Shown here one piece after another: positions 1-64,000 of a DNA stretch of 64,000 bases (positions are counted from its first letter, which is position 1; each line of letters opens with the position of its first letter). The DNA lies in the NCBI GenBank assembly GCA_944372345.1, contig CALVYT010000008.1:10690-74689 (forward strand). The letters run 5' to 3'. This stretch comes from an uncultured Clostridia bacterium (lineage in GTDB: Bacteria; Bacillota; Clostridia; Christensenellales; Pumilibacteraceae). The notes below the pieces were generated by a model. That model worked only from the letters and a program-made list of their open reading frames with translations. It did no database searches and had not been told where the DNA came from. Made by a program: the position numbers and the translations under genes.

Positions 1-104
1 ATGACCACCGCTATCCTGCCGTTTATCTCTCCCGACGCGCACGCGTCCATTATCGCCTGCATATTCGTACCGCTTCCGCTTACGAGTAACGCAAGTTTTT
101 TCAT
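1..104 (-). CDS. purN: phosphoribosylglycinamide formyltransferase, N-terminal 34 codons only (gene continues past the left edge)
   Basis: The reverse strand from the ATG at 102-104 reads MKKLALLVSGSGTNMQAIMDACASGEINGRIAVV, a PurN-type N-terminus. It lies directly downstream of purM. Confidence 0.7.
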   Translation of the reverse strand, partial: MKKLALLVSGSGTNMQAIMDACASGEINGRIAVV

Positions 105-126
105 GTCCGTTTCCTCTTCATTATCA

Positions 127-1161
127 TTATCCGGATATGCCGCCGCGCGAGAGCTTTACCCCGCCGCCTTCGGCGACTCTGCCTATAATATATGCGCTTT
201 CGCCCGATTTGATAGCATATTCCTTAACTTCTTCCGCTTCGTCCGCGCCGACGGCAAATACCATACCGATGCCCATATTGAACGTGTTGTACAGCTTATC
301 GTCGCCAAGACCGCTCTTTTTCGCGAGCAGATCGAATATCGGCAGCCGCGGGAAGGAATCGAGATCCACTTCCGCGCACAGCCCGTCGGGCAGTATGCGG
401 GGGATGTTCTCGATAAATCCGCCGCCCGTGATGTGGGCTATGCCGTGGATATCGAACTTTTCCGCGAGCGAGAGAGCCGCGTTCACATACAGCTTCGTCG
501 GCGTCAGCACCGCTTCGCCGAGCGTCATACCGAGCGAGTCGTCGTATTTTTCCAGTTCCTTTCTGTCTTCGCCAAGCAGTTTGCGCACGAGCGAATATCC
601 GTTGGAGTGCACGCCGCTCGACGCAAGCCCGACGAGCGCGTCGCCCTTCTTTACTTTCGAGCCGTTTATTATCCTGCTCCTGTCCGCTATGCCGACGGCA
701 AACCCCGCGAGGTCGTATTCGTCCTCGGGATACATTCCCGGCATTTCCGCCGTTTCTCCGCCGATGAGCGCGCAGCCCACCTCTTTGCACGCCTTCGCCA
801 CGCCGCGCACGACGGTCGCCGTCTTTTCGGGATCGAGCCTGCCGCAAGCCACATAATCGAGGAAGAACAGCGGCTTCGCGCCCTGGCACACGATGTCGTT
901 GACGCACATAGCCACGCAGTCCGTACCTATCGTGTCGTGCTTGTCGAGCGCTATGGCATAACGCAGTTTGGTGCCCACGCCGTCCGTGCCCGATACGAGC
1001 ACGGGGTCGGCAAAGCCCTTGGGAACGGCGTAAAAACCGCCGAACGACCCCAGACCCGAGAGCACGTTTTCGTCGTAGGTCTCCGCCGCGCTCTTCTTTA
1101 TGAGGTCGACGAGCTTATATCCGCGCGTGACGTCCACGCCGGCAGCTTTGTAATCGATCAT
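127..1161 (-). CDS. purM: phosphoribosylformylglycinamidine cyclo-ligase (AIR synthetase)
   Basis: 344-aa ORF MIDYKAAGVDV...GLGSFGGFY...SGTDGVGTKL, full-length PurM-like, within the pur cluster. Confidence 0.95.
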   Translation of the reverse strand: MIDYKAAGVDVTRGYKLVDLIKKSAAETYDENVLSGLGSFGGFYAVPKGFADPVLVSGTDGVGTKLRYAIALDKHDTIGTDCVAMCVNDIVCQGAKPLFFLDYVACGRLDPEKTATVVRGVAKACKEVGCALIGGETAEMPGMYPEDEYDLAGFAVGIADRSRIINGSKVKKGDALVGLASSGVHSNGYSLVRKLLGEDRKELEKYDDSLGMTLGEAVLTPTKLYVNAALSLAEKFDIHGIAHITGGGFIENIPRILPDGLCAEVDLDSFPRLPIFDLLAKKSGLGDDKLYNTFNMGIGMVFAVGADEAEEVKEYAIKSGESAYIIGRVAEGGGVKLSRGGISG

Positions 1162-1174
1162 ACGGTCCTCCGTA

Positions 1175-1882
<708 letters not shown>

Positions 1883-1908
1883 TTGTATATCTCCTGTCGG
1901 CTTCGCCG

Positions 1909-2415
1909 TCATTGTGCTGAAAGTTCCTTTTGCAGCGCGAGGTCGTCCTCGACGACTTTCCTGCGCATATCTTCCTTATATTCCGCGAGCTTCTTTTTCA
2001 GCCCGTCGTATTTGACCGCGAGTATCTGCACCGCGAGCAGCGCCGCGTTGTCCGCGCCGTTGACGGCAACCGTCGCGACGGGCACGCCCTTGGGCATCTG
2101 CACCATAGACAGCAGGCTGTCCAGCCCGCCCATAAAGCTCGTCGCTATCGGCAGCGCGATGACGGGCAACGTCGTATATCCCGCGAGCACTCCCGCAAGA
2201 TGCGCCGCTTTGCCAGCGACGCCTATTATCGCCTCGAAACCGTTCTTTTCCGCGTTCACCGCGAAATCGTGCGCTTCCGTCGGCGTGCGGTGCGCGGAGA
2301 TTATCCTCACCTCGCATTCGACGCCGAACTTTCCGAGCGTCGCCACGGCGGGTTTTACCGTGTCGTAGTCCGATCTCGACCCTATCACTATGGCGACCTT
2401 TCCGTATGCGCTCAT
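1909..2415 (-). CDS. purE: N5-carboxyaminoimidazole ribonucleotide mutase
   Basis: [20 protein letters not shown]...SAHRTP...[12 protein letters not shown] is PurE-like. The start at 2415 is preceded by GGAGGG. Confidence 0.92.
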
Positions 2416-2446
2416 ATAAGTCCCTCCGAAAACCTTTTTCAAATAA

Positions 2447-2476
2447 AGTATAGCATTTACGGCGCGGTCAAGTCAA
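2447..2476 (-). promoter_or_regulatory. candidate sigma-A promoter for purE-C-M-N
   Basis: On the reverse strand: TTGACT (2471-2476), 18-nt spacer, TATACT (2447-2452). The leader to the purE RBS is only about 30 nt. Confidence 0.5.
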
Positions 2477-2525
2477 ACGAATACAAACGCCGAACGCAAA
2501 TTTTGCATAAGCCTGCCGCCGTCCC

Positions 2526-2554
2526 TTGATTTTACGGCGCGCACGGTGTATAAT
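2526..2554 (+). promoter_or_regulatory. candidate sigma-A promoter for the phosphatase/kinase pair
   Basis: TTGATT (2526-2531), 17-nt spacer, TATAAT (2549-2554). Confidence 0.55.
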
Positions 2555-2597
2555 ATAAGAACGGTATCGTCCGACAAGCGGACGGAGGGACGGCATT

Positions 2598-3341
2598 ATG
2601 ACGCTGACTTATTCGGAGATATGCTCCCCGGGGGGCAGAAAGAGCAATCAGGACAACGCGGGGTGGCGCGCGGACGGCGGCAAGGCGTGTTTCGTCGTGT
2701 GCGACGGACTGGGCGCGTATTCGGGCAGCGGCATAGCCAGCCGCATCTGCACCGAAGTTATGTGCGACGGGTTTATGAACGGCGGTTCTCCGACGGCGGA
2801 ATGCATAACCGCGCTCGCCGAACGCGCGCACAGACGCATAATCGAGGAAAAAACGGAAAACGGACATATCGACGGAGCGTGCACGACGCTCGCGGGAGTA
2901 TTCACGGACGGCTCGCGCACCGTCATAGCCCACATAGGCGACTCCCGCGTCTACCGATTCGCCGCGGGCAGGATACGCTTCTGCACCGCCGACCATTCCG
3001 TCGCGCAGATGGACGTCGAAAGCGGCAGGATAAGCCGCCGCGACCTGCGCTACCACCGCGACCAGAACAAGCTGACGCGCGTGCTCGGCGGACGGCGGTA
3101 TCTCCCGCCCGACATAACCGAATCGGACGCGCCGCTCGCCGCGGGCGACGCGTTCCTGCTCTGCACCGACGGGTTCTGGGAATACGTCGACGAAAACGAA
3201 ATGGAATACGCTCTCACTCTCGGTCTGCCGGGAGAAGGGATGCTCGGATATATGGAAAAGAAACTGCTCTCGCGCGCGAGCGGAGAACACGACAACTATA
3301 CCGCGCTGCTCGTGCGCGTCATCGGGGAGGACGACCAATGA
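2598..3341 (+). CDS. PP2C-family Ser/Thr protein phosphatase
   Basis: 247 aa. RKSNQDN...FVVCDGLGAY...GDSRVY...LLCTDGFWE are PP2C metal-binding motifs. The stop overlaps the kinase start (ATGA). Confidence 0.88.
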   Translation: MTLTYSEICSPGGRKSNQDNAGWRADGGKACFVVCDGLGAYSGSGIASRICTEVMCDGFMNGGSPTAECITALAERAHRRIIEEKTENGHIDGACTTLAGVFTDGSRTVIAHIGDSRVYRFAAGRIRFCTADHSVAQMDVESGRISRRDLRYHRDQNKLTRVLGGRRYLPPDITESDAPLAAGDAFLLCTDGFWEYVDENEMEYALTLGLPGEGMLGYMEKKLLSRASGEHDNYTALLVRVIGEDDQ

Positions 3342-4270
3342 CGGAAAATCTTTGCCCCCGCTGCTTCGCGCCGCTCTCGCCGCGCGGCGTCTGCCCCGAA
3401 TGCGGCAGGCGCGCCTCGCGACCTCCCCGCCCCGATCCCCGCGCGCTGCCCGAAGGCACGCTCCTGAAAAACAGATACGTCCTCGGCGGAACGATCGGCG
3501 AAGGCGGGTTCGGCGTCACCTATTTCGCGTTCGATACGATGAGATCGGCGCGCGTCGCCGTCAAGGAATACTTCCCGTTTACCGTCGCCGCCCGCGTCGG
3601 GAAAGCCGTCGAAGCGCGCTCCCCCGAACTGCGCGGGAGGTTCTCGCTCGGCAAGAAGAGGTTCACCGACGAGGCGAAAAATATGGCGGCGATAAAGGAC
3701 CTTAAAGACATACCGACCGCTCTCGACTATTTCAGCGAGAACGGCACGGCGTATATAGTTATGGAATACATAGAAGGCGAAACGCTGAAAGACCGCGTTT
3801 TCAAAAAAGGCAAGATGAAAGAGGGCGACGCGCTCGCCCTGCTCCGCCCCGTATTCTCCTCCCTCGCGCTGATACACGACGCGGGGCTGCTCCACCGCGA
3901 CGTTTCCGCAGACAATATCATCCTCGGTAAAGGCTGCGCCAAACTCATCGACTTCGGCTCGTCCGTGTCCGCGGGCAGGCAGCAGTCGCTCGAACTCAAA
4001 CGGCGGTACGCCCCGCCCGAGCAGTACGAAAAGGACGGCTCGGTCGACAGACGCGCGGACGTATACGCCGCGGGCGCGACGCTGTATTACTGCGTGACGG
4101 GCTGTCTGCCGCCCGAAGCGACGGACCGGCTGCGGCAGGACCGCATATCCTTTCCCGCACGGCTCTCCCCGCATATGCGCGCCGCCCTTACCAAAGCCCT
4201 CTCTCTGAAAAAAGAGGACAGATATGCGGATATGCGCGAAATGCTCGCCGATCTGGACGGGATAAACTGA
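3338..4270 (+). CDS. Hanks-type Ser/Thr protein kinase with an N-terminal zinc ribbon; no TM or PASTA region
   Basis: MTENLCPRCFAPLSPRGVCPECG (CxxC-x10-CxxC), then GEGGFGVTY, VAVKEY, HRDVSADN, DFG and APPE. The start is in frame within the longer track ORF and overlaps the phosphatase stop. Confidence 0.88.
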   Translation: MTENLCPRCFAPLSPRGVCPECGRRASRPPRPDPRALPEGTLLKNRYVLGGTIGEGGFGVTYFAFDTMRSARVAVKEYFPFTVAARVGKAVEARSPELRGRFSLGKKRFTDEAKNMAAIKDLKDIPTALDYFSENGTAYIVMEYIEGETLKDRVFKKGKMKEGDALALLRPVFSSLALIHDAGLLHRDVSADNIILGKGCAKLIDFGSSVSAGRQQSLELKRRYAPPEQYEKDGSVDRRADVYAAGATLYYCVTGCLPPEATDRLRQDRISFPARLSPHMRAALTKALSLKKEDRYADMREMLADLDGIN

Positions 4271-4283
4271 CGCCCGCAAACGC

Positions 4284-4312
4284 AAAAAGCGTTCCGCACG
4301 GAACGCTTTTTT
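4284..4312. terminator. bidirectional intrinsic terminator between convergent genes
   Basis: AAAAA-GCGTTCC-GCAC-GGAACGC-TTTTTT. Confidence 0.75.
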
Positions 4313-4337
4313 ATATGTCCGTTTTGACAGCCGCGGC

Positions 4338-6032
4338 TCATACCGAAAGCGCGGCGTACAGTCTGTCGGCGTCTGCGGTCGTTCTGCCGCGGACGATAAA
4401 GAACAGCAGCACGAACACCGCGGCGAGCGCGGCGGACGCTATCGTGAGCCCCCAGCCGCCCAGCCCCGCGAAATACAGCCCAAGCCCAAGCCCGAGGATA
4501 ACTCCTCCCGCTCCGAACGCGGCGAGTATACCGAGCAGCGTAGGGATCACCGTGGCGGGATTGCTCTTGACGGCGTCGCGCGGGGTGACCCAATCGAGGC
4601 GCGGCTTTTTCAGATCGCGGCGCAGATAGAACTCCGTAAAGCACAGCACGCCAGCGGCGAGCATAACGAGGGTGCTTATTATCGCGGCGACGTCCACCGT
4701 TTTGAGCGCGACCGCTCCCGAAACAGCCATTCCCGCCACGCTCACGGCACCGGACACGAGGGGCGGCAGCACGGATACCACGCGCTTTGCGTCGAGCTGG
4801 ACGGTATACGGCACGGGAATGAGTTTGCTGTATGCGAACGTGACGCCCTCGCGGGTCACCGCCGTCAGCGCGGTGAAGTTCAGCGCGCCCGTCATCATCA
4901 AAGCCATCATTGCAGCTATCGCCCACATAACGACGAACATAAGCCCGGATATGCCCGCTTCCTCCACGCCTTCGCCGTTGCCCATTATCATCATAACGAC
5001 GCACATCGCGGGAGAGAGGACCACGCCCGCGAGGCATTGGAACGCAAACGAGGAATTGCGTATGAGCATCCTCGTTTCCTTTTTCACGAGAGCGCGCAGC
5101 ACTCCGGAACGCTCGTAACGCCCCGCTTTGTTCCTGCTCCGCGGCGGATTTTCCGACTGTCGCATGACCGCGCGGCGGTACATAAGCAACGCGAGCGGGA
5201 CGAGAGCCGCCGAAAGCGCGGCGACCGTCCCGAGAAACACGATGAGGTTTATTGCCGCCGAGAGGGCGGGAGCTTCTGCGAACCCGCCGCCGTTTGTGCC
5301 GAAGCACGCAAGGCAGTAGATCGGATATATAACATACATTGAGCGGCGCACCGCGGCGCGCAGCGTTTCGACGGCGGCGCCGATATCCTCGGCCCCGCCC
5401 GACGCCGGGGCGCGGCCGCCAAGATTGACGACTACTATATACACCGTCATAAACGCGGCGAACAGCACGAGCAGGAGCACGCTCGCGACCGCGCCGCGGT
5501 TACGGAAGAACCCGGCTATGAACGTCAGCGGCACGGCGATAAGCGCGCCGAGCAACAGCGCGCAAAGCGGCACGAGCGCGACCGCGATGAGCGTCATTAT
5601 ATAAAACGCCGCGCCCTGCGCCGTCGCTATGCCGAGCACTATCGCGCCCGGGAAAGCGAGCACCGCTCCGACGGCGGCTTCCTCGACATATATGACCGTC
5701 AGCTTCGCCGCGAACACCGTACCCGGTCTGACCGGGAGGCTCATTAAAAACTCGTTGTCGCGGGAGAAATACATATACGAAAACACCGCGACCGTGCCGA
5801 ACACGAGCGTGAGCATAAAATCCGCGGCCAGAAGCAGCGCGGCGATCTCCGTCGTGAGATCATAATCCCTAACCGCGGCGCCGAGAAATCCCAGCGCGAC
5901 GGCTATGCACGCCGAAAGTATGGCGGCGAGCACGATGAAGCCGACGAGTGCGGACGGCGAATTTTTCGCGCCCGCGCGCTTTCTGAATGTCATGCTAAGC
6001 AGCGTCCGCGTTATGACTTTCCACCCGTACAT
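4338..6032 (-). CDS. ABC-2/ABC-exporter-type polytopic membrane permease
   Basis: 564 aa, many hydrophobic spans. It starts 1 nt after the stop of the upstream ABC ATPase. Confidence 0.75.
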   Translation of the reverse strand: MYGWKVITRTLLSMTFRKRAGAKNSPSALVGFIVLAAILSACIAVALGFLGAAVRDYDLTTEIAALLLAADFMLTLVFGTVAVFSYMYFSRDNEFLMSLPVRPGTVFAAKLTVIYVEEAAVGAVLAFPGAIVLGIATAQGAAFYIMTLIAVALVPLCALLLGALIAVPLTFIAGFFRNRGAVASVLLLVLFAAFMTVYIVVVNLGGRAPASGGAEDIGAAVETLRAAVRRSMYVIYPIYCLACFGTNGGGFAEAPALSAAINLIVFLGTVAALSAALVPLALLMYRRAVMRQSENPPRSRNKAGRYERSGVLRALVKKETRMLIRNSSFAFQCLAGVVLSPAMCVVMMIMGNGEGVEEAGISGLMFVVMWAIAAMMALMMTGALNFTALTAVTREGVTFAYSKLIPVPYTVQLDAKRVVSVLPPLVSGAVSVAGMAVSGAVALKTVDVAAIISTLVMLAAGVLCFTEFYLRRDLKKPRLDWVTPRDAVKSNPATVIPTLLGILAAFGAGGVILGLGLGLYFAGLGGWGLTIASAALAAVFVLLFFIVRGRTTADADRLYAALSV

Positions 6033-6033
6033 A

Positions 6034-6771
6034 TCAGTCGCTCCCGTTTCCCGCGACGGAGAGGAATATGTCTTCGAGCGACTCGTCGCCCTTTGCGGCT
6101 TTGATATCGTCGAGATCGCCCGCGACGAGCAGTCTGCCCTTGCTTATTATGCCTATGCGGTCGCATATCCGCTCCGCCATATCAAGGACGTGCGTCGAGA
6201 AAAACACGACGTTTCCCCTGTCCGCGTGGACGCGCATTATGTCCTTGAATTCACGCACCGACTGCGGGTCCAGCCCCACCATCGGCTCGTCGAGAACGAG
6301 CACTTTCGGGTCGTGGACGAGCGCGCCGACTATGGCTATCTTCTGCTTCATCCCGTGGCTGTACGTCCCTATCTGGTTGTCGTATGCGCCGCCGAGCGAA
6401 AAGCGCGAAACGAGTTCGTCGGCGCGCGCCCGACGCTCTTCGACGGATACGCCGTATACGTCCGCCATAAAGTCGACGAACTCCCTGCCCGTCAGCTTTT
6501 CAAACAGCACTCCGCTGTCCGTGACGTAACCTATGTTCTTCTTCGCGCCCGCGGGGTCCCGTTCGACGTCCGCGCCGCATACCGAAATACTGCCTTCGTC
6601 CGCGGACAGTATCCCCGTCATCATCTTGATGGTCGTCGTCTTCCCCGCCCCGTTTGGACCGAGAAACCCGAATATCTCGCCGCCCGAAAGGGTCAGCGAC
6701 AGTCCGTCCACCGCCTTGACGGGGCTTTTCGCGTACGTTTTGGATACGCGGTCAAATACGACTTCGTTCAA
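6034..6771 (-). CDS. ABC transporter ATP-binding protein
   Basis: GPNGAGKTTT (Walker A), signature-like YSHGMKQK, LVLDEP (Walker B). The start is set at the TTG at 6771, preceded by AGGAGG. The Arg-rich N-terminal extension in the track looks non-coding. Confidence 0.88.
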   Translation of the reverse strand: MNEVVFDRVSKTYAKSPVKAVDGLSLTLSGGEIFGFLGPNGAGKTTTIKMMTGILSADEGSISVCGADVERDPAGAKKNIGYVTDSGVLFEKLTGREFVDFMADVYGVSVEERRARADELVSRFSLGGAYDNQIGTYSHGMKQKIAIVGALVHDPKVLVLDEPMVGLDPQSVREFKDIMRVHADRGNVVFFSTHVLDMAERICDRIGIISKGRLLVAGDLDDIKAAKGDESLEDIFLSVAGNGSD

Positions 6772-6863
6772 ATATACCTCCTGTATGCCGCGCTGCGTTA
6801 CGCCCGCAGCCGTATCGATAGTCCGAAAACCAAATCTCGCGCTTACGGCAAAGCCGCGCCGCG

Positions 6864-7571
6864 TCAGGCGCGCGCCGCCACGTCGAGCGCAAGCACCATC
6901 ATATCGCGCAGCCCGCATTCGCGCTCTGCCGCAGAGAGCATATCCCCGCCGAGAGCGTAGTCGCTTATCGCGCACACGGCGAGCGCTTCTTTGCCGAACG
7001 CCCGCGCCACGGCATAGAGCATCGCGGCTTCCATTTCCACGGCGTCCGCTCCGCGCGCCTTCCACATTCTGCCGTACTCCGCGCCCGAATAGAACACGTC
7101 GCTCGTATGCAGGCTGCCGCCCACCGCGCGGAAACCGCGTTCATCCGCCGATCTTCGGGCTATGCCCGCCAGCCTCACGGAAGCGGGTATACGCTCGAAA
7201 GGTTCGGCGGAAAAGAACTCCACCGAGCGGGAATCGGTCGACGCGGTATCCCCTATCACGATGTCGCGCAGTTTAAGCGCGTCCGAATACGCGCCCGCGC
7301 TGCCCGCGCGGATAATGCACCCGACGCCGAACTTAGTGAACAGCTCGTAGGCGTAAATGCCTATGGACGGCATTCCCATACCGCTCGCCATCACGGATAT
7401 GCGGGCGCCGTAATAGTAACCCGTATACCCCTGCGCGCCGCGGACGTCGTTGACGAGCCGCGCGTCCGTGAGATAGGCCTCCGCAATCAGCCGCGACCGC
7501 ATAGGATCTCCCGGCATAACGACCACGGGGGCGAAATCTCCCGGCTCCGCCGCTATGTGCTGCGTTGCCAT
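6864..7571 (-). CDS. deoD: purine nucleoside phosphorylase, DeoD type
   Basis: MATQHIAAEPGDFAPVVVMPGDPMRS...GMGMPS is DeoD-like. The ATG at 7571 follows AAGGAGG. Confidence 0.88.
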   Translation of the reverse strand: MATQHIAAEPGDFAPVVVMPGDPMRSRLIAEAYLTDARLVNDVRGAQGYTGYYYGARISVMASGMGMPSIGIYAYELFTKFGVGCIIRAGSAGAYSDALKLRDIVIGDTASTDSRSVEFFSAEPFERIPASVRLAGIARRSADERGFRAVGGSLHTSDVFYSGAEYGRMWKARGADAVEMEAAMLYAVARAFGKEALAVCAISDYALGGDMLSAAERECGLRDMMVLALDVAARA

Positions 7572-7653
7572 CTTCGTTTTCCTCCTTATCATCGGGCTTT
7601 AAGGCTTCCCGCGTCCGCGCCCGAACGGACAGCGAGGCTCCGTCTGCGGCGGG

Positions 7654-8514
7654 TCAGCGCCCGCCCGCCTGCTTTTTCTTCTTCTGCGGCGCGGACTTGA
7701 GCTTATAAGAAGCAAGCCCTGTCAGCGGCGCGGCTTTCTTGCCGTCGCGCCGCAGCAGTTCCACCGCGAGATCCATATATGCCAGCGAGCCTTTGCTCGT
7801 CGGGTAATACTGCACGACGGGCAGACCGTAGCTGGGCGCTTCGCCGAGCGTGACGTTGCGCGGTATGCGCGTTTTGAACACGCTCTTGCCGAACCATTTG
7901 AGTATCTCCTGCGCCACCTGATTGGACAGGTTGCTGCGCCCGTCGTACATCGTCATCACGACGCCCTCTATTTCCAGCGCGTGGTTGAGGTGTTTTTTGA
8001 CGAGCTTGACGGTATTCATCAGCTGCGCTATGCCTTCGAGCGAGAAAAAGTCGCCGGGCATGGGAATGAGCACCGAATCGGCAGCCGTCAGCGCGTTCAC
8101 GGAAAACACGTTGAGCGACGGCGGGCAGTCGATGAATATGTAGTCGTAATCGTCGCGCACGGGCGCGAGCGCGCGGCGCAGCACCTTTTCGCGGGATTCT
8201 TCGAGATTCATCAGCTCCACGTCCGCGCCGGCGAACTCTATATTCGCGGGGACGACTTTGAGGTTGGGAACGGTCGTGCCGCAAACGGTGTCGCGCACGG
8301 TCGCATCCCCCATCATCACGTCGTATATCGTGCGTTTGAGATTGTCCTTGTTCTCGCCCACTATTCCGAAACCGCTCGTGGTGTTGCCCTGCGGGTCGAT
8401 ATCCACTACGAGCACTTTATATCCCATCAGCGCAACGAACGCGCTGAGGTTTATGCAGGTGGTCGTCTTGCCGACGCCGCCCTTCTGATTGGAGATCGCT
8501 ATTACCTTAGCCAC
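7654..8514 (-). CDS. ParA/Soj-family ATPase (orphan; no parB seen) with a basic C-terminal tail
   Basis: NQKGGVGKTTT is the deviant Walker A, and DIDPQGN follows. At 286 aa the tail reads KLKSAPQKKKKQAGGR. Confidence 0.88.
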   Translation of the reverse strand: MAKVIAISNQKGGVGKTTTCINLSAFVALMGYKVLVVDIDPQGNTTSGFGIVGENKDNLKRTIYDVMMGDATVRDTVCGTTVPNLKVVPANIEFAGADVELMNLEESREKVLRRALAPVRDDYDYIFIDCPPSLNVFSVNALTAADSVLIPMPGDFFSLEGIAQLMNTVKLVKKHLNHALEIEGVVMTMYDGRSNLSNQVAQEILKWFGKSVFKTRIPRNVTLGEAPSYGLPVVQYYPTSKGSLAYMDLAVELLRRDGKKAAPLTGLASYKLKSAPQKKKKQAGGR

Positions 8515-8778
8515 GATATTCCTCCTCGTACGGTTTAATAGTAACAGAACGCGCCCGATATGTCAATAACTTACGCGGTCTTGCACCGAAATTTTCCTTA
8601 TTATGACCTCGCGGGCGGAAACGGACGAATGCGGTCGGCGGCGCGGAAAAGCCGAAAACCGCGCGCTTTCCCGCGTTTTTTATGAAATTTTTACATTGTT
8701 TTTACTTAAATTTCATAATGCCGCGCTATACTTCTTTCAAAAGACGGCGGCGGTCGTGCCGCACAGGGAGAAACGAAT

Positions 8779-9552
8779 ATGGACGACAAAGACAGCGACC
8801 TTTCCGAGCTTACCGGGCTCGCCAACCTGCCCGCGGAACTGTTCGACGCCGCGGGAGAGATATACGACCGCACGAAAAAGGCGATGTGGTCGCTCGTAAA
8901 ATACAAAGAACTTAAAATGATGTACGCGTGCGCGATCAAGGAAGTGCAGACGAAGTTCGACGTGCTCGATACCGAATTCAACGTGCGCCACCGACGCAAT
9001 CCGATAAACTCCGTTTCCTCGCGCATCAAAAGCACGCAGAGCATCATTGCCAAACTGCTGCGCAAAAAACTGCCCGTAACGCCCGAAAGCATGGAGGCGA
9101 ACATCTATGACATAGCGGGCATACGCGTCGTCTGCTCGTATATCGACGACATATACGCGATAGCGGACGCGCTGCTCGCGCAGGACGACATAGAACTCGT
9201 CGCGCGAAAGGACTATATCAAAGCACCCAAGCCCAACGGCTACCGCAGCCTGCACCTGATCGTCAGGGTCCCGGTGTTCTTCGCGGAAACGAAAAAGAAA
9301 GTCAACGTCGAAGTGCAGATACGCACGATCGCGATGGACTTCTGGGCGAGCCTCGAACATCAGCTCAAATATAAAAAGGATATCCCCGATCAGCAGGAGA
9401 TCGTCGCGCGGCTCAAAGCGTGCGCGGACGTCATCACGCAGACGGACGAAAAGATGCTCGGGCTGCGGCGTCGGATAGAAAGCGCGGAAGATATGCCCAC
9501 CGAAGAGGACATACTCTTTGAAAAATTAGGCAAACTGGACATACAGCTGTAA
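8779..9552 (+). CDS. small alarmone synthetase (RelQ/RelP-type GTP pyrophosphokinase)
   Basis: DIAGIRVVC...GYRSLHLIV...EVQIRTIAMDFWASLEHQLKYK is the RelA/SpoT synthetase core, at single-domain size (257 aa). Confidence 0.88.
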   Translation: MDDKDSDLSELTGLANLPAELFDAAGEIYDRTKKAMWSLVKYKELKMMYACAIKEVQTKFDVLDTEFNVRHRRNPINSVSSRIKSTQSIIAKLLRKKLPVTPESMEANIYDIAGIRVVCSYIDDIYAIADALLAQDDIELVARKDYIKAPKPNGYRSLHLIVRVPVFFAETKKKVNVEVQIRTIAMDFWASLEHQLKYKKDIPDQQEIVARLKACADVITQTDEKMLGLRRRIESAEDMPTEEDILFEKLGKLDIQL

Positions 9553-9632
9553 CTCGCCCGCGCGGCAAAACGCGGAGCGCAGGACAAACGCGGCGCGCCC
9601 TTCCCTCCCGCCGCGACCACGGAGGATACGAT

Positions 9633-10064
9633 ATGGAACTGCGAGAATTTCACGCGCTCGTCGGCGAAACGATAATGTACTGCCAGATCATCGAGCGCGA
9701 CGTGAAAATAATTTACGCCGCAATGAGCGGCGGCGATATGGAGCGGGAGCTTCGCGGCTTGGAACGCGAAAAGCTCACTTTTGGCGAAACCGTGCACGAA
9801 CTGCGCATACTCGACCGCGTCCGCGGCGCGGCATACTTCACCGACGAGGACTACGACTATCTGATGCAGGCCGCCGAAACCCGCAACCATTGGTGCCACG
9901 AAGCGTATCTGCGCTTCGCTTTCGACAAAGCGTTCACCCGCTCCCGCGCGTTCGCCGAGGAGTCCGAACGGCTGCTGCGCGACCACGACAGGCTCGGCAG
10001 GCTCTGCCGCGCGTTCACCGACGTGCGGCTGCGCGTCCTGCGCGACTTCGGCATACTGCCGTAA
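9633..10064 (+). CDS. hypothetical all-helical protein, possible mini-HEPN (Swt1/Abi2-like)
   Basis: 143 aa. LTFGETVHEL ... AAETRNHWCHEAY gives an R-N-x3-H motif at residues 84-89 preceded by an L-x-F-G helix, the pattern of HEPN RNases. No homology search was done. Confidence 0.55.
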   Translation: MELREFHALVGETIMYCQIIERDVKIIYAAMSGGDMERELRGLEREKLTFGETVHELRILDRVRGAAYFTDEDYDYLMQAAETRNHWCHEAYLRFAFDKAFTRSRAFAEESERLLRDHDRLGRLCRAFTDVRLRVLRDFGILP

Positions 10065-10275
10065 CGGCAGTCATCTTACAGCAGCAAGACCGCCGCGGTG
10101 GCTTTTCCCGCGGCGTTTATCACTCTTCCCGCCGTGCGGCGCGGAATTATCGGGTGCGGCGGGGTTACTGCCGCGAAAGCGGGCGGCGGAACAAGCGGCG
10201 GAACGATACATTATACGTCCCTCCTTCCCTCGTTCGGTTTTTCAAATTATTTTTCTCCCAAACGCGCATTTCTTC

Positions 10276-10304
10276 TTGACAAACCGCTCGCATAATATTA
10301 TAAT
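10276..10304 (+). promoter_or_regulatory. consensus sigma-A promoter reading into the tRNA locus
   Basis: TTGACA (10276-10281), 17 nt, TATAAT (10299-10304). Confidence 0.65.
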
Positions 10305-10360
10305 AGTCGAGCACGGAACGGGAAAGCACGCTTCCCCGCCCCGGAAAATGTTACGGGTAT

Positions 10361-10493
10361 GCGCTGTCAGCTTGAGTTGTGATAGAGCGTCGGTCTACGT
10401 CAGCCGAAGGTCGGGGATTCAGTAGCCGAGCGTTCCGCAGGAACGCGAACGCCACGAGGAGCGCAGCGACGAAGTTACTCCTCACGGCGCGCC
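10361..10493 (+). pseudogene. degenerate tRNA-Arg(ACG)-like copy with a roughly 55-nt insert in the T-loop
   Basis: It has the same acceptor 5' arm (GCGCTGT) and anticodon-arm sequence as the intact tRNA, but with 1 extra nt in the anticodon arm. The T-arm GGGGATTC is separated from GAAgttaCTCCTCACGGCGCGCC by an insert containing the hairpin GCGTTCC-GCA-GGAACGC. Confidence 0.6.
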
Positions 10494-10523
10494 GCGCGCC
10501 GTTCATACATAAAAATTTCATAT

Positions 10524-10600
<77 letters not shown>

Positions 10601-10637
10601 ACAAAAACGGCACGAGTTTCACTCGCGCCGTTTTTGT
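10601..10637 (+). terminator. intrinsic terminator after tRNA-Arg
   Basis: ACAAAAACGGC...GCCGTTTTTGT stem-loop with a T-run inside the 3' arm. Confidence 0.6.
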
Positions 10638-10674
10638 TGCCGCGCCTGAGGAGGCGAATATTTTTCGCCCTATG

Positions 10675-10930
10675 GGCAACAAGTCATATCTGCTTCAAGC
10701 GAAAAATATTCGTAGCCGAGCGTTCCGCAGGAACGCGAACGCCACGAGCCGCGTCAGCGGCGAAGTTACTCCGAGCGGCGCGCCAAAAAAGCCGCAGGCA
10801 ACCGCCTGCGGCTTTTTGTCGCGCCGTGAGCAACCGAATATCCGGCAACAAGTCATATCTGCTTCAAACGAAAATATTCGAAGCCGAACCGCGAACGCCG
10901 CGAGGTGCGACACGACAAGTCGCCGACATA
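10675..10930. repeat. 169-bp module present 1.5 times
   Basis: Each copy has a GGCAACAAGTCATATCTGCTTCAA... block, a copy of the T-loop insert, a tRNA-3'-end-like sequence and a terminator hairpin. Copies start at 10675 and 10844. 10712-10748 is identical to 10422-10458, and 10762-10785 (GAAGTTACTCCGAGCGGCGCGCCA) mimics the tRNA 3' end. Confidence 0.7.
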
Positions 10931-10938
10931 TCGCTCAT

Positions 10939-11343
10939 TCAGAAATAGTCGTCGCCGCGGGAAGAGGGCGAAGAGGTCGCGGAAAGCAGACGGCGCTCGA
11001 GGTCGAGTTTTTCCGCGGCGTATTTGTCTCGGCGCCGACGGCAGACAAACTTATAAACGGGCAGCGACGCGGCAGCCGCCGCTATGCCGACAGAACCGAG
11101 CACGACGGAAAGCGGGATATTGTTCCAGACCAGAGCAAGACTCAGCCCCGCGCCGAACGTAAGCATTCCGACGATCGCGAGCGCGAACGCGGCGAGCAAA
11201 GCGGGCGTGCGCACTTCGGATTCGATCTCGCGCAGCCGCTGCAATATGTCGCCGACGGAGGAGCCGTCCGCGCCGCTTATCCCGCCCGAATGCAGCGACG
11301 AATAAGTGTATCTGAATTTTTTGTCGCGTTTGCCGTTCGTCAT
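10939..11343 (-). CDS. small two-TM membrane protein, translationally coupled to the histidine kinase
   Basis: 134 aa with two hydrophobic spans. Its ATG overlaps the kinase stop (ATGA). Confidence 0.6.
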   Translation of the reverse strand: MTNGKRDKKFRYTYSSLHSGGISGADGSSVGDILQRLREIESEVRTPALLAAFALAIVGMLTFGAGLSLALVWNNIPLSVVLGSVGIAAAAASLPVYKFVCRRRRDKYAAEKLDLERRLLSATSSPSSRGDDYF

Positions 11344-12401
11344 AGACTCACCCTCTCCCGATCACACGCCGCGAAACGGACGCGGAACGTACTGCCCTCT
11401 CCCGGCGAGCTTTCCACGTCTATGACGCAGCCGAGAAGATCGATCGCTTTTTTCACGAGCGCAAGTCCCAGTCCGTTACCCTCCGAAGCGTGCGACGTAT
11501 CTCCTTGATAAAACTTATCGAATATGTGCTCGCCGACGCCCTCGTTCATACCGCAGCCGCTGTCCGAGATCTCCGCGACTATCTCGCCGCCGCGCTGCGC
11601 CAGCGTGACGCGCACCATCCCGCCGCGGGGCGTGAACTTGACGGCGTTGGAGAGCAGGTTGTTCCATATGAGTTCGAGCAGTCCTTCGTCGGAGAGCGCG
11701 ACCGCGCCGTCGCACACGTCGCATTCGAGCGCGACCCCTTTTTCTTCCGCCGCGTCCTCGAACGCAATGACGCTGCGCCGCAGCGACTCGCCTATGTCCG
11801 TCGGTCTGAACTCGGGCGGCGGCTGGTGCTCCATACGGTTGAGCCGCAGGATATTCGTCGTCAGCGACGACAGGCGCGACGCGGTTTCGGCAAGCGTGCG
11901 CGCGTAAGAGCGCGTTTCCTCATCCGTCAGTCTGCCGTCGGCGATCGCGTAGGCGTAGGTGCATATCACGGAAAGCGGGGTCTTGAACTCGTGGGACACA
12001 TTGGAGATAAAATCCTTGTTGAGCACGCTCGTTTTGCCCAGCTCTTCCGCCATCGCGTTGACGTTGTCCATTATCTCGCCGTAACCGTTATACGCTTCGA
12101 GAGCGCGCGCGGGCGCTATCCTGACGGAAAAGTCCCCCGCCGCTATGCGTTCCGTGGCGTCCGTTATCTTCCTGACGGGCAATCCCGTCATATACCTGCG
12201 GCGGAGCGCGTCGAGAGCGGTCAGCAGTCCCGCCAGCGCGCATATGACCGCGATTATCACCAATGCAATGACCGCGCGGCTGTCCGTCGCCTCGCTCACC
12301 TTGTCGTATACCAGCACCGCGACCATTATTATGACCGCCGTCATCAAAAACCACAGCATATATTCGGCGAAAACGACGCTCCGCCTTCCCGCCCGCTTCA
12401 T
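11340..12401 (-). CDS. sensor histidine kinase (HAMP plus HisKA/HATPase)
   Basis: H-box SHEFKTPLSVI, N-box NLLSNAVKFTPRGG, G-box DSGCGM, with two N-terminal TM spans. Confidence 0.9.
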   Translation of the reverse strand: MKRAGRRSVVFAEYMLWFLMTAVIIMVAVLVYDKVSEATDSRAVIALVIIAVICALAGLLTALDALRRRYMTGLPVRKITDATERIAAGDFSVRIAPARALEAYNGYGEIMDNVNAMAEELGKTSVLNKDFISNVSHEFKTPLSVICTYAYAIADGRLTDEETRSYARTLAETASRLSSLTTNILRLNRMEHQPPPEFRPTDIGESLRRSVIAFEDAAEEKGVALECDVCDGAVALSDEGLLELIWNNLLSNAVKFTPRGGMVRVTLAQRGGEIVAEISDSGCGMNEGVGEHIFDKFYQGDTSHASEGNGLGLALVKKAIDLLGCVIDVESSPGEGSTFRVRFAACDRERVSL

Positions 12402-13069
12402 TTCATCACCGCCTTATAGCCCAGCCCGTGCACCGTGACTATCTCGAACCCGTCGCACACCGCCGTTTTTTCGCGCAGCTTCGCCATATACACGTCCACC
12501 GTGCGCGACGTCGCCGACGAATCGTAGCCCCAGAACTCGTCCATCAGCTGCGCGCGGGTAAACGTCTTTTTCGGATACGACAGCAGTTTATAGAGCAGAT
12601 CGAACTCGCGGACGGTCATCGGGACCTCCTCGCCGTTTATATACGCGGTATGCTCGTCCGCGTTCATACGCAAGTTGCCCGCGGTTATCTCCCGCGAGGC
12701 GTTTATCTTCGCCCGCCGCAGCAGCGCGCCTATGCGCATTATCAGCTCGTCCATATCGAACGGCTTGGTGACGTAATCGTCTATGCCCAGCCTGTACCCG
12801 AGCAGCTTGGACGGCTTGTCGTCGAGCGCGGTCATAAACAGCAGCGGCACGTTGGCGTCCGCCTCGCGCAGACGTTCGGCAAGCCCGAACCCGTCCAGCC
12901 GCGGCATCATAACGTCAGTCACGACGAGGTCGTAAGACCCGCCGCAGAACGCTTCCAACGCCTCTTCGCCGTCGCGGCACAGCGTCGCGTCGTAACCCGC
13001 AAGTCCGAGCCGCGCCTTCACGAGCGCTCCCAGATCCTTATCGTCCTCGGCAACGAGTATTTTTATCAT
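12398..13069 (-). CDS. OmpR/PhoB-family response regulator
   Basis: MIKILVAEDDKDL...DLVVTDVMMPRLDG receiver domain plus a winged-helix C-terminus (REFDLLYKLL...RTVDVYMAKLREK). The start is at 13069; the track extension upstream is unlikely. Confidence 0.9.
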   Translation of the reverse strand: MIKILVAEDDKDLGALVKARLGLAGYDATLCRDGEEALEAFCGGSYDLVVTDVMMPRLDGFGLAERLREADANVPLLFMTALDDKPSKLLGYRLGIDDYVTKPFDMDELIMRIGALLRRAKINASREITAGNLRMNADEHTAYINGEEVPMTVREFDLLYKLLSYPKKTFTRAQLMDEFWGYDSSATSRTVDVYMAKLREKTAVCDGFEIVTVHGLGYKAVMK

Positions 13070-13174
13070 AAGCAAATCTCCCTCACCCGTTCCTGCCTCC
13101 GTATATAATGATAGCGCGGATATGTTCGGATAATCGTTAAATAATGTTAAAGTTTTGTAAAAGTTGCGTTTCCG

Positions 13175-13210
13175 GAAAAAATCCGCGCCCGTATGCAAAG
13201 AGGCGCGGAT
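13175..13210 (-). terminator. intrinsic terminator (reverse strand) upstream of the two-component operon
   Basis: ATCCGCGCC...GGCGCGGAT stem followed by T7 on the reverse strand. Confidence 0.6.
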
Positions 13211-13270
13211 TCCAAAAGGAGGAAATGATGTACGGCTTGCGCCGCCGAGATGATGCGCGTTCGGACGATT

Positions 13271-13303
13271 TTCACACAGCCGTCACATATCTGTCACATA
13301 AAC
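13271..13303. promoter_or_regulatory. three 11-bp-phased TCACA direct repeats (PhoP/OmpR-type box), copy A
   Basis: TTCACACAGCCGTCACATATCTGTCACATAAAC is near-identical to 35802-35833. Confidence 0.45.
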
Positions 13304-13508
13304 TATACCATATCCGCGCGAAAATTGCAATAGGGTCGGCGAAATCTTTATCAGATTTTAATGTTCGGATCAAGCCGGGCTGAAAGGCGCTTGTCTTGTC
13401 CGCGCCGCCACCGGACGGAAATAACGCTCGTAAGGTACGGACCGCCGGTCGTCGGCGTCCGCAATAAGCGCGCGACGTCCGGGCGGAAACGACCTTGCAA
13501 TGTCCGCT

Positions 13509-14435
13509 TCACCGCGGGTCGGAAACGACCTTGGCTACGAAAAATCCCTCGTAATATTCGTCCGGAGCAACGAGCGTTCCGCACTCCGACGGCAGTACGG
13601 CGGCGCGCTCGGGCGCGAGCCCCGTCTCCGCGACGGAAAACCCCGAACGCGGCAACGCGGACAGCAGAGCCTCCTCGTTCTCGCACGGCAGCAGCGAGCA
13701 CGTCGAATAGACGAGAACGCCGCCGGGCGCGAGCAACGCGAACGCGCGGGAGAGCAGCGCGCGCTGTTTTTTCATACACGCGGCGAGCAGTTTTTCGGAA
13801 AAATTCCCGCCGTCCGTTTCGGACAGCGTGCCGCTCCCCGAACAGGGCGCGTCGAGCAGGATGCGGTCGAACTTCATTGCGGGGTCGAGCGCGGACGCGT
13901 CCGTGACGAGCACGCTCACGCGGCGCGCGCCGAGCAGGGCGAGATTGTGTTTCAGCCGCTCCGCGCGCACGGGGTTTATCTCGCACGCCGTTATATACGC
14001 CCCGCCGCCCGTCAGCGCGGCGATCTGCGACGTTTTTCCGCCGGGAGCCGCGCACATATCGAGGACGTTCTCCCCCGCCGACGCGCCGAGAGCGAGCGGC
14101 GGCAGCATGGACGACAGGCTCTGAACGTATATCTCCCCGTTCGCATACATTTCCGACGAACGGAGAGCGGCGTAGTCGCCGCCGGCGACGGCATAGCCTC
14201 CGCCTATGCGCTCGAAAGCGATCCCCGTATTTTGCAGCGCGCTCTCGACGCGCTCCGCCGTACTTTTGAGGGTATTGACGCGGAACGTCGTTTTACGGCG
14301 CGAGCAAAGCCCTCGGATGACGTTTTCCGCTTCCGCTCCGTACGCTCCGCTCAGCCGCGCGGCAAGTTGTGCGTTTATCTCCATACGTCCATTATAACGG
14401 CGCGCGGCGGCTTTTGTCAAGAAAAAGCGCGCCAC
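13509..14435 (-). CDS. NOL1/NOP2/Sun-family RNA cytosine-C5 methyltransferase (RsmB/RsmF-like)
   Basis: VLDMCAAPGGKTSQIA (SAM motif I), DRILLDAPCSGSG and STCSL are the catalytic Cys motifs. The start is uncertain: GTG at 14435 or ATG at 14384. Confidence 0.85.
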   Translation of the reverse strand: MARFFLTKAAARRYNGRMEINAQLAARLSGAYGAEAENVIRGLCSRRKTTFRVNTLKSTAERVESALQNTGIAFERIGGGYAVAGGDYAALRSSEMYANGEIYVQSLSSMLPPLALGASAGENVLDMCAAPGGKTSQIAALTGGGAYITACEINPVRAERLKHNLALLGARRVSVLVTDASALDPAMKFDRILLDAPCSGSGTLSETDGGNFSEKLLAACMKKQRALLSRAFALLAPGGVLVYSTCSLLPCENEEALLSALPRSGFSVAETGLAPERAAVLPSECGTLVAPDEYYEGFFVAKVVSDPR

Positions 14436-14490
14436 GCCGCGGTTGCGGCGGGGCGCGCTTTACGTCCGTCGTTTGCGTTTGCCCGAACGG

Positions 14491-15021
14491 TCAGTTGCGT
14501 TTGAGCAGCATCATCACTCCGGACACGACCGTGCCTATCGCACAGAAATACATTCCCACGATCGGGAATACGGACGTTACGGACACGTCTCCCATTTCGG
14601 TACTGAGATCGCCGCCGAGAACGTATGAGAACACGGCGACGAGCACGCCGACTGCGATGGTCGCGATCGAGATCAGGAGCGAAACGAGCCCGTTGATCTT
14701 CGCGGCTTTTGCCGCCTTGATCACGACTCCCGCCACGCAGACGAGAGCGAGCACCGCGCCTATTATCGCGAACGCCTGCACAAGCCCGACGGGCAGCACG
14801 CTCTGATCCAGCAATTCCCTCGCATCTACGCGCTTGGACAGCTCTTCCGAGAACAGTCCCATACTGCCGCCCTCGATATTGCCTTCTGCCGCAGAAGATC
14901 CCATCCACGGGATGAACAGACCGATCACGGCGAACACGAGTCCCGCCGCCGCGAGCAGAATGAACACCAGATCGATGGGTCCTATGCTCGACGTTTTTCT
15001 TCTTCTTGCCATAAATTTCAC
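14491..15021 (-). CDS. hypothetical integral membrane protein
   Basis: 176 aa with 4-5 hydrophobic spans. Coding-like composition, no recognisable motif. Confidence 0.55.
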   Translation of the reverse strand: MKFMARRRKTSSIGPIDLVFILLAAAGLVFAVIGLFIPWMGSSAAEGNIEGGSMGLFSEELSKRVDARELLDQSVLPVGLVQAFAIIGAVLALVCVAGVVIKAAKAAKINGLVSLLISIATIAVGVLVAVFSYVLGGDLSTEMGDVSVTSVFPIVGMYFCAIGTVVSGVMMLLKRN

Positions 15022-15239
15022 CTCCGAATTTTCCGATACGGAGTCGGAACGACCGTTCCGCGCCCCTTATCAAGGATATTATAACATATCCGCGGGAAAT
15101 GTTCAACGGCATACGGAAAATTTTCTTCTTCCGTCAAACGGTTTTTTCCGTTTTTCCGTCATTAGCGAATGACGGTTCAGCGCAATACTAATTCAGCATA
15201 AAGGAAGGGATCCGGCGTCTTTCAGACGCCGGATCCCGA

Positions 15240-15653
15240 ATGATCGTTTACACGCTTGCATATTCGTCCGCATCACAAACGAACGATCGTACATTCAATC
15301 ATGCTGCTGCCGCTGCCGCTGCCGCCGTAACATATGTCGGTGGAACGGTATCCGAATACGTTATACGCGAAAAAAACGGACGAGATATTCTCGCAGTACT
15401 TATCTGCCTCACCCCTCCCCTGTCAGGTTTCGGTATCTCCGCCGAAAACCAGATCCCTGCCAAAAAATATCTCGCCTATTATGTCGCAAACGGCACGATA
15501 AGTCTCATATCCAAATGGCTCGAGGATAACTGTTATATGGAAGCCGAAGAATTCGCACGGATCATCTATTCGTATTGCGGAGCGCTGTTCGGGATCAAAA
15601 CGGCTGTCGGACAGGATGCCGCGCATACAATAAAGTCATATATATTACAATAA
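15240..15653 (+). pseudogene. possible remnant of a TetR-family regulator (C-terminal ligand-domain-like part only, no HTH)
   Basis: The C-terminal half, YLAYYVANGTISLISKWLEDNCYMEAEEFARIIY, resembles the TetR_C (DhaS-like) region. The N-terminal part is low complexity (A8). It sits in a locally AT-richer islet. Confidence 0.3.
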
Positions 15654-15674
15654 CTCAAAATACCCCGAATATAA

Positions 15675-15713
15675 ACGCGTCTCCGCGAAACGCTATGTTT
15701 CGCGGAGACGCGT
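15675..15713. terminator. 17-bp perfect hairpin between convergent genes
   Basis: ACGCGTCTCCGCGAAAC-GCTAT-GTTTCGCGGAGACGCGT, with no clear T-run. Confidence 0.5.
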
Positions 15714-15751
15714 CCGTATGTATGCCGATCGGATCGAATAAGTGCTCCGAT

Positions 15752-16780
15752 TCATCCGAGTTTTACTTTGCGGCAGGTCGCCTTATATCCCGATACTATG
15801 ATCGCACGTCCTATCGGCCGAGGGAAATAAGTGTGAAGCGCCGGATAATGGCGGTATCTGAGTTTGCCGTACAGCCACTTATCCTTTTCTTTTATCTTCG
15901 CCCACACCTCGCGCAGGGCGGCGTATTTCTCCTTGCTCGGAACGGCGACGGAGAACGTGATCGTGATTATCATCAGACACGCGAGCGTATGCAGCATATA
16001 TTTCGCAAGGCGCGGCTCGCGCTTTTTCAGCTCCCGCAGGTCGTATGCTTCCGCCATTATCAGCATTACCCTGTTCTGCTGGTCGGTACGCTTGGAGAAA
16101 CTCGCGATGTTGACTGACTGGTCGACCCGCCCTATATAATAATGATAGAGATCTATGTCGAGATAATACATAGTTTTCACATACGGCAGAGGAACGTATG
16201 CGAAAATATTGTCGACGTAAAACGTATGCTTGGGCAGTTCCAGCCCGCACTCGCGCAGCACGCGCACGGAATACATCAGCGCATGCATAAGCAGCACGCT
16301 CGACCCGCGGAACGGCTTTACCCTGTCCCAGCCGAACGTTTCTCCGACGGGCATATTTTTCACATACCTGCGCGTGAACGACTGCCCGTCGCTTATGCGG
16401 TCGTATATGAAATTCGTGATATACATATCGGGCAGCGCGTTCTCTTCGCGGTGACGGCGCACCGTAGCGAGCAATTCGGAGAGCGCTCCCTCGTCCACCC
16501 AGTCGTCCGAATCCACGACCTTGTAATACAGCCCGCGCGCAAGACGGACGCCCTGATTCACGCCCTCGCCGTGCCCGCCGTTCTCCTGGTGGACGGCGCG
16601 GCAGATAGCGGGATAGCGGCTCGCGTATTCGTCCGCTATCGCGCCCGTTCCGTCCGTCGAACCGTCGTCGACGATGATGATCTCCACTTCTTCGCCGCCC
16701 GAAAGCAGCGAATCTATGCACTTGCGCATATACGCCTCCGAGTTATAACTCGGAACGGCAAATGATATCAGCTTTTCCAT
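15752..16780 (-). CDS. family-2 glycosyltransferase
   Basis: FAVPSYNSEAYMRKCIDSLL...IIIVDDGSTDGT...DSDDW are GT-A/GT2 motifs. Confidence 0.88.
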   Translation of the reverse strand: MEKLISFAVPSYNSEAYMRKCIDSLLSGGEEVEIIIVDDGSTDGTGAIADEYASRYPAICRAVHQENGGHGEGVNQGVRLARGLYYKVVDSDDWVDEGALSELLATVRRHREENALPDMYITNFIYDRISDGQSFTRRYVKNMPVGETFGWDRVKPFRGSSVLLMHALMYSVRVLRECGLELPKHTFYVDNIFAYVPLPYVKTMYYLDIDLYHYYIGRVDQSVNIASFSKRTDQQNRVMLIMAEAYDLRELKKREPRLAKYMLHTLACLMIITITFSVAVPSKEKYAALREVWAKIKEKDKWLYGKLRYRHYPALHTYFPRPIGRAIIVSGYKATCRKVKLG

Positions 16781-16871
16781 GCACCCGCACCTGCCTTTGA
16801 ATTACATTTACAGTATAGCATAACCCTCCGCGCTTTGCAACGATTATCGGGCGGTATCGGCAAACTGCGAC

Positions 16872-16905
16872 AAAAAAAAACAACGCCGGGAGAAACTCCG
16901 GCGTT
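16872..16905 (-). terminator. intrinsic terminator of dnaJ
   Basis: Reverse strand: AACGCCGGAG-TTTCTC-CCGGCGTT followed by T9. Confidence 0.8.
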
Positions 16906-16916
16906 ATCGTCGATGT

Positions 16917-18038
16917 TTATTTTCCGAAGAATTTCTTCTTGCCGGGCTGGCGGGAAAGCGAATCGCGGTATTCTTTGAGCGCGGTCTTCTGTTCGTCCGT
17001 CAGCGACACGGGGATATCCACGTCGAGATCGACGAACAGGTCGCCTCTGCCCACGCCGTTTACGCGCGGCACGCCTTTGCCCTTGATACGCACGCGCGTT
17101 CCCGACTGCGTGCCCTGCGCTATCCGCTGCGTCACGCTGCCGTCCAGCGTCGCTATCGTTATGTCGCCGCCCATCACCATGGTCGGGTACGGCACTTTGA
17201 CACGCGCGTAAAGATCGGTGCCGTCGCGGCGGAAATCGGGATTGGCGCGCACGACGACCTCGACGATAAGGTCGCCCCTGCCGCCGCCGTTCGTTCCCGG
17301 CTCGCCCTCGCCGCGCACTCTGACGCCCTGACCGTTGTCTATGCCCGCGGGAATGCGCACTTTGAGCCGCTTGCGCGTGTTCGTGTACCCCGTGCCGCCG
17401 CACGACGGGCACTTGTGCGCCACTTTCATACCCGTGCCGCCGCAGTCGGGACAGCGCGAAGTGCGGCTGACCATACCGAACGGCGTGCGCTGGCTGCTGA
17501 CCACCTCGCCGCTGCCGCCGCAGGTCTTACAGGTGACGGGCTTCTCCCCGTCCTTGCCGCCCGTGCCGCGACAGGCGCGGCACTCGTCCTTATAGCTGAG
17601 CTCGATCTCCTTCTCGCAGCCGAACACGGCTTCTTCAAAATTGATGCGAAGGACATACGTCGTATCTTTGCCCTGCACGGGTCCGCGGGGACGCGCGCCG
17701 CGCCGCCCGCCGCCGAACATACCGCCGAAAATATCCCCGAAAATATCCCCGAATCCCGAGAACATATCGCTGTAAGAGCCGGAGTCGAACCCGCCGAAAC
17801 CGCCGCCGAAGCCCGCGTGCCCGACCGCGTCGTACTGTTTTCGCTTTTCCGCGTCCGAAAGCACGCCGTAAGCCTCGCTCGCCTCCTTGAACTTCGCCTC
17901 CGCTTCCTTGTCGCCGGGGTGGAGATCGGGGTGGTACTTTTTCGCGAGGTCGCGGTACGCTTTTTTTATCTCGTCGTCCGAAGCCGTCTTGCTCACGCCG
18001 AGCACTTCGTAATAATCTCTTTTCTTCTCGTCTGCCAT
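16917..18038 (-). CDS. dnaJ: molecular chaperone DnaJ (type I: J domain, G/F region, four CxxCxGxG)
   Basis: DYYEVLGV...KKYHPD, a GFGGGFGGF region, and [32 protein letters not shown]. Confidence 0.95.
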
Positions 18039-18178
18039 ATTCTATCGTCCGAGGGGCGCGCGCCCCGTGCGTTTTTCTATTTCGGCGGTTCTCCGCCGTC
18101 ACACACACATATATATATTCGTCTTCAATATATCCGCGGTCGGCATACCGCCGCCCTGTATATATTCTTCAATATCGG

Positions 18179-18207
18179 ATTATAGCCGACATCGGGGAAA
18201 AAGTCAA
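18179..18207 (-). promoter_or_regulatory. sigma-A promoter of dnaJ
   Basis: Reverse strand: TTGACT (18202-18207), 17 nt, TATAAT (18179-18184). The leader is about 135 nt. Confidence 0.6.
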
Positions 18208-18211
18208 GCGA

Positions 18212-18238
18212 TTAGCACTCATTTGCCGCAAGTGCTAA
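18212..18238. promoter_or_regulatory. CIRCE (HrcA operator)
   Basis: TTAGCACTC-N9-AAGTGCTAA against the consensus TTAGCACTC-N9-GAGTGCTAA (1 mismatch). Confidence 0.85.
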
Positions 18239-18335
18239 AAATATACCCTCGGGATCGTTGCCCCGAGGGTATATCTTCGTCACTGCTGGCTCATTAGTCG
18301 GAAGGAGTCGCCTTGATCCTCGGTTTCTTGATGCA

Positions 18336-18371
18336 GGAAAACGAAATGCCCTCTGAAAACAGAGGGCATTT
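18336..18371 (-). terminator. intrinsic terminator of gap
   Basis: AAATGCCCTCT-GAAAAC-AGAGGGCATTT, followed by a T-rich tract on the reverse strand. Confidence 0.8.
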
Positions 18372-18397
18372 GACGTATTTTACCTGTTACGGAACTA

Positions 18398-19492
18398 TTA
18401 CTTGCTGATAAGCTCGCCGAAATACTTGATCGTGCGAACCATCTGGCTGGTGTAGGAGTTCTCGTTGTCGTACCAGGAAACTACCTGTACCTCATAGAGG
18501 TCGTCGGTAATCTTCAGGACGCTGGTCTGCGTCGCGTCGAACAGAGAGCCGAAGGTCATTCCGATGATGTCGGAAGAAACGATCTCGTCCTCGTTGTAGC
18601 CGAAGGACTCGTTCGCGGCAGCCTTCATAGCGGCGTTGATGCCTTCCTTCGTGATGTCCTTGCCCTTGACGACGGCGGTGAGGATGGTCGTCGAACCCGT
18701 CGGGGTGGGAACGCGCTGCGCCGCGCCGATGAGCTTGCCGTTAAGCTCGGGGATAACAAGGCCGATTGCTTTCGCTGCGCCCGTGGAGTTGGGAACGATG
18801 TTGCACGCGCCGGCACGGCTGCGGCGAAGGTCGCCCTTTCTCTGCGGTCCGTCGAGGATCATCTGATCGCCGGTGTAAGCGTGGATCGTGCACATAATAC
18901 CGCTCTGGATGGGAGCGAACTTGTTGAGCGCGTCCGCCATCGGAGCGAGGCAGTTCGTCGTGCAGGAAGCCGCGGATATGATCGCGTCGTCCTTCGTGAG
19001 CGTCTTGTGGTTGGTGTTGTAAACGATCGTTTTGAGATCGTTGCCCGCGGGAGCGGAGATGATGACGTGCTTTGCGCCCGCGTCGATGTGAGCCTGCGCC
19101 TTAGCCTTGCTCGTATAGAAGCCGGAGCATTCGAGAACGACGTCGATACCGAGCTCCTTCCAGGGCGCGTTTGCCGCGTTGGGGATAGCGTAGATCGTGA
19201 TCTCCGTGCCGTCGACCGTGATGGAACCCGGGGTGACGACCGTCTTGCCGTCTTCCGCCATAACGGGATCCTTGTGCGTGATCGTGTGCTTGCAGCCGCC
19301 GATGCCCGCATAGTTGCCCTGCGAGGAATCGTATTTGAGAAGGTGCGCAAGCATCTTGGGCGAGGTCAGGTCGTTGATGGCGACGATCTCGAATCCTTCG
19401 GCGCCGAACATCTGACGGAAAGCAAGTCTGCCGATGCGTCCGAAGCCGTTAATAGCTACTTTTACGTTTGCTTTTACGTTTTTGGTTGCCAT
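18398..19492 (-). CDS. gap: glyceraldehyde-3-phosphate dehydrogenase
   Basis: [15 protein letters not shown] and SCTTNCLAP (catalytic Cys). The ATG at 19492 lies 8 nt after GGAGGA; the upstream in-frame ATG at 19510 itself forms part of that RBS. Confidence 0.93.
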
Positions 19493-19702
19493 TATTGTTT
19501 GGTCCTCCATAAATTTTCCGTGTGTTTTTATCTCACGAAACTATTATACTCCCTTTTATCGCAAAAATCAAGAATTTTAACGCTTCTCGCGCAATTTCGT
19601 TTCCGCAAGTCCTCCGCATATATTTTTCCGATCCTCCCCGCTCCCCTAACTCCCGCCCGCGCCGCATTTTCCGAAAAACGAACGGAAATCAAGCGCGGAT
19701 GC

Positions 19703-19741
19703 TTGACAAACGCGATGAATTGTATATAATGGATATATACA
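19703..19741 (+). promoter_or_regulatory. promoter plus palindromic operator candidate for the GntR-ABC operon
   Basis: TTGACA (19703-19708), 16 nt, TATAAT (19725-19730). It overlaps the inverted repeat TGTATATA-N5-TATATACA (19721-19741). Confidence 0.5.
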
Positions 19742-19758
19742 ATATTTGCGGTAAACCT

Positions 19759-20139
19759 ATGGAGATATACGTCAGACGCGGCGGAGAGCCGCTGCACAGG
19801 CAGATCTACGAGAGCATACGCGGCAAGATCGCGGGGGGCGAGTTGAAAACGGGCGATCCCCTGCCCACGGTGCGCGGGCTGGCGAAGGATCTGCGGATAA
19901 GCATAATAACGACGGCGCGGGCATACCGCGATCTCGAACGGGACGGGTATATCGTCACCGCCGTCGGGAAAGGAAGTTTCGTCGCGGATCTGCCTGGCGA
20001 AGCGCGTCGCGGCGAACTGTTGCGGGACGCGGAAAAGCTGCTGGCGGAAGCCGCGCTCGCCGCCGCGCTCGCGGGAGCTGACGCGGAGGAGTTTGCGAGA
20101 ATGGCGGCGGAAGCGTATGACGCGGGAGGTAAAAAATGA
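19759..20139 (+). CDS. GntR-family (YtrA-like short) transcriptional regulator
   Basis: IYESIRGKIAGGELKTGDPLPTVRGLAKDLRISIITTARAYRDLERDGYI is a GntR winged HTH. 126 aa; the stop overlaps the next start. Confidence 0.88.
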   Translation: MEIYVRRGGEPLHRQIYESIRGKIAGGELKTGDPLPTVRGLAKDLRISIITTARAYRDLERDGYIVTAVGKGSFVADLPGEARRGELLRDAEKLLAEAALAAALAGADAEEFARMAAEAYDAGGKK

Positions 20140-20948
20140 ACGGCGGTATCGAAGTGCGCGGACTGACCGTGAGATACGACAAATTCACGCTCGACGCGAG
20201 TTTCACGGCGCCGCGCGGAGAGGTCACGGGGCTTATCGGAGAAAACGGCGCGGGCAAAAGCACGCTTATGCGCGCGGTCGCGGGGATAACGGGATATGAC
20301 GGAGAGGTACGCATAAACGGGGTCAGCGCGCGGCAGACGACCCGCGCGGAGCGGCAGAAGATCGGCTACGTCGGCAACGAGAGAAATCTGCCCGAAAGCC
20401 TCACCCTCGCCGCCGCGGAAAAAGCGCTGCGCGGGATCTTCCGCGAATGGGACAGGCGCGTGTTCTTCGCGCTCGCGGAAAAGTTCTCACTGCCCGCAGA
20501 CCGCCGTATCGGGGAGTTCTCCGTCGGGATGAAAGCCAAAGCCGCGCTCGCCGCCGCGCTCTCGCACGGGGCGGACACGCTGCTGCTCGACGAACCGACG
20601 AGCGGGCTCGACCCCGCGGCGCGCGACGAAATGCTCGGCGAGATATGGCAGTTCATGCAGGACGAGCGTCATACCGTGCTGATGACCTCCCACATCACGA
20701 GCGACCTGGAAAAGCTCTGCGACCGCATAGTCCTCCTTGGCGGAGGGCGGGTGCTGCTTTCGGGAGAAAAAGACGAACTGCTGTCCCGCTATGCGGTAGT
20801 GCGCGGAGCGGCGCCGGGCGCGCTGCGGGTCATAAAGCGGGAGTACGGCGCGGAGTCGCTCGTTTACGCGCGTGACGCGGGATCGGACGCGGAGCGCGTC
20901 GACCTCGAAACGCTGACCGTGTTCTTTATCAAAGGACGGGAGGAATAA
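20136..20948 (+). CDS. ABC transporter ATP-binding protein
   Basis: GENGAGKST, signature-like FSVGMKAK, LLLDEPTSGLD. Confidence 0.88.
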   Translation: MNGGIEVRGLTVRYDKFTLDASFTAPRGEVTGLIGENGAGKSTLMRAVAGITGYDGEVRINGVSARQTTRAERQKIGYVGNERNLPESLTLAAAEKALRGIFREWDRRVFFALAEKFSLPADRRIGEFSVGMKAKAALAAALSHGADTLLLDEPTSGLDPAARDEMLGEIWQFMQDERHTVLMTSHITSDLEKLCDRIVLLGGGRVLLSGEKDELLSRYAVVRGAAPGALRVIKREYGAESLVYARDAGSDAERVDLETLTVFFIKGREE

Positions 20949-20950
20949 AA

Positions 20951-21547
20951 GTGAAAGGACTGCTGATCAAAGATCTTTACACGCTGAAAAGATACGCGCT
21001 CTACTACGCGATTTACTGCGCGGCGTTCACGCTGCTCGCGGTCTTTCTCGACAATCCCGCGTTCGTGACGGGTCTGGCGATGCTGCTGCCGCTGTCCGCG
21101 ACCGCCGCCGTCGTCACCTGCGACCGCAAGGACGACTGGACGGCATACTCGCTCGCGTGCGGACTGTCGCCCTCCGTCATAGCCGCGGAAAAGTATATCG
21201 TGGCTCTCGCCTTTTCCGCCGTTTCCGTCGCGCTGTGGCCGCTCGCGTACTTTCTGTCCGCTCCGCCCGCAGTCGAACTTTCGGGGCTGGCGATGACCGC
21301 CGCGCTGTCGCTCGCCGTCGTCGCGCTGTCCGTTCCCCTCGCGTACAAGTTCGGCGCGGAGCGCGGCAGACTGCTGCTCGGGATCATCGCGCTCGCGCTG
21401 CTCGCCGCCGCGGTGGCGCTGATGACCGCGTTCGGGGACGGCATAGCCGCCGCGCCCGCATACCTGCTCGCTCTCCCTCCCGCCGGGTGCGCAGCCGCCT
21501 GCGTCGGCTCGTTCTTCGTTACCCGCGCCGTGATACGCAATTTATAG
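20951..21547 (+). CDS. ABC-2-type membrane protein
   Basis: 198 aa, GTG start, six hydrophobic spans, immediately after the ATPase. Confidence 0.7.
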   Translation: MKGLLIKDLYTLKRYALYYAIYCAAFTLLAVFLDNPAFVTGLAMLLPLSATAAVVTCDRKDDWTAYSLACGLSPSVIAAEKYIVALAFSAVSVALWPLAYFLSAPPAVELSGLAMTAALSLAVVALSVPLAYKFGAERGRLLLGIIALALLAAAVALMTAFGDGIAAAPAYLLALPPAGCAAACVGSFFVTRAVIRNL

Positions 21548-21596
21548 CAATTTACCGTAACTTAACGCTCAGGGAAGCCGAATATCGGCTAATTCC

Positions 21597-21625
21597 TTGA
21601 CAGACCCGCCAACCGATGATATAAT
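21597..21625 (+). promoter_or_regulatory. consensus sigma-A promoter of PFOR
   Basis: TTGACA (21597-21602), 17 nt, TATAAT (21620-21625). The roughly 120-nt leader carries the 10-bp hairpin CCGATACGCG/CGCGTATCGG. Confidence 0.65.
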
Positions 21626-21748
21626 ATTCAATGGTAATCGTTACCGTATCGTGCCGCGCAGTGCCGATACGCGGGTTTTCGCGCGTATCGGAGCAGGACG
21701 AACGGCGCGAGATCACGACAAACATTATAAACGGAGGAATAATTCCAG

Positions 21749-24700
21749 ATGAAGAAAATGACTATCGACGGAAATACCGCCGCGTCGCACGTCGCGTATG
21801 CGTTTTCCGAAGTAGCCGCCATCTATCCCATCACGCCCTCCTCGCCTATGGCGGAGGTCGCGGACGAGTGGTCGGCGAAGGGTAGGCTCAACATGTTCGG
21901 GCAGCCGCTCCGCATTGCGGAAATGGAGTCCGAAGGCGGCGCTGCGGGCGCCGTTCACGGATCGCTCTCCGCAGGCGCTCTGACCACGACTTACACCGCG
22001 TCGCAGGGTCTGCTCCTGATGATCCCCAATATGTATAAGATCGCGGGCGAACTGCTCCCCTGCGTGTTCCACGTTTCGGCACGCGCGCTGGCGGCGTCCT
22101 CCCTCAATATATTCGGAGACCATGCGGACGTTATGGCATGCCGTCAGACGGGATTTGCGATGCTCTGCTCGGGCAGCGTTCAGGAAGTTATGGACCTCGC
22201 GCTCGTCGCTCACCTCTCCACGCTCAAAAGCAAGGTGCCGTTCCTGCACTTCTTCGACGGCTTCCGCACGAGCCACGAGGTCAGCAAGATAGACGTCATA
22301 GACTACGACGAAATGAAGTCGCTCGTCTGCGAGGACGAGATCCGCGACTTCAAGAGCCGCGCGCTCAATCCCGAGCACCCCATTCAGAAGGGCACGGCGC
22401 AGAACCCCGATATCTACTTCCAGACGCGCGAAGCGGTGAATAAGTATTACGACGCCGTTCCCGCGATAGTCAAAGAGAAAATGGAAGCCGTGAGCAAGCT
22501 CACCGGCAGAAAATACGAACTCTATCAGTACTACGGCGCGCCCGACGCGGACCGCGTCATCGTGCTTATGGGCAGCGGCGCGGAGACCGTGCAGGAGACA
22601 ATCGACTACCTCGCGGCGAAGGGCGAAAAGGTCGGCGCGATCAAGGTCCGCCTGTTCCGTCCGTTCTCCGTCAAGGATTTCGTATCCGCGATCCCCGCAA
22701 GCTGCAAGAAGATCGCCGTGCTCGACCGCACGAAAGAGCCGGGCGCTCTCGGCGAGCCGCTGTATCTCGACGTGTGCGCCGCGCTTGCCGAAGAAAAGGT
22801 GCGCGGAGTCAAAGTCGTCGGCGGACGCTACGGCATGGGCAGCAAGGAATTCACGCCGTCCATGGTCAACGCGATCTATAAAGAGCTCAAAAAGACCAAT
22901 CCCAAGAACCACTTCACGATCGGTATAGACGACGACGTGACCAAGACGTCCCTGCCCTATCCCGAATTCGTCAACGCTTCCCCGTCCGGCACGGTGCGCT
23001 GCAAGTTCTACGGCTTCGGCGGCGACGGCACGGTAGGCGCGAACAAGAACAGCATCAAGATCATCGGCGATCATACCGACAAGTACGCGCAGGGCTACTT
23101 CGAGTACGACTCGAAAAAGTCGGGCGGCTTCACGCTCTCCCACCTGCGTTTCGGCGATCAGCCCATACATTCCGAATACCTCATCGACGAGGCGGATTTC
23201 GTGGCGTGCCACAAGCCCGCGTATGTGACGATGTACGATATGCTCTCCTCGCTCAAAGAAGGCGGCACGTTCCTGCTCAACTGCAAATGGACGGACGCGG
23301 AACTGGAAAAGGAACTTCCCGTTTCGATGAAGCGCGCTCTCGCGAAGAAGCATATCAAAATGTACGCGATCGACGCTCTCGCCACCGCGCAGAAAGCGGG
23401 CAGCCCCAAGAGCCAGAATATGGTTCTGCAGGCGGCGTTCTTCAAGATCGCGAACATCATCCCCTACGAGCAGGCGGAAGTGTATATGAAAGCCGCCGTC
23501 GAAAAGACTTACGGCAAGAAAGGTCCCGAGGTCGTCAAAGCCAACTGCGACGCGATCGATATGGCGATAAGCGAGCTCCGCGAAGTGGAGATCCCCGAAT
23601 GGTGGGCTACCACCAAAGTGGGCGCGAAAGCGGAAATTCCCGCAGACGCGAAAGCGGACAAGTATTACACCGAATTCATCAGCGTCTGCAACGCACAGGA
23701 AGGCAATAAACTGCCCGTTTCCAAAGTCAGCGCGGACGGCTCCGTTCCCACCGGAACGACCAAATATGAAAAGCGCGGCGCCGCGCCCGTCGTACCCGTC
23801 TGGGACGTCACGAAGTGCATACAGTGCAACCAGTGCTCCTACGTCTGCCCTCACGCAGCCATCCGCCCCGTGCTGATGACGGAGGAAGAGGCGGCGAAAG
23901 CACCCAAAGCGTTCGTTTCCAAACCCGCAAACGGCTTCCCCGGAATGAAATTCAGAATGCAAGTTTCCCCGCTCGACTGCACGGGCTGCTCGTCCTGCGC
24001 GAACGTCTGCCCCGCTCCCGGCAAGGCGCTGAAGATGACGGACATCGAAGTCGCCACCAAAGCGGAAAAGGCGAACTGGGAATACTCGCAGACGGTGCCC
24101 GTCAAGAACGTCGCTCCCACCAACCCGAAGAACAGCCAGTTCAGTAAGCCGCTGTTCGAGTTCTCGGGCGCGTGCGCGGGCTGCGGCGAAACGCCGTACG
24201 TCAAGCTCGTCACGCAGCTGTTCGGCGACCGTATGATCATCGCGAACGCTACGGGTTGCTCGTCCATTTACGGCGGTTCCGCGCCCGTCTGCCCTTACAC
24301 GAAGAACGACAAGGGCGAAGGTCCCGCGTGGGCTAACTCGCTGTTCGAGGATAACGCGCAGTTCGGCTACGGAATGTTCCTCGCTTACAAGGCGCGCCGC
24401 GAAAAGCTCGCCGCGGATATGCACAGAGCCATCGAACTGGGCGCGAACGACACGCTGAAAACCGCGTTCGAGGAATGGGGCGCGAATATGAAAAACGTCG
24501 AGATCACCCGCAAGTGCGCGGATACGATCAAGGCGGCTCTGCCCGAAGCCATCAAAGCGGCGAGCGGAGAGCTTAAATCGGTGCTCGAAACGATATACGC
24601 CGACAGCGACTGCATCGTCAAGAAATCCTTCTGGATCATCGGCGGCGACGGCTGGGCATACGATATCGGTTACGGCGGACTCGACCACGTGCTCGCGCAG

Positions 24701-25279
24701 GACGAGGATGTCAACGTGCTCGTGCTCGACACCGAGGTGTACTCCAACACGGGCGGTCAGGCGTCCAAGGCGTCCCCTACCGGCTCCGTCGCGAAGTTCG
24801 CCGCAGCCGGCAAGCGCACGAAGAAAAAGGATCTCGGCATGATGGCTATGAGCTACGGTTATGTGTACGTCGCGCAGTGCGCGATGGGCGCGAGCCAGCC
24901 TCAGCTGCTCAAAGCGCTGACCGAAGCCGAGAAGTACGACGGACCTTCCCTCGTCATCTGCTACTCTACCTGCATCAACCACGGCATTCGTATGGATATG
25001 GGTCAGACGGAGCAGAAGAAGGCGGTCGAAGCCGGATACTGGCAGCTCTACCGCTATAACCCCGACAGCGGATTCACCCTCGACTCCAAAGAGCCCACGG
25101 CGTCCTATCAGGACTTCCTTATGGGCGAAACGAGATATAAGTCGCTCAAAGCGTCCAAACCCGAAGTCGCGGGCGTCCTGTTCGAGAAAGCGGAGAAAGA
25201 CGCGAAGGCACGTCTGGAATCCTATAAGATCAAGGCGGAAGAGACCAAGGAAGCCAAAGCCGCCGAAGAGAGCAAATAA
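21749..25279 (+). CDS. nifJ: pyruvate:ferredoxin (flavodoxin) oxidoreductase, single-chain
   Basis: 1176 aa. MTIDGNTAASHVAYAFSEVAAIYPITPSSPMAE, two 4Fe-4S motifs (CIQCNQCSYVCPH, CTGCSSCANVCP), and the TPP motif GGDGWAYDIG. Confidence 0.97.
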   Translation: MKKMTIDGNTAASHVAYAFSEVAAIYPITPSSPMAEVADEWSAKGRLNMFGQPLRIAEMESEGGAAGAVHGSLSAGALTTTYTASQGLLLMIPNMYKIAGELLPCVFHVSARALAASSLNIFGDHADVMACRQTGFAMLCSGSVQEVMDLALVAHLSTLKSKVPFLHFFDGFRTSHEVSKIDVIDYDEMKSLVCEDEIRDFKSRALNPEHPIQKGTAQNPDIYFQTREAVNKYYDAVPAIVKEKMEAVSKLTGRKYELYQYYGAPDADRVIVLMGSGAETVQETIDYLAAKGEKVGAIKVRLFRPFSVKDFVSAIPASCKKIAVLDRTKEPGALGEPLYLDVCAALAEEKVRGVKVVGGRYGMGSKEFTPSMVNAIYKELKKTNPKNHFTIGIDDDVTKTSLPYPEFVNASPSGTVRCKFYGFGGDGTVGANKNSIKIIGDHTDKYAQGYFEYDSKKSGGFTLSHLRFGDQPIHSEYLIDEADFVACHKPAYVTMYDMLSSLKEGGTFLLNCKWTDAELEKELPVSMKRALAKKHIKMYAIDALATAQKAGSPKSQNMVLQAAFFKIANIIPYEQAEVYMKAAVEKTYGKKGPEVVKANCDAIDMAISELREVEIPEWWATTKVGAKAEIPADAKADKYYTEFISVCNAQEGNKLPVSKVSADGSVPTGTTKYEKRGAAPVVPVWDVTKCIQCNQCSYVCPHAAIRPVLMTEEEAAKAPKAFVSKPANGFPGMKFRMQVSPLDCTGCSSCANVCPAPGKALKMTDIEVATKAEKANWEYSQTVPVKNVAPTNPKNSQFSKPLFEFSGACAGCGETPYVKLVTQLFGDRMIIANATGCSSIYGGSAPVCPYTKNDKGEGPAWANSLFEDNAQFGYGMFLAYKARREKLAADMHRAIELGANDTLKTAFEEWGANMKNVEITRKCADTIKAALPEAIKAASGELKSVLETIYADSDCIVKKSFWIIGGDGWAYDIGYGGLDHVLAQDEDVNVLVLDTEVYSNTGGQASKASPTGSVAKFAAAGKRTKKKDLGMMAMSYGYVYVAQCAMGASQPQLLKALTEAEKYDGPSLVICYSTCINHGIRMDMGQTEQKKAVEAGYWQLYRYNPDSGFTLDSKEPTASYQDFLMGETRYKSLKASKPEVAGVLFEKAEKDAKARLESYKIKAEETKEAKAAEESK

Positions 25280-25323
25280 TATAACGCTCATAAACGAAAA
25301 GTAAGCGCGTCACGCGCGAACGA

Positions 25324-25361
25324 ATCCCCGCTCCCGGGTCATCCGGGAGCGGGGATTTTTC
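25324..25361 (+). terminator. intrinsic terminator of PFOR
   Basis: ATCCCCGCTCCCGG-GTCAT-CCGGGAGCGGGGAT followed by TTTTT. Confidence 0.85.
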
Positions 25362-25373
25362 ATATTCGGCTTC

Positions 25374-26095
25374 CCTGCGGTCCTGGCGGACGGCGAAATG
25401 ACAAAACCGGTGATTGAACAGGCTTTGCCTGTACCGCAGACGCTCACTTCGCCCCACCGCAAGGCGGTCCTGGCGGACGGTGAAATAACGAAACCGGCGA
25501 TTAAACAGGCTTTGCCTGTACCGCAGACGCTCACTTCGCCCCGCCGCCAGGCGGGTCCTTGCGGACGGCGGGGTGAACAGACTGACGATGAAACAAGCAT
25601 TGTCCGTACCGCAAAAACTCACACTTCGCCCCACCGCAAGGTGGCCCCGCCGCCAGGCGGGTCCTGGCGGAGTCCTTGCGGACGGCAAATGACAGACTGA
25701 CGATGAAACAAGCATTGTCCGTACCGCAAAAGGCTCACACTTCGCCCCGCTGCCAGGCGGTCCTGGCGGACGGCAAATGACAGACTGACGATGAAACAAG
25801 CATTGTCCGTACCGCAAAAACTCACACTTCGCCCCACCGCAAGGGTCCTTGCGGACGGCGGGGTGAACGGACTGACGATTGAACAAGCCTTGTCCGTACC
25901 GCAAAAGCTTACACTTCGCTCCGCCGCCAGGCGGCCCCGCCGCCAGACGGTCCTTGCGGACGGCGGGGTGAACGGACTGACGATGAAACAAGCCTTGTCC
26001 GTACCGCAAAAACTCACACTTCGCTCCGCCGCCAGGCGGCCCCACCGCAAGGTGGCTCCGCCGCCAGGCGGTCCCGACGGAGAGCAGTCCTGACA
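25374..26095. repeat. tandem array of 7 units of 85-121 bp, non-coding, hairpin-rich
   Basis: Units start near 25381, 25468, 25556, 25673, 25761, 25846 and 25951. See the finding for details. Confidence 0.9.
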
Positions 26096-26168
26096 AACGG
26101 TAAATGAAATGCAAGCGCCGTAACAAAAGCGCGCGGCAGGCGCGCTGACGGCTTATGTGAAATTTTCT

Positions 26169-26229
26169 ATCACATTCTTTCACAATGTGATAATATACGG
26201 TTGACTTGCGGCGGAGGATATGATATAAT
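26169..26229 (+). promoter_or_regulatory. promoter of the MarR-DegV operon with an upstream palindrome
   Basis: ATCACATT-N7-AATGTGAT (26169-26191), then TTGACT (26201-26206), 17 nt, TATAAT (26224-26229). Confidence 0.55.
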
Positions 26230-26355
26230 GCCGATAGTTAAAAATTTTTAGATAAAAAGTTTTAATGTTTCTGCGCGACGCTCTGCGTCTGCCGGAGGTA
26301 AACACAAGCCGCGCGGGCGAAAACGGGCAAAGAGATACGAACGGAGGATGACTGA

Positions 26356-26862
26356 ATGGATAAGGAGAGCACGGAAAGAAGCATAGAGCGGGATTTTGAA
26401 GTGATATACAACGAGTTCCGTCTGCGGCTGTACAAGCACATTTTCGGGATCATCGGCGAAAAAGCGGGCTCGCTGTCGGCAACGGAGTATTTCAGCGCGG
26501 AGGTCGTGTATCTGCTCGGCAATCCGACGGTGACGGAATTCGCGGAATATCTGAACATCTCCTCCCCCAATGCGGCGTACAAGGTGCGTTCGCTCGTCGA
26601 GAAAGGCTATCTCGAAAAAACGCAGACGGATGACAAACGCAGCTACCGCCTGACCGTGACGGAGAAATTCGCGAGGTATTACCATAAAGAGGACAGTTAC
26701 GGTCGTTATATCACGCGTATGCTCGAACAGCGGCTGACGGACGAGGAACTCGAATACGTCGGCAAAATATTCAGACGTTATATCGAACAGATAAACATAG
26801 AAAAAGCCAAGGAAAAAGCGACCGGGACAGAAACGACCGGACTTGAAGAAAAAGAAAAGTAA
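26356..26862 (+). CDS. MarR-family transcriptional regulator
   Basis: LSATEYFSAEVVYLLGNPTVTEFAEYLNISSPNAAYKVRSLVEKGYLEKTQTDDKRSYRLTVT is a MarR winged HTH. Confidence 0.8.
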   Translation: MDKESTERSIERDFEVIYNEFRLRLYKHIFGIIGEKAGSLSATEYFSAEVVYLLGNPTVTEFAEYLNISSPNAAYKVRSLVEKGYLEKTQTDDKRSYRLTVTEKFARYYHKEDSYGRYITRMLEQRLTDEELEYVGKIFRRYIEQINIEKAKEKATGTETTGLEEKEK

Positions 26863-26876
26863 CAGGAGTAAAGGCA

Positions 26877-27713
26877 ATGATCAGAATAATCACGGACTCG
26901 TCCGCCAACCTTTCGGCGGAAGAAGCAAAGAGAATGAATATCACGGTACTGCCCTTCCCCGTCATATTCGGGAGCAGGACGTACCTCGACGGCAAGGATC
27001 TGTCCACGGCGGAGTTTTACGAAAAACTCGCGACCGATCCCGACCACCCGCATACGTCGCAGATCAACGTGACGGAATTCGAGGAACTGTTCTCATCGCT
27101 CGGCAAGGACGAGGAAACGCTCGTCATACTGCTCTCGTCCGCGCTGTCGGGAACGGTGGACAGCGCGCGCAAAGCCAAGGAGAACCTCGGCTGCGATAAC
27201 GTACATATTTACGACTCTCTCGGCGCGACGATAATGATAAAGATCCTCGTTTACGCAGCATACGAAAACCGCGACAAGAGCGCGGCGGAAGTATCGGCGC
27301 TGCTCGACGACATACGCTCGCGCATGGAACTGTACGCGATCGTGGATACTCTCGATTATCTGCAAAAGGGCGGTCGACTCAAAAAGAGCGTTGCGGCCAT
27401 AGGCAAAATATTCCGCATCAAGCCCATAGTAACCGTTTCCCGCGAAGGTACGGTCGAATTGTGCGACAAGGCGATAGGCACCGCTCTCGCGCTTAAAAAA
27501 GTCGCAAAACGCGTCGCCGCCTCCCCCGCAGATCCCGATTATCCGATAATTTATCTGTATTCGGCGGAAAATTCGCTCTGCCGCCGCCTGACGGAAGCGA
27601 TTACGCCCGACAATGCCGAAGAAGCGCTTGCCGAAGCGGTAAACCTCTGCCCCGTCATCGGCGTGCATATAGGTCCGGGCGCCGCCGGCGTCTGCTTTAT
27701 CAGAAAGAAATAA
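26877..27713 (+). CDS. DegV-family fatty-acid-binding protein
   Basis: MIRIITDSSANLS...ILLSSALSGT...DTLDYLQKGGR are DegV hallmarks. Confidence 0.9.
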   Translation: MIRIITDSSANLSAEEAKRMNITVLPFPVIFGSRTYLDGKDLSTAEFYEKLATDPDHPHTSQINVTEFEELFSSLGKDEETLVILLSSALSGTVDSARKAKENLGCDNVHIYDSLGATIMIKILVYAAYENRDKSAAEVSALLDDIRSRMELYAIVDTLDYLQKGGRLKKSVAAIGKIFRIKPIVTVSREGTVELCDKAIGTALALKKVAKRVAASPADPDYPIIYLYSAENSLCRRLTEAITPDNAEEALAEAVNLCPVIGVHIGPGAAGVCFIRKK

Positions 27714-27725
27714 AGCGTTATGCGA

Positions 27726-27773
27726 AAAGCAAAAGACTTATCCGAAGTCGTTCGGATAAGTCTTTTGCTTTTT
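27726..27773. terminator. bidirectional terminator (21-bp stem)
   Basis: AAAGCAAAAGACTTATCCGAA-GTCG-TTCGGATAAGTCTTTTGCTTT. Confidence 0.85.
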
Positions 27774-27834
27774 AAGCCGATCGATCATCGCGCGGCGCGA
27801 CCGAATGCGGGCGAGGGCGCGCGGCGACCCTATC

Positions 27835-28725
27835 TCAATAGGATATTCGGAAACGGTCGAGGACTCGTTTGAATTTATCCTGCGCGGCGAGGCAGGTATC
27901 GCGCAGATACCCTCGCTCGTTTTCCCATTCGTGCAGACCGCGGTAATAGAACATTTTCAGATCCTCGCCGATAATGAACGGCACGATGCCGCACCTTAAA
28001 CACTCTTTGAATAATATCAGCCGTCCGACGCGCCCGTTCCCGTCCTGAAACGGGTGTATACGCTCGAAACGGTAATGAAAATCGAGAAGGTCGTCCAAAG
28101 TCTTGTCCTTGCCAGAGCCGTATGCCGCGAGCAGCCGTTTCATCTCGCCCGCTACCTCTTCCGGCTGCGCCGTTTCCCTGCCGCCGACCGTATTGGGCAG
28201 CCTCTTATATTCCCCCACGGCGAACCACTCGGCGCGCGAGTCCGTCGTGCCGTTTTTCAGCGTACCGTGAAGCCGCCCGATGAACGCTTCGGAAAGCGGC
28301 TTGCCCGCCTCGTCGACCGCCATATCGATACAGCGGAAATGGTTAGCCGTTTCCACGACATCGTCCACTCTGACGGCTCCGCTCCCGACGCCTATCGTAT
28401 TCGTTTCAAAAATATAACGCGTCTGTTCGTGCGTCAGGCGGCTCCCCTCGATATGGTTGGAGTTATAGGTCAGTTCGATCTGCACATAATGATATATCCC
28501 GCCCGAAAGCCCGCACGCCTTTTCCCTTTTCAATATCTCGGGCAGCGTCGCGGGAACGTCGGTCTTTGCGCCGATACGCGCGGGTCTTTCCGCATCCTCG
28601 GGGATATTCCACGTCTTTCCCGTCAGAAAAGCGCCGTCCACCCTCCCCGACGCGCAGTAATTTCTCACGCTGCGCTCAGAAAGCCCCCACTTTTTCGCCG
28701 TTTCCGCAACAGACAGATATTTCAT
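27835..28725 (-). CDS. Fic-family protein (class II, auto-inhibited) with an N-terminal HTH
   Basis: Fic motif HPFQDGNGRVGR, inhibitory-helix motif SNHIEG ([ST]xxxE[GN]), and an N-terminal MKYLSVAETAKKWGLSERSVRNY HTH. The ATG at 28725 follows GGAGGG. Confidence 0.88.
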   Translation of the reverse strand: MKYLSVAETAKKWGLSERSVRNYCASGRVDGAFLTGKTWNIPEDAERPARIGAKTDVPATLPEILKREKACGLSGGIYHYVQIELTYNSNHIEGSRLTHEQTRYIFETNTIGVGSGAVRVDDVVETANHFRCIDMAVDEAGKPLSEAFIGRLHGTLKNGTTDSRAEWFAVGEYKRLPNTVGGRETAQPEEVAGEMKRLLAAYGSGKDKTLDDLLDFHYRFERIHPFQDGNGRVGRLILFKECLRCGIVPFIIGEDLKMFYYRGLHEWENERGYLRDTCLAAQDKFKRVLDRFRISY

Positions 28726-28853
28726 TCCGCTTGCCCTCCGCTTTGAGTATACCTTATTATCGGCAAAAATGCAAGCTAAATGCGGTGACAAAATCGCGAA
28801 TTATTGCCGATAGCGGCAATAAGAACGCATTCGGCGCGAGATCCGCCCGGCAT

Positions 28854-28890
28854 AAAGCGCGCCTGCTCTATTGCAGAGCAGGCGCGCTTT
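28854..28890. terminator. 16-bp perfect hairpin downstream of the valS-MBL operon
   Basis: AAAGCGCGCCTGCTCT-ATTGC-AGAGCAGGCGCGCTTT. Confidence 0.5.
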
Positions 28891-28930
28891 CGTGTTTTCA
28901 AATATCGATATTGTATTTTCCGCCACACGG

Positions 28931-29112
28931 GCATACACAACGCCGAGGCGTGAACGCCCGCTCGGCACACGTTATCCGCGCGGTCATACGCAACGCCGAG
29001 GCGGGAACGCCCGCTCGGTATCCGTTCTCCGCGCGGTCATACGCAACGCCGCACAGCGTTTCGGGTGCGATCCGCCGCACACTTCTCCTCGCTTATCCGT
29101 TCTCCGCGCGTT
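28931..29112. repeat. tandem 53-54 bp repeat, about 2.5 copies
   Basis: CATAC(A/G)CAACGCCGAGGCG(T/G)GAACGCCCGCTCGG...CCGCGCGGT at 28931 and 28985, with a partial copy from 29038. Confidence 0.75.
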
Positions 29113-29119
29113 CGCGCCG

Positions 29120-29767
29120 TCATTCGGTCACGGGAGTCATAGCGGGACGGGACCTGTCGGGATGGAACGAACCGCCGTGCCCGACGTGCACCGTCGTTAT
29201 GCGGTCGTCTGCGAGTATGCGCGCCCAGCTTTCGTCAGCCGCCGCCTTGTCCTCGTAGATCTTCGCGCGGCAGGGCGACAGGAGATCGAACGCCGCGTCC
29301 CCCGCGACAAGTTCACCGTCGCAGAGCACGCCCATCGAACCGAGCGTATGCCCGGGCAGGGCGAGCACCGTTCCTTCCGCGCCGAACGCCGAAAGCTCCA
29401 GCCCCTCGCAAAGCTCCACTTTCGGCTCGAACGGAGTCATCCGTTTTTTAAGCGCGCTCCGCGCCATGCGCAGCAGCAGCCTGCCCGTGAACGTATCCGC
29501 ATACATAGGGCGCGGTTCGCCGCAAATCAGCGGCGCGTCAGCCGAATTCATAGCTATCGGCACGCCGAGCGCGTCGGAGATCTTCGCCGCGCCGCCGGCG
29601 TGGTCTATGTGGCAATGCGTCAGCACTATCAGCCGCACGCCCGCCAGCCGCGCGCGCTCCGTCACTTTGTCCGCGTACTTCTCCTCGCCCGTATCGACGA
29701 GAACGCACGCTCCGCGCCGCCCGACGATATAGCAGTTGACCGTTCCGCAGGCTATACGCTCCGTCAT
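29120..29767 (-). CDS. MBL-fold metallo-hydrolase
   Basis: THCHIDHAGG (HxHxDH), 215 aa, directly after valS. Confidence 0.85.
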   Translation of the reverse strand: MTERIACGTVNCYIVGRRGACVLVDTGEEKYADKVTERARLAGVRLIVLTHCHIDHAGGAAKISDALGVPIAMNSADAPLICGEPRPMYADTFTGRLLLRMARSALKKRMTPFEPKVELCEGLELSAFGAEGTVLALPGHTLGSMGVLCDGELVAGDAAFDLLSPCRAKIYEDKAAADESWARILADDRITTVHVGHGGSFHPDRSRPAMTPVTE

Positions 29768-29768
29768 A

Positions 29769-32405
29769 TCATCTGCCGGCAGCCGCTTTCGTTTCCGCGA
29801 TCTTCGCTTCGAGAGCGGCTATGCGTTCGGCGAACCTGACCGTCTTTTCGCGCTCGCCGTCCACCAGCGCTTTGGGCGCTTTGGCTACGAAATTTTCGTT
29901 CGCGAGTTTGCTTTCCGCGCGGGAAAGTTCCTCTCTGGCGCGCTGCAATTCCCCGCCGAGGCGTTCGAGTTCCTTGTCGTAATCGACGAGCTCGCCCATC
30001 GGGATATATATCTCGCCGAGAGCGGTGACGAGCGTCGTGCAGCCTTCGGGCTTGACGTCCGTTTCGCGGCACGCCGTTCCCGACGCGAGCTTGACGAGGT
30101 ATTCGCCCGCTTTGCCGACCAGCCCTTTCGCCTTGTCCGACGGGCGGACGTATATCTCCGTGCGGACGGAGGGCTTGACGCCGAGTTCCGCACGCAGCGC
30201 GCGTATGCGCCTGATCGCGTCCATCACCGTTTCCATCAGCGCGGCGTCCTTCGGATGGCTGCGCAGCGCTTTCGCGTCGGGATAAGCCGAGATCATCACG
30301 TCCTCCGCGTCGCGCGCGGATTCGGGAAGAGCGTCGTATATCTCCGCAGTGATGAACGGAATGATCGGGTGCGCGAGTTTGAGTATGTCGCGCAGCACGC
30401 GCACGAGCACGGAGAGCGCGCCCTGCTTTTTCTTTTCGTCCGACGAGTACAGCGAAACTTTGGAAAGCTCTATATACCAGTCGCAGAACTCGCCCCATAT
30501 GAAGTCGTAGAGTTTATTCGCTGCAAGCCCGACCTCGTAACGCTCCATATATCTCGTCACTTCGGTTATCGTGCGGTTCAGCCGCGTGATTATCCACTTG
30601 TCGGCAAGAGTGAGCTTCACCTTTTCCACGGGCAGGATCGCGACGTCGCCCGCGTTCATAAGCACGAAACGCGCCGCGTTCCATATCTTATTCATAAAGT
30701 TGCGGAAACTCTCCTGCTTCTTGTCCGAATATTTGATGTCGCCGCCCGCGGAAACGCCGCTGACGAGAGATATGCGCAGCACGTCCGCGCCGGCTTCGTC
30801 GATGATCTCGAGCGGGTCTATGCCGTTGCCCAGCGATTTGGAAAGCTTTCTGCCCTTTTCGTCGCGCACCAGTCCGTGGATGAGCACGTCGGAGAACGGC
30901 TTTTCGCCCATAAATTCCAGCCCCGAATAGATCATTCTCGCGACCCAGAAAGTGATGATGTCGTAAGCCGTCACGAGCACGTCCGTCGGATAGAAATATT
31001 CGAGGTCGGGCGTCTTTTCCGGCCAGCCGAGCGTGGAGAACGGCCAGAGCGCGGAGGAGAACCAGGTGTCGAGCACGTCCTCGTCCTGACGGAGCGGCGC
31101 GCCGCACTTCGGGCATACCGTCATATCCTCGCGGCTGACGAACTCGCCGCCGCACTTATCGCAGTAGAACACGGGTATGCGGTGCCCCCACCACAGCTGA
31201 CGGGATATGCACCAGTCGCGGATGTTCTCCATCCAGTAAAGGTAATTCTTCTCGAAGCGGCGGGGTATGTACCTCACTCCGCGGTTTTTCACTATGTCTA
31301 TCGCAGGACGGGCAAGCTCCTTCATCTTAACGAACCACTGCTTGGAAACGATGGGCTCTATCGCCGAGTTGCAGCGGTGGCAGTGCCCGACGTTATGGAT
31401 ATGCGTTTCCGTCCTGACGAGCAGTCCGAGTTCGGTCAGGTCGCGAACTATCGCTTCCCTCGCCTCGTAACGATCCATTCCCGCATACTTGCCCGCGTTC
31501 TCGTTCATATGCCCCGAGTCGTCCATTATGCGCATTATTTCCAGCCCGTGGCGCAGACCCACTTCAAAGTCGTTGGGATCGTGAGCGGGAGTGATCTTGA
31601 CCGCGCCCGTACCGAACGCCTTATCCACATAGTCGTCGGCTATGACGGGGATCGTCCTGTCCGTCAGCGGAAGAACGAGCGTTTTGCCGACGAGAGAGGC
31701 GTACCGCTTGTCCTTGGGATTCACCGCGACAGCCATATCGCCGAGCATCGTTTCGGGGCGGGTCGTCGCTACGACGATGCCCTCGCCGCCGTCCGCGGAC
31801 GGATAGCGGATATGCCAGAGATGACCCTCTTCCGTTTCGTATTCCACTTCGGCGTCCGAGATCGCCGTGCCGCAGTGCGGGCAGAGATTGACTATGCGCG
31901 CGCCGTGGTATATCCAGCCCTTTTCGTAATAGCGCACGAACGTCTCGCGCACCGCGCGGGAAAGATTGTCGTCCATAGTGAACGCGAGACGGTCCCAGTC
32001 GCAGGACGCGCCCAGCCTGCCGAGCTGTTCGATTATCCTGCCGCCGTATTTGTCCTTCCATTCGAACGCGCGGCGCAGGAATTCCTCCCTGCCCACCTGT
32101 TCCTTGGTCAGACCCTCTTCCGCCATTTTCTCCACGATCTTGACTTCCGTCGCGATGGAAGCGTGGTCGGTGCCCGGCAGCCAGAGCGCCTCGTAACCGC
32201 GCATACGCTTATAGCGTATGACGGAATCCTGCACCGTCATCGTCAGCGCGTGACCGATATGCAGCTGCCCGGTTATGTTGGGCGGCGGCATCATTATCGT
32301 AAACGGCTTTTTGTCCTTATTCACCCGCGCGCGGAAATATCCGCGGCTCTTCCATTTTTCGTAAAGTCCCTTCTCGAACTTCGAGGGATCGAATGTCTTA
32401 TCCAT
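29769..32405 (-). CDS. valS: valine--tRNA ligase
   Basis: 878 aa. PPPNITGQLHIGHAL (HIGH), KLSKSLGN (KMSKS), and a C-terminal coiled coil. Confidence 0.97.
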   Translation of the reverse strand: MDKTFDPSKFEKGLYEKWKSRGYFRARVNKDKKPFTIMMPPPNITGQLHIGHALTMTVQDSVIRYKRMRGYEALWLPGTDHASIATEVKIVEKMAEEGLTKEQVGREEFLRRAFEWKDKYGGRIIEQLGRLGASCDWDRLAFTMDDNLSRAVRETFVRYYEKGWIYHGARIVNLCPHCGTAISDAEVEYETEEGHLWHIRYPSADGGEGIVVATTRPETMLGDMAVAVNPKDKRYASLVGKTLVLPLTDRTIPVIADDYVDKAFGTGAVKITPAHDPNDFEVGLRHGLEIMRIMDDSGHMNENAGKYAGMDRYEAREAIVRDLTELGLLVRTETHIHNVGHCHRCNSAIEPIVSKQWFVKMKELARPAIDIVKNRGVRYIPRRFEKNYLYWMENIRDWCISRQLWWGHRIPVFYCDKCGGEFVSREDMTVCPKCGAPLRQDEDVLDTWFSSALWPFSTLGWPEKTPDLEYFYPTDVLVTAYDIITFWVARMIYSGLEFMGEKPFSDVLIHGLVRDEKGRKLSKSLGNGIDPLEIIDEAGADVLRISLVSGVSAGGDIKYSDKKQESFRNFMNKIWNAARFVLMNAGDVAILPVEKVKLTLADKWIITRLNRTITEVTRYMERYEVGLAANKLYDFIWGEFCDWYIELSKVSLYSSDEKKKQGALSVLVRVLRDILKLAHPIIPFITAEIYDALPESARDAEDVMISAYPDAKALRSHPKDAALMETVMDAIRRIRALRAELGVKPSVRTEIYVRPSDKAKGLVGKAGEYLVKLASGTACRETDVKPEGCTTLVTALGEIYIPMGELVDYDKELERLGGELQRAREELSRAESKLANENFVAKAPKALVDGEREKTVRFAERIAALEAKIAETKAAAGR

Positions 32406-32496
32406 AATAAGTAATTATACCACGGCGCAGCCGCGATTGCAACTGTTTGACGCGCACCGAGCAGCAAAATCCCGCCGCGGCGGCGATTATACGGCA

Positions 32497-32531
32497 AAAG
32501 CGGAGAGCGCGCTTTCCGCACTCTCCGCTTT
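32497..32531 (-). terminator. hairpin after the lipoprotein genes, upstream of valS
   Basis: AAAGCGGAGAG-N13-CTCTCCGCTTT. Confidence 0.5.
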
Positions 32532-32545
32532 ATCCGCCCGCCGCG

Positions 32546-34123
32546 TCATGCGGTCAGACGGTAATACACCGGACTTCCGTCCTTTTCTGAAACCGCGAGC
32601 ACTCCCGTATGCGTGCCGTCCGCTTCCGTCCACCTAAAGCCGGTAAGCGCGAAATCAACGTCGAAGCCGCTCAAAAGCGTCTTTACTCCCGCGCCGCCGC
32701 TCGCCGCGACGAGTTTATATTTTCCGTCGCGCAGAACGGTGAATACGCCGCAGTTCTCGAAGTTCACGTCCGAGACCGTGCCCGCTTTGAACTCCGACAT
32801 AACGCCTTCGCTCGCATCGTAGGTCATATAGCCGTCGTTGCCGTCGCGCTCCGTCCGGATCAGAAGCACGTCGCCGTAAGTGCCGAAGTCCGTCGAAACG
32901 TCGAACCCGTCGGCGTTTATGCTCTCCATCGTGAGCACGTCGTAGACGTATACCTTATCCGTCCCCGCCGTCCTTGTGAAGAAGCGTGCGCTAAACATAT
33001 GCACGTCCGCGGCGACGACCCTGCCGCTTTCGTCGTAAATGCGTTCGATCTCGGGATCATAGAATTTACCGTCCCCGAGATACACGAGCATATCGTCAAT
33101 ATCGTCCGCCACACCGAACGTCTCGGTGAAGTTCGCGCCAACGGAGAGCGAGTTGCTCAGCTCTACTATCGAACTCGGGAGCATACGCCCGTCCTCTATC
33201 GGCGATATCCGGGCTATGTTGTCGCACGAATACATTTTCTCGTAAATGCTCACCTCATATGCGTTGAGGATGTCTGCTACCCAAAAATCGACGTTGCGCT
33301 CTTTGATCTTGCCGCTCGAAATATCGAGGATATACGTTGCGATGTTATGCGCGCCGTTTTGGTCCGCAAAATCGTAATCTGCCGAATACGGAACGTCGAA
33401 AACCATCTGCATAAATAAATCGCCGTTGCCGAGGATCGCGGCGGACGCATTGTCCGCTGCGGAAGCCGGGATCGAACGCGCGGCGTCGATCGTGCGGACG
33501 AGCTCGAACGTATCGCGGTCATAGACCGCTATGACGCCGTCCGAATCGCCGAGCGACACTATATGATCGTCGGTGACGTAGTCCGCGCTTTCGACATGGT
33601 CTATGAGCCCTTCGGTAACGGACGTCACGCTGCCCCTTTCGAGATCGACGTATTTATAACCGCCTTCCGCCATACGGACGCGCGAAATCGCGCCGCTCAC
33701 GACGGAGCTTATGTCGGAAACGCTTTCCGCGTCGCAGACGTATTCGTTTTCGCCGTATACGGACAGCTTGCCGTCGTTTGCCGCGCGGTAGTAAAGCATA
33801 GATCCGGTATCATAATAAGACGTTTCGTCGTATGTCAGCGCGTTTTCGGAGAAATCGGCGATGAGCGCATCCTTTCTGAACGAATACAGAGCATACGTCG
33901 TCTTGCCGTCGGCGGTCTTGGACACGATCGCCGTGCTGCCGTTGACTTCGAGGATATCGCAGCCGCCGAGCACGGACGACTGCCCCGCCGAAACGTAATA
34001 ACCGAACTCGGGTTCGACGACCGCGCCGCCGACGCCGCACGCGGAAAGCGCAAGAGCGACCGTGAGGAGCGCCGCCAACGCCGCGGCGACCGCCGCTGCC
34101 CGGATAATTCTTTTCTTTTTCAT
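32546..34123 (-). CDS. lipoprotein of unknown function (paralog 1)
   Basis: Signal peptide plus lipobox LALSAC, 525 aa. Similar along its length to the upstream gene. Confidence 0.75.
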   Translation of the reverse strand: MKKKRIIRAAAVAAALAALLTVALALSACGVGGAVVEPEFGYYVSAGQSSVLGGCDILEVNGSTAIVSKTADGKTTYALYSFRKDALIADFSENALTYDETSYYDTGSMLYYRAANDGKLSVYGENEYVCDAESVSDISSVVSGAISRVRMAEGGYKYVDLERGSVTSVTEGLIDHVESADYVTDDHIVSLGDSDGVIAVYDRDTFELVRTIDAARSIPASAADNASAAILGNGDLFMQMVFDVPYSADYDFADQNGAHNIATYILDISSGKIKERNVDFWVADILNAYEVSIYEKMYSCDNIARISPIEDGRMLPSSIVELSNSLSVGANFTETFGVADDIDDMLVYLGDGKFYDPEIERIYDESGRVVAADVHMFSARFFTRTAGTDKVYVYDVLTMESINADGFDVSTDFGTYGDVLLIRTERDGNDGYMTYDASEGVMSEFKAGTVSDVNFENCGVFTVLRDGKYKLVAASGGAGVKTLLSGFDVDFALTGFRWTEADGTHTGVLAVSEKDGSPVYYRLTA

Positions 34124-34133
34124 CTCGCCCTCC

Positions 34134-35687
34134 TTAGTCCGCGGTCACGACGTATATCGCGCTTTCCGCGTCCGTCACGGCGGCTATTATCAGCCCGCCT
34201 GATCCGCCTTTGGCGTTTTCAAACGATCCGACTGTATCAAGATCGTCCGCAGACATAAGCTCCGTTATGCCTACGTCTTCGCCGAGTGCGTAAAGCGTCA
34301 GCCCGCCGTTACCGTCCGACGTAACGAACATGCCGTCGCCCAGCAGACCGCCGCTGAAATCCTCCGCTTTGAAGGAATAGACGTCGCCGCCGGACATTAT
34401 GCTGACGTTCTCTTCGCCGTCCGTCCCGACCGCGCACACGACGAGCTTATCGCCGTAGCCGTAAAGCTGACGGGTATATCCGTCGTCAGGCTCGTAGGAG
34501 TACACCTCTTCGAGCTTGCCTGCGTCGTATATCCTCACCGTGCCGTCCGCAAACGTCTTTCGTATATATTCGTTTCCTATCGCGAGCACGTCGCTTGCGA
34601 GCAGCTTCCCGCCGCCGTCGTAAAGATCGCCGTTGAAAATAAATCTGTTATCGCCGAGATAATTTACATTCCTGTGCGATACAGTGCCGCCCGTCAGTTC
34701 GGACAATTCGTATTTGATCCCGAGCGAGTCGGAAAGCATGACGTACTCCTCATCCATCAGCACGCGCGTGTCGTCGTGTATCTTCATCACGGTCGCGATA
34801 TTGTCGCAGTCATACTTGTCGGTAAACGTGCTGCTCGACGCGGAGTTATCCAGACCGCCCACGATGAAGTCGACGTTCTTGTTTTTACGGCTGCCGCTGC
34901 CCGCGCTCACGATCTGCGTGATCAGATCGAATCCCGCGCCTTCGACGTACAGATCCGCGTCCTTCGAGCCCTCGGGGACGCTTACGAGCGCCTGTACGAG
35001 TATGTCGCCGTCGGAAAGCACGCCGACAAAGCCGTCCAAAACATCTGCGGGAAGTCCGCGGAAAGCGTATACGGTGCGGATATATTCGAACGTATCCGCG
35101 TCGTAATACTCGTATTCGCCCGTTCCCGTGCCCTCGACGATCAGGTATTTATCCGTTTCGTAGTCCGCGCGCGAGTCGATATATAAGCCGAGTCCTTCAA
35201 CCGTTTCGTACTCTCCCGTCGACATATCCGCAAAATAGGTCACGCCGCCGACGTCGACGCGGACGTCGTCACGGGATACGCGGGTGATGTCAGGAACGTC
35301 CTTATAAACGCCGATCTGCCCTTTTGACGTATATACCGTGTATTCCGTTTCGCCCGACTTCGCAGCCGTGCGGAGGAACGCGCCGCCGGTGAGCGTTATC
35401 ACGCCTTCGCCGAGCGGAGAAACGAACCTGCGCCCCACAAAATCGTATAAGCCGTATTGCACGGAGCTTCCGCTCTGTTTGGTGACGACATACGTCCCGT
35501 TCGATCCCGTCCCGACGGCGCACCCGTCGAGCTCGGCGATCCTTTCCGCGCGCGTCGGATATACCTCGTCTTCGGGCTCCGCGAAATACCCGCTCGCGCC
35601 GCACCCCGTCAGTACCGCCGCGGAAAAAACCACCGCCGCGCACAGTATCACGGATGCGACGATCGCCGCCGTCTTTTTCTTCTTCAT
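34134..35687 (-). CDS. lipoprotein of unknown function (paralog 2)
   Basis: MKKKKTAAIVASVILCAAVVFSAAVLTGC lipobox. The ATG at 35687 follows AGGAGGAT; the track's N-terminal extension is rejected. Confidence 0.75.
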   Translation of the reverse strand: MKKKKTAAIVASVILCAAVVFSAAVLTGCGASGYFAEPEDEVYPTRAERIAELDGCAVGTGSNGTYVVTKQSGSSVQYGLYDFVGRRFVSPLGEGVITLTGGAFLRTAAKSGETEYTVYTSKGQIGVYKDVPDITRVSRDDVRVDVGGVTYFADMSTGEYETVEGLGLYIDSRADYETDKYLIVEGTGTGEYEYYDADTFEYIRTVYAFRGLPADVLDGFVGVLSDGDILVQALVSVPEGSKDADLYVEGAGFDLITQIVSAGSGSRKNKNVDFIVGGLDNSASSSTFTDKYDCDNIATVMKIHDDTRVLMDEEYVMLSDSLGIKYELSELTGGTVSHRNVNYLGDNRFIFNGDLYDGGGKLLASDVLAIGNEYIRKTFADGTVRIYDAGKLEEVYSYEPDDGYTRQLYGYGDKLVVCAVGTDGEENVSIMSGGDVYSFKAEDFSGGLLGDGMFVTSDGNGGLTLYALGEDVGITELMSADDLDTVGSFENAKGGSGGLIIAAVTDAESAIYVVTAD

Positions 35688-35735
35688 TTTACATCCTCCT
35701 ATGATATGTATTTCCCCCTTATCGGGTACGCTATT

Positions 35736-35764
35736 ATCGTAACACAAAACTGCTGTTCTGTCAA
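35736..35764 (-). promoter_or_regulatory. candidate promoter of the lipoprotein operon
   Basis: Reverse strand: TTGACA (35759-35764), 17 nt, TACGAT (35736-35741). Confidence 0.45.
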
Positions 35765-35801
35765 TACCCTTGGGAAAATTTACTCTTAATTCCGCATAAA
35801 A

Positions 35802-35833
35802 TTCACACGCCGTCACACAACTGTCACGAAAAC
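35802..35833. promoter_or_regulatory. three phased TCAC(A/G) direct repeats (PhoP/OmpR-type box), copy B
   Basis: TTCACACGCCGTCACACAACTGTCACGAAAAC is near-identical to 13271-13303. Confidence 0.45.
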
Positions 35834-35942
35834 CGTGCGAAGCGCGGCGGCGGGCGGGGTTTTCGGGCGCGAGGCGGTCACACGGCGGAGCGCGGCGGCA
35901 TAAAATGCGGTATATGACTTTTTTCAAAAGGAGCGAAAGAGA

Positions 35943-36938
35943 ATGAAAAAGATCGTTTGCGCCGCGTTCGCGGCTATGCTTGTCGCCGCGGCGGCTCTGC
36001 CCGCATTCGCCGGCTGTTCGGACGGCACGCGCGTCAGGCTGTGCGAAGTCACCCACTCGGTGTTCTATGCGCCGCTGTACGTCGCGCTGAACAACGGGTA
36101 CTTCGCCGACCGCGGGCTGGACGTGACTCTCACCAATGCGGGCGGGACGGATAAGGTCACCGCCGCGCTCGTCAGCGGCAGCGCGGACATAGGGCTGATG
36201 GGACCCGAGGGCGTGATCTACGCGAGCGAAATGAACGACGCGCCCGTCGTGTTCGGACAGCTGACCAAGCGCGACGGATCCTTCCTCGTATCCAAGAAGG
36301 ACGAGGCGGATACGTTCGAGTGGAGCGACCTCGAAGGCAAGCAGGTGCTTGCGGGGCGCGTCGGCGGAGTCCCCGCGATGACGATGCAGTATATAATGAA
36401 CGGCTACGGGCTGTACGACGGCGTGAACTGCACGATAAACACCGAAGTGGCGTTCAATATGATGGGCAGCGTGTTCGAGGCGGACGACGACGTGGACTAC
36501 ACGACGCTGTTCGAACCGACCGCTTCCGAATTCGAGGCGACGGGGCGCGGATATATCGTCGCGAGCGTGGGCGCTGAGAGCGGAGAAGTGCCGTATACGG
36601 CGTTCTGCGCAAAGCGCAGCTACCTCTCCGAGCAGCGCGGCACCGCCAAGGCTTTCCTCGAAGCCGTGCGCGAAGGCTATGAGTTTATGCGCGACGCGGA
36701 CTCCGCGGAAGTGGCGAAGGCGCTCGCGCCCTCGTTCGACGGTACGAGCGAAGAGTCCCTCGCCGTCGCGGTGGAAAGCTACCTTAAAATAGACGCGTGG
36801 TGCTCCACCCCCGTGATGACGGAAGAGTCCCTCGCGCGGCTGGCGGATATAATGAAGAACGCGGGAGAGCTGGACGGCGAACCGAAGTTTTCCGACATAG
36901 TAGACAACTCGCTCGCGGAGGAGATAACGAGCAAGTGA
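35943..36938 (+). CDS. ABC substrate-binding lipoprotein, NMT1/THI5 (SsuA/ThiY-like) family
   Basis: Lipobox FAGCS. VTHSVFYAPLYVALNNGYFADRGLDV is typical of NMT1-like binding proteins. Confidence 0.8.
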   Translation: MKKIVCAAFAAMLVAAAALPAFAGCSDGTRVRLCEVTHSVFYAPLYVALNNGYFADRGLDVTLTNAGGTDKVTAALVSGSADIGLMGPEGVIYASEMNDAPVVFGQLTKRDGSFLVSKKDEADTFEWSDLEGKQVLAGRVGGVPAMTMQYIMNGYGLYDGVNCTINTEVAFNMMGSVFEADDDVDYTTLFEPTASEFEATGRGYIVASVGAESGEVPYTAFCAKRSYLSEQRGTAKAFLEAVREGYEFMRDADSAEVAKALAPSFDGTSEESLAVAVESYLKIDAWCSTPVMTEESLARLADIMKNAGELDGEPKFSDIVDNSLAEEITSK

Positions 36939-37696
36939 GCGATCTGCTGACGCTTGACAAAGTCGCGCTGTCCTACCACACGGCGGGCGGAGAGACGGAA
37001 GCGCTGAAAAGCGTTTCCTTCTCCGCCCGGCGCGGCGAATTTCTGTCCATAGTCGGACCGTCGGGCTGCGGCAAAACGACGATACTGTCCGTCGTCGCGG
37101 GGCTGCTCACGCCCACCTCAGGCAGCGTCCTGCTCGACGGCGCGCCCGTCGGTCCGCCCGACGGCAACGTCGGATATATGTTGCAGCGCGACACGCTGTT
37201 CGAGTGGCTCACCGTCTGCGCCAACACTCTGCTCGGACTGCGCGTGCAGAAGAAACTGACGGACGAAAGCCGCGCTTACGCCCGTTCGCTCATAGAAAAA
37301 TACGGGCTCGGCGAATTTGCGGACTCCTATCCGACGCGTCTGTCGGGCGGTATGCGGCAACGCGCCGCGCTCGTCCGCACGCTCGCATTCCGTCCCAAAC
37401 TGCTGCTGCTCGACGAACCGTTCAGCGCGCTCGATTTCCAGACGCGCACGGACGTCGCCGAGGACGTGCGCGGCATAATAGCGCAGGAGGGCGTAACGAC
37501 GCTGCTCGTCACCCACGACGTTCCCGAAGCCGTCTGTATGGGAGACCGTATCGTGCTGCTGTCCCCCCGCCCCGCCGTCGTAAAAGAGATCGTGGACGTC
37601 GGCATACCCGGCACACCGTCCGAACGGCGCGCGTCGCCGCGCTCGGCGCGGCTGGCGGAGGAAATAATGGAGAAACTGCGGCGGGAGGACGGCTGA
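36935..37696 (+). CDS. ABC ATP-binding protein (SsuB/TauB-like)
   Basis: The GTG start overlaps the preceding stop (GTGA). GPSGCGKTT, LSGGMRQR, LLLDEPFSALD. Confidence 0.88.
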   Translation: MSDLLTLDKVALSYHTAGGETEALKSVSFSARRGEFLSIVGPSGCGKTTILSVVAGLLTPTSGSVLLDGAPVGPPDGNVGYMLQRDTLFEWLTVCANTLLGLRVQKKLTDESRAYARSLIEKYGLGEFADSYPTRLSGGMRQRAALVRTLAFRPKLLLLDEPFSALDFQTRTDVAEDVRGIIAQEGVTTLLVTHDVPEAVCMGDRIVLLSPRPAVVKEIVDVGIPGTPSERRASPRSARLAEEIMEKLRREDG

Positions 37697-37714
37697 AACA
37701 AAGCGGAGGCGGTT

Positions 37715-38554
37715 ATGAAACGAAAGACAAACGGCAGCGGAGAACTCACTCCGCACGAAAGATACCTGCTCGGCGTGCGCCGCGGCAAGCTCATAGTCCG
37801 CCTGTGGCAGATACTGCTGTTCATCGCGTTCATCGGGCTGTGGGAACTGCTGACCGCCGTCGGGTGGATAGACCCGTTCTTTACCAGCTCGCCGTCGCGC
37901 ATAATAGCGACGATAGCGGAACTGATGGCGGATGACTTTATGTACCACATAGGCGTGACGCTGCTCGAATGCACGATAGGCTTTACCGTATCGATGGCGC
38001 TCGGCAGCGCGATCGCCGTCTGCCTGTGGCTGTCAGAAGCGGCGCAGAAGATCGCCGAGCCCTACCTCGTCGTGCTCAACGCTCTGCCCAAGATCGCCCT
38101 CGGCCCGCTGCTCATCATATGGGTAGGCTCGGGCGCAAAAGCCATCGTCCTGATGGCGGTGCTGATCTGCATAATCGTAACTGTTATCTCGGTCCTCGAA
38201 GGATTATGCTCCGCCGCCCCGGATAAACTGCTGCTGCTCCGTTCCATGGGCGCGAGCCGCCTGCAGCTTTTGCGCTACGCCGTACTGCCCTCCGCCGTCC
38301 CCGCCTTTCTGTCCGTGCTCAAGATCAACGTCGGGCTCAGCTGGGTGGGTACGGTGATGGGCGAATACCTCGTATCGGGCGCGGGTCTGGGCTATCTCAT
38401 CGTATACGGCGGGCAGGTGTTCAAGACCGACCTCGTCATGGCGGCGACGGTCACGCTGTGCGCGCTCGCCGCGCTTATGTACGGCGCGGTGGCGCTGGCG
38501 GAACGACTTTACACGCGGAGCAAGAACAAACGCCGCGCACCTGACAAGATATAG
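37715..38554 (+). CDS. ABC permease (SsuC/TauC-like, BPD-transport type)
   Basis: 279 aa, 6 TM, with an EAA-like loop LLRSMGASRLQLLRYAVLPSAVP. Confidence 0.85.
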   Translation: MKRKTNGSGELTPHERYLLGVRRGKLIVRLWQILLFIAFIGLWELLTAVGWIDPFFTSSPSRIIATIAELMADDFMYHIGVTLLECTIGFTVSMALGSAIAVCLWLSEAAQKIAEPYLVVLNALPKIALGPLLIIWVGSGAKAIVLMAVLICIIVTVISVLEGLCSAAPDKLLLLRSMGASRLQLLRYAVLPSAVPAFLSVLKINVGLSWVGTVMGEYLVSGAGLGYLIVYGGQVFKTDLVMAATVTLCALAALMYGAVALAERLYTRSKNKRRAPDKI

Positions 38555-39469
38555 CGCGCCGATCGCACCTATGGGCGGATACAGGGCGTCCACCACTTTT
38601 CCGAATCCGAAAACGGAGATCAGCGCGCCCGCAAGAGCGGCGGCGAGCATTGCCTCGCCGCTCTTTCCTTTTGCCGCCGCATACCCGCGCACGGCGGAAA
38701 GCGCGCCTATCATAGTCGTGAATATCGAGCAGAGCAGGCAGACCGTATACAGCGCATACACTGTCCTCGAACCCTCTGCAAGCGACATCAGCGGCATTTC
38801 GGACGCGGGCGCGAACGGGAGCGCGCCGCATATCAGCGCGAGCAGAGCCGCTATCAGCACGGAGCCGACCGCACTCGCGGCGAGTATCTGCTTTACGCTC
38901 ATCCCCCGCTGCGTAACGAGCACTCCCGCGCCGAGCAGCAGGTTCATCGAAACGTATACGAAGCTCATCGGCAGTTCAATCAAACGCGGCGGCGCGGAAA
39001 GGTCGGCGCCCGCATGCAGGCACACGGCGGCGAGCGCGGCGACGATACACGGAACCATCGCGACGTTTGCCCGCGCCAGCCCGCGCGATCCGCTTCTTAC
39101 GACGTATATCCCGATAAGACACAGCGCGATCCCGTAAGGCAGTTCTACGCCCGTCAGAGCGCGCAGAGCGGAGTCCGTGCCCGCCATCATCGCGGACAGC
39201 ACTATCACGGCGTTGACTAGCATAGCCGCGTCCACCGCGGGTGCGAACCTGCCGAACAGTGCGCGGCAGACGTCGGGCAGCTCGCCCTTCGTCCGCGCCC
39301 CGACGAGCAGCAGGACCGCCGTCAGCACGAACATCAGCGCGCCGCAGGCTATCGGCACGACAGCGGACGGCGACATACCGAAATACGCGGCGATCTCCTG
39401 CCCGCTCGCATACCCCGCGCCTATCATCGTCCCTGTGTTTATCATCACCGCGACAACCGTTCGTTTCAT
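38204..39469 (-). CDS. YkvI-like polytopic membrane protein; the 3' end is uncertain (see finding)
   Basis: MKRTVVAVMINTGTMIGAGYASGQEI is a YkvI-type N-terminus with about 10 TM. The last roughly 116 codons are antisense to the ABC permease and non-membrane-like. Confidence 0.65.
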   Translation of the reverse strand: MKRTVVAVMINTGTMIGAGYASGQEIAAYFGMSPSAVVPIACGALMFVLTAVLLLVGARTKGELPDVCRALFGRFAPAVDAAMLVNAVIVLSAMMAGTDSALRALTGVELPYGIALCLIGIYVVRSGSRGLARANVAMVPCIVAALAAVCLHAGADLSAPPRLIELPMSFVYVSMNLLLGAGVLVTQRGMSVKQILAASAVGSVLIAALLALICGALPFAPASEMPLMSLAEGSRTVYALYTVCLLCSIFTTMIGALSAVRGYAAAKGKSGEAMLAAALAGALISVFGFGKVVDALYPPIGAIGALYLVRCAAFVLAPRVKSFRQRHRAVHKRGERAQRDRRRHDEVGLEHLPAVYDEIAQTRARYEVFAHHRTHPAEPDVDLEHGQKGGDGGGQYGVAQKLQAARAHGTEQQQFIRGGGA

Positions 39470-39521
39470 ACCCGTATTATTGTATTTGCGCGCGCTCTTA
39501 TATAGAAGCGGAAAGCGGACG

Positions 39522-39558
39522 CAAAAAGCCGCGGCTCCGCTTAGAGCGGAGCCGCGGC
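39522..39558 (-). terminator. intrinsic terminator (second of two after the XRE gene)
   Basis: GCCGCGGCTCCGC-N5-GCGGAGCCGCGGC followed by T5 on the reverse strand. Confidence 0.75.
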
Positions 39559-39630
39559 GACGACGAAACGGTAAACATACCGCCTCCCGAAAGAAAAGCA
39601 TACCGCACGGATTACCCCCCCCCCATCGGC

Positions 39631-39659
39631 AAAAAGAAAACGGCGGCAAAGTCCGCCGT
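39631..39659 (-). terminator. intrinsic terminator immediately after the XRE gene
   Basis: Reverse strand: ACGGCGG-ACTTTG-CCGCCGT followed by TTTCTTTTT. Confidence 0.65.
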
Positions 39660-39699
39660 GACCGTGACTATGCTCACCCGACGCTGCGGCTGCGCGCGG

Positions 39700-39909
39700 T
39701 CAGTAATCCTCGCGACCGAGTATATAATCCGCCGAAACGTCGAAAATATCGCAAAGCCTCGCGAGCTGCATATATGTACACTCGCATATCCCTTTCTCGT
39801 ATCTGTTGTACACCGGCTGCGAGACCCCGAGCTTCGCCGCAACATCCTTCTGCGTCAGCTCGCAAGCCAGCCTGCATTCTCTGAATTTATCCCCAACGTA
39901 TTTTTTCAT
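39700..39909 (-). CDS. XRE (Cro/C1)-family HTH protein
   Basis: 69 aa: FRECRLACELTQKDVAAKLGVSQPVYNRYEKG. Confidence 0.85.
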   Translation of the reverse strand: MKKYVGDKFRECRLACELTQKDVAAKLGVSQPVYNRYEKGICECTYMQLARLCDIFDVSADYILGREDY

Positions 39910-40121
39910 AACCCTAATTATATCCGAAAATCTAATCGAATACTATTTTTATGTAAATAATGTATAGAATGTTTCACAATCATATTTTATTTTAATTGCA
40001 TTACTTCCGCTCGCAATGAGGATTTTTTACGATATTTTTCCGCGCTCCCCCGCTCCGCTCCGCAAGAAGCGCAGATGGCGAAAATAAATAAATATTTTTT
40101 TATCGATATGCCGAAATTTAT

Positions 40122-40150
40122 TTGACAAAGCCGACCGTATATATTATACT
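40122..40150 (+). promoter_or_regulatory. sigma-A promoter of rex
   Basis: TTGACA (40122-40127), 17 nt, TATACT (40145-40150), in an AT-rich intergenic region. Confidence 0.6.
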
Positions 40151-40181
40151 GTGTGAGGAATCTGAAAGGAGGCGCACGGAT

Positions 40182-40811
40182 TTGAGTTCCAAGACGGTGT
40201 CCATACAAACGCTGCGGCGGCTGCCGTTATATCTGCACTGGCTGAGGTCGGTCAGGGACGCTCTCCCCGGGATCTCGGCGACGATGCTCGCCGACGCGCT
40301 GGGGCTCAACGACGTGCAGGTGCGCAAGGATCTCGGCTCGGTCAGCGGGAGCGGACGCCCGAAAAAGGGATACGTCACCGAAGAGCTGATAGCGGATCTC
40401 GAAGCATACCTCGGCTGCGATTCCCACTCCCCCGCGGTGCTGATAGGCGCGGGCAACCTCGGCAGGGCGCTGCTGTCTTACGACGGTTTCTCCGACTACG
40501 GTTTGGAGATCGTCGCGGCGTTCGACGCTTCCCCCTCCGTCGTCGGCACGACGGCGGGCGGCAAGACGGTGCTGCCTATGGAAAAACTCGGCGAGGTGTG
40601 CCGCAGCCGCAGCGTAAGGCTGGGGATCATAACCGTCCCCGCGGCGGGCGCGCAGAACGCCTGCGACACGCTCGTGGAGCACGGCGTCACGGCGATCTGG
40701 AATTTCGCGCCGACGACGCTCAAAGTCCCGCACGGAGTGCTCGTGGAAAACGAGAACCTCGCATCCTCCCTCGCGGTGCTCTCCAAACACCTGATAGACG
40801 GAGGGGCTTAA
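40182..40811 (+). CDS. rex: redox-sensing transcriptional repressor Rex
   Basis: TLRRLPLYLHWL...VQVRKDL...GYVTEEL...AVLIGAGNLGRAL (Rossmann). The TTG start is 8 nt after AAAGGAGG. Confidence 0.9.
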   Translation: MSSKTVSIQTLRRLPLYLHWLRSVRDALPGISATMLADALGLNDVQVRKDLGSVSGSGRPKKGYVTEELIADLEAYLGCDSHSPAVLIGAGNLGRALLSYDGFSDYGLEIVAAFDASPSVVGTTAGGKTVLPMEKLGEVCRSRSVRLGIITVPAAGAQNACDTLVEHGVTAIWNFAPTTLKVPHGVLVENENLASSLAVLSKHLIDGGA

Positions 40812-40818
40812 AAGCGGT

Positions 40819-41328
40819 ATGAACGTGATACTCACGGGGATGCCGGGCGCGGGCAAGAGCACGGCGGGCGTGCTGCTCGCAAAAACGCTGGGAATGTCGT
40901 TCATCGACACCGACCTTATATTACAGACGAACGCGGGAATGAAGTTGTGCGACATACTCGCGCTCCGCGGCGCCGAAAAGTTCGGCGAGCTGGAAAACGA
41001 GGCTCTCCTCTCCGTCGAAGCGGACAACGCGGTGATAGCTACGGGCGGGAGCGCGGTGTTCTGCGAAAGCGGTATGGCGCACCTGAAGAAAGGCGGAACG
41101 GTCGTGTATCTCGACGTTCCCCTGCCCGAGCTGGAAAAACGGCTGACGGGGATACGGACGCGCGGCGTCGTGATGAAAGAGGGCGAAACGCTCGCGCAGC
41201 TGCTGGAAGAGCGGCTGCCCTACTATGAAAGATATGCGGACGTGACCGTCCGCGAAAGCGGCGGGACGGAAGAGACCGTCGCGGCGATCGCGGAAGCGGT
41301 CGCAAGCTGCCGCGGAAAGCGGGAATAA
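40819..41328 (+). CDS. aroK: shikimate kinase
   Basis: MNVILTGMPGAGKSTAGVLLAKTLGMSFIDTD...ATGGS. Confidence 0.88.
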   Translation: MNVILTGMPGAGKSTAGVLLAKTLGMSFIDTDLILQTNAGMKLCDILALRGAEKFGELENEALLSVEADNAVIATGGSAVFCESGMAHLKKGGTVVYLDVPLPELEKRLTGIRTRGVVMKEGETLAQLLEERLPYYERYADVTVRESGGTEETVAAIAEAVASCRGKRE

Positions 41329-41330
41329 AT

Positions 41331-41351
41331 TTGTAAAACACTTTTCACCAA
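41331..41351. promoter_or_regulatory. weak candidate Rex operator in front of adhE
   Basis: TTGTAAAACACTTTTCACCAA is an imperfect inverted repeat resembling TTGTGAA-Nx-TTCACAA, but the half-site spacing is off. Confidence 0.25.
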
Positions 41352-41382
41352 AGGGTTAAGATAATTTTCGGAGGTAACTCAA

Positions 41383-43998
41383 ATGAAAGAAAACTATCCT
41401 ATCGTAGACAGCGTCGAGAAGCTCGAAGCGGCTCTTGCGAGAGTGAGAGAAGCGCAGAGAAAGTTCGCGACCTACACGCAGGAACAGGTGGACAAGATCT
41501 TCAAAGCCGCCGCCATCGCCGCCAACAAGGCGCGTATCCCTCTCGCCAAAATGGCGGTCGAGGAAACGGGAATGGGCGTCGTCGAAGACAAGGTCATCAA
41601 GAACAACTACGCGGCCGAATATATCTATAACGCGTACAAGAATACCAAAACCTGCGGCGTCATCGAAGAGGATACGGCATTCGGGCTCAAGAAGGTAGCG
41701 GAACCGCTCGGCGTCGTCGCCGCGGTCATCCCGACGACCAACCCGACGTCCACCGCGATATTCAAGACGCTCATCTGCCTTAAAACGCGCAACGGCATCA
41801 TCATCTCCCCGCACCCCCGTGCGAAGAAGTGCACGACCGAAGCGGCGAAGATCGTTCTCGAAGCGGCAGTCGAGGCGGGCGCTCCCGAGGGCATAATCGG
41901 ATGGATCGATATCCCCTCCCTCGAAATGACCAATATGCTGATGAAAGAAGCCGACGTCATACTCGCGACGGGCGGTCCCGGCATGGTCAAGTCGGCGTAT
42001 TCGAGCGGCAAACCCGCTCTCGGCGTCGGCGCGGGCAATACCCGCGCGATCATCGACGAAACGGCGGACATCATCCTCGCCGTCAACTCGATCATCCACT
42101 CCAAGACGTTCGACAACGGTATGATCTGCGCGTCCGAACAGTCCGTCATCGTCCACAAGAACGTATACGACGCCGTCAAGAAGGAATTCGCATACAGAAA
42201 CTGCTACTTCCTCAAAGGCGACGAGCTGGATAAAGTCAGAAAGACGATCATCATCAACGGCGCGCTCAACGCGAAGATCGTCGGTCAGAAGGCGCACACG
42301 ATAGCGCAGCTCGCGGGAGTGAACGTGCCCGAAAGCACGAAGATACTCATCGGCGAAGTAGAGAGCGTGGACATCAGCGAAGAGTTCGCTCACGAAAAGC
42401 TCTCCCCCGTTCTCGCGATGTACAAGGCGAAGGACATCTCCGACGCGTTCGACAAGGCGGAGCACCTCATCGCGGACGGCGGCTACGGTCACACCTCCTC
42501 GATATATCTGAACGCCGTCACCGAAAAGGCGAAACTCGCGGAGTTCTCCGAGAGAATGAAGACCTGCCGCATACTCGTCAACACTCCTTCCTCGCACGGC
42601 GGCATCGGCGACCTGTATAACTTCAAGCTCACCCCGTCGCTGACGCTCGGCTGCGGCAGCTGGGGCGGCAACAGCGTCTCCGAGAACGTCGGAGTCAAGC
42701 ACCTGATGAACATCAAAACCGTTGCGGAAAGGAGAGAGAACATGCTGTGGTTCAGAGCACCTCAGAAAGTATATTTCAAGAAGGGCTGCCTGCCCGTCGC
42801 ACTCGACGAGCTCGGCACCGTTATGGGCAAAAAGAAGGCGTTCATCGTTACGGACGGCTTCCTGTATAACAACGGTTACACCAAGCCCATCGAAAAGAAG
42901 CTGGACGAAATGGGCATAATGCACACGACGTTCTCCGACGTCGCGCCCGATCCCACCCTCGCCTGCGCCCGCGAAGGCGTCAAGCAGATGTACGAGTTCA
43001 AACCCGACTGCATCATCGCGATCGGCGGCGGCTCGGCTATGGACGCCGGCAAGATAATGTGGGTGCTTTACGAGCATCCCGAAGCGGACTTCCTCGATAT
43101 GGCGATGCGCTTCATCGATATACGCAAGCGCGTCTACACCTTCCCGAAGATGGGCGAGAAAGCGTTCTTCGTCGCGATCCCCACGTCCGCCGGTACGGGT
43201 TCGGAAGTCACGCCGTTCGCCGTCATCACGGACGAAACGACGGGCGTCAAATATCCCCTCGCCGACTACGAGCTTATGCCCAATATGGCGATCATCGACG
43301 CTGATATGATGATGAACGCGCCCAAGGGTCTGACGAGCGCGTCGGGTATCGACGCCGTGACCCACGCTCTCGAAGCCTACGCTTCCACGATGGCCACGGA
43401 CTTCACCGACGGTATCGCGCTCCGCGCCCTCAAAGTGATATTCGAATACCTGCCCCGCGCTTACGAAAACGGCGCGAACGACCCCGTCGCCCGCGAGAAA
43501 ATGGCGCACGCCGCTACTATGGCGGGTATGGCGTTCGCAAACGCGTTCCTCGGCGTATGCCACTCGATGGCGCATAAGCTCGGCGCGTTCCACCACATAC
43601 CTCACGGTATCGCGAACGCTCTGATGATCGACGAAGTCATCCGCTTCAACTCCGCCGAGCAGCCGTCCAAGATGGGCACGTTCCCGCAGTACGATCATCC
43701 GCACATCCTCGCCCGCTACGCCGAAGTCGCCGACTTCCTCGGACTTAAAGGCAAGACGGACGCCGACAAGGTGGAGAGCCTCATCAAAGCCATCGACGAG
43801 CTCAAAGTCAAGATCGGTATCAAGCCCACCATCAAGGACTACGTTGCGGACGAAAAGGACTTCCTCGACCGTCTTGACGCGATGACCGAACAGGCGTTCG
43901 ACGACCAGTGCACGGGCGCGAACCCCCGTTATCCGCTGATGAGCGAGATCAAGCAGATGTATCTCAACGCTTACTACGGCAAGCACGAGAAAGTGTGA
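41383..43998 (+). CDS. adhE: bifunctional acetaldehyde-CoA/alcohol dehydrogenase
   Basis: 871 aa: an N-terminal ALDH domain plus a C-terminal Fe-ADH (GGGSAMDAGK, HxxxH). Confidence 0.97.
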   Translation: MKENYPIVDSVEKLEAALARVREAQRKFATYTQEQVDKIFKAAAIAANKARIPLAKMAVEETGMGVVEDKVIKNNYAAEYIYNAYKNTKTCGVIEEDTAFGLKKVAEPLGVVAAVIPTTNPTSTAIFKTLICLKTRNGIIISPHPRAKKCTTEAAKIVLEAAVEAGAPEGIIGWIDIPSLEMTNMLMKEADVILATGGPGMVKSAYSSGKPALGVGAGNTRAIIDETADIILAVNSIIHSKTFDNGMICASEQSVIVHKNVYDAVKKEFAYRNCYFLKGDELDKVRKTIIINGALNAKIVGQKAHTIAQLAGVNVPESTKILIGEVESVDISEEFAHEKLSPVLAMYKAKDISDAFDKAEHLIADGGYGHTSSIYLNAVTEKAKLAEFSERMKTCRILVNTPSSHGGIGDLYNFKLTPSLTLGCGSWGGNSVSENVGVKHLMNIKTVAERRENMLWFRAPQKVYFKKGCLPVALDELGTVMGKKKAFIVTDGFLYNNGYTKPIEKKLDEMGIMHTTFSDVAPDPTLACAREGVKQMYEFKPDCIIAIGGGSAMDAGKIMWVLYEHPEADFLDMAMRFIDIRKRVYTFPKMGEKAFFVAIPTSAGTGSEVTPFAVITDETTGVKYPLADYELMPNMAIIDADMMMNAPKGLTSASGIDAVTHALEAYASTMATDFTDGIALRALKVIFEYLPRAYENGANDPVAREKMAHAATMAGMAFANAFLGVCHSMAHKLGAFHHIPHGIANALMIDEVIRFNSAEQPSKMGTFPQYDHPHILARYAEVADFLGLKGKTDADKVESLIKAIDELKVKIGIKPTIKDYVADEKDFLDRLDAMTEQAFDDQCTGANPRYPLMSEIKQMYLNAYYGKHEKV

Positions 43999-44041
43999 TC
44001 GAACCGTCGCTTTAACGTAAAAGTATAAAGGGAAACGAACT

Positions 44042-44091
44042 GAAATGCACCCCCTAAAGTTTTGTCTAACTTTTGGGGTGCATTTCCTTTT
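44042..44091. terminator. bidirectional terminator between adhE and glgA
   Basis: GAAATGCACCCC...GGGGTGCATTTC with an inner AAAGTT/AACTTT pairing. Confidence 0.75.
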
Positions 44092-44122
44092 TATCCGGCG
44101 TTTTTATTTATATTGCGTTCTT

Positions 44123-45700
44123 TTATTTTGCGCGGGCGATCATATCCTTATAAAGCTCTATATACTTCTTCGCGCTTGCCGTCCACGACCAGTCCTCCGT
44201 CATCGCGCGGTGCATTATCGCCGCCCAGCGGGGTCTGTCGCGGTATGCTTCGAGCGCGCGCAGAGTCGTATCGGCAAGAGCTTCGCCGGTATGCACCGGG
44301 CAGACGAAACCGTTGCCGTCCTCGCCTTCGCGCACCGTGTCGTTGAGCCCGCCGACGTTGCGCACGACGGGGATCGTGCCGTAGCGCATAGCCATCATCT
44401 GACCGAGCCCGCACGGCTCGCTGTGCGAGGGCATCATATATATGTCGCCCGCCGCGAACATCTTCTGGCTGAGATCCTTATTGAACGCTATGACGGCGCG
44501 CGCCTTGTCGGGATACGCCTCCTGCAAGTCGCGGAAGAATCCCTCGTATTCGGGTTCGCCCGTACCGAGTATGACAAACTGCACGTCCTCTTTGATTATC
44601 CTCGGCATTGCCTGTTTGAGTATATCCAGCCCTTTGTGCCACGCAAGGCGGGAGACCATCGTTATCATCGGGACGTCCTCGCGCTCGGGCAGTCCGAGGA
44701 GCTTCTGCAAGCCCGTTTTATTGAGCGTTTTCTTTTCGGGGCACGCCGCGTCGTAATGCTCGAACAGCGCGGGCGCGGTCGCGGGATTATACACGACGGT
44801 GTCTATGCCGTTGAGTATGCCCGTCATCTTATGCTCGAAACGACGGCACGCGTCCTGCAAGCCGCACGCGTGCTCGGGACTTTTGAGTTCCTCGGCATAG
44901 GTGCGAGAAACGGTGGAAATACGATCGGAATACGCCATAGCGCCGAACAGGAGATTGACGCAGCCGCCCCATTCGAGGGTAAAATACTGGTTGCCCGAGA
45001 TCCCGAACACCTCCTGCAAAAGATTGCCGTCGTACTTGCCCTGATACTCGATATTGTGTATCGTGATGAGGTTCTGTATGTAGCTGTAAGCATTGCCCTC
45101 GGCGTACATATAATACAGCTTGTAATATATCGGCACGAGAGCGGTGTGCCAGTCGTTGGAATGGATCACGTCTGGTTTGAAGTCCATATACGGCATAAGT
45201 TCGAGCACCGCGCGGCAGAAGAACGCGTAACGCTCCGCGTCGTCGTAATATCCGTATATCCCGCCGCGCTTGAAGTAATACTCGTTGTCGATGAAGTAGT
45301 ACGTCACGCCGCGGTAGACGTATCTGAACAGCCCCGCGTACTGGCTGCGCCACGCGACGGGCACGTTGATGTGACAGACGAACTCGAAGTCCCTGCGGTA
45401 CTGCTCGCCCACGCATTCGTAGAGCGGAGTCACGACCGCCATTTCCGCCGTACCGAGCTCGTTCACCGCTATGGGCAGAGAGCTCGCCACTTCGCCCAGT
45501 CCGCCCGTCTGCGAGAACGGATTGCACTCGCCCGCCACGAGCAGTATGCGCGGCTTCTTTATGTCGTTGCCCGCGGGCGACAGCCGCGGCTTTCTCGGCG
45601 CGCGGGTCGTAGTCGTTTTTGCCGCGGGCTTCGCGGTTTTCGCCGCCGTCTGCGCCGACGACTTCTTCTCCCCGGCTGCCGTCGTTTTCTTCGTTGCCAT
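44123..45700 (-). CDS. glgA: glycogen synthase with a roughly 50-aa Lys/Ala/Thr-rich N-terminal extension
   Basis: ILLVAGECNPFSQTGGLGEV is the GlgA KTGGL-type motif. 525 aa against the usual roughly 480. Confidence 0.92.
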   Translation of the reverse strand: MATKKTTAAGEKKSSAQTAAKTAKPAAKTTTTRAPRKPRLSPAGNDIKKPRILLVAGECNPFSQTGGLGEVASSLPIAVNELGTAEMAVVTPLYECVGEQYRRDFEFVCHINVPVAWRSQYAGLFRYVYRGVTYYFIDNEYYFKRGGIYGYYDDAERYAFFCRAVLELMPYMDFKPDVIHSNDWHTALVPIYYKLYYMYAEGNAYSYIQNLITIHNIEYQGKYDGNLLQEVFGISGNQYFTLEWGGCVNLLFGAMAYSDRISTVSRTYAEELKSPEHACGLQDACRRFEHKMTGILNGIDTVVYNPATAPALFEHYDAACPEKKTLNKTGLQKLLGLPEREDVPMITMVSRLAWHKGLDILKQAMPRIIKEDVQFVILGTGEPEYEGFFRDLQEAYPDKARAVIAFNKDLSQKMFAAGDIYMMPSHSEPCGLGQMMAMRYGTIPVVRNVGGLNDTVREGEDGNGFVCPVHTGEALADTTLRALEAYRDRPRWAAIMHRAMTEDWSWTASAKKYIELYKDMIARAK

Positions 45701-45701
45701 A

Positions 45702-47675
45702 TTATTTATCCTCCTTATCCGCCGCTGCGGCGGCTTTCTTCGTTTTCTTCGCCGCAGTCTTGCGCGCGGCGGATCCGGACGCGGACTTCGCGCTCTTTTT
45801 CGCCTTTTTCGCCGGTTTCGGCTCGCAGGGCGGAGCGAGGAATATGTATCCGCTCATATTTTCTATATCCATAACAAGGCTGTCCGTCTTGTTGCGGTTG
45901 GGCACTTCTTCGGACTCGATCACGACGGGCTCCATATCCCAGCCGTAATAGGACGTCTTTATGCGACGCGTATACGTTCCCGGGCTGACCGGCAGACGAT
46001 AGCCCTTCCAGTCGCAGGGCGCGAAGTTGAGCACGACGAGCGCGCGGTTACCCGCGCGGTCGCGGCGTTCGTAAATGAACACGTTGGCGTCCGCGTCGTC
46101 GGCGACGAGCCACTCGAAACCGTCCCAGCTGTTCTCTATCTCATAGAGCGCGGGGGTCGTGCGGTATATCCAGTTGAGCTCCTTGACGAACCTCTGCAAG
46201 CCCTGGTGCTTGGGGAACTCGCAGAGCAGCCAGTCTATGTCGCGCTGCCAGTTCCACTCCGACCACTGACCGAGCTCGCAGCCCATAAACAGCAGTTTCT
46301 TGCCGGGGTGCGTGAACATATACAGCAGATAGTTCTGCACGCCCGCGAATTTAAGGTCGTAATCGCCCGGCATCTTGTTTATCAGCGAGCCTTTACCGTA
46401 TACCACTTCATCGTGAGAAATAGGCAGCACGTAGTTCTCCGAGAACGCGTACGCCATAGAGAACGTCATCAGATTATGCTTGTAGTGGCGGAAATACGGG
46501 TCGGCTTTGACGTATTGCAGAGTGTCGTTCATCCACCCCATGTTCCACTTGAAGTTGAAGCCCAGTCCGCCCCAGTCCGCGGGCTTGGTGACCATCGGCC
46601 ACGCCGTGGACTCTTCCGCTATCATCAGCGCGTTGGGGAAATGCCCGAACACCGCGGTGTTCAGCGTGCGGAAGAAGTCGATCGCTTCGAGGTTCTCCCT
46701 GCCGCCGTACCTGTTGGGCTCCCACTCGCTCCTGCCGTAGTCGAGATAGAGCATGCTCGCGACGGCGTCCACGCGCAATCCGTCTATGTGGTATTTGTCG
46801 AACCACATCATCGCGTTGGATACGAGGAAGCTCTTGACCTCGTTCCTGCCGTAGTCGAAGCACATTGTGCCCCACTCCTTATGCTCGGCGCGCAGCGGGT
46901 GCGACGGCTCGTAGCAAGGCTCGCCGTCGAACATATACAGCCCGTGCTCGTCCTTGGGGAAATGCCCCGGCACCCAGTCGAGAATGACCGCTATTCCGTT
47001 CTCGTGGCACTTGTTGACGAGATACGCGAAGTCCTCGGGGCGGCCGTAGCGCGACGTGGGCGCGTAATACCCCGTCACCTGATAACCCCAGCTCCCGTCG
47101 TAGGGATGCTCCGCTATGCCCATCAGTTCGAGATGGGTGAAGTTCATATACTTCATATAGTATACGATCTCGTCCGCGAACTTGCGGTAGTCGTAATTGT
47201 TGCCGTCAGGGTATTTGCGCCACGAAGCGATGTTGCATTCGTAAATGCTTATCGGCGAGGAATACGGGTCCGTCTTCGCCCGCTTTTCCAGCCACTCTTC
47301 GTCGTTCCACCAGAAGTTGTCGAGCGCGATGACCTTGCTCGCCGTGCTGCCCCGCGTTTCGTCGAAGAACGCGTAAGGGTCAGCCTTTTCCACTTCCGTG
47401 CCGTTCCTGCCGCGGACGCAGTATTTGTACATCTGGTATTCCTCGACCCCGTCGATGATACCCTCGAAAATGCCGCCGTCCGTTATACGGAACATATAGT
47501 TCGCCGTGCGATCCCAGTAGTTGAAATCGCCGACGACGGATACCGACGTAGCGTGAGGCGCCCAAACGCGGAACACAGCCCGCTTTGTCTTTCTGTCGTA
47601 GTGGCAGCCGAGGTATTCGTATGCCGTCTGCAACGTGCCTGCGTGGAAATAGTATTGATATTCGCTGTCTGTCAT
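45702..47675 (-). CDS. glgB: 1,4-alpha-glucan branching enzyme with a Lys/Ala-rich C-terminal tail
   Basis: GH13 motifs (DWVPGHF, GLRVDAV, EESTAW, SHDEV). The tail reads PKPAKKAKKSAKSASGSAARKTAAKKTKKAAAAADKEDK. Confidence 0.93.
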   Translation of the reverse strand: MTDSEYQYYFHAGTLQTAYEYLGCHYDRKTKRAVFRVWAPHATSVSVVGDFNYWDRTANYMFRITDGGIFEGIIDGVEEYQMYKYCVRGRNGTEVEKADPYAFFDETRGSTASKVIALDNFWWNDEEWLEKRAKTDPYSSPISIYECNIASWRKYPDGNNYDYRKFADEIVYYMKYMNFTHLELMGIAEHPYDGSWGYQVTGYYAPTSRYGRPEDFAYLVNKCHENGIAVILDWVPGHFPKDEHGLYMFDGEPCYEPSHPLRAEHKEWGTMCFDYGRNEVKSFLVSNAMMWFDKYHIDGLRVDAVASMLYLDYGRSEWEPNRYGGRENLEAIDFFRTLNTAVFGHFPNALMIAEESTAWPMVTKPADWGGLGFNFKWNMGWMNDTLQYVKADPYFRHYKHNLMTFSMAYAFSENYVLPISHDEVVYGKGSLINKMPGDYDLKFAGVQNYLLYMFTHPGKKLLFMGCELGQWSEWNWQRDIDWLLCEFPKHQGLQRFVKELNWIYRTTPALYEIENSWDGFEWLVADDADANVFIYERRDRAGNRALVVLNFAPCDWKGYRLPVSPGTYTRRIKTSYYGWDMEPVVIESEEVPNRNKTDSLVMDIENMSGYIFLAPPCEPKPAKKAKKSAKSASGSAARKTAAKKTKKAAAAADKEDK

Positions 47676-47780
47676 TATCTTCCCCCTTTAAGGTCTTTGC
47701 TCTGTATTATGCGGACAAGCGCCCGCTTAAAAACATTATAACATAAAAGCCCGCGCATTTCAAGGGGGCTCGGTAAAATT

Positions 47781-48749
47781 TTACATTAAATTTTCGGAAT
47801 TTTTCTCAATTTCCGACGGCGTGCGCCCCTCGTCCGGCAATTCCGTGCGGAAAAGCACGGTGTAACCCGCTCTGTCGCCCTCCGCTTCCCCCTTGACGAC
47901 GAACGGCGGCTCCCCGGTCTTTACGAGAAGAGCGGTATATCCGCCGCCTTTACCGACGACGGGAAAGCCCCCCTCGGCAAGCCGCGTATCGTCCGCACGG
48001 ACGGCGAACGCTCTGCCTCCGTCCGTCACGATATTTACGGGGCGTTCGGAAACGAACTTCGCGACGTACGCCGAACGCGGATCGACGGCGACGTCCTCCG
48101 CCGCGCCGCTGCGCACTATCCGGCCGCCGCGCATCACCGCGCAGCAATCTCCCGCATATGCGAGATCGCCGCCGTTCGGCGTCGCGATAACAGCCGCGCA
48201 GTCGCCTATCGTTTCCCTGACGCGCAAAAGCAGCGACCGCGCTTCCGCGCGCTCGTCCGCGGTCATATCTCTGTACGGATCGTAAAACAGCGCGATCCTC
48301 GCCCGCCGCGTCAGCAGCCGCGCCAGCTCCGCTTTCATCCGCTCGGGCGGCGTCAGCGACGCCGCCGAGCGGCGCAGCAGTCCGCTTATGCCCAGCGCTT
48401 CCGCCGCTTCCTCCGCCCTGCGTTTCGCCTCTTTCCCCGAAACCCGGCGCAGGCGCAGTCCGTAAGTCAGGTTGCGCTCCACGCTGCCGCCGAGCGGCAG
48501 CTTTTTCCCGCGCGACAAAAACGCGTCCCGTTCGCGCGGTGAAAGCGAAAGCGCGTCCCTGCCGTCGAAAAGCAGTTCGCCGGAGTCCGCGTTCAGCAGT
48601 CCGCCGACTATGCCGAGCACCGTGCGTTTGCCCGACCCCGGCTCGCCCGCGATACCGAATACGCCGTCCTCCACGTTCAGCGAAACGTCCTCCGCGCCGA
48701 GCGTGTCGAGATCGTATTTCTTCGTGATGTTTTTCAGTTCGAGTTTCAT
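47781..48749 (-). CDS. MalK/UgpC-like ABC ATPase homolog with degenerate catalytic motifs (probable pseudo-ATPase)
   Basis: Collinear with MalK, including the C-terminal regulatory domain. Walker A is GEPGSGKRT, the signature is LTPPE, Walker B is LFYDP, and the H-loop is ATPN. Confidence 0.75.
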   Translation of the reverse strand: MKLELKNITKKYDLDTLGAEDVSLNVEDGVFGIAGEPGSGKRTVLGIVGGLLNADSGELLFDGRDALSLSPRERDAFLSRGKKLPLGGSVERNLTYGLRLRRVSGKEAKRRAEEAAEALGISGLLRRSAASLTPPERMKAELARLLTRRARIALFYDPYRDMTADERAEARSLLLRVRETIGDCAAVIATPNGGDLAYAGDCCAVMRGGRIVRSGAAEDVAVDPRSAYVAKFVSERPVNIVTDGGRAFAVRADDTRLAEGGFPVVGKGGGYTALLVKTGEPPFVVKGEAEGDRAGYTVLFRTELPDEGRTPSEIEKNSENLM

Positions 48750-48955
48750 ATGCCGTTGCCGCCGTGCGTCGGCCGACCTCGCCGATCGGGGTTATCCGAA
48801 CCGGACAGAAAATTCATAAAACCGACGGTGTTCATGCCGTTCTCATCCGCTACCGGACGAATACCTCTTCCGGTGACGATTTCTCCGAAAGGATCTCCTG
48901 CCTTATGAAAATGCCTTTCCTGTCGCAATGTCGCAATTATTCTGAGATTATATTC

Positions 48956-48984
48956 ATTATAACCGATGACATTCCGTATGTCAA
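48956..48984 (-). promoter_or_regulatory. consensus sigma-A promoter for the malK-like/glgB/glgA operon, giving a roughly 200-nt leader
   Basis: Reverse strand: TTGACA (48979-48984), 17 nt, TATAAT (48956-48961). Confidence 0.6.
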
Positions 48985-49030
48985 ACGTCTGTCCGCAGGT
49001 CCGGAAACGGCTATATCGCAAAACCCGCGA

Positions 49031-49140
49031 AAAACGCTTGCATATTCGCGCGGGCGGGTATATTATATTTTTGTATGCAATTTTCGGTAAAGGCGGTCAA
49101 ACGCTTGCATAATTATGCGCGCGGGTGTATAATATGCAAT
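49031..49140 (+). promoter_or_regulatory. tandemly duplicated promoter/operator module upstream of argC
   Basis: P1 is TTGCAT (49038), 17 nt, TATTAT (49061). P2 is TTGCAT (49105), 17 nt, TATAAT (49128). The palindrome GCATAATTATGC (49107-49118) overlaps the P2 -35, and TATGCAAT follows each -10. Confidence 0.5.
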
Positions 49141-49187
49141 ATAGCGCGGTAAAAGCGCGGCGTAAGGATAAAGAGGCGGAAACGGAT

Positions 49188-50204
49188 ATGATAAAAGCCG
49201 GGATAATAGGCGCAAACGGATATACGGGGTTCGAGCTGATGCGGCTGCTCGCGCAGCACCCCGACGCGGAGGTCGCGTTCGCGGCGTCGCGCAGTCTTGC
49301 GGGAAAGCGGGTCGCGGAAACGTACCCCACTCTCGCGGGGGCTTACGGGGATATGACGTATTCGGACGTCGATCTCGCGGAAGCGGCAAAGTGCGACGTA
49401 GTGTTCGCGTGCCTGCCGCACGGCGAAAGCGCGGAGATATGCGGCAAACTCGTCGACGCGGGAACGCGGGTGATCGACCTTTCGGCGGACTACCGCTACG
49501 ACGACGTTTCGCTGTATGAGAGCACATACAAAAAGGAGCACCCGAGAAAGGATCTGCTCGCCGAAGCGGTATACGGACTGCCCGAGTTTGACCGCAAAGC
49601 GATCGCGGGGGCGAGGCTGATCGGCAATCCCGGCTGCTACGTCACGGCGAGCGTGCTGGCGATAAAGCCCCTCGTTTCGGCAGGAGTCATCGACCCGCGC
49701 ACCGTCATAATAGACGCCAAGAGCGGCGTGAGCGGCGCGGGGCGCAAAGCGGACGTGGCGTATAACGCGAACGAAGTGGAGGGCAGCTTCAAGGCGTATG
49801 CCGTCGCGACGCACCGCCACACGACGGAGATAGAGGAAAAGAGCGGGGCGGTCGTCACGTTCGTCCCCCACCTTCTCCCGATCAAGCGCGGCATACTCGC
49901 GACGATATACTGCGATCTTATGCCGAACAAAACGGAAAATGACGCGAAAGCGGCGTACTCCGTCTATGACGGCGAGCCGTTCGTGCATTTCATCGGAAAC
50001 GACCTGCCCGAGATCAAGTCGGCGGCGGGCAGCAACTGCTGTTACATAGGGCTGCGCCGCGAAGAAAAGACTAACAGGCTGATCGTCGTATCGTGCATCG
50101 ATAATCTGATCAAAGGCGCGAGCGGTCAGGCGGTGCAGAATATGAACATAATGTTCGGACTGCCCGAGACGGAGGGGCTTCCCCTCGTCGGATTTCATTT
50201 GTGA
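49188..50204 (+). CDS. argC: N-acetyl-gamma-glutamyl-phosphate reductase
   Basis: MIKAGIIGANGYTGFELMRLL...GNPGCY (catalytic Cys). Confidence 0.93.
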   Translation: MIKAGIIGANGYTGFELMRLLAQHPDAEVAFAASRSLAGKRVAETYPTLAGAYGDMTYSDVDLAEAAKCDVVFACLPHGESAEICGKLVDAGTRVIDLSADYRYDDVSLYESTYKKEHPRKDLLAEAVYGLPEFDRKAIAGARLIGNPGCYVTASVLAIKPLVSAGVIDPRTVIIDAKSGVSGAGRKADVAYNANEVEGSFKAYAVATHRHTTEIEEKSGAVVTFVPHLLPIKRGILATIYCDLMPNKTENDAKAAYSVYDGEPFVHFIGNDLPEIKSAAGSNCCYIGLRREEKTNRLIVVSCIDNLIKGASGQAVQNMNIMFGLPETEGLPLVGFHL

Positions 50205-50218
50205 GGTAAAAGGTAAAG

Positions 50219-51094
50219 ATGAGCGACGCATACGATCTTATAATACAGAAAGCTCAGACGCTGGTGGAGGCTCTGCCGTATATCAGGGTATTCGGCAACA
50301 AATACGTCGTGATCAAATACGGCGGCAACGCGATGAACGACCCGAAGATCATCAAGACGATCCTGCAGGACGTTGCGGCTCTCAAAGCCGTCGGGGTGTT
50401 CCCCGTTCTCGTTCACGGCGGCGGACCGGAGATCAACGCCATGCTCGCACGCGTGGGCAAAGAAAGCAAATTCGTCGGCGGACTGCGCGTCACCGACAAA
50501 GAGACGATGGACGTCGTGCAGATGATCCTGTGCGGCAAGATAAACAAGAACATCTGCGCGCAGCTGTGCACGATGGGCGTCAAAGCCGTCGGGCTCAGCG
50601 GCAAGGACGGCGGGCTCATACGCGTAAAGAAAAAACCTCCCGTCGGCGGCGTGGATTACGGCTACGTCGGCGAGATCGTCGAAGTGAACGGGGATATGAT
50701 AGAAAACCTCTGTCTGGAAGATTTCGTGCCCGTGATAGCTTCCGTCGGCGCGGACGAAAACGGCGAGGGCTACAACATCAACGCGGACACCGCCGCGGGC
50801 GAGATAGGCGCGGCGATAGGCGCGGAAAAGCTGATATACTTAACGGACATAGACGGCATACGCTTAAAGCCGGACGACCCGTCCACCCTGCTTCCCGAAG
50901 TCACGACGGCGGAGGTAAAACGGCTGATCGACGACGGTACGGTCTCCGGCGGGATGATACCCAAAGTCAAGGGCTGCGTCACCGCCGTGGAAAAGGGCAT
51001 AAACAACGTACACATAATAAACGGCACGATCCCCCACTCCATACTCGTGGAGCTGTTCACGGACAAAGGTATCGGAACTCTGATAAAGAAATGA
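50219..51094 (+). CDS. argB: acetylglutamate kinase
   Basis: YVVIKYGGNAM...LVHGGGPEI. Confidence 0.93.
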   Translation: MSDAYDLIIQKAQTLVEALPYIRVFGNKYVVIKYGGNAMNDPKIIKTILQDVAALKAVGVFPVLVHGGGPEINAMLARVGKESKFVGGLRVTDKETMDVVQMILCGKINKNICAQLCTMGVKAVGLSGKDGGLIRVKKKPPVGGVDYGYVGEIVEVNGDMIENLCLEDFVPVIASVGADENGEGYNINADTAAGEIGAAIGAEKLIYLTDIDGIRLKPDDPSTLLPEVTTAEVKRLIDDGTVSGGMIPKVKGCVTAVEKGINNVHIINGTIPHSILVELFTDKGIGTLIKK

Positions 51095-51125
51095 TCGCGC
51101 GCGGGCAGTGCGCGGAGGTAACGAA

Positions 51126-52325
51126 ATGGATCTCGAAAAGATCAGGGAAATAGAAAAAGAACACTATATGAAGCTGTTTAAGCGCAGCCATATATGCTTC
51201 GAACGCGGCGAGGGCTGCACGCTCTACGACACCGCGGGACACGCGTACACCGACTTTTTCGGCGGTATCGCCGTGAACTGCCTCGGCTACAACGATCCCG
51301 AGCTCGTCGAAGCCGTCCGCGTACAAGCAGGCAAACTGATGCACACATCCAATCTCTACTATAACGTGCCCCAGGCGGAACTCACCGAACGGCTCACCCG
51401 CGACGGTATGTTCTCCCGCGTGTTCTTCTGCAACAGCGGCGCGGAAGCCAACGAGTGCGCGATCAAGATAGTGCGCAAGCTCGCAAGTATGACGGGCAGC
51501 GGCAAAACGACGATACTGACGGCGAACGAGTCCTTCCACGGGCGCACGCTCGCCACCGTCACGGCGACGGGACAGGACAAATATTCCGCGCCGTTCGCTC
51601 CCCTTCCCGCAGGGTTCAGGCACGTTCCGTTCAACGACCTCGACGCTCTGCGCGAGGCGACCACGCCCGACGTGGGCGCGATAATGCTCGAATGCATACA
51701 GGGCGAGGGCGGACTTCGCCCCGCGACTTACGACTACCTCGTCGGCGCGTATGCGTTCGCCAAGCAAAAAGGCATACTGCTCATACTCGACGAAGTGCAG
51801 ACGGGCACGGGGCGCACGGGCAAGTTCTACTGTTTCGAGCATTACGGCATTCAGCCCGACATAGTGACGCTCGCAAAAGGATTGGGCGGCGGCGTGCCGA
51901 TAGCGTGCTGCCTGGCGCGCGGCGAAGCGGCGGAAGCGCTTTGCCCAGGCGACCACGGCACGACGTTCGGCGGCAATCCCCTCGCCTGCGCGGCGGCTAA
52001 CGTCGTCGTCGGCAAGCTGCAGGACGGCGACCTGCTCGACCGCGTAACGAAAGCCGGGGACTATCTCGCCGACTCGCTGTCGCGCAAACTCGCGCGGCAC
52101 AAGTTCGTGCTCGACATACGCGGCAAAGGACTGCTGCGCGGCATTCAGCTGGACGAAAAGATAAGCGCGACTGCTGTCGCGGGGATGATGATGAGTCTGG
52201 GCGTGATAATAGGCACCTGCGGGCACAACACGCTGCGCATAGCCCCGCCGTATATCATTTCCGAAGCGGAAACGGACGATATGACGGACAAGCTGGAAAC
52301 GATCTTTTCCAATACGAATATCTGA
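51126..52325 (+). CDS. argD: acetylornithine aminotransferase
   Basis: A class-III aminotransferase: FFCNSGAEANE, DEVQTGTGRTG, TLAKGLGGG. The ATG at 51126 follows GGAGG. Confidence 0.9.
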   Translation: MDLEKIREIEKEHYMKLFKRSHICFERGEGCTLYDTAGHAYTDFFGGIAVNCLGYNDPELVEAVRVQAGKLMHTSNLYYNVPQAELTERLTRDGMFSRVFFCNSGAEANECAIKIVRKLASMTGSGKTTILTANESFHGRTLATVTATGQDKYSAPFAPLPAGFRHVPFNDLDALREATTPDVGAIMLECIQGEGGLRPATYDYLVGAYAFAKQKGILLILDEVQTGTGRTGKFYCFEHYGIQPDIVTLAKGLGGGVPIACCLARGEAAEALCPGDHGTTFGGNPLACAAANVVVGKLQDGDLLDRVTKAGDYLADSLSRKLARHKFVLDIRGKGLLRGIQLDEKISATAVAGMMMSLGVIIGTCGHNTLRIAPPYIISEAETDDMTDKLETIFSNTNI

Positions 52326-52358
52326 TATTACCGCCCGCGGCCGGGCGGCGGAGGAATA

Positions 52359-53318
52359 ATGAAATTCGAAGACTACAAGCCTACGGGCAAGATAAGCAAC
52401 AAGCATATGCTCACTCTGATGGACTATTCCACGGAGGAGATATTCGAACTGCTCGCCTGCGCGGTCGAGCTCAAACGCAAGCAGTACGCGCGCGAAAAGC
52501 ACGACTATCTCGCGGGGAAAACGCTCGCGATGATATTCGAGAAATCGTCCACGCGCACGCGCATTTCCTTCGAGCAGGGCATCCGCCAGCTCGGCGGCTA
52601 TCCTATGTTCCTCTCCTCGCGCGACATACAGCTGGGACGCGGCGAGCCGATACGCGACACCGTGCGCGTTATGGAGCGGATGAACATAGACGGGATAATG
52701 ATCCGCACCTACAAGCAGACCGATCTCGAAGAGCTCGCCCGCTACGGGCATATCCCCGTCATAAACGGACTGACCGACGACTTCCACCCCTGCCAGGTGC
52801 TCGCGGATCTGCTCACCGTTTACGAGGAGTTCGGCACGTTCGAGGGCAAGAAACTCGTGTTCTTCGGCGAGGGATTCAATATGGCCAACTCGCTGATGCT
52901 CGGCTGCGCCAAGGTCGGTATGGACGTATGTATCTGCGCGCCCGAGGGCTTCGCTCCCCGCGCGGACGTCGTCGAGGAAGCAAGAAAAAGCGCTCATAAC
53001 GGTGCGAAAGTCGTCGTTACGTCGGACATCGAGGAAGCGATAGCGGGCGCGAACGCCGTTTATACGGACGTGTTCTTCTCTATGGGACAGGACAAAGACC
53101 CCGCCAAGGAAGCCGCGCTCATGCCTATGCAGGTCAATGCGGCGATGATGAAAAAAGCCGCGACGGACGCAATCTTCCTGCACTGTCTGCCCGCGCACCG
53201 CGGCGAAGAAGTCACCGACGAGGTGATGGAGGGCGCGCAGTCGCGCATATTCCCCGAAGCGGAGAACAGGCTGCACGCGCAGAAAGCCGTTATGTATATG
53301 CTGATGAAGGACAACTGA
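52359..53318 (+). CDS. argF: ornithine carbamoyltransferase
   Basis: STRTRISFE, HPCQ, HCLPAHRGEE. Confidence 0.93.
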   Translation: MKFEDYKPTGKISNKHMLTLMDYSTEEIFELLACAVELKRKQYAREKHDYLAGKTLAMIFEKSSTRTRISFEQGIRQLGGYPMFLSSRDIQLGRGEPIRDTVRVMERMNIDGIMIRTYKQTDLEELARYGHIPVINGLTDDFHPCQVLADLLTVYEEFGTFEGKKLVFFGEGFNMANSLMLGCAKVGMDVCICAPEGFAPRADVVEEARKSAHNGAKVVVTSDIEEAIAGANAVYTDVFFSMGQDKDPAKEAALMPMQVNAAMMKKAATDAIFLHCLPAHRGEEVTDEVMEGAQSRIFPEAENRLHAQKAVMYMLMKDN

Positions 53319-53334
53319 GCCCGAGGCGGACGCT

Positions 53335-53859
53335 ATGGAAAAGATAACGGAATACTACATTCGCCGCGCTTCCGAAGAGGACGCGACGGAGATACAGATA
53401 ATAATGCACGCGGCGTTCTCGGGATATCTCGAGGACATCGGCAATACTTACAAGCTGCACGCGCTCACCGAGAGCACGGACGACATCATATCCGATATAC
53501 GCGATCACGCGGTATTCGTTGCGATCACGCCCGACGGCAGCGTGATAGGCTCTATCCGTATCAAGAAACTCACTGACGACCTCGCCTATATCTACCGCTT
53601 CGGAGTACACCCCTCGATGAAAAACGCGGGCGTGGGCAGCCGCCTGCTCGCCGCCGCCATCGACTACTGCGTGGGCTGCCGCGTCAAAGCCGTCGCTCTG
53701 CACACGAACACCAAGTTCTTTACGCTCGTGCGCTACTACTACGGCAAACGCTTCTTCGTGCATTCCACCGCCACCGATAAGGGATATATCCGCGCCCTGT
53801 TCGTCAAAGAACTCTCCGCCGACCATAATTACGACATAACCCCCGCTTTTCGGGAGTAA
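53335..53859 (+). CDS. GNAT-family N-acetyltransferase (last gene of the arg cluster)
   Basis: 174 aa with acetyl-CoA motif A, RFGVHPSMKNAGVGSRLL. Confidence 0.8.
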   Translation: MEKITEYYIRRASEEDATEIQIIMHAAFSGYLEDIGNTYKLHALTESTDDIISDIRDHAVFVAITPDGSVIGSIRIKKLTDDLAYIYRFGVHPSMKNAGVGSRLLAAAIDYCVGCRVKAVALHTNTKFFTLVRYYYGKRFFVHSTATDKGYIRALFVKELSADHNYDITPAFRE

Positions 53860-53866
53860 GTGTTTT

Positions 53867-53906
53867 GCGGGGAAAACCTTTCCTTGTAAGGAAAGGTTTT
53901 CCCCGC
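53867..53906 (+). terminator. 18-bp hairpin after the GNAT gene
   Basis: GCGGGGAAAACCTTTCCTT-GTA-AGGAAAGGTTTTCCCCGC, with no T-run. Confidence 0.55.
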
Positions 53907-53931
53907 GCCCCTTTCCCAAGGAACTTAAAAT

Positions 53932-54162
53932 CTCTTCGGTTGCGCCTGCGGCGCTAACCGTTTCACGCGCCTGCGCGATCTTTTTGCGAATCTGCGGCGG
54001 TTTCGGGTCGGCGCAGGGTATCATTGCGCCGACCGCTTCCGCGTCCGCTCGCTCCGAGAACCGCCGCATTCACTACAAAAATCTCTGCGCATTCGCTGCG
54101 AATTCTGTAATTCGGCAAACTACTCTCCCGCAGAAATAAGATGCGCACGGCGAGCCGTGCGC
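53932..54162. repeat. left arm of a roughly 230-bp imperfect inverted repeat
   Basis: It aligns block-wise with the reverse complement of 54389-54620 and ends in the palindrome GCGCACGGCGAGCCGTGCGC. Confidence 0.8.
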
Positions 54163-54388
54163 GATTCTTTATTTGAGTTTCAAGCATTGCGGTATAAGAG
54201 GCAAGTTTATTCTGTTTGCCACCCCGCGAAAATAGCGAGGGCGGAAAAGACTACGCTTGCTCCGCTCACGCCCCGTTTGCCCTGCGGCGTTCAAATATAG
54301 CTTTTCTCCGCAAACACCGTTGCGCCCGTAACGGCAAAGCACACTTGCCCTTTCCGGCAAGCGTGCCCATTTTTACGATAATACTTTC

Positions 54389-54620
54389 GCGCACGGCTCG
54401 CCGTGCGCGTCTTATTCCTGCGTGAAACCTGCTTGTCGTTTGGCAGAATTCGCAGCGAATGCGAGCGTATTTCGGCAGGGAATGGCACGTTTTCGGAGCG
54501 AGCGGAGGCGGAAGCGGTCACGGCTGGGTGACCCCGCCGTGACCCGAAAACGTGACAGGTTCGCCGAAAGCCGCCGCAGGCGCGCCATAAGGGAAGCGCG
54601 CGGAGCGCGCAACCGAAGAG
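54389..54620. repeat. right arm of the inverted repeat (overlaps the 3' end of cwlD)
   Basis: It starts with GCGCACGGCTCGCCGTGCGC and ends with GCGCAACCGAAGAG, the reverse complement of the left-arm start CTCTTCGGTTGCGC. Confidence 0.8.
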
Positions 54621-55306
54621 TCCCATTCAAGCAGGGCGACTATGCCGGAATATACGGCATAGGCGACCTTACGCTGGTATTCGGGCGTAACGAGCAAAGA
54701 TTCCTCGCGGGCATTGGACATAAATCCGCACTCGACGAGCACCCCGGGATACGGCGTGCAGCCGAGTATGTAATAGTCCGCGCTTTTTGCCGCCCTGTCG
54801 CAGCCGAGCGCGGCGTTGAGTACGTTCTGCATACGTTCCGCGTAGTCCGCGCTCGTTTCCGCTCCCTCGAAATAGAACACCTGCGCGCCCGAAACGCTGC
54901 GCAGCGGATAATAATTCTGATGCACGCTGACGACGAGATCGGGCTGCGCCTGCTCTATTATCTCCTTTCTGCGCCGCATATCCGACTGCTTGAAACTTTC
55001 GCCGGGCGACGCGAGATCGACGTCGCTGTCGCGCGTCATCACGACCGTATACCCCGCCTCGCGCAGGAAATGCCGCAGACTGAGCGATATGCCGAGATTG
55101 ACGTCCGCCTCCTTTTTGCCCGTATCCGTACCCACCACGCCGCCGTCCGCTCCGCCGTGACCCGGATCTATGACGATAGTCATACCGTTGGACGCAACGG
55201 CGCGGACGGACGCGGAAACGCACGCCGCGGCGACGATCCCCGCCATGACCGCGACTGCGACCGCAACCGCTATAACGGATCGTTTGGAAAATACCACGAA
55301 TCTCAT
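54518..55306 (-). CDS. cwlD: N-acetylmuramoyl-L-alanine amidase, CwlD-like (Amidase_3)
   Basis: An N-terminal TM, then IVIDPGHGGADGG...EADVNL...SVHQN. The last roughly 34 codons lie inside the repeat arm. Confidence 0.85.
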   Translation of the reverse strand: MRFVVFSKRSVIAVAVAVAVMAGIVAAACVSASVRAVASNGMTIVIDPGHGGADGGVVGTDTGKKEADVNLGISLSLRHFLREAGYTVVMTRDSDVDLASPGESFKQSDMRRRKEIIEQAQPDLVVSVHQNYYPLRSVSGAQVFYFEGAETSADYAERMQNVLNAALGCDRAAKSADYYILGCTPYPGVLVECGFMSNAREESLLVTPEYQRKVAYAVYSGIVALLEWDSSVARSARFPYGAPAAAFGEPVTFSGHGGVTQP

Positions 55307-55310
55307 AAGC

Positions 55311-56759
55311 CTATCTGACGTCCGCCGCTCCGCTCAGCCAGCTTTGGAAATACCCGACCAGCCCCATGCCCGAGCTCTTTTCAAATTCCGCTATAAGGCA
55401 CGCTCCGTCCGCCGTCTTGCCCGAATAGTTTGCATAGTACGAGCGCAGCGCGCCGAAGAACGCGTCGTCGCCTATGATATGCCGCAGCGAATCGAACATC
55501 AGCTCGCTCTTGACGTAAGAATGGAACGCGTACTCCGTCGACGACGAATACTCGCCGAGCGCTCTGTCCATCACTCCGATATTCTCATTCTCCGAATATA
55601 CGTCGCTGAACAGCACATACGACTGCATCGCGTCCGCTATGCGGTCGGATACCGACACACCGTAATCGGGATTTTCGCCGTAGAACAGCGTCGCCGAGTA
55701 TTCCGCCAGCCCCTCGTCCAGCCACGGTTCGTTTATCTGATCGCTGCCCACCGCGGAATACCACCACTGGTGCGCCGTTTCGTGTATTATCGCCTCGTCG
55801 GTCATCGACGCGCCGAGATCGTCGGAAACGTACACGAACGACGGATATTCCATTCCGCCCTCGTTGAACGGCGTGACGGCGACCGAATACGTCTTGTACG
55901 GGTACGCCCCGAAAAGCTGCGAGAACGTATTCACCGCGTCACACGCGACTTCCAGCCCGCCCGACTGCGCTGACGTTCCGTAGAACCGCACGGTCACGTC
56001 GCCCGCTTTTCCCTCCGTGCATACGAAATTTTCAGACGAGCACAGCGCGAAATCGCGCACGTTCTCCGCCTCGAACGTATACGTCGTCACGTCACCGTTC
56101 ACGGCCGCGCTCACGCTGCCCGTTCCCGCCGTTTCCCAGCCGGCAGGCGCGGTAAACGTCACGCGGTAGTCTGCGGTCTCCGAATAGAACGGGTCGCCGT
56201 AAGTGCTGTAAGGATCGGTGCGCCAGCCGCCGTCCTCGTAAACGCATGCTATCGGATACCAGTTACCGAGATTGACATACCCGTCGTAATACCCGAAACG
56301 ACTGCGCGCCTCGGGAAGATCGAGCGTGAACTTCATCTCCGCGATCGCCTCCGCCCCCGGTTCCAAAGCCGGCACGCGCACTATGAGCACATTCTCATCC
56401 TCGCCCGCGATCTCCCACTCGCACGCCTCGCCGCCGAGCGTCACCGTTTCCACCGCTATCCCGCCGTAGTCCCTGCCGTGCGGGTACATCTCCCCTACGT
56501 CGCCTTCGGCTGCCGCGGGAAAACGCGCGCCCTCGCGGTACGCGTTCGGATAAAGATGAAAATACAGCGAATCCAATTCCGCATCCGACTTATTGACGTA
56601 AGTCACCTTCATTTCTGCGGAAACCGTCATATTCTCGGCGTCCAGCGCCGCCGTTATCTCATACCGCGTCACAGGCTCCTCGCTCTCCCCGCACGCCGTC
56701 AGCGCAAGCACGGAAAACGCAAGCGCCGCCGCCGAGACTATTATTGCTATCCTTTTCAT
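55311..56759 (-). CDS. M1-family zinc metallopeptidase lipoprotein
   Basis: Lipobox LALTAC and HETAHQWWY...LDEGLAEY (HExxH-x18-E). The ATG at 56759 follows AAGGAGAGG. Confidence 0.85.
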   Translation of the reverse strand: MKRIAIIVSAAALAFSVLALTACGESEEPVTRYEITAALDAENMTVSAEMKVTYVNKSDAELDSLYFHLYPNAYREGARFPAAAEGDVGEMYPHGRDYGGIAVETVTLGGEACEWEIAGEDENVLIVRVPALEPGAEAIAEMKFTLDLPEARSRFGYYDGYVNLGNWYPIACVYEDGGWRTDPYSTYGDPFYSETADYRVTFTAPAGWETAGTGSVSAAVNGDVTTYTFEAENVRDFALCSSENFVCTEGKAGDVTVRFYGTSAQSGGLEVACDAVNTFSQLFGAYPYKTYSVAVTPFNEGGMEYPSFVYVSDDLGASMTDEAIIHETAHQWWYSAVGSDQINEPWLDEGLAEYSATLFYGENPDYGVSVSDRIADAMQSYVLFSDVYSENENIGVMDRALGEYSSSTEYAFHSYVKSELMFDSLRHIIGDDAFFGALRSYYANYSGKTADGACLIAEFEKSSGMGLVGYFQSWLSGAADVR

Positions 56760-56931
56760 ATTTCCTCTCCTTATTTTCTTCTCGGTCATATATATTCGCG
56801 CCCTCCCCCGCAAAATACCGAAAATTATCGCGAAACCGCTTGACAAATGAAAAAGAGCGTCGTATACTGATATTAGATTAAATGATTGCTTAATTGTTTA
56901 ATAAATAAAACCATTCGAGGAGAATTTCAAA

Positions 56932-57150
56932 ATGACGGAAAAATACGAAATATCCGATCTTGACTGCGCGCATTGCGCACAGCGTATAGAAGACGCGGTA
57001 AACAAGCTGGACGGCGTGGAGTGCAGGCTGTCGTTTGCGCTCTCGGAGATGAAAGTGACGACGGAGCGCGACCTCAAAACGGTGGAAAAAGAAATCAAAC
57101 GCATAATGCGCGTTATCGAACCCGATGCGTCCATACGGAGGCTGTCGTGA
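56932..57150 (+). CDS. heavy-metal-associated (HMA) domain protein
   Basis: 72 aa with DLDCAHCAQRIEDAVNKLDGV, the metal-binding motif typical of CadA/ZntA N-termini. Confidence 0.8.
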   Translation: MTEKYEISDLDCAHCAQRIEDAVNKLDGVECRLSFALSEMKVTTERDLKTVEKEIKRIMRVIEPDASIRRLS

Positions 57151-59093
57151 AGATCAAAGCGGATAAACGTCTCATCTCCGCCGCCGTCGGGCTGGCGTTC
57201 TTCGTGCCCGCTCTGCTGCTCGACAAGATATGGGGAGCGTTCGCGGCGTATCTGACGCTGTACGCTCTCGCATGGGCGGCGGCGGCCTGGAGCGTCGTCG
57301 TCAAGGCGGCGCGGAACATACGGCGCGGCGTCGTGTTCGACGAGAACTTCCTGATGCTCGTCGCGTCGGCGGGCGCGTTCGTCATAAACCTCGTTTTTTC
57401 GGACTACGCAACGCTGAACTCGCCCGGGGGCGGCGAAGCGATGATGGACGGCGTGCTCGTAATGCTGCTCTATCAGGTAGGAGAATACTTCCAGGCTCTC
57501 GCCGTCAGGCGGTCTAGGAAGAGCATACGCGGACTGCTCTCCGTGCGCCCGGACAGCGCGGTAGTGCTGCGCGGCGGAGAAGAAAAGGAAGTCAGCCCCG
57601 AGGAAGTGGAGGTCGGCGAACTGACGATAGTGAAAGCGGGAGAGCGTATCGCGCTCGACGGCGTAGTGACGGACGGAGCGAGTTATGTGGATACGTCCGC
57701 CGTGACGGGCGAAAGCGTACCCACCTACGTCAAAGCGGGCGACAAAGTCAGGAGCGGCTGCATAGCCGTGGACGGACTGCTGACGATACGCACGACGGAG
57801 ACGTTCGGAGAGTCCACGGCGAGCAGGATGCTCCGCCTCGTCGAGGAAGCCGCGGACAGAAAGGCGAAGCAGGAGACGTTCATCACGACGTTCGCGAAAG
57901 TATACACGCCCGTCGTATGCGCGGTCGCTCTGCTCGTCGCCGTCATTCCCCCGCTCGTGCAGTCGCTCGCATTCGGCGGAGGGAGCGAAGTATGGCAGCA
58001 ATGGATATACACCGCGCTGTCGCTGCTCGTGGTGTCCTGCCCGTGCGCGCTCGTCATCAGCGTTCCCCTCACCTTCTTCTCGGGGATAGGCGGAGCGAGC
58101 AAAACAGGCGTGCTCGTCAAAGGCTCGGATTGCTTCTCCTCGTATGCGAAAACGAATATAATGGCGTTCGACAAGACGGGTACCATCACGACGGGCAGAT
58201 TCGCCGTCGGAGAAATAAATACGGACAAAGATACCCTGTCCGCGCTCGCCGCGGCTGAGAGCAGGTTCAACCACCCGATCGCGCTCGCATTCGGCGGGCT
58301 GAACAAAAACGGCAGCGTCTGCACGGCGGCGGAGGACGTTTCGGGCAAGGGCATAAAAGCGACGGTAAACGGGCGCGCGCTCATCGCAGGAACGCACGCG
58401 TTCATCGCGGGATCGGGCGTAGCATGCGAGGAAACGCATTCGCCGTTCACCGTCGTGCATATAGCCGTCGACGGCGTATACAAAGGCTTTGTCACCGTGC
58501 GCGACGAGATCAAGCCGGAAAGCGCCGAAGCCGTCGCCGAATGCCGCAGGCAGGGCATCAGGACCGTAATGCTCACGGGCGACCGCAAGGAGGTCGCCGA
58601 AGCCGTCGCGCGCGAAGCGGGCATAGACGAGGTGCGAGCCGGTATGCTCCCCCGCGACAAGACGGACGCCGTGACCGAGCTCAAAAAACAAGGAACGGTG
58701 CTCTTCTGCGGGGACGGCATAAACGACGCGCCCGTAATAGCGGCGGCGGACACAGGCTGCGCGATGGGCGGCGCGGGCAGCGACGCGGCGATAGAGGCCG
58801 CCGACGTGGTCGTGATGCACGACGATCCGAGGAGCGTCGTCGCGGGGCGCGCGCACGCTAAAAAGGTCATCCGCATAGCGACGGAGAACATAGTCGGCTC
58901 GCTCGTCGTCAAGATCGCGATAATGATACTGTCCGTACTGCTCCCCGCCGTCGGAGCGGTCGCGGAGTTTCCGCTGTGGATAGCCATAATGGGCGACGTC
59001 GGCGTATGCCTCGTTGCGATAGCCAACTCCATGCGCGCCCTGCGCTGCAAAAATCCGCGCGCGCGGAATGCGGCAAACGCGGCGGGAGCGTAA
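57147..59093 (+). CDS. P1B-type heavy-metal ATPase, Zn/Cd(/Pb)-like
   Basis: CPCALVIS (TM6), DKTGTIT, GDGINDAP, and TM8 MGDVG (the Asp of P1B-2). The GTG start overlaps the HMA stop (GTGA). Confidence 0.88.
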   Translation: MKIKADKRLISAAVGLAFFVPALLLDKIWGAFAAYLTLYALAWAAAAWSVVVKAARNIRRGVVFDENFLMLVASAGAFVINLVFSDYATLNSPGGGEAMMDGVLVMLLYQVGEYFQALAVRRSRKSIRGLLSVRPDSAVVLRGGEEKEVSPEEVEVGELTIVKAGERIALDGVVTDGASYVDTSAVTGESVPTYVKAGDKVRSGCIAVDGLLTIRTTETFGESTASRMLRLVEEAADRKAKQETFITTFAKVYTPVVCAVALLVAVIPPLVQSLAFGGGSEVWQQWIYTALSLLVVSCPCALVISVPLTFFSGIGGASKTGVLVKGSDCFSSYAKTNIMAFDKTGTITTGRFAVGEINTDKDTLSALAAAESRFNHPIALAFGGLNKNGSVCTAAEDVSGKGIKATVNGRALIAGTHAFIAGSGVACEETHSPFTVVHIAVDGVYKGFVTVRDEIKPESAEAVAECRRQGIRTVMLTGDRKEVAEAVAREAGIDEVRAGMLPRDKTDAVTELKKQGTVLFCGDGINDAPVIAAADTGCAMGGAGSDAAIEAADVVVMHDDPRSVVAGRAHAKKVIRIATENIVGSLVVKIAIMILSVLLPAVGAVAEFPLWIAIMGDVGVCLVAIANSMRALRCKNPRARNAANAAGA

Positions 59094-59184
59094 AAGCGAA
59101 CGGAACGCATACGGCAGGCAATACGCAAAAAGAGCGGGGTGAATGCCCTGCTCTTTCGTTATGCCGTTATTTCCGATCCGCGCG

Positions 59185-59919
59185 TCAGTCCTGCGAAAGC
59201 ACGTCCTCCGTGGAACGGAGAGTGAGTTTACCGCGGGAGCGTTTGTGGTGGTTGATGAGCACGCCGTTGATGACGAGCTCGAAGGTATAGCCGAGGCGCG
59301 TCGCCGCCTTTTCGCACATCACCATGCGCGCGAGATAAATTTGCAGATATTCCATAGGCGCGCTCGTCGAATCCATTATGATGACGAGGCGTATCACGTC
59401 CTTGCTGCGGTCGACGACGAGGTAATTCTTCTTTATCGACATATTGACGCGGTCGTGTATATCAAACTCGTCGTAGTTCTTTTTGTTTATGCGCGAGCGG
59501 TGCGCGTCCGATTTGTCCGCAAGGATGAGCGCGGACGAAAGCGCGTCGCCCGCCACTCCCGTTTCCTCCTCGTGATTGGAGATCGCGTTTGCGACGTGCG
59601 CGGCTTCCGCGGGGTCCATCCCTATGCGGACGAGCATCCCGTAAGCGAGCGCGCCTCCCGTCAGTCCGTGGTAAGTCCTGCTCAGCGAATTGCCCACGTC
59701 GTGCAGCCAGCCCGCGATCTCTCCCAGTTCCACGGTGCGTTCGTCCGCGCCCGTTTCGCGGAGGATGTTCGCCGTCGTTTTGGAAACGTAGCCGACGTGC
59801 CTGACGCCGTGCTCGGTATAGCCCAGCGTTTCGAGATAGCGGCTCTGCATATCGATCAGCGCCGCCGCCTCGTCGCTGCGCTTTACGTCGTCTATCGTTA
59901 TGCGCGCGTATTCCTTCAT
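59185..59919 (-). CDS. HD-domain phosphohydrolase
   Basis: GVRHVGYV...WLHDVGN...NHEEE...ADKSD is an H..HD..H..D pattern. Confidence 0.75.
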   Translation of the reverse strand: MKEYARITIDDVKRSDEAAALIDMQSRYLETLGYTEHGVRHVGYVSKTTANILRETGADERTVELGEIAGWLHDVGNSLSRTYHGLTGGALAYGMLVRIGMDPAEAAHVANAISNHEEETGVAGDALSSALILADKSDAHRSRINKKNYDEFDIHDRVNMSIKKNYLVVDRSKDVIRLVIIMDSTSAPMEYLQIYLARMVMCEKAATRLGYTFELVINGVLINHHKRSRGKLTLRSTEDVLSQD

Positions 59920-60743
59920 TTCCCCTCCCTGCGCCGCCTGCCGTCGCTCATTATCGCGTCATAAGTCGCATCGCCCGTCCAGTCGCGCTTTCCGTCCAGT
60001 TCGCCGCCCAGCGATTCGACGGCGGAGCGTATGTCGGTATACGTCGCGTAGTCGCAGCTTTCCGCCAGTTTTTTCAGCCGCGGCAGCACGCTCTCGTCGC
60101 CGTATGCCGCGATCAGCTGAAGGGCGCGCGGCAACGTTTCCCGATCCTCCGTCAGCCGCAGCAAAAGTTCGGTCACGCGGTCGGAGCGCACACCCGAGCC
60201 GACGAGCAGTTCGCCCGCGATCAGCGCGCTCATCCCTTCCGCGTCCGCCGCGCGCTGCGCCGCCGCTTCGTACACCGCCTCCCCGTCCGAACAGGCGAGC
60301 GCTTCTATCGCGCGTTCGCGCAACTCCTCGGGAGTGTCGCCTGCAAGCGCGAGCTCCGTCAGCGATTCGACGGGCGCGGCGTCCATACGCAACAGCAGGT
60401 CCGCGGCTTCTGCGCGGGCGCGGACGTTCGCGTACTCGTCTTCGAGCAGAGCGCAAAGCGCGGCGGACGCGCCGGGCAGAGCGGACAGAGCGTCCGCTAT
60501 CACGGCGAGCGGCTCGCCTTCCGCAGCGTCCTCGGCGAATATCTCCGCCAGTCTGCGGGCGTCCTTTATCTCCGCGAAATATTCGCGAGGGGTCTTTCCG
60601 CCGTAGCCCTCGCACGGTTCGTTTTCCCACGACTCGGAACACTCCGCCGTGAGATCTTCCAGTTCGTCGTCCGACAGTTTTCTTCCGATAGCCTTGATCC
60701 TGCGTATGAAATATTCGCGGAACAGCTGTTTGTGTTTATTCAT
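59916..60743 (-). CDS. hypothetical acidic alpha-helical (HEAT/ARM-like) protein
   Basis: About 275 aa, Ala/Glu/Leu-rich helical repeats. Overlaps its neighbours at both ends, so it is in the same operon. Confidence 0.6.
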   Translation of the reverse strand: MNKHKQLFREYFIRRIKAIGRKLSDDELEDLTAECSESWENEPCEGYGGKTPREYFAEIKDARRLAEIFAEDAAEGEPLAVIADALSALPGASAALCALLEDEYANVRARAEAADLLLRMDAAPVESLTELALAGDTPEELRERAIEALACSDGEAVYEAAAQRAADAEGMSALIAGELLVGSGVRSDRVTELLLRLTEDRETLPRALQLIAAYGDESVLPRLKKLAESCDYATYTDIRSAVESLGGELDGKRDWTGDATYDAIMSDGRRRREGK

Positions 60744-62379
60744 TGGATCCTCTCCGACTCGCTTCCGCAAAAGCGTCGAGTATGCTGTTCATGGTTTTTT
60801 CGTTTGACCCCGCCATTATGACGTCCTTATCCAGCCCCACGCACTGCGGACGGCAGCCGCCCGCTATGATGAGCGCAGCCGCGCAGCTGCGCACGAACTC
60901 CCGCCTGCGCACGAATTTCGGCAGCAGGGGCGCGACCGAACGGAACATCGCGTCGGATATGCTCCCGTTGCAATAGACCGTTGCCGTCGAGTACGCGTAC
61001 AGATACGCGCGGCGGACGCTTTCGCTCTCCGCGAGCGACAGCGCTCCCTCGGACGGCGACGCGGTGCGGTAGCCGAACGAATACAGCGGCACGTCGCGCT
61101 CCCCGCTTTTGAGCAGTTCGTATAGTATGTTCCGCTTGACGCAGGGCATTCCCTCCGCGTCCAGCAGATATTCGAGAAACGCTTCCCTGCCGACCCCCGT
61201 CGCCGCGATCGTGTCCGCCAGTTCCGCCGCCCCGTCCGCGTCGGTGCGCGTGAGCAGATAGCGCACCGCGTCGTCCGTCTTTTTGTCCCGCGCTCCTCCG
61301 ATACCGTACACCCGCGCGGCGAGCATAATGCGCTCGTACAGCTTATTCGTTTCCGCTTCGGGCAGGGTCAACCCGTATTCAACGTTAGCGCAGCCCTTTT
61401 GGGCTCTGCGCAAGAGATACGCCGCCATTCTGTTGCCCGGATCGGAGCGCAGGCACCGCGCCAGCCGCATCCGCGCGCTGTCCGCGTCGCCCGCGTTCAT
61501 ATCCGCTTCCGCGGCGAGGATGAGCACCGATCCCACGGGATATCTTTCGCAGAGTTCGTCGAGATAATACCTCGCGTCGCCGTCCATTCCCGCTCCGATG
61601 AGCGCAGCCGTCGCTTTGACGAGCTCGAGATCGTCGTCGGGCAAGTCCAGCCCCGACAGCATCTCCCCCGCGCTGCGCGCGTCCTCATGCCTGCCTACCG
61701 CAGAATACGCGACGGTGAGCGCGGACAGCACTTCGTGCAACGGCGCGTCCGCCATATCCGTTTCCAGCACTTTGCCGCAGACGTCTATCAGCTTGTGCGC
61801 GAGCGGCGGCACGAGCTTTTCGGGATACAGCACGCCCGTAGCCTTGAACATCACCGTTGCGCCGCCAGCGTCGCGCTCGTCGAAGAGCATTTCCCCCGCG
61901 AGCGACTCGTCCTGCCCGCGGAAAGAGCGCGAAAGCACATACAGCACTCCCGCGGCGTCGCCCGGCGAGATCACGTCGGGATAGATCGCCCGCACGGCGA
62001 AGAGTGTCCGGTCGTACACGCGCCTGCTCTTTATCCCGTCCGAGCTTACCGTAAGCGACATCGCGTCCGCTCCCTCGCACATAAAATACGCCGCGCTGCG
62101 GTAGCGCGTCATACCGTCGAGGATTTTGACGATAAGAGCGTACATATCTCCGCCGCGGTCGCCCTCCGCCCGCATTTTCATAAGCGTTGCGAGGGCGGGC
62201 GAAAAATCCCCGCACTCATACAGCGCGGCGGCTCTCCTCATCACGGCGGCGCGGCTGCCGCTTTCGGGCATAAAGGCATAGAGGAGCGATCTGACTTTAT
62301 CGCCCCTCTTCGCGCATTCCTCCGAGCGGCGTATGCACTGCTCTTCGGACGTGTCGAATCTCAATATTTCGGCTGCCAT
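60736..62379 (-). CDS. hypothetical TPR-like helical protein
   Basis: 547 aa. Coding-like, no catalytic motif recognised. Confidence 0.6.
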   Translation of the reverse strand: MAAEILRFDTSEEQCIRRSEECAKRGDKVRSLLYAFMPESGSRAAVMRRAAALYECGDFSPALATLMKMRAEGDRGGDMYALIVKILDGMTRYRSAAYFMCEGADAMSLTVSSDGIKSRRVYDRTLFAVRAIYPDVISPGDAAGVLYVLSRSFRGQDESLAGEMLFDERDAGGATVMFKATGVLYPEKLVPPLAHKLIDVCGKVLETDMADAPLHEVLSALTVAYSAVGRHEDARSAGEMLSGLDLPDDDLELVKATAALIGAGMDGDARYYLDELCERYPVGSVLILAAEADMNAGDADSARMRLARCLRSDPGNRMAAYLLRRAQKGCANVEYGLTLPEAETNKLYERIMLAARVYGIGGARDKKTDDAVRYLLTRTDADGAAELADTIAATGVGREAFLEYLLDAEGMPCVKRNILYELLKSGERDVPLYSFGYRTASPSEGALSLAESESVRRAYLYAYSTATVYCNGSISDAMFRSVAPLLPKFVRRREFVRSCAAALIIAGGCRPQCVGLDKDVIMAGSNEKTMNSILDAFAEASRRGSNE

Positions 62380-62397
62380 ATCCCCTCCGCGGGAAAC

Positions 62398-63666
62398 TCA
62401 GTCCCCGTCGTCCGTATATACGGACAGATCTTCCAGCCCGCTCGCTTCCTTGCCGCCCCCGGACGAAAGCTCCGCGACCTTGCGGCGGTCCTCCTCCATT
62501 TTGGCGAGCTCTTTCGCCGTATATCCTCCGACGGGCTCGGGAGCGGGCGTTTGTTCCGCCTCTTCCTTATGCGGTTTCCCGCCCTTTTTCTTCTTCGGAT
62601 TGACGTAACGCGCCGGCTGTTTCTTCGTTTCTTTCACGGCGGCGCCCGATTCCTCCGCCGCCTTTTTCATCTGCAGTTTGCGCTCGCGCTTGGCGGCGTA
62701 GAACTGTTCGTTTTTCAGTTTGGTCTCGCGTTCGATGAGCCCCTCGGTGATATACTTCGCGAACGCGCCCTGGCTGACCGCCACGAACACGGAAACTATC
62801 GCATAGAACCCGAGGAAGAACATTATCAGCCACGGCAGCATCCCGAGCTGCGAAGAGCCGAAAAGCAGCTGCAGCAGGAACATAAGTCCTATGAGCGCGC
62901 CCGATATAAGCGCGGCGAGCATATTCTTCGGGAAGTACGCGAACGTCAGAAGCAGAGCGTCGCGCAGCGTTCTCGGATAGCTCGTCTTATACGTCGACGC
63001 AAGCGTGACGAGATAGAACGAGAATATGCCGAGGAAAACAAGCGGCAGGATCGCGCCGATGAGCGCGAACACCTTGCCGACGACGGGATAACCGTGCAGG
63101 TCGAACGAGTAGTACGTCAGCATCACGAGGAACACTCCCGCTCCGCAGAGCGCGCCGCCCGTCAATCCCTGCGCCCACGTCGCGGCTATGCCGCGGAAAT
63201 ACGCGCGCAGTACCTTGACCTGCTCGCCGTACATATGCAGCCGCGCGATATACGTCATCGCGCCCAGCCCCACGCCCGCTACGGCGATACAGGGGATCAG
63301 TATCGAATACCGGAACAACGCCGCGTCGTAATAGAGCAGGTTGCCTATGCCGACCGCCGCCTGCATACCGTATTCCCCGCCGACGAACCACGGGCTCGGA
63401 TAACCCGCTCCGTCGAAAATGTTATACGGCGCGATCGTTCCCGCCGCGCCCGAGAGCGAACCCGAAACGATGACCCACGCCACGGCGGGCGCGCACATTA
63501 TCATAGTGAAAAATCCGACGATGAGCGCCTTGGTGAAATGCCCGCTCCACATCGACTTGAAAGCCGTCCACGCGCCCATGCGCTGCGCCGTCGTATATTC
63601 GTCGCGGCGGGCTGCGCCGCTTCCTATCTTGCCGAAAAGTCCGGTCTTTACGCCTTCGTTCGACAT
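62398..63666 (-). CDS. polytopic membrane protein (YesL/DUF624-like N-terminal part) with a charged Lys-rich C-terminal tail
   Basis: 422 aa: about 7 TM, then KRERKLQMKKAAEE...PKKKKGGKPHKEE. Confidence 0.6.
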   Translation of the reverse strand: MSNEGVKTGLFGKIGSGAARRDEYTTAQRMGAWTAFKSMWSGHFTKALIVGFFTMIMCAPAVAWVIVSGSLSGAAGTIAPYNIFDGAGYPSPWFVGGEYGMQAAVGIGNLLYYDAALFRYSILIPCIAVAGVGLGAMTYIARLHMYGEQVKVLRAYFRGIAATWAQGLTGGALCGAGVFLVMLTYYSFDLHGYPVVGKVFALIGAILPLVFLGIFSFYLVTLASTYKTSYPRTLRDALLLTFAYFPKNMLAALISGALIGLMFLLQLLFGSSQLGMLPWLIMFFLGFYAIVSVFVAVSQGAFAKYITEGLIERETKLKNEQFYAAKRERKLQMKKAAEESGAAVKETKKQPARYVNPKKKKGGKPHKEEAEQTPAPEPVGGYTAKELAKMEEDRRKVAELSSGGGKEASGLEDLSVYTDDGD

Positions 63667-63710
63667 ACTTCTTTACTCTCCCCGACGGCTCCCGCCGTCT
63701 TGCAAAAACT

Positions 63711-64000
63711 TTATTCGGTCCTGTCCGCATCCTGCGCGTCGCCGAGCGCGACGAATGCTTTTATCCCTTCCGCCATCACGCTTTCGTCGAAATCGAAAGT
63801 ATCGCTGTGAAGAGGCGAAACGTGAACGCCGTCGCGCACGCCCAGCCAGCACATACAGCCGGGCACTCTTTCGAGATAGAACGCGAAATCCTCCGCCGTG
63901 TACCTGCCGCCGATATGCTCCGCGGAAACGAGCGCGCGCATTTTCGCAACGCACGCCGCGTCGCAGACAAGCGGCGGATATACCGACCGGACTTCCGTAA
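63711..64000 (-). CDS. M20D-family amidohydrolase, C-terminal part (gene continues past the right edge)
   Basis: The reverse frame is open to the window edge: ...YPPLVCDAA...TAEDFAFYLERVPGCMCWLGV...SPLHSDTFDFDE, as at the C-termini of hippurate hydrolase/aminoacylase enzymes. Confidence 0.7.
   Translation of the reverse strand, partial: TEVRSVYPPLVCDAACVAKMRALVSAEHIGGRYTAEDFAFYLERVPGCMCWLGVRDGVHVSPLHSDTFDFDESVMAEGIKAFVALGDAQDADRTE

Follow-up and report, generated by a model that had tools for sequence, protein, structure and literature searches.

The window, by which we mean the whole 64-kb stretch of DNA that was analysed, stems from an uncultured Clostridia lineage whose closest named relative is Candidatus Protoclostridium. 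At the locus considered here it carries the gene for pyruvate:ferredoxin oxidoreductase (PFOR; 21749..25279, + strand, 1176 aa), which was assigned from its open reading frame, the name given in the source and the Pfam domains POR_N, PFOR_II, POR, EKR, Fer4 and TPP_enzyme_C of the identical protein. The gene is followed by an intrinsic terminator on the + strand (25322..25363), consisting of a 17-bp stem at 25322-25358 with 11 G-C pairs and a subsequent T5 run, and 17 nt past this T run begins an array of tandem repeats, followed in turn by the promoter of a MarR-like gene. This downstream gene encodes a MarR-family regulator of 168 aa (26356..26862, + strand) and is succeeded by a DegV gene (26877-27713), the neighbouring genes at the locus being PFOR, MarR, DegV and ValS. 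The regulatory region of the MarR gene (26168..26229, + strand) lies outside the array, is conserved in relatives and comprises an AT-rich palindrome, TATCACATT-N7-AATGTGATA (26168-26192), and a promoter-like site, TTGACT-17-TATAAT (26201-26229), ~130 nt past the array end. At the right edge of the array a terminator-like hairpin is found on the - strand (26128..26146), which would keep antisense transcripts from entering the array; neither one conspecific strain (L002) nor sister species conserve it.

Organization of the array and its palindromes

Tandem Repeats Finder detects tandem repeats at 25377-26081, the periods being 87 and 105 nt (scores 312-387), and anchoring on GTCCTKGCGGAC places seven head-to-tail units at 25380-26070 of the window, which measure 87, 88, 117, 88, 85, 105 and 121 nt in array order and have a G+C content of ~60%. 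This bears out the seven tandem units proposed by an earlier, sequence-only reading of the same DNA, the starts of which were off by one base. Each unit opens with a conserved start, GTCC-TKGC-GGAC-GG, which is a half-palindrome, followed by a central segment of ~40 nt that occurs in a few alternative versions, a conserved GTACC block and a C-rich segment, after which come one to three 14-nt palindromes of the form CCRCC-GCMA-GGYGG. Little or no variation is seen in GTCCTKGCGGACGG, the 14-nt unit start, or in the GTACC block, which are preserved in 25-26 of the 26 units aligned. In the window, GTCCTKGCGGAC is matched 12 times at <=1 mismatch (0.58 expected) and CCRCCGCMAGGYGG 22 times at <=2 mismatches (6.3 expected), and all exact copies of both within the 64 kb fall inside the array.

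Unit 1 (25380..25466) ends in a junction hairpin, CCACC-GCAA-GGCGG, that contains an A.C mismatch, and is followed by unit 2 (25467..25554) and by unit 3 (25555..25671), which has two junction sub-hairpins, at 25631 and 25647, and additionally, at 25661-25671, the 11-nt GTCCTGGCGGA, which duplicates part of the unit start. After unit 4 (25672..25759), the junction of unit 5 (25760..25844) is shortened to CCACCGCAAGG and forms, together with the start of unit 6, the palindrome CCGCAAGG-GT-CCTTGCGG (25837-25854). Unit 6 (25845..25949) contains two sub-hairpins, at 25921 and 25937, and unit 7 (25950..26070) three consecutive ones, at 26026, 26042 and 26058. Unit length had been held to vary almost solely with the copy number of these sub-hairpins, a claim that does not hold, as the 11-nt duplication in unit 3 and indels of 1-3 nt contribute too. 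The array is bordered by a degenerate tail (26071..26110; GTCCCGACGGAGAGCAGTCCTGACAAACGGTAAATGA) with two decayed unit starts inside, part of which is deleted in L002; its similarity to the unit is weak (p about 0.03-0.3). A derivation of the unit from the right flank (26071-26160) was dropped, the alignment not being significant (p 0.03-0.3). The segments between the hairpins are themselves repeated, with 60-98% identity, hence the array lacks the unique spacers between identical repeats that define CRISPR, in agreement with the sequence-only reading.

The array contains ten 14-nt sub-hairpins in the window. Two hairpin forms with preserved pairing had been described, three of them in a row; both forms and the row of three are present, whereas pairing is perfect in just 7 of the 10, the exceptions being CCACC-GCAA-GGCGG at 25454, CCGCT at 25747 and GACGG at 25937. 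The start hairpin and the junction hairpins have a common 8-nt core, CCGCMAGG, in opposite orientations, which is the most conserved portion of the unit and occurs 17 times in the array, 9 times on the + and 8 times on the - strand, with convergent copies at every unit junction. In the other 63 kb of the window the core is found 5 times against 5.0 expected, that is, at chance level. Folded as single-stranded DNA, the junctions are predicted to adopt several alternative hairpins of -11 to -18 kcal/mol, as expected of a substrate for slippage.

Since the pairing within the two forms had been taken as evidence of compensatory hairpin variants, the linkage between arms and loops was tabulated for 39 sub-hairpins from ten loci. 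The variable arm position is Watson-Crick paired in 33/39 of them, and the loop base is linked to the 5' arm in 31/39 and to the 3' arm in 29/39; among non-parental hairpins with swapped loops, Watson-Crick arms are kept in about 5/11. The loop base has no pairing partner, yet its linkage to the arms is nearly as tight as that between the arms. The two forms thus represent two linked sub-repeat haplotypes that have spread through many rounds of copying, with at best one compensatory event, and the claim of compensatory variation is not supported. As a neutral minisatellite, the array would show how linked sub-repeat haplotypes can mimic compensatory RNA evolution, which calls for caution in covariation-based RNA discovery.

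Strain variation and phylogenetic distribution

Among short-read metagenome contigs, in which unit copy numbers may be affected by partial mis-assembly, six units are found in L001 (flanks 98.9-99.6% identical to the window with its seven units), eight in L002 (flanks 98.7-99.1% identical) and 1-3 decayed units in L033-L036 (flanks 95-99% identical). The module variants of the window recur in L001 and L002 in reshuffled order, and L033-L036 carry other hairpin variants, for example CACCC-TTGC-GGGTG, as well as a lengthened MarR leader with an internal repeat. The PFOR-MarR spacers of the strains differ in length by 146, 15 and 161 nt. Many metagenome contigs encode the exact MarR protein, and most of them are broken at the right array edge or close to it: in 34 of the 36 index blocks with the MarR gene the longest contig is <5 kb, and 7 of the 10 MarR-gene contigs listed start at or near this edge. 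Such breaks are to be expected, as tandem repeats typically interrupt short-read assemblies.

Short-read assemblies also often get tandem repeats wrong, and the region is spanned by a 317-aa reverse ORF, so that an assembly artefact or a hidden coding repeat was considered. The array is, however, present in at least 4 independent assemblies from different samples, as one unit family at one locus. Its unit lengths are not consistently multiples of 3 (modulo 3: 0, 1, 0, 1, 1, 0), the length differences between the strains' spacers break every frame and no Pfam match was obtained for the ORFs that overlap the array, which makes both variants of this explanation extremely unlikely. A coding repeat was rejected on the frame arithmetic and the Pfam result, in line with the earlier view that no repeat protein is conserved.

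The array is restricted to one species, and relatives with flanks of 73-89% identity lack it. In the closest other relatives, L024, L025 and L026, which are free of the array, the distance from PFOR to MarR amounts to 181, 302 and 175 nt, and the MarR proteins are 88%, 85% and 67% identical to that of the window, respectively; at the nucleotide level the flanks of L024 and L025, the two compared, show 76-87% identity. In L025, 19 of 24 nt match a unit start (p<0.01 by shuffling), which is no more than suggestive of a possible single-copy proto-unit start. Sister species, including one annotated as Candidatus Protoclostridium stercorigallinarum, have unrelated tandem repeats in the PFOR-MarR spacer: in one of them a 190-nt unit is present in 2.2 copies in L019 and in one copy fewer in L015, and another, L029, has 3.4 copies of a 56-nt unit plus a duplication of ~250 nt seen by eye. 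Long hairpins occur in the sister species as well, directly after the PFOR terminator; these are perfectly palindromic throughout, with a stem sequence that differs between species. The PFOR-MarR locus hence appears prone to expansion, while the sequence itself is not conserved. Shared short motifs, for example AAACTYAC and GATRAAACA, had hinted at homology to the repeats of L015; these motifs are, however, arranged in another order and at other distances, a link is not backed by any alignment, and the repeats are regarded as unrelated. In a further species identified through its PFOR (P0070), a different gene follows PFOR, which is uninformative for the array.

An HMM of the unit recovers only the seven array copies in the 64 kb and none elsewhere in the window or in the flanks fetched. 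A partial look-alike that had been pointed out at 13415-13470 is attributed to chance, as neither the unit HMM (nhmmer, E<=10) nor Rfam gives a match there. Larger collections were scanned with the pattern TCCTKGCGGACGGN{16,24}GATNNAACN{8,14}GTACC, which fits all 23 units then collected (window and L001-L003) and fails on a degenerate unit of the L034 type, so that decayed copies would escape it. The scan gave 2 matches among 185,579 GTDB species genomes and 2 in JGI metagenomes, all of them chance matches in coding genes (3 of the 4 represent one Treponema metallo-beta-lactamase-type gene), and 0 in viral contigs. Neither plasmids nor phages yielded a match when searched with the array by BLAST.

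Proposed RNA structure and protein binding

The sequence-only reading had preferred to see in the repeats a series of small structured RNAs, or else a sponge that binds protein or RNA, each unit being a folded module. The whole array does fold better than shuffled sequence (z -5.4 on the + and -3.6 on the - strand), which agrees with this proposal, although any palindrome-rich tandem repeat would fold in this manner. Taken singly, the units give z-scores from -0.5 to -4.0 and minimum-energy structures that differ from unit to unit, and for two of them the fold is not superior to that of shuffled sequence (z -0.5 and -0.8). A GNRA-type loop, GCAA, is present in one of the hairpin forms. The helix proposed to bracket each unit core, GCGG(A)CGG / CCG(TA)CCGC, is indeed paired in 97.8% of cells of the alignment, in favour of the structured-RNA proposal, yet it contains 0 compensatory pairs, all changes being one-sided and, when read on the + strand, of the type G-C to G-U. 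RNAalifold predicts a different consensus (-12.3 kcal/mol, covariation term -0.61) that is partly incompatible with the bracket helix, and these two candidate structures are mutually exclusive. One pair of the alifold structure covaries (columns 32:50, with A-U, G-C and G-U variants); it is located in the linked haplotype blocks, and 26-36 of 500 shuffles match it. Compensatory support for a structured RNA was not found in this alignment of 26 units, which are recent paralogues and confer low statistical power.

Rfam likewise offers no candidate: the sole match in the whole window at the gathering threshold is a tRNA (10524-10597), and a permissive search of 25000-26500 yielded just sub-threshold hairpin-like noise at the left edge of the array. 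On neither strand is a promoter-like or terminator-like site found inside the array or its units, and sigma-54 and cre-type sites, assessed by eye, do not fit the unit. Together with the lack of conservation past one species, some strains of which have 1-3 decayed units, these results render structured small RNAs or a sponge very improbable. Sponge RNAs of the CsrB/RsmZ type have their own promoter and terminator and expose many GGA motifs in hairpin loops. The loops of the array are GCAA, GCCA or TKGC, its GGA is contained in the stem GCGGAC, which speaks against a CsrA-type sponge in particular, and no site resembling a promoter or terminator accompanies it. Iterons, which had been offered as another option, are direct repeats of ~17-22 bp beside a rep gene and an unwinding region rich in A+T. 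The units here have 85-121 nt and ~60% G+C, they are flanked by PFOR, MarR, DegV and ValS genes, and plasmid BLAST gave no match, so that the iteron option is not supported.

A different form of protein binding would involve the junction palindromes, CCGCMAGG-N2-5-CCTKGCGG (18-21 bp), which could be bound by a dimer, for example of MarR, so that the array would act as a titrating or nucleating platform with a spacing of ~87 bp. Some of the palindromes are perfect, for example the one at 25837-25854 and CCGCCAGG-CGGT-CCTGGCGG at 25750-25769; the 8-mer core is the best conserved portion of the unit, and the promoter-like site of a regulator gene follows at ~130 nt. In many junctions, however, the halves mismatch at the K/M position, inserted sub-hairpins move them from 2 to >30 nt apart, and the unit spacing of 85-121 nt is unphased. 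Moreover, the conserved AT-rich palindrome at 26168-26192, which the array-free relatives also have, is a more plausible operator for MarR, and strains that are free or nearly free of the array carry an identical or >=90% identical MarR protein, which leaves this explanation very doubtful.

Origin of the array and comparison with known repeat elements

Minisatellites or VNTRs consist of head-to-tail non-coding units of about 10-100+ nt. The array has head-to-tail non-coding units, a strain-variable copy number and no counterpart at the orthologous locus of relatives, and we consider it probable that it is a species-restricted, hypervariable intergenic minisatellite (VNTR) that grows, shrinks and reshuffles by slippage and unequal exchange. 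A lineage-specific satellite or neutral minisatellite had been listed among the options at the outset, and it fits the strain variability, the one-species range and the lack of covariation. According to the mechanism that we propose, the G+C-rich (quasi)palindromes would fold on single-stranded DNA in replication, and the folded palindromes would promote slipped-strand mispairing, with gains and losses of 16-nt sub-hairpins, 11-nt half-starts and whole units, as well as unequal exchange between units, which would produce a mosaic of module variants, while template switching would maintain the complementary hairpin arms. At quasipalindromes, template switching is known to make the arms uniform and to invert the spacer between them, for which RNA selection is not needed (PMC7202029, PMC8604942), and the occurrence of GCAA and TTGC loops in opposite orientations fits such a spacer inversion.

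The observations do not need a sequence-specific function, and we infer that the array would at most provide a passive spacer and extra hairpins between PFOR and the MarR promoter. Several features call for care with the minisatellite reading, among them the folding of the whole array, which is better than that of shuffled sequence, the Watson-Crick arms kept by about 5 of 11 non-parental hairpins and the possible mis-assembly behind the copy numbers. The invariant or near-invariant unit start and GTACC block could reflect constraint instead of recent homogenisation, an RNA read from the + strand would tolerate the G-C to G-U changes, and the independent, unrelated repeats in one and the same spacer could mean selection, for example for insulation. 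If the array is a neutral minisatellite, its main value is practical: it provides a marker by which strains of an uncultured Clostridia species from the gut can be distinguished, marks a locus where short-read assemblies break, as on most contigs here, and constitutes a natural case of palindrome-driven repeat dynamics.

The statement that no described element has such an architecture was too strong, as E. coli BIME/REP clusters and bacterial VNTRs share most of the features, and it is bacterial intergenic VNTRs and E. coli BIME clusters that the array most resembles. Like the array, the mycobacterial MIRU-VNTR loci are intergenic and made of non-coding units of 40-120 nt arranged head to tail, vary in copy number in closely related strains, require no demonstrated function and can serve as strain markers. 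MIRUs are a dispersed family with tens of loci, some of which contain short ORFs that link the neighbouring genes. In contrast, the array occupies a single locus in the 64-kb window, contains an unusual wealth of nested palindromes and is repetitive at a second level, that of the 16-nt sub-repeats.

REPs are imperfect palindromes that measure about 20-40 nt, have a conserved head and are associated with RAYT, a Y1 transposase. The family, with elements of ~35 nt, reaches >100 dispersed copies per genome (PMC2817692), often along with the RAYT transposase. E. coli BIMEs such as REP325 (yjdM/yjdN) are extragenic and directly downstream of a gene, as is the array, and have regularly spaced, G+C-rich palindromes in alternating orientation with linkers between them (PMC2817692), an arrangement also seen in the array, and their copy number and location vary by strain, as the copy number of the array does. 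The likeness extends to a candidate role as terminator or mRNA stabiliser (PMC2817692; bioRxiv 10.64898/2026.03.23.713779). By analogy, the array could be a BIME/REP-like element of the PFOR 3' flank, the hairpins of which would serve as back-up terminators and as barriers to 3' exonucleases upon low-level read-through from PFOR, a highly expressed gene, stabilise the mRNA and shield the MarR promoter. In favour of this analogy, the array lies on the same strand as PFOR and only 17 nt past the T run of its terminator, the hairpin cores alternate in orientation (9 +, 8 -) as REPs do in BIMEs (PMC2817692), the copy number is as strain-variable as in REP clusters, the folding energy lies under that of shuffled controls, the one-sided changes in the bracket helix are G-U compatible on the + strand, hairpins and repeats directly follow the PFOR terminator in sister species too, and REP325 acts as a partial terminator and mRNA stabiliser (bioRxiv 10.64898/2026.03.23.713779). 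However, little read-through is expected past the strong PFOR terminator, the array has no terminator-like site, its palindromes have 12-14 nt compared to ~35 nt in REPs and its linker is a repeated segment of ~60 nt. Furthermore, in place of >100 dispersed REPs per genome (PMC2817692), no second array locus exists in the 64 kb and no match in the other genomes searched, and conspecific strains have 1-3 decayed units and close relatives none. The BIME/REP-like role is accordingly possible, if unlikely; were the array and the unrelated arrays of the sister species to tune PFOR mRNA stability or shield the MarR promoter, 3'-flank regulation of the REP/BIME type would extend to Clostridia.

A broader version of this idea regards the PFOR 3' spacer as a selected 'landing strip', in which species of the clade would have independently built hairpin-rich arrays, from the 87-nt, 190-nt and 56-nt units to the long palindromic hairpin, as a BIME-like insulator or mRNA-stabilising module. 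We regard this as rather improbable; if true, it would amount to an analogue of REP clusters that originated independently in Gram-positive anaerobes.

With the pneumococcal BOX elements (boxA-boxB(n)-boxC) the array, here again read as a minisatellite, has in common a modular, intergenic architecture with one tandem-variable internal module and a predicted stable structure. BOX elements have >100 dispersed copies and defined terminal modules, whereas the array is without terminal modules and no dispersal was detected. The tandem direct repeats of Borgs are rapidly evolving, recent and intergenic, arise independently at different loci and are absent from close relatives (PMC9879509), all of which is reminiscent of the array. 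Borg repeats are, however, near-perfect and pervasive on an archaeal extrachromosomal element, often within genes (PMC9879509), while the array is an imperfect mosaic on a bacterial chromosome, in the 64 kb of which just one further tandem repeat, unrelated to the array, was seen. This second VNTR (28928-29051) has a 53-nt unit, which is present in 2.3 copies here and in one copy in L001, a difference indicating that the genome tolerates such expansions.

Tandem repeats and hairpins of the PFOR-MarR spacer in sister species

In sister species, the spacer between the genes for pyruvate:ferredoxin oxidoreductase (PFOR) and MarR harbours tandem repeats that are unrelated to the focal array. A repeat with a 190-nt unit is present in 2.2 copies in the sister-species locus L019 (1660-2079) and with one copy fewer in L015 (2391-3001), and the MarR protein is identical in these two strains. 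The spacer of a third such locus, L029, carries 3.4 copies of a 56-nt unit (6563-6751). The PFOR-MarR spacer looks like a recurrent expansion hot spot.

Four sister-species loci have a long perfect or near-perfect hairpin with a stem of 17-19 bp located 3' of the PFOR terminator (L015, 2474-2513; L021, ~2013-2052; L029, 6122-6167; L038, ~5828-5873), followed by a C-rich tract and AAACTTAC. The stem varies in sequence among species, with its palindromy being kept, and Rfam returned only sub-threshold matches to generic hairpins (miRNA precursors). This long post-terminator hairpin is absent from the focal species.

The MarR leader and its upstream palindrome

The 5' leader of MarR measures ~360-400 nt in conspecific strains with short arrays (L033, 2150-2500; L034 and L036, ~2090-2500), compared to ~127 nt in the window, and the lengthened leader holds imperfect direct repeats of its own, such as GCGAAGCCGTCRCACTACCGTCRCGAAAGWTTTGTGAACRGTTGCGGCG. 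Directly upstream of the MarR promoter-like site lies an AT-rich palindrome, TATCACATT-N7-AATGTGATA (window 26168-26192), which is likely to represent an autoregulatory operator, because related sequences are found in L015 and in two relatives without the array (L025 and L026).

Further repeats in the window

Two copies of the short direct repeat GGAAACGACCTTG, 36 nt apart (~13486 and ~13522), adjoin the segment at 13415-13470 that the sequence-only reading had regarded as a partial look-alike of the array unit, and lie around predicted ORF starts (13500 and 13509); Rfam gave no match in this repeat region (13480-13540).

A second tandem repeat (28928-29051) comprises 2.3 copies of a 53-nt unit with 90% identity, which includes the hairpin GCCGAGGCGGGAACGCCCGCTCGGC and occurs in single copy in the conspecific contig L001 (~5685-5735). 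Adjoining it is a Fic-domain gene (27835-28791, minus strand), situated between the DegV gene and a gene for a metallo-beta-lactamase-fold protein. The Fic-domain gene, which occupies the same interval in locus L010 and is absent from the conspecific contigs L001-L009, where the interval is a 383-nt spacer, is a strain-variable insertion.

What the first reader, a model, noticed from the sequence alone, without database searches (positions are those of the whole stretch)
47781..48749. MalK-like ABC ATPase with every catalytic motif degenerate, as first gene of the glgB-glgA operon
The 322-aa protein is collinear with MalK/UgpC-type importer ATPases, including the C-terminal regulatory (TOBE-like) domain. 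All nucleotide-hydrolysis motifs are altered:
- Walker A: GEPGSGKRT (R in place of the Mg-binding S/T)
- Q-loop: Gln missing (AFLSR against VFQSY)
- signature: LTPPE instead of LSGGQ
- Walker B: LFYDP instead of hhhhDE (catalytic Glu lost)
- D-loop: RDMT
- H-switch: ATPN instead of THD

No permease or binding-protein gene is adjacent. Instead it sits directly upstream of glgB and glgA on the same strand, behind a consensus promoter. In E. coli, MalK moonlights as a regulator by sequestering MalT. A catalytically dead MalK paralog fixed in a glycogen operon suggests a purely regulatory or scaffolding role in glycogen metabolism, which I have not seen described.
Basis: partly seen in the sequence, partly recalled or inferred. 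Interest (0 to 1): 0.6.

Follow-up and report, generated by a model that had tools for sequence, protein, structure and literature searches.

The report
Dead sugar-transporter ATPase beside glycogen genes
This gene is a catalytically dead leftover of a sugar-importer ATPase, kept intact by selection in a gut Clostridia genus that has lost the matching sugar transporters; it sits next to the glycogen genes but is probably not part of their operon.

Summary
Window 48749..47781 (minus strand) encodes a 322-aa MalK/MsmX-type ABC ATPase homologue. Walker A, Q-loop, signature, Walker B Glu, D-loop and H-loop are all substituted.

The operon reading is not supported:
- glgB has its own promoter (TTGAAA-17-TGTTATAAT, 47763..47735), conserved in all 12 orthologous loci aligned.
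- Two orthologues carry a terminator after the ABC gene.
- In G058 an atp operon separates the ABC gene from glgB (probably also G064). Both keep the glgB promoter.

The gene is confined to one genus (includes Ca. Protoclostridium; 14 of 16 genomes, plus a 210-aa stump in a 15th). By its place beside the arg operon, it is the positional orthologue of the family's canonical orphan "long MsmX" ATPase.

The genera with degenerate forms (g1, g7, g17) show almost no MalG-type sugar permease (0/16, 1/5, 0/3). Genera with the canonical form nearly always have one.

The gene evolves about 10 times faster than glgB and glgA, yet omega is about 0.12, far below 1, and every full-length copy is intact. 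A clade-specific invariant loop, YDLxTxG, has appeared.

Best reading: a retained pseudo-ATPase with a non-transport, partner-binding role. A glycogen-specific role is possible but unsupported. The scan has noted similar dead MsmX-like orphans in other genomes.

The parts
47781..48749 (-). Degenerate MalK/MsmX-type ABC ATPase homologue (pseudo-ATPase), 322 aa plus stop codon.
   Evidence: It is intact in all full-length orthologues.
48696..48716 (-). aa 12-18, YDLDTLG. This is the A-loop Tyr plus the clade-specific invariant loop YDLxTxG.
   Evidence: D13, T16 and G18 are invariant and L14 is in 13 of 14 genus orthologues. The canonical relatives have different residues here. The codons vary at synonymous sites, so the constraint is on the protein.
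48621..48647 (-). Walker A remnant GEPGSGKRT (aa 35-43).
   Evidence: The Lys is replaced by Met or Leu in three sister orthologues.
48480..48524 (-). Former Q-loop region (aa 76-90); the Gln is lost.
   Evidence: Column entropy rises from 0.15 in canonical relatives to 1.58.
48342..48356 (-). Signature remnant LTPPE (aa 132-136), in place of LSGGQ.
48261..48290 (-). Walker B remnant LFYDP (aa 154-158) and D-loop remnant RDMT (aa 160-163).
48174..48185 (-). H-loop remnant ATPN (aa 189-192); His becomes Pro.
47784..48035 (-). Short all-beta C-terminal domain (about aa 239-305) followed by a disordered tail. It is a truncated counterpart of the MalK regulatory domain.
   Evidence: Secondary structure and pLDDT. 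Full-length Foldseek alignments to MalK, CysA and GlcV. phmmer alignment to 2it1 reaches aa 291. No Pfam TOBE hit.
48956..48984 (-). The gene's own promoter, TTGACA-17-TATAAT (12 of 12 matches).
48750..48955 (-). About 200-nt leader between that promoter and the ATG. It is absent from the orthologous loci, and the Shine-Dalgarno sequence is weak.
   Evidence: upstream alignment. No Rfam match.
47735..47763 (-). Separate glgB promoter, TTGAAA-17-(TG)TTATAAT. It begins 18 nt after the ABC stop codon.
   Evidence: It is conserved in all 12 orthologous spacers. It is also found upstream of glgB in G058 and G064, where glgB does not follow the ABC gene.
45702..47675 (-). glgB (branching enzyme). 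The conserved core is aa 1-617 (45825-47675).
44123..45700 (-). glgA (glycogen synthase). It is conserved from about aa 40-49 onward.
49125..50204 (+). argC, divergently transcribed. It is the ancestral neighbour of this ABC gene.
   Evidence: TIGR01850 scores 410.7 bits against a cut-off of 233.6. Synteny.

Best explanation
**What it is.** The gene is the degenerate positional orthologue of the orphan 'multitask' MsmX/MsmK-type ATPase. In related genera that ATPase energises CUT1 sugar ABC importers.

**How it arose (inferred).** In this genus the MalFG-type permeases are gone. The ATPase lost selection on catalysis and on coupling to a permease. It lost the Q-loop Gln, the signature and the H-loop His first. 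In the window's subclade it later lost the Walker A Lys or Ser and the Walker B Glu. It also lost about half its length at the C-terminus.

**What it can no longer do (inferred from the motifs and established ABC mechanism).** It cannot hydrolyse ATP or form the ATP-sandwich dimer. It has no permease to dock on.

**Why it persists.** It is still kept by purifying selection as a folded NBD plus a small beta domain. It carries a new invariant loop, YDLxTxG, beside the old adenine pocket. It most likely works as a soluble pseudo-ATPase that binds a partner protein. This would be a transport-independent role of the kind known for E. coli MalK with MalT and S. suis MsmK with FtsZ.

**Transcription.** It has its own promoter. 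glgBA, immediately downstream, has a separate conserved promoter, although read-through in this genome is not excluded.

**Shown:** homology, motif loss, restricted distribution, positional orthology, permease absence, selection and promoter conservation. **Inferred:** lack of ATPase activity, the order of losses, and the partner-binding role. The partner is unknown.
For: **Fold and motif loss:**

**Graded decay across the clade**
- Earlier-branching genus members keep GxxGxGK[ST] and D-E or D-D, but lack Q, LSGGQ and H.
- The window's subclade has also lost the Walker A Lys or Ser and the Walker B Glu.

**Restricted distribution**
- Strong profile hits occur only in genus g1: 14 of 16 genomes at 161-535 bits, against a canonical baseline of about 125-145 bits.
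- Only about 8 representatives among 1.84 billion proteins score above that baseline.
- The genus copies form a single clade with 100/100 support and long branches.

**Positional orthology**
- The ABC gene is divergent from arg genes in g5, g8 and g13, where it is canonical.
- It is also divergent from arg genes in g7, g17 and g1, where it is degenerate.

**Canonical ATPase and permeases**
- A canonical long MsmX at 58-65% identity is present in most genera. It is absent from 15 of 16 g1 genomes, and g7 copies are only 38-43% identical.
- The own genome has only amino-acid, taurine-type and Pst permeases.
- The MalG model finds nothing in the own genome at E 1e-3.
- Across the family, the MalG model hits g1 0/16, g7 1/5 and g17 0/3. 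It hits g2 30/31, g5 3/3, g8 6/6, g9 9/9 and g13 14/15.

**Selection**
- All full-length orthologues are open.
- Pairwise dN/dS is 0.19-0.53, against 0.014-0.09 for glgB and glgA.
- Maximum-likelihood omega is 0.117. Fixing omega at 1 costs 548 lnL units.
- Over the same 7 taxa, omega is 0.104 for this gene, 0.019 for glgB and 0.037 for glgA.
- A neutral simulation keeps the ORF open in only 0.1% of runs at 0.45 substitutions per site.
- Clusters at 90% identity hold 25-43 intact member sequences each.
- Clade-specific invariant residues are D13, T16 and G18, with L14 nearly so. Their codons vary at synonymous sites.

**Separate transcription units:**

**Precedent for moonlighting:** PMC8546688. 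MalK-MalT is from established knowledge.
Against:
- **Signs of dispensability.** Motif decay continues within the genus. G061 holds only a 210-aa stump in which the clade motif has eroded. No copy was found in G063, but that genome is only 64% complete and its glgB contig ends inside glgB.
- **Weak translation signals.** The window's Shine-Dalgarno sequence is weak, and several orthologues appear leaderless.
- **Imperfect link with permease loss.** Genus g3 shows no MalG-type hit, yet keeps a canonical short MalK-like ATPase beside malQ.
- **Incomplete genomes.** The genomes are MAGs, 64-95% complete, so absences are statistical.
- **Saturated dS.** Synonymous sites are saturated, so omega is imprecise: 0.1 by maximum likelihood and 0.2-0.5 by the counting method.
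- **Shallow structure model.** Four of five AlphaFold models were of low confidence.
Confidence: 0.55

Rival explanations
1. **Glycogen-specific regulator or scaffold.** The dead ATPase is co-expressed with glgBA. It binds GlgB, GlgA or the GlgC/D enzyme to tune glycogen synthesis.
For: - The order ABC then glgB then glgA is kept in 12 loci of the genus.
- The order also holds in G061, where argC was not found upstream of the ABC stump in the 12-kb stretch searched.
- The window has no terminator between the ABC stop codon and the glgB promoter, so read-through is possible.
- Canonical relatives also lie beside alpha-glucan genes: a MalK-like gene sits next to malQ in g3.
Against: - glgB has its own conserved promoter in every locus.
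- L061 and L063 have terminators after the ABC gene.
- In G058 an atp operon separates the two genes, and probably also in G064. The glgB promoter stays with glgB in both.
- The gene's position is inherited from an arg-adjacent ancestor that had no glgBA beside it.
- Synteny within a single genus is expected by descent alone.
- The protein changes about 10 times faster than the nearly invariant GlgB and GlgA.
- glgC and glgD lie on another contig.
Confidence: 0.12
2. **Functionless relic.** The gene is no longer needed after the transporters were lost. It is decaying slowly, and the remaining constraint only reflects selection against a misfolding or toxic product.
For: - Motifs are lost progressively.
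- The C-terminus is truncated from about 640-730 aa to about 320 aa.
- G061 holds only a 210-aa stump.
- Omega is 3-5 times that of the neighbouring genes by maximum likelihood, and dN is about 10 times higher.
- Translation signals are weak or variable.
Against: - Omega is 0.12, far below 1, with an lnL difference of 548.
- 14 full-length copies are open, with only in-frame indels, at dS of about 1 or more.
- A neutral ORF survives in only 0.1% of simulations.
- New clade-specific invariant residues have appeared.
Confidence: 0.2
3. **Still a nucleotide-dependent ABC subunit.** It binds ATP without hydrolysing it, or hydrolyses it weakly. It pairs with another NBD, such as the orphan PotA-like ATPase on contig C5, or with one of the remaining importers, as a degenerate or inhibitory subunit.
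For: - The A-loop Tyr, the Walker A glycines and Thr43, and the Walker B Asp are invariant.
- Earlier-branching orthologues keep a full Walker A and D-E.
- The genome holds a second orphan canonical ATPase.
Against: - In a heterodimer both composite sites would be crippled, because this protein's Walker A, Walker B and H-loop side and its signature side are both degenerate.
- Three sister species lack the Walker A Lys.
- The Q-loop that couples to permease EAA helices is gone in the whole clade.
Confidence: 0.08

Closest known systems
MsmX (Bacillus subtilis, PDB 6YIR) and MsmK (Streptococcus): orphan multitask ATPases of CUT1 sugar ABC importers
   Same: - It has the same fold, an NBD plus a C-terminal beta domain.
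- It is encoded away from any permease.
- It is the positional orthologue of the canonical long MsmX-like gene of the same bacterial family.
- MsmK has a published transport-independent role with FtsZ (PMC8546688).
   Different: - All catalytic motifs are degenerate.
- The C-terminal domain is cut to about 80 aa.
- The genome has no CUT1 permeases to energise.
- It evolves much faster.
E. coli MalK (MalFGK2), which also sequesters the activator MalT and binds EIIA-Glc
   Same: - It is homologous along its length (66.9 bits; TM about 0.73).
- MalK offers a model for a regulatory, partner-binding role of the NBD and its regulatory domain (established knowledge).
   Different: - It scores 74 bits against the MalK equivalog cut-off of 568.
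- It has no MalFG.
- Its regulatory domain is about half the size.
- No MalT-like partner has been identified.
Degenerate nucleotide-binding sites of heterodimeric ABC transporters (for example TM287/288, CFTR NBD1, TAP1)
   Same: Substitutions at the Walker B Glu, the H-loop His and the signature abolish hydrolysis while the fold is retained (established knowledge).
   Different: Those proteins keep one consensus site and remain part of a transporter. Here both faces of the NBD are degenerate, the protein stands alone, and no permease exists for it.
Other 'dead MsmX-like' orphan ATPases noted by this scan in other genomes (for example e1-2512919, Anaerobacillus, beside glucokinase)
   Same: It shows the same pattern: an orphan MalK/MsmX-like protein with catalytic motifs lost, an intact ORF and a narrow taxonomic range (AI notes, not checked here).
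   Different: They are not close relatives. Only about 8 representative proteins cluster with this one, so these would be independent degenerations. Their gene neighbours differ.

Membership tests
ABC transporter nucleotide-binding domain (Pfam PF00005 fold) | Significant match to the ABC_tran profile and a RecA-like plus helical subdomain fold. | tested here: met
   45.8 bits against a cut-off of 25. The model matches MalK, CysA and GlcV at TM 0.7-0.79.
Catalytically competent ABC ATPase | Walker A motif GxxGxGK[ST]. | tested here: not met
   The motif reads GEPGSGKRT, with Arg at the Ser/Thr position. Sister species have Met or Leu in place of Lys.
Catalytically competent ABC ATPase | Q-loop Gln, LSGGQ signature, Walker B Asp-Glu and H-loop His. 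| tested here: not met
   Gln is absent, the signature is LTPPE, Walker B is LFYDP (Glu becomes Pro) and the H-loop is ATPN (His becomes Pro). The activity itself was not measured.
MalK/UgpC/MsmX-type CUT1 importer ATPase (NCBIfam equivalogs and subfamilies) | Score above the curated model cut-off. | tested here: not met
   UgpC 104.9 against 432; MalK 74.2 against 568.
MalK/UgpC/MsmX-type CUT1 importer ATPase | C-terminal regulatory domain (OB_MalK/TOBE_2). | tested here: inconclusive
   There is no Pfam hit. A beta domain of about 70 aa is predicted and aligns structurally and by phmmer with the first part of the MalK regulatory domain.
MalK/UgpC/MsmX-type CUT1 importer ATPase | Partner MalF/MalG-type permeases present in the genome. 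| tested here: not met
   The 6 BPD_transp_1 matches are amino-acid, taurine-type and Pst permeases. The MalG model gives 0 hits in the own genome at 95% completeness. It gives 0 hits in 16 genomes of the genus.
MalK/UgpC/MsmX-type CUT1 importer ATPase | Orthology with the canonical ATPase of related genera. | tested here: met
   It occupies the same arg-adjacent position as the canonical long MsmX in g5, g8 and g13. It is closest by sequence to this group.
glgBA operon member | Co-transcription with glgB and glgA from a shared promoter. | tested here: inconclusive
   The genes share a strand with a 105-nt gap and no terminator in this genome. However, glgB has its own conserved promoter. Terminators follow the ABC gene in 2 orthologues, and an atp operon intervenes in G058. 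No RNA data were available.
Pseudogene | Frameshifts, stop codons or neutral evolution. | tested here: not met
   14 full-length ORFs are intact. Omega is 0.117, and omega of 1 is rejected. The neutral expectation is 0.1% of ORFs remaining open. One truncated 210-aa copy exists in G061.

The most novel reading that the evidence does not exclude
A stand-alone ABC nucleotide-binding domain has been converted into a pseudoenzyme. After its transporters were lost, the former MsmX survived because of a moonlighting function. It now uses the new invariant YDLxTxG loop at the old nucleotide pocket to bind and regulate a cytoplasmic partner. That partner could be the adjacent glycogen enzymes or a cell-division or regulatory protein. 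The same conversion may have happened repeatedly in Bacillota, as suggested by g7 and g17 here and by other dead MsmX-like orphans noted by the scan.
Probability: 0.2. Interest if true: 0.65.

Novelty: new variant of a known kind. Interest (0 to 1): 0.42.

Why it matters
- **A natural series of decay.** Within one bacterial family, the same positional gene is fully canonical where sugar permeases exist. Where they are gone it decays stepwise: Q-loop, signature and H-loop first, then Walker A and B, then the C-terminal domains.
- **A hidden second role.** The gene is still kept by selection after losing catalysis. This suggests that MsmX-type 'multitask' ATPases have a transport-independent function that can outlive the transporter. 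That would add stand-alone dead NBDs to the list of bacterial pseudoenzymes.
- **Annotation practice.** These genes are currently labelled 'ABC transporter ATP-binding protein', which would wrongly imply sugar ABC import in these genomes.
- **A caution on operons.** A same-strand gene ahead of glgBA is not thereby part of the glycogen operon.

Tried and rejected
- **Complex prediction.** Complex prediction with GlgB (617 aa, 14-row alignment) and the pseudo-ATPase (aa 1-307, 16-row alignment) returned 'no answer', with a median score of 0.17 against a mark of 0.32. This is not evidence either way. GlgA and FtsZ were not tried because only one job is allowed.
- **Rfam.** A search of 47500-49300 found nothing near a gathering score, so no known riboswitch or leader lies in the 200-nt 5' region.
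- **Literature.** Searches for a degenerate MalK or MsmX linked to glycogen, and for orphan non-transport ABC ATPases, found no direct precedent.
- **Neighbour misnamed.** I first called the upstream neighbour asd on the Pfam result. NCBIfam shows it is argC.
- **Strict rule rejected.** I considered 'no MalG-type permease always gives a degenerate ATPase'. I rejected it as a strict rule because g3 lacks MalG hits yet keeps a canonical short MalK-like gene beside malQ.
- **Origin of the degenerate forms.** The tree leaves open whether g1, g7 and g17 degenerated once or independently. g7 sits in a polytomy with canonical forms, and g17 was not placed.
- **DNA- or RNA-level constraint.** This explanation for the invariant N-terminal block was rejected, because the codons vary at synonymous sites.
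Full report
**1. Observation**

The ORF lies on the minus strand, 48749..47781, and encodes 322 aa. It matches Pfam ABC_tran at 45.8 bits. Its best solved relatives are the importer ATPases that carry a C-terminal regulatory domain: AlgS, PH0203 MalK, MsmX, SugC, CysA and E. coli MalK, at E 3e-28 to 2e-17.

- Walker A GEPGSGKRT (aa 35-43).
- No Q-loop Gln.
- LTPPE for LSGGQ (aa 132-136).
- LFYDP for hhhhDE (aa 154-158).
- RDMT for SxLD.
- ATPN for THD (aa 189-192).

NCBIfam scores are a quarter or less of the equivalog cut-offs. An AlphaFold model from seven orthologues reached pLDDT 85.6 in its best model; the other four were poor. That model gives an NBD followed by an all-beta domain of about 70 aa. 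Foldseek places it with MalK, CysA and GlcV at TM 0.7-0.79. The C-terminal domain is about half the canonical size and has no Pfam TOBE/OB_MalK hit.

Downstream on the same strand are glgB and glgA. Upstream and divergent is argC, not asd. adhE converges on glgA.

**2. Distribution and orthologues**

A word-indexed search of 5.8 billion proteins found only seven close clusters, at 45-99% identity. After those comes a gap down to ordinary UgpC- and MalK-type proteins. An exhaustive profile search of 1.84 billion representatives found only about eight proteins above the canonical baseline.

In the GTDB family of the window's genome, strong hits are confined to its own genus, g1. It has hits in 14 of 16 genomes, and one member is titled Ca. 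Protoclostridium stercorigallinarum. A 15th genome, G061, has a 210-aa truncated copy directly upstream of glgB. The 16th, G063, is 64% complete and its glgB contig ends inside glgB.

All genus copies form one clade with 100/100 support and long branches.

**3. Graded decay**

Alignments show a series:
- Earlier-branching genus members keep Walker A GxxGxGK[ST] and Walker B D-E or D-D. They have lost the Q-loop Gln, the signature and the H-loop His.
- Two species (L061, L063) keep Walker A and DEP.
- The window's subclade has further lost the Walker A Lys (Met or Leu in three species) or Ser (Arg or Cys), and the Walker B Glu.

Two other genera of the family carry independently recognisable degenerate forms that retain long C-terminal TOBE domains:
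- g7: 632-649 aa, signature LTAGE, LSAGE, LPLGD or LSLID, H-loop lost. Two genomes have also lost the Walker A Lys and the Walker B Glu.
- g17: 503 aa, signature ITELQ, H-loop lost.

Other long forms in the family, at 635-734 aa, are fully canonical.

**4. Positional orthology and loss of partners**

The ABC gene is divergently adjacent to arg genes in two groups:
- g5, g8 and g13, where it is canonical.
- g7, g17 and g1, where it is degenerate.

The gene in the window therefore sits at an inherited position. It was not recruited into a glycogen locus.

A canonical long MsmX at 58-65% identity to the g2 query is present in most genera. It is absent at E 1e-60 or better from 15 of 16 g1 genomes, and g7 has only copies at 38-43% identity.

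The window's genome is 1.69 Mb and 95% complete. It has only six BPD_transp_1 matches, classified as amino-acid, taurine-type and PstC/PstA permeases. The MalG model finds nothing in it at E 1e-3.

Across the family, the MalG model gives these hits:

| Genus | Genomes with a MalG hit |
|---|---|
| g1 | 0/16 |
| g7 | 1/5 |
| g17 | 0/3 |
| g2 | 30/31 |
| g5 | 3/3 |
| g8 | 6/6 |
| g9 | 9/9 |
| g10 | 4/4 |
| g13 | 14/15 |

One caveat applies. Genus g3 is 0/10, yet four of its genomes examined keep a canonical short MalK-like gene. In the one whose context was read (G040), that gene lies beside malQ. The link is therefore a strong association for the arg-adjacent orthologue, not a universal rule.

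**5. Selection**

All full-length orthologues are open, start at the same Met, and differ only by in-frame indels. The neighbouring genes are 78-97% identical in protein, while this gene is 29-56% identical.

| Measure | This gene | glgB | glgA |
|---|---|---|---|
| Pairwise dN/dS (counting method) | 0.19-0.53 | 0.014-0.045 | 0.02-0.09 |
| ML omega, same 7 taxa | 0.104 | 0.019 | 0.037 |

- Pairwise pS is similar and saturating across the three genes.
- Maximum-likelihood GY94 over 14 sequences gives omega 0.117. Fixing omega at 1 lowers lnL from -13089.3 to -13637.6.
- Neutral substitution at 0.45 per site leaves the ORF open in only 0.1% of simulations.

The gene is therefore under relaxed but real purifying selection.

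Most invariant positions are the structural Gly, Pro and Arg residues shared with canonical NBDs. Four positions next to the A-loop Tyr12 are the exception. D13, T16 and G18 are invariant in the clade, and L14 is present in 13 of 14. All four differ in canonical relatives. Their codons vary synonymously.

**6. Transcription units**

The gene has its own perfect promoter at 48984..48956, followed by a leader of about 200 nt that orthologues lack. No Rfam family matches this region.

Eighteen nucleotides after its stop codon begins a second promoter, TTGAAA-17-TGTTATAAT (47763..47735). A strong glgB Shine-Dalgarno sequence follows. This promoter is conserved in all 12 orthologous spacers.

Further evidence for separate units:
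- In L061 and L063, a GC-rich hairpin with a T-run precedes the glgB promoter.
- In G058, the ATP synthase operon lies between the ABC gene and glgB. glgB keeps the same promoter behind a terminator.
- In G064, glgB lies on another contig behind the same promoter. The sequence after the ABC gene resembles that of G058.

Hence glgBA is its own unit. glgC and a glgD-like gene lie on another contig.

**7. Interpretation**

The best-supported account is a relic MsmX-type ATPase. It lost its transport job when the genus lost its CUT1 permeases, and it then shed its catalytic motifs and its C-terminal extension. It is nevertheless retained as a pseudo-ATPase, most likely for a partner-binding role. 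E. coli MalK with MalT (established knowledge) and S. suis MsmK with FtsZ (PMC8546688) show that such roles exist.

The glycogen-regulator idea stays possible but rests only on synteny within a single genus. The pure-relic idea is contradicted by omega, by ORF integrity and by the new invariant loop, although the G061 stump shows that the gene can be lost.

Earlier notes of this scan describe similar dead MsmX-like orphans in other genomes. I did not check those notes. Given, they would be independent cases rather than relatives.

**8. Verdict**

The operon and glycogen interpretation is only partly supported. This is a new, genus-restricted degenerate variant of a known ATPase family. It is moderately interesting as a clear natural series of pseudoenzyme formation.

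Noticed in passing
window 47676-47734 (minus strand); same region in L060, L002, L004: The glgB 5' UTR, between its promoter and its Shine-Dalgarno sequence, contains a short GC-rich hairpin (GCGGG...CCCGC type). The hairpin recurs with sequence changes in the closest orthologous loci. It may be a regulatory stem-loop in the glgB leader.
   Followed up: no
window 45702-45824 and 45557-45700 (minus strand): The conserved GlgB core ends at aa 617, and GlgA conservation begins at about aa 40-49. The roughly 240 nt between them stay open in both ORFs but are not conserved in sequence among orthologues, which have GlgB tails of 34-46 aa.
   Followed up: partly
L052 (G058:C23) 2497-8631, with glgB at G058:C23:9213: In one genus member, the ATP synthase operon (a, b, delta-alpha fusion, gamma and beta subunits) lies between the pseudo-ATPase gene and glgB. 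A second member, G064, has a G058-like sequence after its ABC gene, and its glgB lies on another contig.
   Followed up: partly
L002 and L004 (two contigs of MAG CO.A89.metabat-bins.230 = G071): The same bin holds two complete copies of the argC / ABC / glgB / glgA locus. They differ at dS of about 0.6-1.5. The bin most likely mixes two species.
   Followed up: no
L009 (G000:C5:75522-76529): A second orphan ABC ATPase is present. It is PotA/FbpC-like with canonical motifs and sits on a very long branch. It lies next to mnmG and has no adjacent permease.
   Followed up: partly
L039, L044-L046, L075-L079 (other genera of the family): The family's canonical MsmX-like ATPase is unusually long, at 635-734 aa. 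It carries about 300 extra C-terminal residues. The degenerate g7 form shows two TOBE_2 stretches there. The function of this extension is unknown.
   Followed up: partly
L002, L004, L049-L051 upstream of the ABC start codon: In several orthologues the -10 box (TATAAT or TAAACT) ends only 7-10 nt before the ATG, and no Shine-Dalgarno sequence is present. This suggests leaderless mRNAs. The window instead has a 200-nt leader.
   Followed up: no
L094 (G040:C1) 4811-7295: In genus g3, a canonical short MalK-like ATPase lies directly upstream of a GH77 4-alpha-glucanotransferase (malQ). No MalG-type permease was detected in that genus at E 1e-10.
   Followed up: partly

Follow-up and report, generated by a model that had tools for sequence, protein, structure and literature searches.

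BIMEs of enterobacteria are spacer mosaics in which palindromic units in alternating orientation are combined with other short motifs, and they vary from strain to strain. The BOX elements of Streptococcus pneumoniae (boxA-boxB(n)-boxC) are dispersed and number more than 100 copies. In the Bacillus cereus group, the MITE-like bcr1 and related bcr repeats (about 155 bp) have a distribution that is not conserved among close strains and a predicted structure that is kept by compensatory changes (PMC3184786). REPINs are inverted doublets that form hairpins in single-stranded DNA or mRNA and in which compensatory changes on both sides are common (PMC3116915). The locus described here, from an uncultured gut species of the Clostridia that is close to Candidatus Protoclostridium, is a 690-bp non-coding cassette that sits between two convergent genes, within an analysed stretch of 64 kb (the window). 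It is a real case of this known kind of intergenic repeat and not a new type of system. The reading that we favour, and hold with about even confidence, is that the 690 bp represent one haplotype among those of a hypervariable spacer made up of repeats, in which inverted units of one repeat (unit A, the two arms of the cassette) are reshuffled and act as 3'-end modules; the arm itself is best read as a new, narrowly distributed structured repeat with a terminator-like hairpin at its end.

The arms resemble bcr1 in that both are strain-variable intergenic repeats of Firmicutes whose predicted fold is kept by compensatory changes, but bcr1 has 5-bp flanking direct repeats and many copies, whereas the unit here measures 233 nt, shows no flanking duplication and was seen in local copies only; no sequence similarity between the two was established. 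Like BOX, the arm unit is hairpin-forming, intergenic, ORF-fusable and modular, and as the number of internal units varies in BOX, so the halves of an arm enclose either no or one 83-nt unit. The modules are, however, unrelated in sequence to those of BOX, and the tandem arrays found here are not bordered by arm halves. The SPRITE repeats of S. pneumoniae form a dispersed multi-copy family, whereas the units here are larger, more complex and seen in few copies. With REPINs the arms share the arrangement as an inverted doublet and the maintenance of hairpins by compensatory changes; yet REPINs are about 70-110 nt long, contain invariant 16-mers, occur in hundreds per genome and are linked to a RAYT gene, whose transposase mobilises them, whereas in our case a single 233-nt unit already forms a hairpin, two such units are present in 64 kb and make up a pair 690 bp in length, and the genes called in the 10 kb to either side of the element include no RAYT gene. 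The spacer as a whole resembles BIMEs, which are likewise mosaics of palindromic modules of strain-dependent composition, but the palindromic units of BIMEs are about 35-40 nt long and are binding sites for IHF, gyrase or Pol I, whereas the modules described here range from 40 to 310 nt and belong to unrelated families.

The cassette separates a cwlD-like gene from the convergent argD-argF-GNAT genes. The same layout is present in an independent assembly (L047, 99.3-99.7% identity), which excludes an assembly artefact. The gene callers placed no gene within the element, and protein-coding arms were rejected, the reading frames being broken and not conserved from arm to arm. The left arm (L type, 233 nt, 53932-54164, plus strand), which is identical in L047, and the right arm (R type, 234 nt, 54387-54620, minus strand) are inverted copies with 75.4% identity over their full length (blastn in the 64-kb window, E=6e-38), and a repeat search returned the inverted pairs 53951-54061/54489-54599, 54067-54164/54387-54484 and 53932-53954/54598-54620. 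The first-pass annotation, made from the sequence alone, had described two separated inverted copies, and both searches bear this out over the whole arm length; the gap that it gave as 226 bp measures 222 bp. Alignment also confirmed the block-wise identity that it had reported, the palindromes GCGCACGGC..GCCGTGCGC and ATTCGC-T-GCGAAT included. The centre (C, 54165-54386) is non-coding. Parts of it were found again in L131 and, in both orientations, in L048, and its hairpin at 54339-54366 is shared with arm-less strains. Over the first 55 nt or so on each side it has a weak inverted symmetry (score -2, with -19 +/- 5 under the null). A consensus scan of 54165-54386 detected no sigma-70-like promoter.

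Each arm is predicted to fold alone into a small 5' hairpin, a bulged hairpin of about 135 nt, a short palindrome and a terminal GC-rich hairpin. In the left arm, the small hairpin GCGCC-TGC-GGCGC occupies 53942-53954; its predicted pairs are conserved across seven copies, among which the loop alone varies (TCC/GAA/TTC/TGC). The long bulged hairpin (53966-54100), identified by its fold and covariation, includes the tip hairpin (54006-54034) and, on its 3' side, the asymmetric conserved block GACCGCTTCCGCGTCCGCTCGCTCCGA (54031-54057), and is followed by the palindrome ATTCGC-T-GCGAAT (54091-54103), which is invariant in all DNA copies seen. All these are on the plus strand. The hairpin at the inner end, GCGCACGGC-GA-GCCGTGCGC (54143-54162), is flagged on both strands by the consensus scan and, judged by its sequence, looks like an intrinsic terminator in either direction. 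The corresponding features of the right arm, all on the minus strand, are the 5' hairpin at 54596-54610, the long hairpin at 54451-54584, the tip hairpin at 54516-54544, the conserved block at 54493-54519, the palindrome at 54448-54460 and the terminator-like hairpin at 54389-54408, for which the consensus scan found a poor U-tail on the cwlD strand. Covariance model R1 scored 161 bits with the left arm and 145 bits with the right arm.

RNAalifold applied to the two arms gave 64 pairs, none of which is broken; 11 are changed on both sides and kept, and 4 are changed on one side and kept. In a test that is free of circularity, the minimum-free-energy structure of one arm only was mapped onto the other arm, and 11 of the 14-15 doubly changed pairs were still canonical, whereas 2000 shuffles kept 2 on average and 7-8 at most. 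The tip hairpins at 54006-54034 and 54516-54544, which had been noted at the outset as keeping their structure with different stems, are real, and they form the end of the long bulged hairpin, which covaries along its whole length with compensation spread over five separate stem segments. L134 and the A2 copy of L048 have stems and loops that differ again, and a third variant of the tip stem was inferred from ORF P0140. These results show that, between copies, the fold rather than the sequence is preserved. Unpaired blocks of 27 nt and 20 nt are nevertheless invariant in sequence despite the overall identity of 75%. Pairing between the two arms was also considered as the selected structure and rejected: in a hypothetical full-length transcript it would be the thermodynamically favoured fold (-400 versus -282 kcal/mol), yet the covariation contradicts such pairing because the compensatory changes fall within each arm.

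Covariation of this extent, together with a 27-nt conserved asymmetric loop of the sort typical of a binding site, would be expected if each arm were the gene, or a processed 3'-UTR product, of a regulatory RNA of about 230 nt, the two being convergent paralogues with their ends at the inner hairpins. Each unit has a terminator-like hairpin as its last element and follows cwlD or GNAT in sense orientation, and the sense strand accommodates both one U.G variant of L048 A2 and the G.U that the R type has at the base of the stem. We nonetheless consider a regulatory RNA unlikely. The opposite strand of the arms is predicted to fold at least as well, the 'conserved' loop differs at about five positions in L134, and several strains have an 83-nt insert in place of one strand of the long stem. 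Not all strains of the species carry the unit, and none of the related species searched does. Convergent or divergent RNA genes had been proposed for the arms; no conserved upstream sequence and no promoter-like site was found in their support. A search of the window with Rfam 15 at the gathering threshold had a tRNA at 10524 as its sole hit, the best score in a permissive scan of 53700-54900 was 24 bits against a threshold of 90 bits, and Rfam gave no match in the L048 region and nothing relevant in the tandem array. G.U-only pairs were found in both orientations.

The cwlD-like amidase ORF (262 aa, 54518-55306, minus strand) matches Pfam Amidase_3 at residues 44-222 and, over residues 43-223, TIGR02883 (spore_cwlD). 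The latter is still its best match, yet the score of 180 bits is under the curated equivalog cut-off of 221.55, and for this reason we call the gene cwlD-like. The arm begins at about codon 230, past the end of both profiles (222 and 223, respectively), and it is the right arm that encodes residues 230-262 or so and the stop codon (54518-54620), in agreement with the earlier proposal that the arm supplies the 3' end of cwlD after the catalytic domain. CwlD orthologues (58-81% identity) are 229-242 aa long and end 2-13 residues past a shared -LL motif, and in arm-less strains of the same species the protein ends in ...EWDADGS*. The tail is absent from both and is not ancestral. The scenario that the first-pass annotation had named against itself, an ancestral coding tail with a decayed duplicate on the left, is excluded. 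A different CwlD end, VAREAR*, occurs in L134-type strains. Exact look-up of the window CwlD and of P0131, a CwlD variant that is shorter at the N-terminus and otherwise identical, returned no record. The 33-residue tail would be a by-product of the ORF entering the repeat.

At least five haplotypes of the spacer were distinguished: window/L047, L048, L134, L131/L130/L046 and L129. The repeat unit, as had been anticipated, recurs in other variants in other strains and contigs, where the spacer holds one arm, two direct arms, arms that are L/R mosaics, or an arm with the inserted 83-nt unit. The window and L047 have an arm in sense orientation behind cwlD and another behind GNAT, L048 and L134 one behind cwlD. 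The lone arm of L134, beside cwlD, is of R type over its first 25 nt and of L type after that, and differs from the left arm of the window by about 9%. L048 has two direct arm copies, of which A2 alternates L and R segments, and also contains the interleaved inverted pairs C1/C2 and Y/Y' and a head-to-tail junction, features that would be signatures of duplication and inversion, as well as a module, 'L-type arm + left half of C', that is reversed relative to cwlD. The mosaic arms of L134 and L048 A2 have what would be the signature of gene conversion. In L131, the cwlD-GNAT spacer is intact and the arms are absent; homology to the window stops at 54620 and 53929, so that the breakpoints coincide with both outer arm ends, and the site between them contains 507 bp of other hairpin repeats rather than a clean empty site. 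Such a sharp break at the outer arm ends would be the pattern expected of a discrete mobile unit and counts against the reading that we favour. In related species, the spacers are unrelated and about 120-230 bp long.

The second arm was the only blastn match to one arm in the 64-kb window, and nhmmer and the covariance model detected no further copies in the rest of the window or in 1.5 Mb of related loci from more than 80 related Clostridia. An exact scan of GTDB genomes with the conserved blocks gave no hits; as the pattern occurs twice in the window, the GTDB representatives evidently do not include this species. No hits were obtained with three blocks in viral contigs, and the 35 exact hits in JGI metagenomes were all chance 21-32-mers that do not extend into an arm; such exact scans may miss copies, as L134 shows that the scanned block varies. 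Plasmids and phages gave no blastn match. ORFs P0135, P0138/P0139 and P0140, from other metagenome contigs, encode arm-like sequence in other contexts, which counts against the reading that we favour.

A MITE-like element without a transposase had been one suggestion at the outset. In its full form, the whole 690 bp would be a single MITE-like non-autonomous transposon with 233-bp terminal inverted repeats, inserted at the 3' end of cwlD by a transposase encoded elsewhere. The inverted terminal arms, the lack of an ORF and the presence/absence polymorphism with breakpoints exactly on the outer arm ends agree with this, four metagenome contigs terminate inside an arm, as assemblies do at repeats, and MITEs are known to extend the 3' ends of genes (PMC3184786). 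However, there is no target-site duplication at any plausible boundary (the arms are preceded by CTTAAAAT and followed by TCCCATTC, and the element is flanked by TTAAAAT and TCCCATT), and the 507 bp of other sequence in the arm-less strain point to replacement and not insertion. The arm unit also stands single beside cwlD in L134 and doubled in direct orientation in L048. Moreover, arms that are 75% identical, with differences compensated inside each arm, are unlike a shared transposase-binding end. Neither the 64 kb nor the 1.5 Mb of related loci contained another copy in these searches, GTDB genomes and viral contigs did not match the scanned patterns, and the JGI metagenomes gave chance matches, from 21-mers upwards. 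The MITE-like reading, which fails on the boundaries, the arm-less site and the single or direct units, seems to us quite unlikely, and cut-and-paste transposition is not a likely origin of the arm pair. No transposase or recombinase was present among the genes called within 10 kb on either side of the element.

A short segment flanked by inverted repeats could also act as an invertible DNA switch, in which recombination between the arms flips the centre together with the cwlD-joined arm and changes the C-terminus of CwlD and the read-through. The L134-type arm, with its R-type start, its L-type remainder and the CwlD end VAREAR*, is the expected product of a crossover near the outer arm ends; the reversed module of L048 points the same way, and the interleaved inverted repeats of that strain suggest past inversions. 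Yet the window's own centre is flipped in no contig, and the 9% by which the L134 arm departs from the left arm of the window argues against a simple flip of the window allele. Homologous inversion would not be efficient at an identity as low as 75%, no gene for a site-specific recombinase lies within 10 kb on either side, and the centre has no promoter-like site. A switch of this kind is very unlikely in our judgement.

The 83-nt unit mentioned above belongs to an 87-nt tandem-repeat family. In L047, L048 and L003 it replaces eight bases, AAAACGTG on the minus strand (54486-54493, from blastn breakpoints and alignments), which close the long stem of the right arm, and in several strains the insert occupies one strand of that stem. 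It is homologous to 25377-26081 of the window and also builds tandem arrays of 7-8 units elsewhere, which are not flanked by arm halves. The arm might be taken to found a new class of hairpin element, either a structured RNA of about 230 nt with a putative protein-binding asymmetric loop or a hairpin DNA that spreads with no classical transposase, with a site after GCTCGCTCCG in the loop that takes single units of the 87-nt family. We regard this as distinctly improbable; if it were true, two repeat families would interact in a site-specific way and reshape the ends of genes, and terminators, from one strain to the next.

Two details at the stems bear on a further alternative. Where other copies have the insert, short forms of the arm carry 8-10 nt perfectly matched to the opposite strand, and in L048 A2 a new local palindrome, GAATGCGCATTC, is found where the ancestral stem is broken. 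Both would be expected if the pair were a neutral relic, that is, a fold-back (template-switch) inverted duplication that arose in a hairpin-rich spacer and decayed, its compensation coming from templated repair with no selected function. Palindromes crowd the region; they fall into several families (H, C, Y and the 87-nt unit), whose stems are 'compensated' too, and some strains do without the element. The compensatory changes could reflect hairpin-templated repair instead of selection; against a relic, however, five separated stem segments are compensated with none of 64 pairs broken at 25% divergence, and the invariant unpaired blocks (27 nt and 20 nt) argue for a constraint beyond palindrome repair. 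A purely neutral origin, like a regulatory RNA, is in our opinion unlikely.

According to the reading that we favour, inverted duplication, inversion and patchy gene conversion among hairpin modules would have made the pair of arms and would continue to reshuffle it. Each unit would be sense to the gene that transcribes into it, and its most likely effect would be that of a 3'-end module combining a stable 3' structure with a terminator, which would end and insulate both converging transcripts; these roles in termination and at transcript ends are suggested by the sequence of the arms. If this reading is right, the locus is a well-documented example of the within-species rebuilding of a convergent-gene spacer from structured repeat modules, with at least five haplotypes, through which a spore-cortex amidase wins or loses a 33-residue tail and the terminators of two transcription units are swapped out. 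Two copies with 75% identity and 11 compensatory pairs constitute a natural experiment on hairpin conservation, in which selection on RNA, selection on hairpin DNA and templated repair can be set against one another for bacterial repeats. On the practical side, such repeats break metagenome assemblies and inflate ORF predictions. The repeat appears taxonomically narrow, and it opens no long-standing question.

A replication-terminus or GC-skew feature was rejected for the locus, no inflection being present. A strong hairpin that belongs to the GNAT gene itself already precedes the left arm, a point against the reading that we favour. On its outer side this arm is bounded by the 'H' module (53867-53931, plus strand), a repeat family different from the arms that consists of a perfect 19-bp hairpin (53867-53906) followed by the conserved tail CCCCTTTCCCAAGGAACTTAAAAT. 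The arm-less strain L131 has four H copies, whose stems show compensatory changes, and further H copies are present in related species.

A repeat search of the window returned collinear inverted pairs spanning 53932-54164 (plus strand; the left arm, L type) and 54387-54620 (minus strand; the right arm, R type), separated by 222 bp. When either arm was used as a blastn query against the whole window, the other was recovered over its full length (233 versus 234 nt, 75.4% identity, E=6e-38) and no third match was found. Both searches agree with the first-pass annotation, which had described inverted arms of block-wise identity, and the conserved blocks, the ATTCGC-T-GCGAAT palindrome and the terminal GCGCACGGC..GCCGTGCGC hairpin that it listed were all present. 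Because L047, a contig from an independent metagenome assembly, shows the same arrangement at 99.3-99.7% identity, the pair is not an assembly artefact. The arm-pair observation is real, and its structural support is better than could be seen at first reading.

Folded singly, each arm was predicted to form a small 5' hairpin, a bulged hairpin of ~135 nt, a short palindrome and a terminal GC-rich hairpin. In the predicted fold, the 17-19-nt asymmetric loop on the 3' side of the bulged hairpin is the conserved block GACCGCTTCCGC(G/C)TCCGCTCGCTCCGA, and the hairpin originally noted is the tip of this larger structure. RNAalifold of the two arms gave 64 pairs, with 11 doubly changed and 4 one-sided changes that were still paired and none broken, distributed across five separate stem segments. 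Since a consensus fold favors compensated pairs by construction, the test was repeated with an MFE structure predicted from a single arm. Of the 14-15 doubly changed pairs, 11 remained paired once this structure was mapped onto the other arm, compared with a mean of 2 and a maximum of 7-8 in 2000 shuffles of the substitutions; neither the choice of reference arm nor the choice of strand altered the outcome. We conclude that each unit has kept its fold, which bears out the earlier claim of a hairpin kept by compensatory change. Neither strand is singled out: both orientations contain G.U-only pairs, and folding of the opposite strand is as good or better. Arm-to-arm pairing would be favored in a hypothetical full-length transcript (-400 versus -282 kcal/mol); we rejected this duplex as the conserved structure because the compensation falls inside each arm. 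Among the rival explanations, most weight goes to a structured RNA, either with a gene of its own or derived from a 3' UTR. No Rfam family matches the element, and a promoter-like site is absent in it and adjacent to it. Protein-coding arms were also considered and rejected.

The cwlD-like amidase ORF (54518-55306, minus strand) matched Pfam Amidase_3 at residues 44-222 and, as its best match, TIGR02883 at residues 43-223 (180 bits, under its cut-off). The right arm enters this ORF at about codon 230 and contributes 33 residues and the stop; the catalytic domain finishes before the arm, and the arm supplies the cwlD end, as had been proposed. Comparison of the C-terminus with orthologues showed that the closest CwlD proteins of other species, at 58-81% identity, measure 229-242 aa and lack the tail. 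The syntenic loci of related species have a post-cwlD spacer of ~120-230 bp without arm-like sequence. These results rule out the alternative that the tail is ancestral coding sequence; its codons come from the repeat.

Variants that share a 90% cluster with the window's CwlD are 95-100% identical through ...LLEWD and then diverge into three endings: the long tail, 'SSVAREAR*', and 'ADGS*' or 'PAAGS*'. The contigs of these variants carry at least five spacer haplotypes. In the window, cwlD is followed by the arm pair around its 222-bp centre (C) and then by the convergent GNAT gene; L047 has the same order, with an 83-bp insert replacing 8 nt (54486-54493) of the right arm. L048 has a long-form arm, a C-like segment and a second arm in direct orientation, followed by other downstream genes (pyrophosphatase, amino oxidase). 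In L134, L132 and L133, contigs that terminate inside the arm, the first 25 nt of the arm are R type and the remainder L type, with the loop block and tip loop changed. No arm follows cwlD in L131, L130 and L046, and L129 has a shortened form of the L131 arrangement. L131 is contiguous from cwlD to GNAT, its spacer comprising three ~15-nt repeats, three hairpin modules termed H, a C-like hairpin and one more H. On the cwlD side, the window and L131 cease to be homologous at 54620, after 66 identical bases; on the GNAT side, homology picks up again at 53929. These limits are the two outer arm ends, between which L131 has 507 bp not present in the window.

The first-pass annotation had suggested a MITE-like element. 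A MITE with long terminal repeats ranks third among the rivals, and it is wanting on two counts: no target-site duplication flanks the 690-bp element, and the arm-less L131 has its 507 bp instead of an empty site. An invertible switch was given the least weight. Neither a transposase nor a recombinase was found within +/-10 kb, and no GC-skew inflection was detected. At fine scale the arm copies are L/R mosaics, the hallmark of gene conversion, and in L048 the inverted pairs C1/C2 and Y/Y' are interleaved. A neutral relic whose palindromes are maintained by templated repair stands second by weight. The element, a cassette that varies between strains, consists of two diverged copies of a structured, non-coding unit in inverted orientation. 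Several hairpin-repeat families make up the locus, in a mosaic that differs by strain. The favored explanation is that the arm pair was born by inverted duplication and reshuffled by inversion and gene conversion rather than transposition: no target duplication is present, the site in L131 is occupied by other sequence instead of being empty, arms occur singly and in direct orientation, copies are mosaic, and inverted repeats are interleaved.

The Y pair of L048 (11279-11436 and 11941-12098; 158 nt, 86-90% complementary) lies on both sides of the second arm copy, and its interleaving with the inverted C-like segments suggests successive inversions or fold-back duplications. At L048 11436-11470 and in residues 55-75 of the metagenomic ORF P0138, a terminator-like hairpin, GCGCGCGGCGAGCCGTGC, is fused directly to the arm start, CTTTCGGTTGCGC; such a head-to-tail junction would be expected from tandem duplication or a circular intermediate.

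No further arm copy was found with nhmmer and covariance model R1 in ~1.5 Mb of cwlD-flanking loci from more than 80 Clostridia, and plasmids and phages gave no arm match. Pattern scans gave zero hits in viral contigs, only chance 21-mers in JGI metagenomes, and zero in GTDB representatives; the host species is therefore not among the latter, the nearest being Candidatus Protoclostridium stercorigallinarum and Bacillota/Clostridia MAGs (72-77% CwlD identity). A full HMMER scan whose query was a spurious ORF of 111 aa overlapping the right arm uncovered three more ORFs encoding arm-like sequence in other contexts: P0138/P0139 on a 39-kb ENA contig, P0135 on a 1-kb contig, and the profile-found P0140, whose peptide PPWGHPMAA implies a third tip-stem sequence, GCCGCCATGGGG/CCCCATGGCGGC. 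With no further DNA copy in the sequence searched and arm-like ORFs in other contexts, the arm family is real but narrow.

The element comes closest to several structured intergenic repeats known from Firmicutes and proteobacteria: bcr1, with compensatory changes and sites that vary by strain; BOX, which is modular with internal units in variable number; SPRITE, terminator-like and at convergent 3' ends; and REPINs, inverted doublets with compensatory changes (for these properties, PMC3184786 and PMC3116915). The element resembles these in its working but belongs to none, differing from REPINs in unit size and copy number. It is a new, narrowly distributed structured intergenic repeat of a kind already known, and its nature is likely ordinary for bacterial genomes. 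Any role is a proposal: if it has one, the unit would serve as a 3'-end and terminator module for the two converging transcription units, since its inner hairpins are terminator-like and units lie in sense orientation behind cwlD and GNAT.

In related species (L001 10714-10780 and L008 4737-4800), cwlD and the convergent GNAT have in common one bidirectional terminator, GAAATAAG-CCGCaCCGCCC-GGAAA-GGGCGGcGCGG-CTTAT. Its A-rich lead-in, GCGGAAATAAG, is similar to the lead-in GCAGAAATAAGA of the arms' terminal hairpin, a likeness that may reflect true homology or coincidence.

The H module consists of a perfect hairpin of ~37 nt and, behind it, the conserved tail CCCTTTCCnAGrAACTTAAA, with a TTTTATAAT box after some copies; its stems differ through compensatory changes. 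One copy (53867-53931) separates the GNAT stop from the left arm, four lie in the spacer of L131 (2475-2990), and others occur at another locus in related species (L008 140-218, L009 20-98). The window also has a non-coding array (25377-26081) in the intergenic spacer that separates genes for pyruvate:ferredoxin oxidoreductase and a MarR-family protein. Its 7-8 tandem units recur every 87-105 nt, have no Rfam match and form hairpins with compensatory variants (ACAAG/CTTGT versus ACAGGC/GCCTGT). The 83-nt insert in the arm of other strains is one unit of this family, and L048 ends in a second such array (14600-14804). Directly downstream of the pyrophosphatase gene, L048 has two direct ~63-nt repeats (12109-12198), each with a hairpin (ATATGCCTTCCC...GGGAAGGCATAT), a further hairpin-repeat family in the host species. 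Tandem Repeats Finder also reported a repeat of period 53 (2.3 copies, 90% matches) at 28928-29051 of the window.
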